Source: Candidatus Sericytochromatia bacterium
GTDB taxonomy: Bacteria; Cyanobacteriota; Sericytochromatia; S15B-MN24; JAQBPE01
Length of the DNA: 14,685 nt
Direction of reading: 5' to 3'
Assembly (NCBI GenBank): GCA_040400605.1
Contig: JBBAPZ010000011.1
Coordinates: 26,105 to 40,789 of the forward strand
The position numbers and the translations under genes are program-made. The first letter of the stretch is position 1. Each line of letters starts with the position of its first letter. The notes beneath the pieces are model-generated. The model saw only the letters and a program-made list of their open reading frames with translations. It did not search any database and was not told the origin of the DNA. Positions 1 through 14,685 of this stretch are shown piece by piece.

Positions 1-1050
1 GGCGGTACCATCGTCTCGCAGGGCGGTGGCAACCTGATTGGTGAGCTTGGCGGCATCTGGACGTTGGGGAGCGGTTCCGCCTTGGCGACAGCATCCGGCA
101 GCGCTCGGCGTCACCTGTTGCTGGATCAGGTCAGCGCGGATGGCAAAGTCACCGTTACTTACAACGAACGGACAGGGGTCATTGAACGGGTCCGCTCAGA
201 CTTAGGTGAGATGAAACTGATGTTTCCGGCGCCCGTGCCGGTCAACGGGTCCAATCTGACCAGAAGCATCCAAGGGGAGTGGGATCAGGTGGCAGAAGGA
301 ATCAAAGGCAATTTCAGGCTGGATTGGACCGGTGTGTGGAAGCCGCGTGCCGCCATTCGTCCCAAACCGGTGCCGAGCGTGACGCCGACTTGTTTGCCGG
401 TTGTCTCACCAACGCCCCAGCCGACCGTGGTACAACAAACGCCATTGCCTGCGCCTGTCGGGTCGCCCTTGCCGCAGATGGTGCTGTTTGATGGGGAATT
501 GCCTGAGACCACCGAGAAAGCCAGTTTGACGGCAAAGTTTGAGTGGCCGGGCGATCGCGCCATGACGTGGGGAGTCGTCATTGATACGCCCAAGGCATTC
601 AAGGATGGCAGCATCGAACCGAGTCGCGTGCAACTGGATTTGACGTTGGCGGATACGGAATTCGTGGGAGAAGTGACAGACGCTGATGGCGAGACGCGTG
701 CCAATGGACGCTTGACCATCAAAAACCAGGGTGGACGGGAACGGTATCGCTTCGATGTGGTGGCGCCTGATGAAGGCGAGGGTTCCTTGGTCATCTACAG
801 CTTGGATGAGCGCGATCAGGCCTTTTTCAAGGTGGAATTCAAATTGTTGCCACCCGCTACACCGTGTGGTCCAAGGAGTTTCACCGGAGCATTGTTCAAA
901 CCCGACAGCAAAGGCAAGCTGGTTCAGAAATTCGCGGATTGCTTGCCGGTTCCGGAAAATCCGAACCAGTTGCTGATTCGCTACACCAACGGTCAAACCC
1001 TCATTTGGGACTTTTTGACCGTTGCGGCCAGTCAAGAAAGGGTCAAGTGA
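1..1050 (+). CDS. 5'-truncated hypothetical, probably secreted/surface protein (Gly-rich segment, Pro/Thr-rich linker, beta-rich domains)
   Basis: Frame 1 is open from base 1 (GGTIVSQGGGNLIGELGGIWTL...) into ORF 64..1050, so the true start lies upstream of the window. Linker PKPVPSVTPTCLPVVSPTPQPT. The TGA stop overlaps the next start (GTGATG 1047-1052). Confidence 0.8.
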   Translation, partial: GGTIVSQGGGNLIGELGGIWTLGSGSALATASGSARRHLLLDQVSADGKVTVTYNERTGVIERVRSDLGEMKLMFPAPVPVNGSNLTRSIQGEWDQVAEGIKGNFRLDWTGVWKPRAAIRPKPVPSVTPTCLPVVSPTPQPTVVQQTPLPAPVGSPLPQMVLFDGELPETTEKASLTAKFEWPGDRAMTWGVVIDTPKAFKDGSIEPSRVQLDLTLADTEFVGEVTDADGETRANGRLTIKNQGGRERYRFDVVAPDEGEGSLVIYSLDERDQAFFKVEFKLLPPATPCGPRSFTGALFKPDSKGKLVQKFADCLPVPENPNQLLIRYTNGQTLIWDFLTVAASQERVK

Positions 1051-2366
1051 TGGTGGCAACACGAGGCACGCCGCTTCATACGCGCATTTTCATTGGCATG
1101 GCCCTTGGCATCGGCTTGGGACTTTTGGCGCGCACGCTGGCAGGTGCAGAGGCACCGTGGCTTCAAGCGCTCGTTCAACAAGTGGCCATTCCGATGGGGC
1201 AGATTTTTCTGCGTCTGGTGTTTATGGTGGTCATTCCGATGGTCATTGCGGCCTTGGCCCTTGGCGTTTGTGAAATTGGTGATGTTGGTAAAGTCGGGCG
1301 CATTGGGCTTAAAACACTGTTCATGACCTTGTTGTTTTCAGGCATCGCGGTTTTGGTGGGGGTCTTTGCCGTCAATGTGTTTCAACCGGGGGTTGGACTC
1401 AATGAGGTGGATCGGCAAGCCTTGATGGCAACGCTACAGACAAGCGATGCGCAAACACCCGTGGCACAGGCAGCCAAAGCCAAACCCGCCATGCAAAGCC
1501 TGGTTGAGCTGATTCCCAAAAACCCGATCGCCGACGCAGTCAACGCGTTTGAGGGAGGACTTCTGCCTCTGATGGTCTTTGCCTTGCTGCTGGGCGTCGC
1601 GCTCGCCGCTGTCGGCGACAATGCGGCCCGGCCGCTTAAGGATCTGCTTGAGTCGATCTATGCGGTAGCGCTCAAAATCATCGATTTTGCCATGCAACTC
1701 GCACCTTTCGGCGTGGCCGGCCTGATGTTCACGGTGGGTGCCACGCTTGGAGTCGGCGCACTCAAGATGCTCGCACAATATGCCCTGGTCGTGGTGGGAG
1801 CATTGGCGTTTCAGCAAATCGTGGTGTACGGATTGGGTATTCGCCTGCTCGCCCGTCGCAATCCCTGGCACTATTTCAAGGCGTTGCGGAGCGTCATGCT
1901 GACGGCCTTTGCAACCTCATCCAGTGCCGTAACCCTCCCCTCGGCCTTGACGGCCGCAACTGAGAATCTCAAGTTGCCCCGCAGTGTGAGCCATTTTGTT
2001 TTAACCGTCGGTGCCACCGCCAATCAAAACGGCACAGCCCTGTATGAAGGCATCACGGTGCTGTTTCTCGCCCAAATGTTCGGTATTGATTTAAGCATCA
2101 CCCAACAACTCACGGTCGTCCTGCTATCCATCGCGGCGGGAATCGGTACCGCCGGGGTGCCGGGCGGCAGCTTGCCCATGATCGTGATCGTACTGGGAAC
2201 GGTTGGTGTGCCCGGCGCTGCAGTCGGGATCATCATGGGGGTGGATCGCATCTTGGATATGTGCCGCACCGTACTCAACGTCACCGGCGATCTCACCATT
2301 GCAACCTGCGTGGCAGCCACCGAACCCCCGGAAATCAAGCCTGCACCAACCCAGGAAGTCGCTTAG
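1050..2366 (+). CDS. gltP: Dicarboxylate/amino acid:cation symporter (DAACS, GltP/GltT-like)
   Basis: Many TM helices; family motifs AFATSSSAVTLP, GATANQNGTALYE, IGTAGVPGG and GVDRILDMCRTVLNVTGD. Start placed at ATG 1050 (or GTG 1047) after GAAAGGG 1036-1042, not at 864. Confidence 0.92.
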   Translation: MVATRGTPLHTRIFIGMALGIGLGLLARTLAGAEAPWLQALVQQVAIPMGQIFLRLVFMVVIPMVIAALALGVCEIGDVGKVGRIGLKTLFMTLLFSGIAVLVGVFAVNVFQPGVGLNEVDRQALMATLQTSDAQTPVAQAAKAKPAMQSLVELIPKNPIADAVNAFEGGLLPLMVFALLLGVALAAVGDNAARPLKDLLESIYAVALKIIDFAMQLAPFGVAGLMFTVGATLGVGALKMLAQYALVVVGALAFQQIVVYGLGIRLLARRNPWHYFKALRSVMLTAFATSSSAVTLPSALTAATENLKLPRSVSHFVLTVGATANQNGTALYEGITVLFLAQMFGIDLSITQQLTVVLLSIAAGIGTAGVPGGSLPMIVIVLGTVGVPGAAVGIIMGVDRILDMCRTVLNVTGDLTIATCVAATEPPEIKPAPTQEVA

Positions 2367-2490
2367 CGAAAACGAATGGAACCGGGCGACACGCACCGTG
2401 CCTCAACGGCAAATATCACTGACCTGAGGCGAAATCGTGAGTGTTTTGACATGCATGTCGTACTCGCTGCACCACGCTTAGCGCGTGGAT

Positions 2491-2505
2491 TTAATTTTTT
2501 CTTAA
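2491..2505. promoter_or_regulatory. TTAA-N7-TTAA box in an AT-rich promoter region
   Basis: TTAAttttttcTTAA; the same geometry occurs at 9480-9494 and 14651-14665. Confidence 0.45.
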
Positions 2506-2652
2506 TATATTACGAATTGTAAACTTTTAAGCATTCATGCGGCTTGGCGAGTTTTGCGAACCCCCTTTTCAATTTTATTATGTTCTGTTTTAATCTAAAC
2601 ATAACATTTAGCTTGCAGAAGGGAATTGTACGTGGCCTTACCCTTTCAGTTG

Positions 2653-3588
2653 ATGAGCACCACTATGGATGAGCCGTTGGCGACTTTGGATGATGGGGAT
2701 CGCGAGGCGGCGTTACTCAGTGTGGAACGCGTTGCACGGCGTGAGATTCATAATGCGGCGACTATGCGCGGGACAGGTTGGTTGGGTGTTACGCGGGGTT
2801 GTCTGCGGGATGGTCAGGGTGCGATTCAGTCGTGGGAGGCAGCCTTAACGGCTTTGGGCGCGTTGATGGGCGGTGAGGCTGCGAGTGTTCGTGCTACGTT
2901 GGAGCAGTTATTCACGTGGCAGGCGGCAGAGGGTGCGTGGCCGACGCGGGTGTATCGTCGCTGGCGTTTGCGTGATGCCTGGGGCCGTTGTTTGGGTCGT
3001 GGTCGTGTCGATGGGGTGCTTGATGCGGCTCACTATGATGCTCAGGCGATCAAAAGTGCGTTGTTGTGGGTTTACGTTGCGGCGGAGTATGTCGCGGTGA
3101 CGGGTGAGCGTTCCGTGTTGGCGAATTGGTATGCGCCGTTATCGCGGGCGTTGGCGTGGGTGCAGCGGCAAGGGGTGGATGATTTGTTTACGGGTGCATT
3201 GTATTACCAGGCGTGCAAGGCGCTCGGCGAGATGGCGGTCATTTTGGGCGATGCGGTGGCTGGCGCCCGACACTGGGCCGAAGCGGTGATGATTCGCGAG
3301 CGTTTGGGTGACGCTTGTGAAGCGGGCAACAGTGACGAGGCCTGTCTGTGGGCGGTTACAACCGGTTTGGCGAGTCGCAAAACGGCGTCTGATTTGATGA
3401 ATCGCACCGGTGGTTGCCAGGCTTTGGTTGCGCTTGCGGCTGCTGTTTCGGGGGATGGTCAACGTGCTTGGGCCGCTTTGCGCGAAACCGCTGCCGAGGT
3501 GCGTGCGGCAGGCACCATCAAGCTGTCGGAAGCGGGGCTGTTTCTGCGGGCGTTGGCAGCCATCCGGGTGCTTCATCCGCATCCTTGA
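2653..3588 (+). CDS. Six-hairpin (alpha/alpha)6 glycosidase-like protein, shortened and possibly non-catalytic
   Basis: LLWVYVAAEYVAVTGERSVLANWYAPLSRALAW and ALYYQACKALGEMAVILGD resemble helices of amylo-alpha-1,6-glucosidase/GH78-type barrels. Start uncertain (TTG 2626, ATG 2653 or ATG 2665). Confidence 0.7.
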   Translation: MSTTMDEPLATLDDGDREAALLSVERVARREIHNAATMRGTGWLGVTRGCLRDGQGAIQSWEAALTALGALMGGEAASVRATLEQLFTWQAAEGAWPTRVYRRWRLRDAWGRCLGRGRVDGVLDAAHYDAQAIKSALLWVYVAAEYVAVTGERSVLANWYAPLSRALAWVQRQGVDDLFTGALYYQACKALGEMAVILGDAVAGARHWAEAVMIRERLGDACEAGNSDEACLWAVTTGLASRKTASDLMNRTGGCQALVALAAAVSGDGQRAWAALRETAAEVRAAGTIKLSEAGLFLRALAAIRVLHPHP

Positions 3589-3709
3589 GGGTGTCGCCGA
3601 ACAGAATCGGCAACGTTTCAAAAGCTGCCTCGCCACGTTCCTCTGCCGCGTTGGCACCGGCGGGCATCAGGAGGCATACGAGCAACAGGAAGCAGCGAAA
3701 CGCGTGCAT
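3518..3709 (-). CDS. Small (63 aa) putative secreted protein
   Basis: GAAAGGA lies 8 nt before ATG 3709. The N-terminus MHAFRCFLLLVCLLMPAGANA|AEE looks like a Sec signal peptide with an A-x-A site. Overlaps the convergent gene by 71 nt. Confidence 0.55.
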   Translation of the reverse strand: MHAFRCFLLLVCLLMPAGANAAEERGEAAFETLPILFGDTLKDADEAPGWLPTPAETAPLPTA

Positions 3710-3861
3710 GACGACCGTCCTTTCAGGTCTTGGGTGTGGGTTGGCGTGCCTGTTGCCAGTATGATGTCCGGCGTGGTCAAAAGCTGTGCGCGCGATCCCC
3801 AAACGGCTGGTAATCCGTCACCAACAGCCAATCAGTGTACGACGCCTCGCTGCGCGATACA

Positions 3862-3975
3862 GGAACGTGCTGATTGGTGATCAAATTCTGGCTGTTGGTG
3901 AATCACAACACGCAAGGGCCGGATGTTTTTGAGTTTGCTACACAATTTCTGAACAGCCGCCCAGGCGTCACTGTC
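3862..3975 (+). repeat. Dispersed intergenic repeat, copy A (reference)
   Basis: Aligns to 6372-6416 and 10253-10367, and in reverse to 7876-7999 and 4186-4212. Confidence 0.7.
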
Positions 3976-4185
3976 TAAATGCTGTCAATCAGGCATGAGC
4001 CTTGTTACTGACGGATGGTCGAACCACTGACCGAGCAGTTCTAATTGACAGGCCAAGCCTACTCAGAAAAATGTCACATCAATATTTCAAGCACTTTTCG
4101 ATTGCAGGCCGTGTCTACCAAGCGTCGTGCGAGCCACTTTCTGAAATGGGGTGTCTTTGCGCCCTGCCTGACGACATTCTTAGTT

Positions 4186-4212
4186 AAAAACACCCGGCCA
4201 TGTCGCGTGTTG
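4186..4212 (-). repeat. Dispersed intergenic repeat, inverted fragment G
   Basis: AAAAACAcCCGGCCatgtcGCGTGTTG versus the reverse complement of 3906-3930, AAAAACAtCCGGCCcttGCGTGTTG. Confidence 0.55.
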
Positions 4213-4232
4213 CACCAGCGCTTGCGCCGGTT

Positions 4233-6257
4233 TCAACCAAGGCGCGGGGGATGGGTTAACATTTGCGTCTGTGGCAAATGTTGATGGTAAAACTGCCGAA
4301 CCTGATTGAGCACGTGGGCGGTAACGGATTGGTCGCAAACAATCGGTTTGCCGTACCAGACATCAATTTGTCCGCCTTCGGCGCCCAGTAAAAAAGCGTC
4401 CGACAGCACGACGGGAATAACCTGTGACTTTTCGAAGGCCTGCATGATCCAAAGGATTCCCGCACGAAGCGGCGTGCCCTCAGCGAGGTAACTTGGGACA
4501 GTCACTTCCGGATAAAGTGCCAGGACCCGGTGTGAGCGTAAAGCGGCGATGGCATCTGCGATAATCACCCCGCGTTCTTTACCCGTGACGACAAAAGCCG
4601 ACGCGTGCGACAAACGGGAAATGAGTGGCCAGCGTTGAACCCGTTGCCCGACGACCATGGCAAGATTGCCATCCAGGACATTGAGCATCAAAAATGGGTC
4701 AAGTTCCGCGTGACGATGGCAAATCAGATACAAAATTGGAATGCCGGGCACCGGTTCAGGCGCGTTACACCGCCTGATGTTGATCCCGGCACGATGAAGC
4801 ACCGCACGAGCCAGATTGCGCGTCGCTCCCAATGGGTCAACCCCAGGCTCGCGGCCACAGCGCCACAAGGTGAGTAACCATTCGCTCCAAACACGGCTGT
4901 CACGCCACATAAATCGCAGCCAAAAACGCCAGCCAAGGCCCTGCCTGAGAGCCTGAGTGCGCCCGTGAGGGGTTCGAGCCAAGGTTTGTTTCAGTAACCA
5001 GGCAGCAGAAGTATGGTGCAGCCGCAGTGCGTTAAGCCCTTGGATAGCATCCGCTTTTTGAGCGGGTTTTGTCTCGCGTAAGGTAGACAAAAGCGAGCGG
5101 CACCAAAAAGCGGTCACCGCATAGTCATAGTTCCAGAAATAATACGCCAGCGCGTGTAGTGCCACTCCTTGCAGTTCGGTGTGTCCCTGCAGGCGGGCTA
5201 GCGCACGGGCCAGTTCCCCGTCAATTGCGGGTGGTGATGGGTCATCAGGTGGTTGCAGGGGTCCACCAACGCCGTGTTCTCCTTTTAGGACCCTGCGCCA
5301 AACAGGTTGGTACATGAACTGCCATAATGTGGTCACTTGCCAGCTTGTCGGCGCCACGTGATTCAAAATCGTTTGCAGGCGTTCAAGCCAAGCGTCAGGA
5401 TGCATCCCCGCGGGTGGCAAGTGAATGTGGACAGGCGCACGCCATACCCCTGGTGCGCCGTCTGGCCACCAAGGATCACCCAGCCACACATCACACGGAA
5501 TGGCTCCGGCCGCAAGTTGTTCGGATGTCAGTACGATCCGGTCTTCAATCGGCCAATCCGCGGGGTCAGGCTCATCATCAGGCAGACAAACGACCAGGCA
5601 GCGCAGGCGCCCGGGCATTCGCGCCCGCCAACGCGCCATGATCTCCGCTACCCGACGCTTCAAGGCATCGCACAAGTTGTACCAAGCGACACCGACCAGC
5701 AGACAACCCGTGGCATCCAGTGAGTCAGCCGCCAAATGTTCGGGATACACCTGGGCATTGAGTGCGATCACGTGATCGTGGTTCACGCCGAGCGCACGCA
5801 ACCAGCTCGTTTCCCCTTCATGACGCGTCACGATGATCACATTTTCAGCCAAGCGCTGAGAGAATCTAAACGCTGCCAGATGAACCAAATCCGGGCTCAC
5901 CCAACACAAATAGGGCTGCCGCAATCGCAACCCAGACAACAAGCGCCTCATTTGCTGCAACATCGTCGCTGAAAACACGATAATCGCGCCCAGTTCGTGT
6001 CGGGCGGCGGCATCAGGCAGCATCTTCAGCGCTTCAACATAACCCACGCGCAAAACATTTGCCTGCCCAGCCAACGACTGCTCAAGCGTGTGCATATGTT
6101 GCGCCATTTCTGGCGTACTCTCTTCGATGAACCAAACCAGCCGTTTGTTAGTCGGTGACAACATGCTCAACCAATCCATGCGCGACAAAAAAGACTCGCC
6201 ATGATCGCGCATGCCAGACAGACCTGCAACCCATTGGTTGCGAAGGGATGAACCCAA
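4233..6257 (-). CDS. Multidomain protein with C-terminal lysophospholipid (PlsC-like) acyltransferase domain and N-terminal degenerate glycosyltransferase-like region
   Basis: The C-terminus has ILYLICHRHAELDPF (motif I-like), VLALYPEVT (FPEGT-like), PLRAGI, VIPVVL and IDVWYGKPI in acyltransferase order. Start uncertain (TTG 6257 or ATG 6212). Confidence 0.75.
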   Translation of the reverse strand: MGSSLRNQWVAGLSGMRDHGESFLSRMDWLSMLSPTNKRLVWFIEESTPEMAQHMHTLEQSLAGQANVLRVGYVEALKMLPDAAARHELGAIIVFSATMLQQMRRLLSGLRLRQPYLCWVSPDLVHLAAFRFSQRLAENVIIVTRHEGETSWLRALGVNHDHVIALNAQVYPEHLAADSLDATGCLLVGVAWYNLCDALKRRVAEIMARWRARMPGRLRCLVVCLPDDEPDPADWPIEDRIVLTSEQLAAGAIPCDVWLGDPWWPDGAPGVWRAPVHIHLPPAGMHPDAWLERLQTILNHVAPTSWQVTTLWQFMYQPVWRRVLKGEHGVGGPLQPPDDPSPPAIDGELARALARLQGHTELQGVALHALAYYFWNYDYAVTAFWCRSLLSTLRETKPAQKADAIQGLNALRLHHTSAAWLLKQTLARTPHGRTQALRQGLGWRFWLRFMWRDSRVWSEWLLTLWRCGREPGVDPLGATRNLARAVLHRAGINIRRCNAPEPVPGIPILYLICHRHAELDPFLMLNVLDGNLAMVVGQRVQRWPLISRLSHASAFVVTGKERGVIIADAIAALRSHRVLALYPEVTVPSYLAEGTPLRAGILWIMQAFEKSQVIPVVLSDAFLLGAEGGQIDVWYGKPIVCDQSVTAHVLNQVRQFYHQHLPQTQMLTHPPRLG

Positions 6258-6371
6258 ACCACACTGTCTGGCTCACCATACGCTGCCAGACTCGCGTGTT
6301 GTCCGTTAAACGTTCATTGTCACAAACGGTCATCAGACAGAAGTGGCTTCGAATCTTTGCCGTGAGGAGTC

Positions 6372-6416
6372 TGAGTTCGCGACACAGGTTTTGAACAGAA
6401 GCCAGGGCGTCACGGT
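6372..6416 (+). repeat. Dispersed intergenic repeat, copy B
   Basis: 35/45 ungapped identity to 3930-3974; weaker similarity extends upstream to about 6328 (GGTCATCAGA). Confidence 0.7.
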
Positions 6417-6428
6417 ATGCCGGTTGGT

Positions 6429-6470
6429 TTGTCAGTTATCGCATCAGGCGCTATGATGGGCGCCTGATGC
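6429..6470 (+). promoter_or_regulatory. Sigma-70-type promoter with an overlapping 11-bp perfect inverted repeat
   Basis: TTGTCA (6429-6434), 17 nt, TATGAT (6452-6457). Arms GCATCAGGCGC 6441-6451 and GCGCCTGATGC 6460-6470. Confidence 0.65.
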
Positions 6471-7831
6471 ATTCACACCAGCGTTTCACCACCATCGCGT
6501 CAACGATCGTGCTTGCGGGTCTGTCGCCCGACGCGGGTCGAACCCAGCCGATGCAAGCAGAACCAACGACAACCCGAGTCTGGCAAGCTCGGGTGCTGCC
6601 TTTGCCCGGACGTTTGGATCAAAACTTGGTGTTCAACAGCAACAGTCCTGAAGAGGTGCTTAATTCCGGTATTTTGCTTTCAACCTTGCCGGGCGGCGGC
6701 CATGGGCTGGGTGTGGCATTCAATGGGCGCTTCAGCGTTTTTTCACATCATATCGCCAAAGACAACGCGCCGGGACAGCGACTTTTATACCTGGGATTGT
6801 TGGCGCACAACCCATCGGGTACCGATCTCCGCTTGAAGCGCTTAAGCGGTGGATCCTACTTGAGTCAACCCGATGCACTGTTTCGTTCGTTGCCTGCCGT
6901 GATGCCTGATGCGGACGGCGTGATTTTTGCGGGACCGGGCGATCGCACAACCACGGAATTGCTGCACGGGCGATCGCCCCTCGCCCCCACCACGTGGCAC
7001 CTTCCAGCCAAGCGCACCACGTTGCTCGACGCGTTTCCCATTCCCACCAGCGTCGCCATTTTGCCCCCCATCAACGGTCGCTCAACATTGATGCACATGC
7101 ACACCAACGGCCCCATCTACTTGTCCGAAGTGGCCTGCTTCGCGCAAAAGGATCCTCAAGGCGGTTGGCAAACCCCAACCCAAGCTGATTTTGAGCGGGT
7201 ACTCGCAAGCAGGACACTGGTTTTCCCGCGTGACGTGGCAGGTTCCGTCGTGCGGGCAGAGGGTCCGCAAGTGCCCAACTTTCGGTACGGGCGGGTTGCT
7301 GGTGTCAGTGTGGGCGATCGCTTCAGCGCGCAGCTCCCACTGCCCAAACCAAACGAAACCCTGGCGTTTCCAATCGCCTCGGTTGCACTCAACCGCTGGG
7401 GCACGGAGGCCATTCAAAGCGCGACTCTCAAAGCCCGTTATCCTGACACAGCCCATCAGGCCCACGGCAATTACGCCGTGCTGTACGACCTCACACTCCC
7501 CTTGGCCAACCCAAGCCAAAGAACCAACGACATTGTCTTTAGCCTCACCCATCCCCTACGCATGGAAGCATCACGTCGGGTGGTTTTTCAGTCGCCCCCT
7601 GCCCGAGCCACCACCTTTCGCGGCACGCTGAAGCTTGCGTGGGCACTGACAGGCGATCGCACCCACCAAACGTTTACACACATCGTGCTCCGCCAAGGCG
7701 AAAATCCCGGCCCATTCGCCACCCTCACACTTCCGCCCGGTGCACGTGGCATGGCACGACTCAGCCTCATCTACCCCCCCGACGCCACCCCGCCGCAACT
7801 CCTGCTAATAGACAATCAACCCAAACCATAA
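6467..7831 (+). CDS. DUF3370 family protein, probably exported
   Basis: Motifs PLPGRLD..VFNSNSPE..GILLST, F.GRF.VFSHH, SYLSQPDA.F, AGPGDR, YGRVAGV, AHGNYAV.YDL and LIYPPDATPPQLL match my recollection of cyanobacterial DUF3370. The N-terminus is weakly signal-like. Confidence 0.85.
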   Translation: MHSHQRFTTIASTIVLAGLSPDAGRTQPMQAEPTTTRVWQARVLPLPGRLDQNLVFNSNSPEEVLNSGILLSTLPGGGHGLGVAFNGRFSVFSHHIAKDNAPGQRLLYLGLLAHNPSGTDLRLKRLSGGSYLSQPDALFRSLPAVMPDADGVIFAGPGDRTTTELLHGRSPLAPTTWHLPAKRTTLLDAFPIPTSVAILPPINGRSTLMHMHTNGPIYLSEVACFAQKDPQGGWQTPTQADFERVLASRTLVFPRDVAGSVVRAEGPQVPNFRYGRVAGVSVGDRFSAQLPLPKPNETLAFPIASVALNRWGTEAIQSATLKARYPDTAHQAHGNYAVLYDLTLPLANPSQRTNDIVFSLTHPLRMEASRRVVFQSPPARATTFRGTLKLAWALTGDRTHQTFTHIVLRQGENPGPFATLTLPPGARGMARLSLIYPPDATPPQLLLIDNQPKP

Positions 7832-7875
7832 AACAGTCATCCAGCAAAACGAACAAATACGGCCAAAGCCATACT

Positions 7876-7999
7876 TGACGCCTTGTTTAGCACCTGCTTC
7901 AAAAAATACCAGTGCTGCAAACGCATTCCCGGCCTGAACCGGCATTGGTTGCGAACCGGGTCGGTACTTGTTGCCGGTCTCACATTGTTCAACAATCAG
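7876..7999 (-). repeat. Dispersed intergenic repeat, reverse-oriented copy F
   Basis: Colinear blocks match the reverse complement of copy A: TGACGCCT (7876-7883), GTGctGCAAACgCA (7912-7925, 11/14), CCGGCC (7929-7934), TTGtTCAaCAATCAG (7985-7999, 13/15). Confidence 0.6.
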
Positions 8000-8085
8000 G
8001 CAATTGAACAATTCCCACGATTGTCACAAGGCCGCTTGAACGCTCACTCTTGCCGAGCACGCGCGTAGGCTGTTTCAACTCTGCG

Positions 8086-8490
8086 TCATGACCAGGTCTC
8101 TTCCTCTACGAATAACCCGTGCGGATTGTGCCCATAATGATGGGTCCAGTCTTCCCCTTCTTCTGACAACACGCGACAGGGGGTGTTACGCATCAACCAG
8201 GTCACCCATGGTTCCATCTGCGTCAAAATTTCACGCGGCGCATCCTGATGAACCGTGATGCAATCCGGACTCAACGTCACAAAGCCTTGTGTGGCAAGCG
8301 AAATCGAGGACCGTTGGGTCAGTTGTGCCTCCAGATAGCGCGCCATTCCGGCGCTCGCAGCGATGACATAACTTAAGTCCGCTGAACGAGGCAAGCGAAA
8401 ACTGCCCGGCAGGCGCTGGAGTTCGGCTTGGATAGCCGATACATTAAAAGGTTTTCCTGCAGAAGGCAACAGATGATAATGAACCTGCAT
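8086..8490 (-). CDS. Hypothetical 134-aa protein, candidate immunity/partner protein
   Basis: ATG preceded by GGTGGGGT, 11 nt after the stop of the upstream gene; globular composition, no signal peptide. Confidence 0.75.
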   Translation of the reverse strand: MQVHYHLLPSAGKPFNVSAIQAELQRLPGSFRLPRSADLSYVIAASAGMARYLEAQLTQRSSISLATQGFVTLSPDCITVHQDAPREILTQMEPWVTWLMRNTPCRVLSEEGEDWTHHYGHNPHGLFVEEETWS

Positions 8491-8501
8491 ACCCCACCAT
8501 G

Positions 8502-9389
8502 CTAGGCAAAATTGATGTGGGTTCGCGAGGCGAGGTCATCCAGCCACTTTTTACCGGCTGGCGTCTCTGCCCCGAAGGGATTGGACGCATCCGCAGCCCA
8601 CTTCGGCAAGGGATTGCCGGAAGCATCCACCTTGAATGCTTCATTATTGAAGTTGTGTCCACTGGCCCCCGGCGGATACAAGACCGACACGCTCAGGTGC
8701 GGTTGTGGGCGGAAGCGGCTGGTCGGGTCGCCTTCGGGCTTGATCCGCACCATTCCGCCATCCGGGTGAATCCAGACTTCCATCGGCAACTCCTTGCCCG
8801 TGGTGGGATTCAGCACCGGTGCGCCCGTCTGCACATCCCGAATCACACTTTGTTCCAGTTGAAAGCCGCGACGTATCAAATCCTGCCGTACTTCAGCCAG
8901 TGGCTTGTTGATCAAGTTCAACGTCCGCACGGACCCACCCGTCGAACCCATTTTGTAGGACTGGATAGCCCCCGCGAGGCGCGGCGTTAAACTCGTGTTC
9001 CAGATCTTGGACGGATCCCGTTGCAATTGCTCGGCAAAGGTCAAAAAGCGCTCGCCAGCCTGCGCCGCAGAGACAGACGCCGGTGTGGCGAGCGGCCGCG
9101 CCAACCCAGACTGGCCCTGTTGGGTATACAAGGCGGCACGCTTGGGATCGTAAAGCGCCGCCAAGTTACCCGCCGAACCGGACGCAGGCTGTGGGACGGC
9201 AGGGGAGCCGGCAACCGCACGCCCAACAGGAGAACCACCCCCTGCACGTCGCTGCAATGTATCCTGCGCATAACCTCGCGGATTCGGACTGGCGGGATGA
9301 CGCTCTCGAGGCTTCTCACCAGCAACTGGCGCCGGAGATGAAGTCAAACTAGTCAGTTTGCCTAAGATTCCAAGACTCATCTGCGCCAC
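8502..9389 (-). CDS. Hypothetical protein with low-complexity N-terminus and toxin-like C-terminal domain
   Basis: TAAGGA lies upstream of GTG 9389 and ATG 9380. The N-terminal ~110 aa are A/P/S/G-rich. The C-terminal domain has WIHPDGGMVRIKPEGD..RPQPH..EAFKVD..G.PLPK..THINF. Confidence 0.8.
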   Translation of the reverse strand: MAQMSLGILGKLTSLTSSPAPVAGEKPRERHPASPNPRGYAQDTLQRRAGGGSPVGRAVAGSPAVPQPASGSAGNLAALYDPKRAALYTQQGQSGLARPLATPASVSAAQAGERFLTFAEQLQRDPSKIWNTSLTPRLAGAIQSYKMGSTGGSVRTLNLINKPLAEVRQDLIRRGFQLEQSVIRDVQTGAPVLNPTTGKELPMEVWIHPDGGMVRIKPEGDPTSRFRPQPHLSVSVLYPPGASGHNFNNEAFKVDASGNPLPKWAADASNPFGAETPAGKKWLDDLASRTHINFA

Positions 9390-9479
9390 AAGTCCTTATC
9401 CAAACACCTGATTGACGGGTAAACCAGCTTTTGATGTTATCCCGGGTACTGTGCAATACTTGCCTAAATGGGCTGTAAA

Positions 9480-9494
9480 TTAAATCAGTCTTAA
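9480..9494. promoter_or_regulatory. TTAA-N7-TTAA box upstream of the toxin-like gene
   Basis: TTAAatcagtcTTAA, about 90 nt upstream of the 9389 start. Confidence 0.4.
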
Positions 9495-9822
9495 TCTGAT
9501 GTCAGGCAGGCCGACTGAACGGATCGCGCCACTGAGAAACACGGATGTGATGGTTGTTTGAGTATCCTTCGCTTCCCAGCCGTAACGGGTTGTTTCGTGG
9601 CTTGCCGATCCCCCCGTTGACAGGATTATCACTTGATAACGAGGACATCGTGCCGTGAACTGTCATATGCCCGCTGGCATTTGCTGACCAATCTTGGCGT
9701 TCTGCCACGGTAAGACTGTCCAAGCAGTCATTTGTTTTCTTCGCTGAAAATAGCGAAAAGGCGTGCCATTCGGGGTAAAAATATCGTACACGACTCAGGT
9801 GTGGACAAGGGGAAGCTTAACT

Positions 9823-10200
9823 ATGGCATTGTGTCCGAGATGTCGCATTCCGCTGAAAAAACATACGATCACAACGGACGTTGAAAAATGGGAAGTGGAA
9901 GTCGATGCCTGTACGAACAGTTGCGGGGGAGTCTGGTTGCAAGACCACGACTTCAAGGCCGATGCGCGGGCCAATCTGTTGCTGGATTGCGAACTGTACG
10001 TAATCAATCGCGCAGTCAAGCGACTAAAACTGAGTAAACTCGATGAGACAGCCAAATGTCCCGACTGCAAAATACCGATGTATCGTTATGAATGGAATAA
10101 AACAGGGTTGGAGATTGACCAGTGCAAAAAGTGCAAAGGGCGCTGGTTTGACGCAGGTGAGATCCAGAACATCGCCGATGTCTTGCGCAGCAGTAGTTAA
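9823..10200 (+). CDS. Double zinc-ribbon (zf-TFIIB-like) protein
   Basis: Two repeats: CPRC...VDACTNSCGGVWL and CPDC...IDQCKKCKGRWFDAGE. AAGGGGAAG upstream of ATG 9823 favours this start over 9763. Confidence 0.88.
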   Translation: MALCPRCRIPLKKHTITTDVEKWEVEVDACTNSCGGVWLQDHDFKADARANLLLDCELYVINRAVKRLKLSKLDETAKCPDCKIPMYRYEWNKTGLEIDQCKKCKGRWFDAGEIQNIADVLRSSS

Positions 10201-10252
10201 CGGTTGTCAGATTATGGCGTCAATCTCTACATCTTCTGTCTAGCGCACTCTG

Positions 10253-10367
10253 GGAACGCGTTGTTTGGTGATCAAAAAGTGCTAGGTTGTTGAAAATCAG
10301 GACACGACTTCGAGATGTTTTGGCATTCGTTTCATATGATTCAAGCAGCAGCTGTTGCGTCACTGTC
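10253..10367 (+). repeat. Dispersed intergenic repeat, copy C
   Basis: 10253-10276 matches 3862-3885 at 21/24. GATGTTTT 10314-10321 and GCGTCACTGTC 10357-10367 match 3922-3929 and 3965-3975 at an almost constant offset (6391-6392). Confidence 0.75.
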
Positions 10368-10388
10368 GGAAATTTGATATTCCTCGCG

Positions 10389-11585
10389 TCAACTGCGCTT
10401 TCGCTGTCGTTTTTGCCGCAGGCGCTGTAACATTCGAGCAACCACCGCATTGCGCCGTGCCGCCAGGTTATAAATCAAATTTTCCAGTTTGGTGGCCAGG
10501 TTCGCGCTCCAACCAGACTGCTTGAGTATTTGATAAAAACGGGATGCAAAGAACCATCGCCAAGGCGCAGCCAACGCCGGTCGTTGTGGCACGGCTTGCC
10601 CCGCGAGACGCGCGCCCAAGGTTTGCCAGGCACCCTGCACCGATGCCGATAACCCCGCCTGCGGACCGATGATGCGGCGCACCTGACGCTGTGCCAGTTC
10701 ACCGCCTTGCTTGGCAATCGTCTCCAGCGTCTCACTGTGGTCTGCTGCCATTGACATCAACGAGAGACCTGCCCCCACCACTTGAACACTCACATTTACA
10801 GGTGGGGGCGTCAATGCGCCCAGGATCTCCGCGAGATTGCCGGTTAGCGCAGTCAGTGCGGTCAACCGCTCCTTGCCAGTTAAGGCGTGCCACTTTCTGA
10901 GTGTGTCAATGCGCGACATCGCTTCCTTTGTGGAGAGACTCAGGGCCAGAATCGGATTGAGATTGTCCACCAAAACCTTCTTGCCGATTTCAGAACCCAG
11001 CTTGACGGCGCCCTCACCACCCGGCACCATTTGATTGATGCTTTGGGTCAATTCAGCCAGACGCCCCTGAATCCGCTGATCACGCAAGCTGTTCAGCACC
11101 CGCTTCAAAACCGGATCATCCGATTCTGGAACCGTTTGAGGCGCTTTCTTGGCGGTTGCGCGCAAAGCCAGATGCTGCGCTTTCAACCCGTCGTTAATCT
11201 CGTTTGCTGACGCCTCAGGAGCAGGATTCGGCTCCGTATCTAGCCGTGGATCCGCATCCTTCGCACGCAAGGTTGGCGTACCCGCCGCAGCAACTGTATC
11301 CGCCGCGCACGACCGTTTTAATGCAAGCAACGCCTGGATGTCGTGTCGTCTCGCCAACACAGCCGCTGGCCACGTTCCGGTTTCGCAGTCAGGTTCTTCC
11401 GGGGACGGTTGGGACTCATGATCAGGAGGCGAAGGCGAAGCGGGCAGCTCAGCCCGCTTCATAAAGGCTTCCATAATGGTTGGTGCGATACCTTTCAAGT
11501 TGTCCGAAAGCTGATCAGCGCCCAAGGGATTATTCCCCCCGGGCGCTGATGACACTGCATCAACTTGGAAGCCTTTATCAGCCAA
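10389..11585 (-). CDS. Hypothetical 398-aa protein with disordered N-terminus, hydrophobic helical hairpin and basic C-terminus
   Basis: TTG start with GAGG 6 nt upstream, 16 nt after the yccA stop; long uninterrupted ORF. Confidence 0.75.
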   Translation of the reverse strand: MADKGFQVDAVSSAPGGNNPLGADQLSDNLKGIAPTIMEAFMKRAELPASPSPPDHESQPSPEEPDCETGTWPAAVLARRHDIQALLALKRSCAADTVAAAGTPTLRAKDADPRLDTEPNPAPEASANEINDGLKAQHLALRATAKKAPQTVPESDDPVLKRVLNSLRDQRIQGRLAELTQSINQMVPGGEGAVKLGSEIGKKVLVDNLNPILALSLSTKEAMSRIDTLRKWHALTGKERLTALTALTGNLAEILGALTPPPVNVSVQVVGAGLSLMSMAADHSETLETIAKQGGELAQRQVRRIIGPQAGLSASVQGAWQTLGARLAGQAVPQRPALAAPWRWFFASRFYQILKQSGWSANLATKLENLIYNLAARRNAVVARMLQRLRQKRQRKRS

Positions 11586-11601
11586 CCCAAACCTCGTTCA
11601 A

Positions 11602-12306
11602 TCAATCGTCGTTGCTGCCCATTAAACCAAACAACTGCAAAATGGACTGGAACAAACCAATGAACGCGATGAACAAACCAAGCGCCGCCCCCACGTAATC
11701 CTCATCAGCATAGCTCTCACGGATCATCGACATCTCATACACCGTGAAAGCACTGAACAAGCCCACGCTCACAATGGACGTCACCAACGACAATGCACCC
11801 GACTGAAAGACAAACGCGTTCAGCAGACCCGTCACCAGTAACGCCAAAACACCAACAAAAATGAACCCACCCAAGTTGCTGAAGTCACGCTTGCTCACCA
11901 ACCCATAAACTGCCAAGCCGCCAAACGTGATCATCGTGACGGTCAACGCCTGCGTGATCAACATCAATCCACCCTTGGCCCCCACATAAGACAGCAAAGG
12001 CACCATCGTCACACCCGCGAGCAACGCATAAACGAAAAACAGGACCTTGTTCAATCCCTCCTTGCGCTGCCACACTCCCGACGTAAACACCAAACCCAAC
12101 TCAACGATCGCAAGCGCCATCAGCGCAAACATCGGAACCCCTGCCGCCAACATCTGCAGACCACCATACACGCCAGCCGCAGTGACACCCAACGCGATGC
12201 CAAACATCGGCATCACCCGCGCTGTAAAAGTGTGCTTGCTCATCGCGCCCCAACGCGCGTCTTGCATATCCCCAATGTGACGAATACGCTCCATTTCAAA
12301 CGACAT
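11602..12306 (-). CDS. yccA: Bax inhibitor-1/YccA family membrane protein
   Basis: About 7 TM helices; QALTVT..TFGGLAVYGLVSKRDFSNLGG and DYVGAALGLFIAFIGLFQSILQLFG; strong RBS AAGGAGGAG. Confidence 0.93.
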   Translation of the reverse strand: MSFEMERIRHIGDMQDARWGAMSKHTFTARVMPMFGIALGVTAAGVYGGLQMLAAGVPMFALMALAIVELGLVFTSGVWQRKEGLNKVLFFVYALLAGVTMVPLLSYVGAKGGLMLITQALTVTMITFGGLAVYGLVSKRDFSNLGGFIFVGVLALLVTGLLNAFVFQSGALSLVTSIVSVGLFSAFTVYEMSMIRESYADEDYVGAALGLFIAFIGLFQSILQLFGLMGSNDD

Positions 12307-12403
12307 GTCGTCTCCTCCTTACGCAACGGATGCCACCTTGCCCCCGTCAAACACCCCTGAACCAGGCAACTGCAACCAGATCCCCAACCCATAGAGCATC
12401 ACT

Positions 12404-12433
12404 ATCATATCGTACCCAATTTGCAATGTTCAA
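12404..12433 (-). promoter_or_regulatory. Possible sigma-70 promoter for yccA
   Basis: Minus strand TTGAAC, 18 nt, TATGAT, about 100 nt upstream of the ATG. Confidence 0.35.
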
Positions 12434-12763
12434 TAGCAACCTGTCCCACGCCGTAACCACCAGCAGGGAACCACCAATTTCACCGATCTGACGACAACCA
12501 CCAGGCCAAGACGTTAGAACCAAGACTGATTCCGGGTGATACTTGCGGTAGTGTACCAACGCGCACTCAACGAACAATCGGTCAATCTGATGGATGGCAC
12601 CAGCGGTCAAGTCCCTCTCCCCGAACACTAAGCAGTTTGACATGTGTTATGGTGGTACGTGATTTGTACAGCATCGTTTCAGGCGATCGTTCATCCTTGG
12701 CATGGCCTGCACCCTGCCAAGCGCCTGGAGTGAGCCTCTCATGAGCAGGACCGCGTAAAATCC

Positions 12764-13363
12764 ATGACTTGGCGTCGTTACATTTTGACCGGCTGGCTCG
12801 GGTTGGCATTGTCTGCCTGCGATGCTGTCACTGAATCAAGCCAAGCCCCGTTTCCGCATGCCATCATGACGCCTCAGCCGGCCAAAACCTTGCCTGACCT
12901 CACCCTGACTGACGGCACCGGCTCTGAAAACAAACTGTCCAATCTGAACGGCAAATGGATCTGGCTCTACTTCGGCTTTACCCATTGCCCTGACGTCTGT
13001 CCCGTGGCAATGGATGCCATGGTGGGCCAATACAAAAAACTGAAACAAGCCGATCAGGTCCTGCCTGTCTTCGTCTCCGTTGATCCCAAGCGCGACGCCA
13101 ACCGAGCATTGAAGACCTTCACCACCTATTACCACCCTGCCTTTCTCGGTTTGACCGGCAAACGTGAGGCCATCGACGAACTGACCCGCGCGGTGGGCGC
13201 TGCCTACGTCATCGACACACCTGCCAAACCCGGTGGCGACTACAACGTCAGCCACAGCAATCTTGTCTTTGTACTTGACCCCCAAGGCCGACACGTTGCT
13301 ACCTATACCCCGGAAGAAAAAGCGCTGGCAGACGACTTTAATGCCTTGTTGACGGAGAAGTGA
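12764..13363 (+). CDS. SCO (Sco1/SenC) family copper-binding lipoprotein
   Basis: Lipobox LSAC; FGFTHCPDVCP (CxxxC); VSVDPKRD; conserved His in YNVSHS. Confidence 0.95.
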   Translation: MTWRRYILTGWLGLALSACDAVTESSQAPFPHAIMTPQPAKTLPDLTLTDGTGSENKLSNLNGKWIWLYFGFTHCPDVCPVAMDAMVGQYKKLKQADQVLPVFVSVDPKRDANRALKTFTTYYHPAFLGLTGKREAIDELTRAVGAAYVIDTPAKPGGDYNVSHSNLVFVLDPQGRHVATYTPEEKALADDFNALLTEK

Positions 13364-13959
13364 CCGTGCGTGCAACCATCACCCGGTGCCTGAGTGCCAT
13401 TGCCATCCTGGGTTTTGCGAATCAATCCGTCGCGGCCGAACGCCACGCGGACAGCGACGCCTCGCGATCACAAACCACGGCCAACCAATTGCGCCATCAA
13501 GTAGCGCTAAGCCCCCACCAATCGCCAGGGAAGGCTGAAAAACGTGGCGTTGCCAATGGCGGTTGCATCCCGGCACCAAATCTGCACATCGCAGATGCGT
13601 GGATCCGCCAACCCCCACCCGGTGCACGCATGCTGGCGGGCTATATCACGTTTCAAAACACCACCAGCCGAAACCTGGCCCTCACGTCGGCCACCTGCGA
13701 CGCCTTCGAGGAGGTGCAGATTCATACAATCACCCGTGACCAAGTCAGCGGCATGGTGCGCATGGTTCGACTGAAAGAACTGGTCATCCCTGCCAACCAA
13801 ACCCTTGTCATGGCTCCCGGGCACGATCACCTGATGCTCATCGGACCCAAACGCGACATTCTAGCAGGCGAAAAATTAACCCTCAGACTCTTTTTCAGTG
13901 ACGGGACCCTCAAAGAATGCTACCCCGACGTGCGCGGGCGCGCCAAATCTGCCAACTGA
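13360..13959 (+). CDS. Periplasmic copper chaperone PCu(A)C
   Basis: Signal peptide; IADAWIR..PPG...AGY; H-x12-M-x21-H-x-M copper motif; GTGA overlap with the SCO stop. Confidence 0.93.
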   Translation: MTVRATITRCLSAIAILGFANQSVAAERHADSDASRSQTTANQLRHQVALSPHQSPGKAEKRGVANGGCIPAPNLHIADAWIRQPPPGARMLAGYITFQNTTSRNLALTSATCDAFEEVQIHTITRDQVSGMVRMVRLKELVIPANQTLVMAPGHDHLMLIGPKRDILAGEKLTLRLFFSDGTLKECYPDVRGRAKSAN

Positions 13960-14330
13960 TGGAACGGCTTTAACTCTTCCCAACCTACGCGCGGGCATTC
14001 AGTCACATGAGCAAACACCAAGATGACAAAGCCCCTTGATATCGGATCACATCTTTCACTCAACTGATCCCAGGCTTGCCGCGCCTCGCCCGGCACAGAT
14101 CGGACGCTACATCGCGCCTTGATTGCAAGCTGCCGGTGGGCACTAACCGAACGGATACTGGTCAGTTTGCGGCGCAAAATCCTGGAAACCAAGTTATCGC
14201 CTTATCTCTTGAAAGTATCTGTTCCAAAAAACGTTCTAAACCAGGTTACAAACAAGGTACCCTGAAACAGGATTCCAAGGGTTGTTTCAGGCACTTTCTG
14301 ACTTGATGAAGTGGCGAACAGGCAATGAAC

Positions 14331-14355
14331 CGGGCCTTGTTTGGCCCGCCCTTTT
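14331..14355 (+). terminator. Possible weak intrinsic terminator
   Basis: CGGGCC-ttgttt-GGCCCG followed by cccTTTT; the U-tract is short and offset. Confidence 0.25.
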
Positions 14356-14631
14356 CGAACATTTTCAGGGAACCATTGTTTGTGCTCACTGTTTGATTCT
14401 TAACAAAAGCGAATAACACCAAGCGTCACACATAATATTTCAACGGAAATCAGCGCTGATTTGATGCAAAAAAGATGGATTGTGAACGACGGGTTGCGCT
14501 CGTTGCACCATGCTTGTAAGTGAATAGAAGCAAGCGGTACGAACGCTGCTTCCACAATAAACTGCACACCAATCATGCGGTGTTTGGGTTTTTCAGTCCA
14601 CGGATGATGCTCGCTGCTTCATTCTTGGGCA

Positions 14632-14665
14632 TTAACACCTTAGTAATATTTTAATTACATTTTAA
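14632..14665. promoter_or_regulatory. Tandem TTAA-N7-(T/G)TAA boxes, likely in the promoter of a gene beyond the window
   Basis: TTAAcaccttaGTAA 14632-14646 and TTAAttacattTTAA 14651-14665. Confidence 0.45.
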
Positions 14666-14685
14666 GAAACTATTTTATCAGATCG

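Follow-up and report, generated by a model that had tools for sequence, protein, structure and literature searches.

The intergenic regions of the window, a 14,685-nucleotide stretch of contig JBBAPZ010000011.1 from a Candidatus Sericytochromatia bacterium, probably a non-photosynthetic relative of cyanobacteria, contain diverged repeats whose nature and means of spread are the question considered here. An initial annotation offered three readings, namely an old MITE-like element, a multicopy structured RNA, or a chromosome-organizing protein site, and predicted many copies genome-wide. This prediction is borne out, as a profile HMM of the family (Fam1) gives 242 matches at E<=1e-3 in this genome and 0 in the reversed-genome decoy, and merging of overlaps leaves 232 loci, including 176 of full length. 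The family was also thought too diverged for default repeat finders, which is overstated, as plain blastn with copy A recovers dozens of copies. The unit is non-coding and about 119 bp long, with a mean identity to the consensus of 74%; according to gene calls from a simple caller written for this analysis, only 8 of the 232 copies overlap called ORFs, 7 of which are marginal calls.

The ends of the unit, including its terminal inverted repeats, could be defined. The termini are ATACAG...CTGTAT and lie inside imperfect inverted repeats roughly 30 bp in length; counted from the outer A as far as position 32, 20 of the 29 positions of the consensus form Watson-Crick pairs. The core measures 114-117 bp in 132 of the 156 copies with both junctions. 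The ends are sharp, with conservation falling from 0.6-0.9 in the unit to about 0.3 beyond the three target positions that border it at either end. Linked alignment columns (best p 3e-9 of 6328 pairs) indicate that the family comprises subfamilies.

Within the window, membership was assessed by whole-profile scores, with 400 family-free intergenic 160-mers as controls (mean -22, maximum -4.5 bits). Copies A, C, and B reach 126.9, 58.1, and 34.9 bits and belong to the family as proposed, although for B the right half alone is recognizable; its left half is lost or unrecognizable, and the left-end blocks are not significant (Table 1). The blocks by which these copies had been recognized are reproduced, with 21 of 24 nt (88%) shared by A and C (3862-3885 and 10253-10276) and 35 of 45 nt (78%) by A and B (3930-3974 and 6372-6416). 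The reverse copy F is borderline: its whole-element score of -4.4 bits is reached in none of the 400 intergenic controls and in 2 of the 400 reversed ones, but the profile HMM misses it and its membership is not established. Taken one by one, its five blocks fall short of significance (p 0.06-0.33), and the region overlaps a weak match to another repeat family, F4, at 7945-8021 (window E 0.009). Two reverse fragments, at 4186 and 9680, failed the whole-element test; each has one block with a low p value in Table 1, obtained among 20 block tests on regions picked post hoc in the initial annotation, and judging from these blocks they may be 30-bp remnants. The latter directly abuts a minus-strand F4 copy at 9536-9675.

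Table 1. Fam1 copies, possible remnants, and the host repeat of copy A in the window.
Feature	Position	Strand	Evidence
Copy A, full-length Fam1 member	3857..3976	+	core HMM E 1.1e-29; 83% to consensus
F4 host repeat (~175 bp), in two parts (3836-3856 and 3977-4125) on either side of copy A	3836..4125	+	
Possible 29-bp internal remnant	4183..4211	-	block p 0.002; whole-element z 0.1; borderline
Copy B, right half reaching right terminus	6366..6418	+	core HMM positions 71-122, E 7e-08
Copy F, perhaps a highly decayed copy or remnant mosaic	7871..8003	-	whole-element z 3.0
Possible 30-bp left-end remnant	9679..9708	-	block p 0.003; whole-element z 1.2; borderline
Copy C, full-length, more decayed, left terminus eroded	10248..10368 (left end approximate)	+	core HMM E 1.9e-13; 58.1 bits

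Two statements about context need correction. Fam1 does not occupy most long intergenic regions, being present in 186 of 1311 gaps of at least 150 bp; besides Fam1, the gaps of the window hold three families unrelated to it, and the crowded look of the window is due to these four separate families. Copy A, described as lying between tandem genes, lies between convergent ones by the gene calls used here, provided that the small ORF at 3518-3802 is not a genuine gene.

The distribution of the family bears on whether copies have been kept for a function, be it as structured RNA, in transcription termination or mRNA stability, or as a site for a chromosome-organizing protein. Fam1 occurs in 65 of the 229 convergent gaps and in 121 of the 1082 remaining ones, an enrichment with an odds ratio of 3.1 (p 5e-10). 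In favour of a function, 85 of the 232 copies lie between convergent gene ends, and the consensus has the potential to form a long hairpin (-37.5 kcal/mol). Against this, a search of Rfam gives 0 matches at E<=1, and the consensus-paired end columns contain 84 compensatory pairs where 95.2 are expected by chance, hence no excess of covariation. Orientation is unbiased relative to genes (45:56) and to GC skew (83:93), and with the preceding results this leaves the structured-RNA option unsupported. Conservation is nearly flat along the unit (0.77/0.72/0.76), and Fam1 copies interrupt, and are interrupted by, other repeats, so that the protein-site option is likewise unsupported. Promoter-like and terminator-like sites in 3600-10500 occur at shuffle levels (3 vs. 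3.0 and 8 vs. 9.1, respectively), and Fam1 is absent from all other genomes searched. Functional retention is thus unlikely as the origin of the family, and very little weight is given to it.

The junctions are more informative. Fam1 shows a symmetric 6-bp flank preference, RYB^VRY, with a variable central dinucleotide (GA 31, TA 24, TC 17, GC 16, GG 16, and TG 14; n=156). With the ends defined in four ways, the flanks of all 156 copies were compared for duplications of 1-10 bp, and their identity does not rise above that of shuffled pairs (highest z 2.0); among 40 tests on the 53 best copies one reaches z 3.4. A similar test applied to the sister families F2, F3, and F7 reveals duplications of 9-11 bp. 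Where no close relative has been sequenced, nested repeats can stand in as empty sites, and Fam1 copies are nested in F2, F4, F7, and Fam1 itself. At these sites, zero host bases have been gained or lost. Copy A, for example, sits inside an older F4 copy, and its excision yields a gap-free F4 alignment of 170 columns, raising the score from 74.5 to 90.2 bits; the blunt join scores 34.5 bits, compared with 25.6 for an AT duplication and 22.9 for a TA duplication. In a first test of nested copies, 5 of 13 two-flank placements fall at offset 0, where 0.225 is found per shuffle, and none at +2 or +4; the other 8 compare with 7.7 by chance, and one of them (offset -12) has both flanks above 12 bits. 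In a second test (159 copies), the blunt join ranks top in 10 of 10 junction-spanning matches and exceeds the TA-duplication join by 5.6-11.6 bits in the 9 cases with both scored. Three of the 10 are weak: one is a 77-bp copy, and two adjoin same-family fragments and could be local duplications. Thus, no target duplication is found, and the empty sites identified at nested copies are all paralogous, their host repeats being themselves 20-30% diverged, with no orthologous empty site seen. A younger family of 7 copies, F8 (about 112 bp), shares its termini and junction with Fam1, and 3 of the 7 entered the nested tests.

A further candidate, targeting of HIP1 with an AT duplication, was rejected, as left and right flanks are independent and nested joins lack the AT. 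The idea had arisen from the flank consensus and from the 1554 HIP1 sites of the genome (8.1x the Markov expectation).

These junctions also bear on the most familiar explanation, an ordinary IS630/Tc1-mariner-type MITE, like RUP, ERIC, and Correia, which duplicated TA and whose flanks later eroded. The resemblance is considerable. The ends of cyanobacterial IS630 elements and of their MITEs read TA|CAG and TA|TAG, very like ATACAG; Fam1 is similar in size and inverted-repeat length to ISY100, with its 24-bp ends, as described in the available text of that study (PMC2170065); and T^A is the second commonest centre (24 of 156) and is read at several host consensus sites. Nevertheless, an element CAG...CTG with a TA duplication predicts an empty site that retains four more bases, and the corresponding join was outscored in each of the 9 cases for which it had a score. 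An element TACAG...CTGTA between two TAs predicts an outer T and A, which are seen in 7 of the 53 best copies; this pattern has no age trend, and the adjacent Fam1 positions are still about 77% conserved. A DDE_3 domain is likewise lacking from this genome (94.6% complete). As a positive control, a cyanobacterial IS630 element with TA|CAG ends does retain TA at its empty site, in 6 of 19 flank loci read in register. The TA-duplicating reading is therefore largely refuted and is considered unlikely.

Duplication-free insertion is also achieved by HUH transposases and by recombinases acting on circle junctions. A single-strand HUH transposase (IS200/IS605, IS91, or RAYT) or such a recombinase would account for the clean Fam1 sites, and the joined Fam1 ends would form a perfect 12-bp palindrome. 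However, HUH elements recognize their target on one side and carry hairpins at their ends, and recombinases require a core shared with the target, whereas the Fam1 preference is symmetric about the cut, its ends are mutually inverted, as fits a dimeric enzyme, and its variable centre would offer a recombinase no shared core. Such an origin is thus improbable.

The reading that remains, and which probably holds, is that Fam1 is a now-inactive MITE-like element that entered RYB^VRY sites with no duplication, joined bluntly by a putative transposase. The initial proposal of an old MITE-like element agrees with a unit of fixed length that has sharp ends and inverted repeats, with its nested insertions, and with a decay that looks neutral; among the features that define MITEs, Fam1 is short, multicopy, and uniform in length, with inverted repeats and past mobility, and lacks the target duplication. 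A full-length element, since lost or unassembled, would have encoded a DDE-type transposase of the cut-and-paste kind, which as a dimer would have bound the inverted repeats at the two termini and attacked the two strands of the target at the same base step, giving a blunt join. Several source copies may have spread long ago and decayed neutrally since, with survival mainly between convergent genes, where no promoter would be broken. Since F8 shares the Fam1 termini and junction, this chemistry was probably used at least twice.

A cognate transposase was sought in the assembly, which is 94.6% complete and in which, as is usual for repeats, sequences may be unassembled, by means of profiles for DDE_3, DDE_Tnp_4, ISAZ013, and DDE_Tnp_1. 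The first three are absent from this genome in the profile search; the ISAZ013 control matched nowhere, while the same family matched in 17 of 131 genomes in another search. DDE_Tnp_1 gives four matches, of the IS4, ISH3, IS1634, and IS5 types; the ends were read for three of the four and differ from those of Fam1. The one IS5-like contig has other ends, and long ATACAG...CTGTAT pairs and contig-end matches in this assembly include none that is element-like. Among 124 IS630, ISL2, ISAzo13, and DDE_Tnp_1 loci of other genomes, the best-scoring in each search, no ATACAG-ended element was found. Because no autonomous partner was found, the Fam1 enzyme and its chemistry are inferred. ISfinder includes a few small IS groups without direct repeats, which could include the partner.

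No Fam1 copies outside this species were found among the genomes, plasmids, viral contigs, and metagenomes searched. Copy A with its flanks has 0 matches in 30 relatives, and the end patterns gave 0 and 0 matches in all GTDB species genomes. The length pattern yielded only scattered matches and IS630-type MITEs in 46 genomes of the class and 201 photosynthetic genomes, and the end pattern 4 single matches in 400 genomes of the phylum, all without a partner arm. Plasmids gave chance matches only, and viral contigs 0 and 18 matches, none with a matching element. The 5 metagenomic loci are all 99.6-100% identical to this genome. Models of the Fam1 ends find no real match among cyanobacterial IS630 loci, though the first five letters agree.

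As a genomic parasite Fam1 is ordinary, and its interest lies in the absent target duplication. MITE finders search for such duplications, according to the available text of one source (PMC10969869), and families like Fam1 are therefore likely under-counted; in the partial texts reached by a literature search, no bacterial inverted-repeat MITE without a target duplication was found. If the blunt-joining reading is true, a bacterial DDE enzyme inserting without duplication would be mechanistically unusual, such insertion having so far been proposed for the animal Spy elements, and it could possibly be a tool for clean insertion, although without the enzyme this is a lead. More tentatively, Fam1 might be the fossil record of a bacterial cut-and-paste transposase, blunt at RYB^VRY, that is a prokaryotic counterpart of Spy and possibly an IS630 offshoot; in an offshoot, the cut would have moved outward, taking the old A-TA target into the element end.

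Among known systems, REP/REPIN and IS200/IS605 elements, with their cognate Y1 or RAYT enzymes, have a one-sided target and hairpin ends, in contrast to the two-sided target and inverted-repeat ends of Fam1. SDR5, 21 nt long, and the HIP1-associated repeats of cyanobacteria (PMC13756078, available text) recall Fam1 in that its host genome is HIP1-rich and its junctions often read GCGAT or ATCGC; unlike them, Fam1 does not target HIP1, as GCG^CGC flanks occur in 4 of 156 copies where about 3 are expected from marginal counts. Bacterial MITEs such as RUP (107 bp), ERIC (about 127 bp), Correia, and Nezha, as far as the available texts describe them (PMC3184786; PMC10969869), resemble Fam1 in size, terminal inverted repeats, lack of coding capacity, hundreds of intergenic copies, a potential long hairpin, and a past burst followed by dormancy. 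This comparison is by features rather than by sequence, and these elements are by definition flanked by target duplications, which Fam1 lacks. In the ISL2-type loci of bacteria that were examined, the ends read TAGAC or TAGGG, whereas Fam1 ends in ATACAG. The terminal letters of IS630/ISY100 and of cyanobacterial TACAG-ended MITEs are nearly identical to those of Fam1 (TACAG...CTGTA), and these MITEs are of similar length (107-128 bp). However, IS630 duplicates TA, as demonstrated for ISY100 in vitro (PMC2170065, available text) and at the empty site in this analysis, and Fam1 does not; the base outside TACAG is A in 19, T in 8, and C in 1 of 28 such MITEs, whereas in Fam1 this base belongs to what is inserted. 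Spy, of the PHIS group in invertebrates, differs in being eukaryotic, with an AAA^TTT target and known transposases, where Fam1 is bacterial, uses RYB^VRY, and has a putative enzyme; the PHIS-type domain DDE_Tnp_4 gave no match in the profile search of this genome. Yet Spy also has inverted repeats and inserts at the centre of a symmetric 6-bp site with neither duplication nor deletion, for which non-staggered joining by a DDE enzyme has been proposed (PMC4122938, available text).

Fam1, the family of ~119-bp non-coding units to which copies A, B, C, and F in the window had been assigned, is a real and mostly ordinary fossil repeat. The expectation in the initial annotation of many copies genome-wide was borne out, since an iterated core model gave 242 matches in the host genome versus none in the reversed genome, and copy A alone, as an nhmmer query, gave 109 matches there at E<=1e-3. 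Merging leaves 232 Fam1 loci: 176 span the whole unit, 24 retain only the left part, 28 only the right part, and 4 only an internal part. The unit begins with ATACAG and finishes with CTGTAT, its terminal inverted repeats (~30 bp) are imperfect, and both ends are sharp, with conservation rising over a few bases from ~0.3 outside to 0.6-0.9 inside. Mean identity to the consensus is 74% (57-90%) among the 156 copies with both junctions, while pairwise identity among 169 full copies has a median of 61%, with the closest pair at 93%. Linked alignment columns point to several source copies.

Within the window, the core model recovers A and C but only the right half of B, and the blocks first noted between A and C and between A and B were reproduced with the same figures. 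Copy F is borderline: its whole-profile z of 3.0 favors membership, but the HMM misses it, no block is significant, and a weak match to another family overlaps it. The pieces at 4186 and 9680 do not qualify as whole elements; what does pass in each is a single 30-bp block. The description of Fam1 as occupying most long intergenic regions does not hold genome-wide, where 186 of 1311 long gaps are occupied; it is the presence of three further families, F2, F3, and F4, that gives the window its saturated look. A small ORF beside copy A resembles a signal peptide protein in its second half. It extends into the end of the gene at 2626-3588 and was left uncalled by our gene finder; whether copy A's gap counts as tandem or convergent depends on it. 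Five long window ORFs have no Pfam match at E<=0.001, and among their products is one of 674 aa with a terminal stretch that, judging by a known motif, may resemble an acyltransferase.

Features in the window and loci per repeat family in the host genome
Feature	Window position	Strand	Loci in genome
Small ORF	3518-3802	minus	
ORF without Pfam match	1-1050		
ORF without Pfam match	2626-3588		
ORF without Pfam match	4233-6257	minus	
ORF without Pfam match	8502-9389		
ORF without Pfam match	10389-11585		
F2	12467-12598		121
F3	2368-2480, 14407-14515, 14516-14626		91
F4	3836-4125, 9536-9675, 14150-14323		135
F5			17
F6			8
F7			20
F8			7
F10			8
F11			14
HIP1 (examples)	near 553, 6939, 6970, 7313		1554

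Besides Fam1, this genome holds nine or more small repeat families; all together they account for 77 kb of the 656 kb of non-coding DNA, and they nest in one another. Unlike Fam1, F2 and F3 carry 9-10-bp duplications genome-wide and avoid convergent gaps. In tandem gaps they are oriented with the neighboring genes (47:14 for F2, 39:9 for F3), and together these features suggest promoter-directed insertion.

Fam1 is flanked by three biased positions per side (RYB before the unit, VRY after it), beyond which the sequence is random. Judged by this consensus alone, the element could be CAG...CTG with TA duplicated, ACAG...CTGT with AT duplicated, in which case the octamer HIP1 (GCGATCGC) would be a target, or a unit inserted with no duplication. 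The center of the insertion site varies widely, and variable duplications of 1-10 bp were absent from the flanks under four end definitions. Copies nested in other repeats allow a choice among the three readings, and 159 copies were used (156 of Fam1 and three of the seven of F8). When each flank was placed independently on host-family profiles, 13 placements were obtained, five at offset 0 (a blunt join), none at +2 or +4, and eight scattered; both flanks exceeded 12 bits in all five blunt cases, and the expectation per shuffle was 7.7 placements overall and 0.225 at offset 0. When seven alternative joins were scored, the blunt join was best in all 10 junction-spanning matches of >=25 bits (seven clear, three weak). 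Copy A is a clear case, as removal of 3857-3976 leaves flanks that make one gap-free F4 copy. A further IS630-like reading, TACAG...CTGTA between two TAs, needs an outer T and A, which occur together in just 7 of the 53 best copies, a share that does not rise with identity. These data show Fam1 to be a unit of fixed extent with inverted ends that sits at RYB^VRY (^, join point), the host having neither gained nor lost a base there.

A flank-identity test like the one applied to Fam1 found 9-11-bp duplications in F2, F3, and F7 but no more than a weak signal in F4. For a cyanobacterial IS630 with TA|CAG ends, compared with empty sites in congeners, 6 of 19 flank loci had the empty site in register with the TA kept, in agreement with the published account of ISY100 (PMC2170065). 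The approach thus detects duplications where present, and Fam1, similar as its terminal letters are to those of IS630, behaves differently. In photosynthetic cyanobacteria (G073, L150-L179; G517, G087, G063, and G069), MITEs, short non-autonomous inverted-repeat transposons, of 107-128 bp have TACAGC...GCTGTA ends that match IS630 elements, with 40 matches in G073.

The suggestion of a structured RNA was not upheld, as Rfam gave no match and the paired ends hold 84 compensatory changes versus 95.2 expected. Conservation along the unit is nearly flat, and orientation is random (45:56 relative to neighboring genes, 83:93 relative to GC skew). The copies show no sign of selection, and their threefold enrichment in convergent gaps fits insertions surviving where harm is least.

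A dimeric DDE-type transposase acting in trans probably mobilized Fam1; it would have attacked the two target strands at one and the same base step, a mode that Han et al. put forward speculatively for Spy (PMC4122938). No cognate transposase was found in the host assembly, among the transposase families searched, or around 124 transposase loci of other genomes, and no Fam1 was found outside this species in relatives, GTDB species genomes, class and phylum genomes, plasmids, viral contigs, or metagenomes. Activity probably ceased long ago, with a later wave in F8, whose seven younger copies of ~112 bp (e.g., host contig C32:2382-2493) share the ATACAG...CTGTAT termini around a different interior; one is nested bluntly in a Fam1 copy. 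F8 offers the most promising bait for a transposase search. A few young repeats recur at the breakpoints of several host contigs (C4, C19, C23, C28, C34, C127; C9, C10, C21, C31); they are probably rRNA operons or collapsed mobile elements, and no Fam1 ends were found at them.

The host genome (3.71 Mb, 174 contigs, 94.6% complete) holds the window on contig C11 at 26105-40789. The host probably belongs to the Cyanobacteriota as a non-photosynthetic lineage of Sericytochromatia type, based on a DUF3370 protein with mostly cyanobacterial look-alikes, the absence of photosynthetic reaction-centre domains in a domain search, the 47-genome class, and HIP1 abundance. HIP1 is its commonest 8-mer, at 8.1 times the Markov expectation. 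In counts that included 46 other genomes of the class, it is abundant across the host's order (family f1, 261-4131 copies; f3, 1433-2885), and it is scarce by comparison in f7 (0-6) and f6 (68-221); the reversed-pattern control for these counts contains CTAG, so the ratios are likely overstated. HIP1 is reported absent from Gloeobacterales in a passage that does not mention the lineages counted here (PMC13756078), and our literature search found no paper joining HIP1 with Sericytochromatia or Melainabacteria. This distribution may bear on the time of HIP1 origin.

Among known systems, Fam1 works like RUP, ERIC, and Correia. It differs from a MITE as defined by Delihas (PMC3184786) in lacking the duplication, and from IS630 in lacking the TA duplication. 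No bacterial case like Fam1 was listed in literature searches of open papers. A duplication-free bacterial element has precedent in principle, since Kojima (PMC10045372) gives no duplication or 1-4 bp for the PHIS group, including bacterial ISL2 and IS5. Fam1 shares its junction type with Spy and differs from it in target and host; this duplication-free junction is well supported and is the one unusual trait of Fam1.
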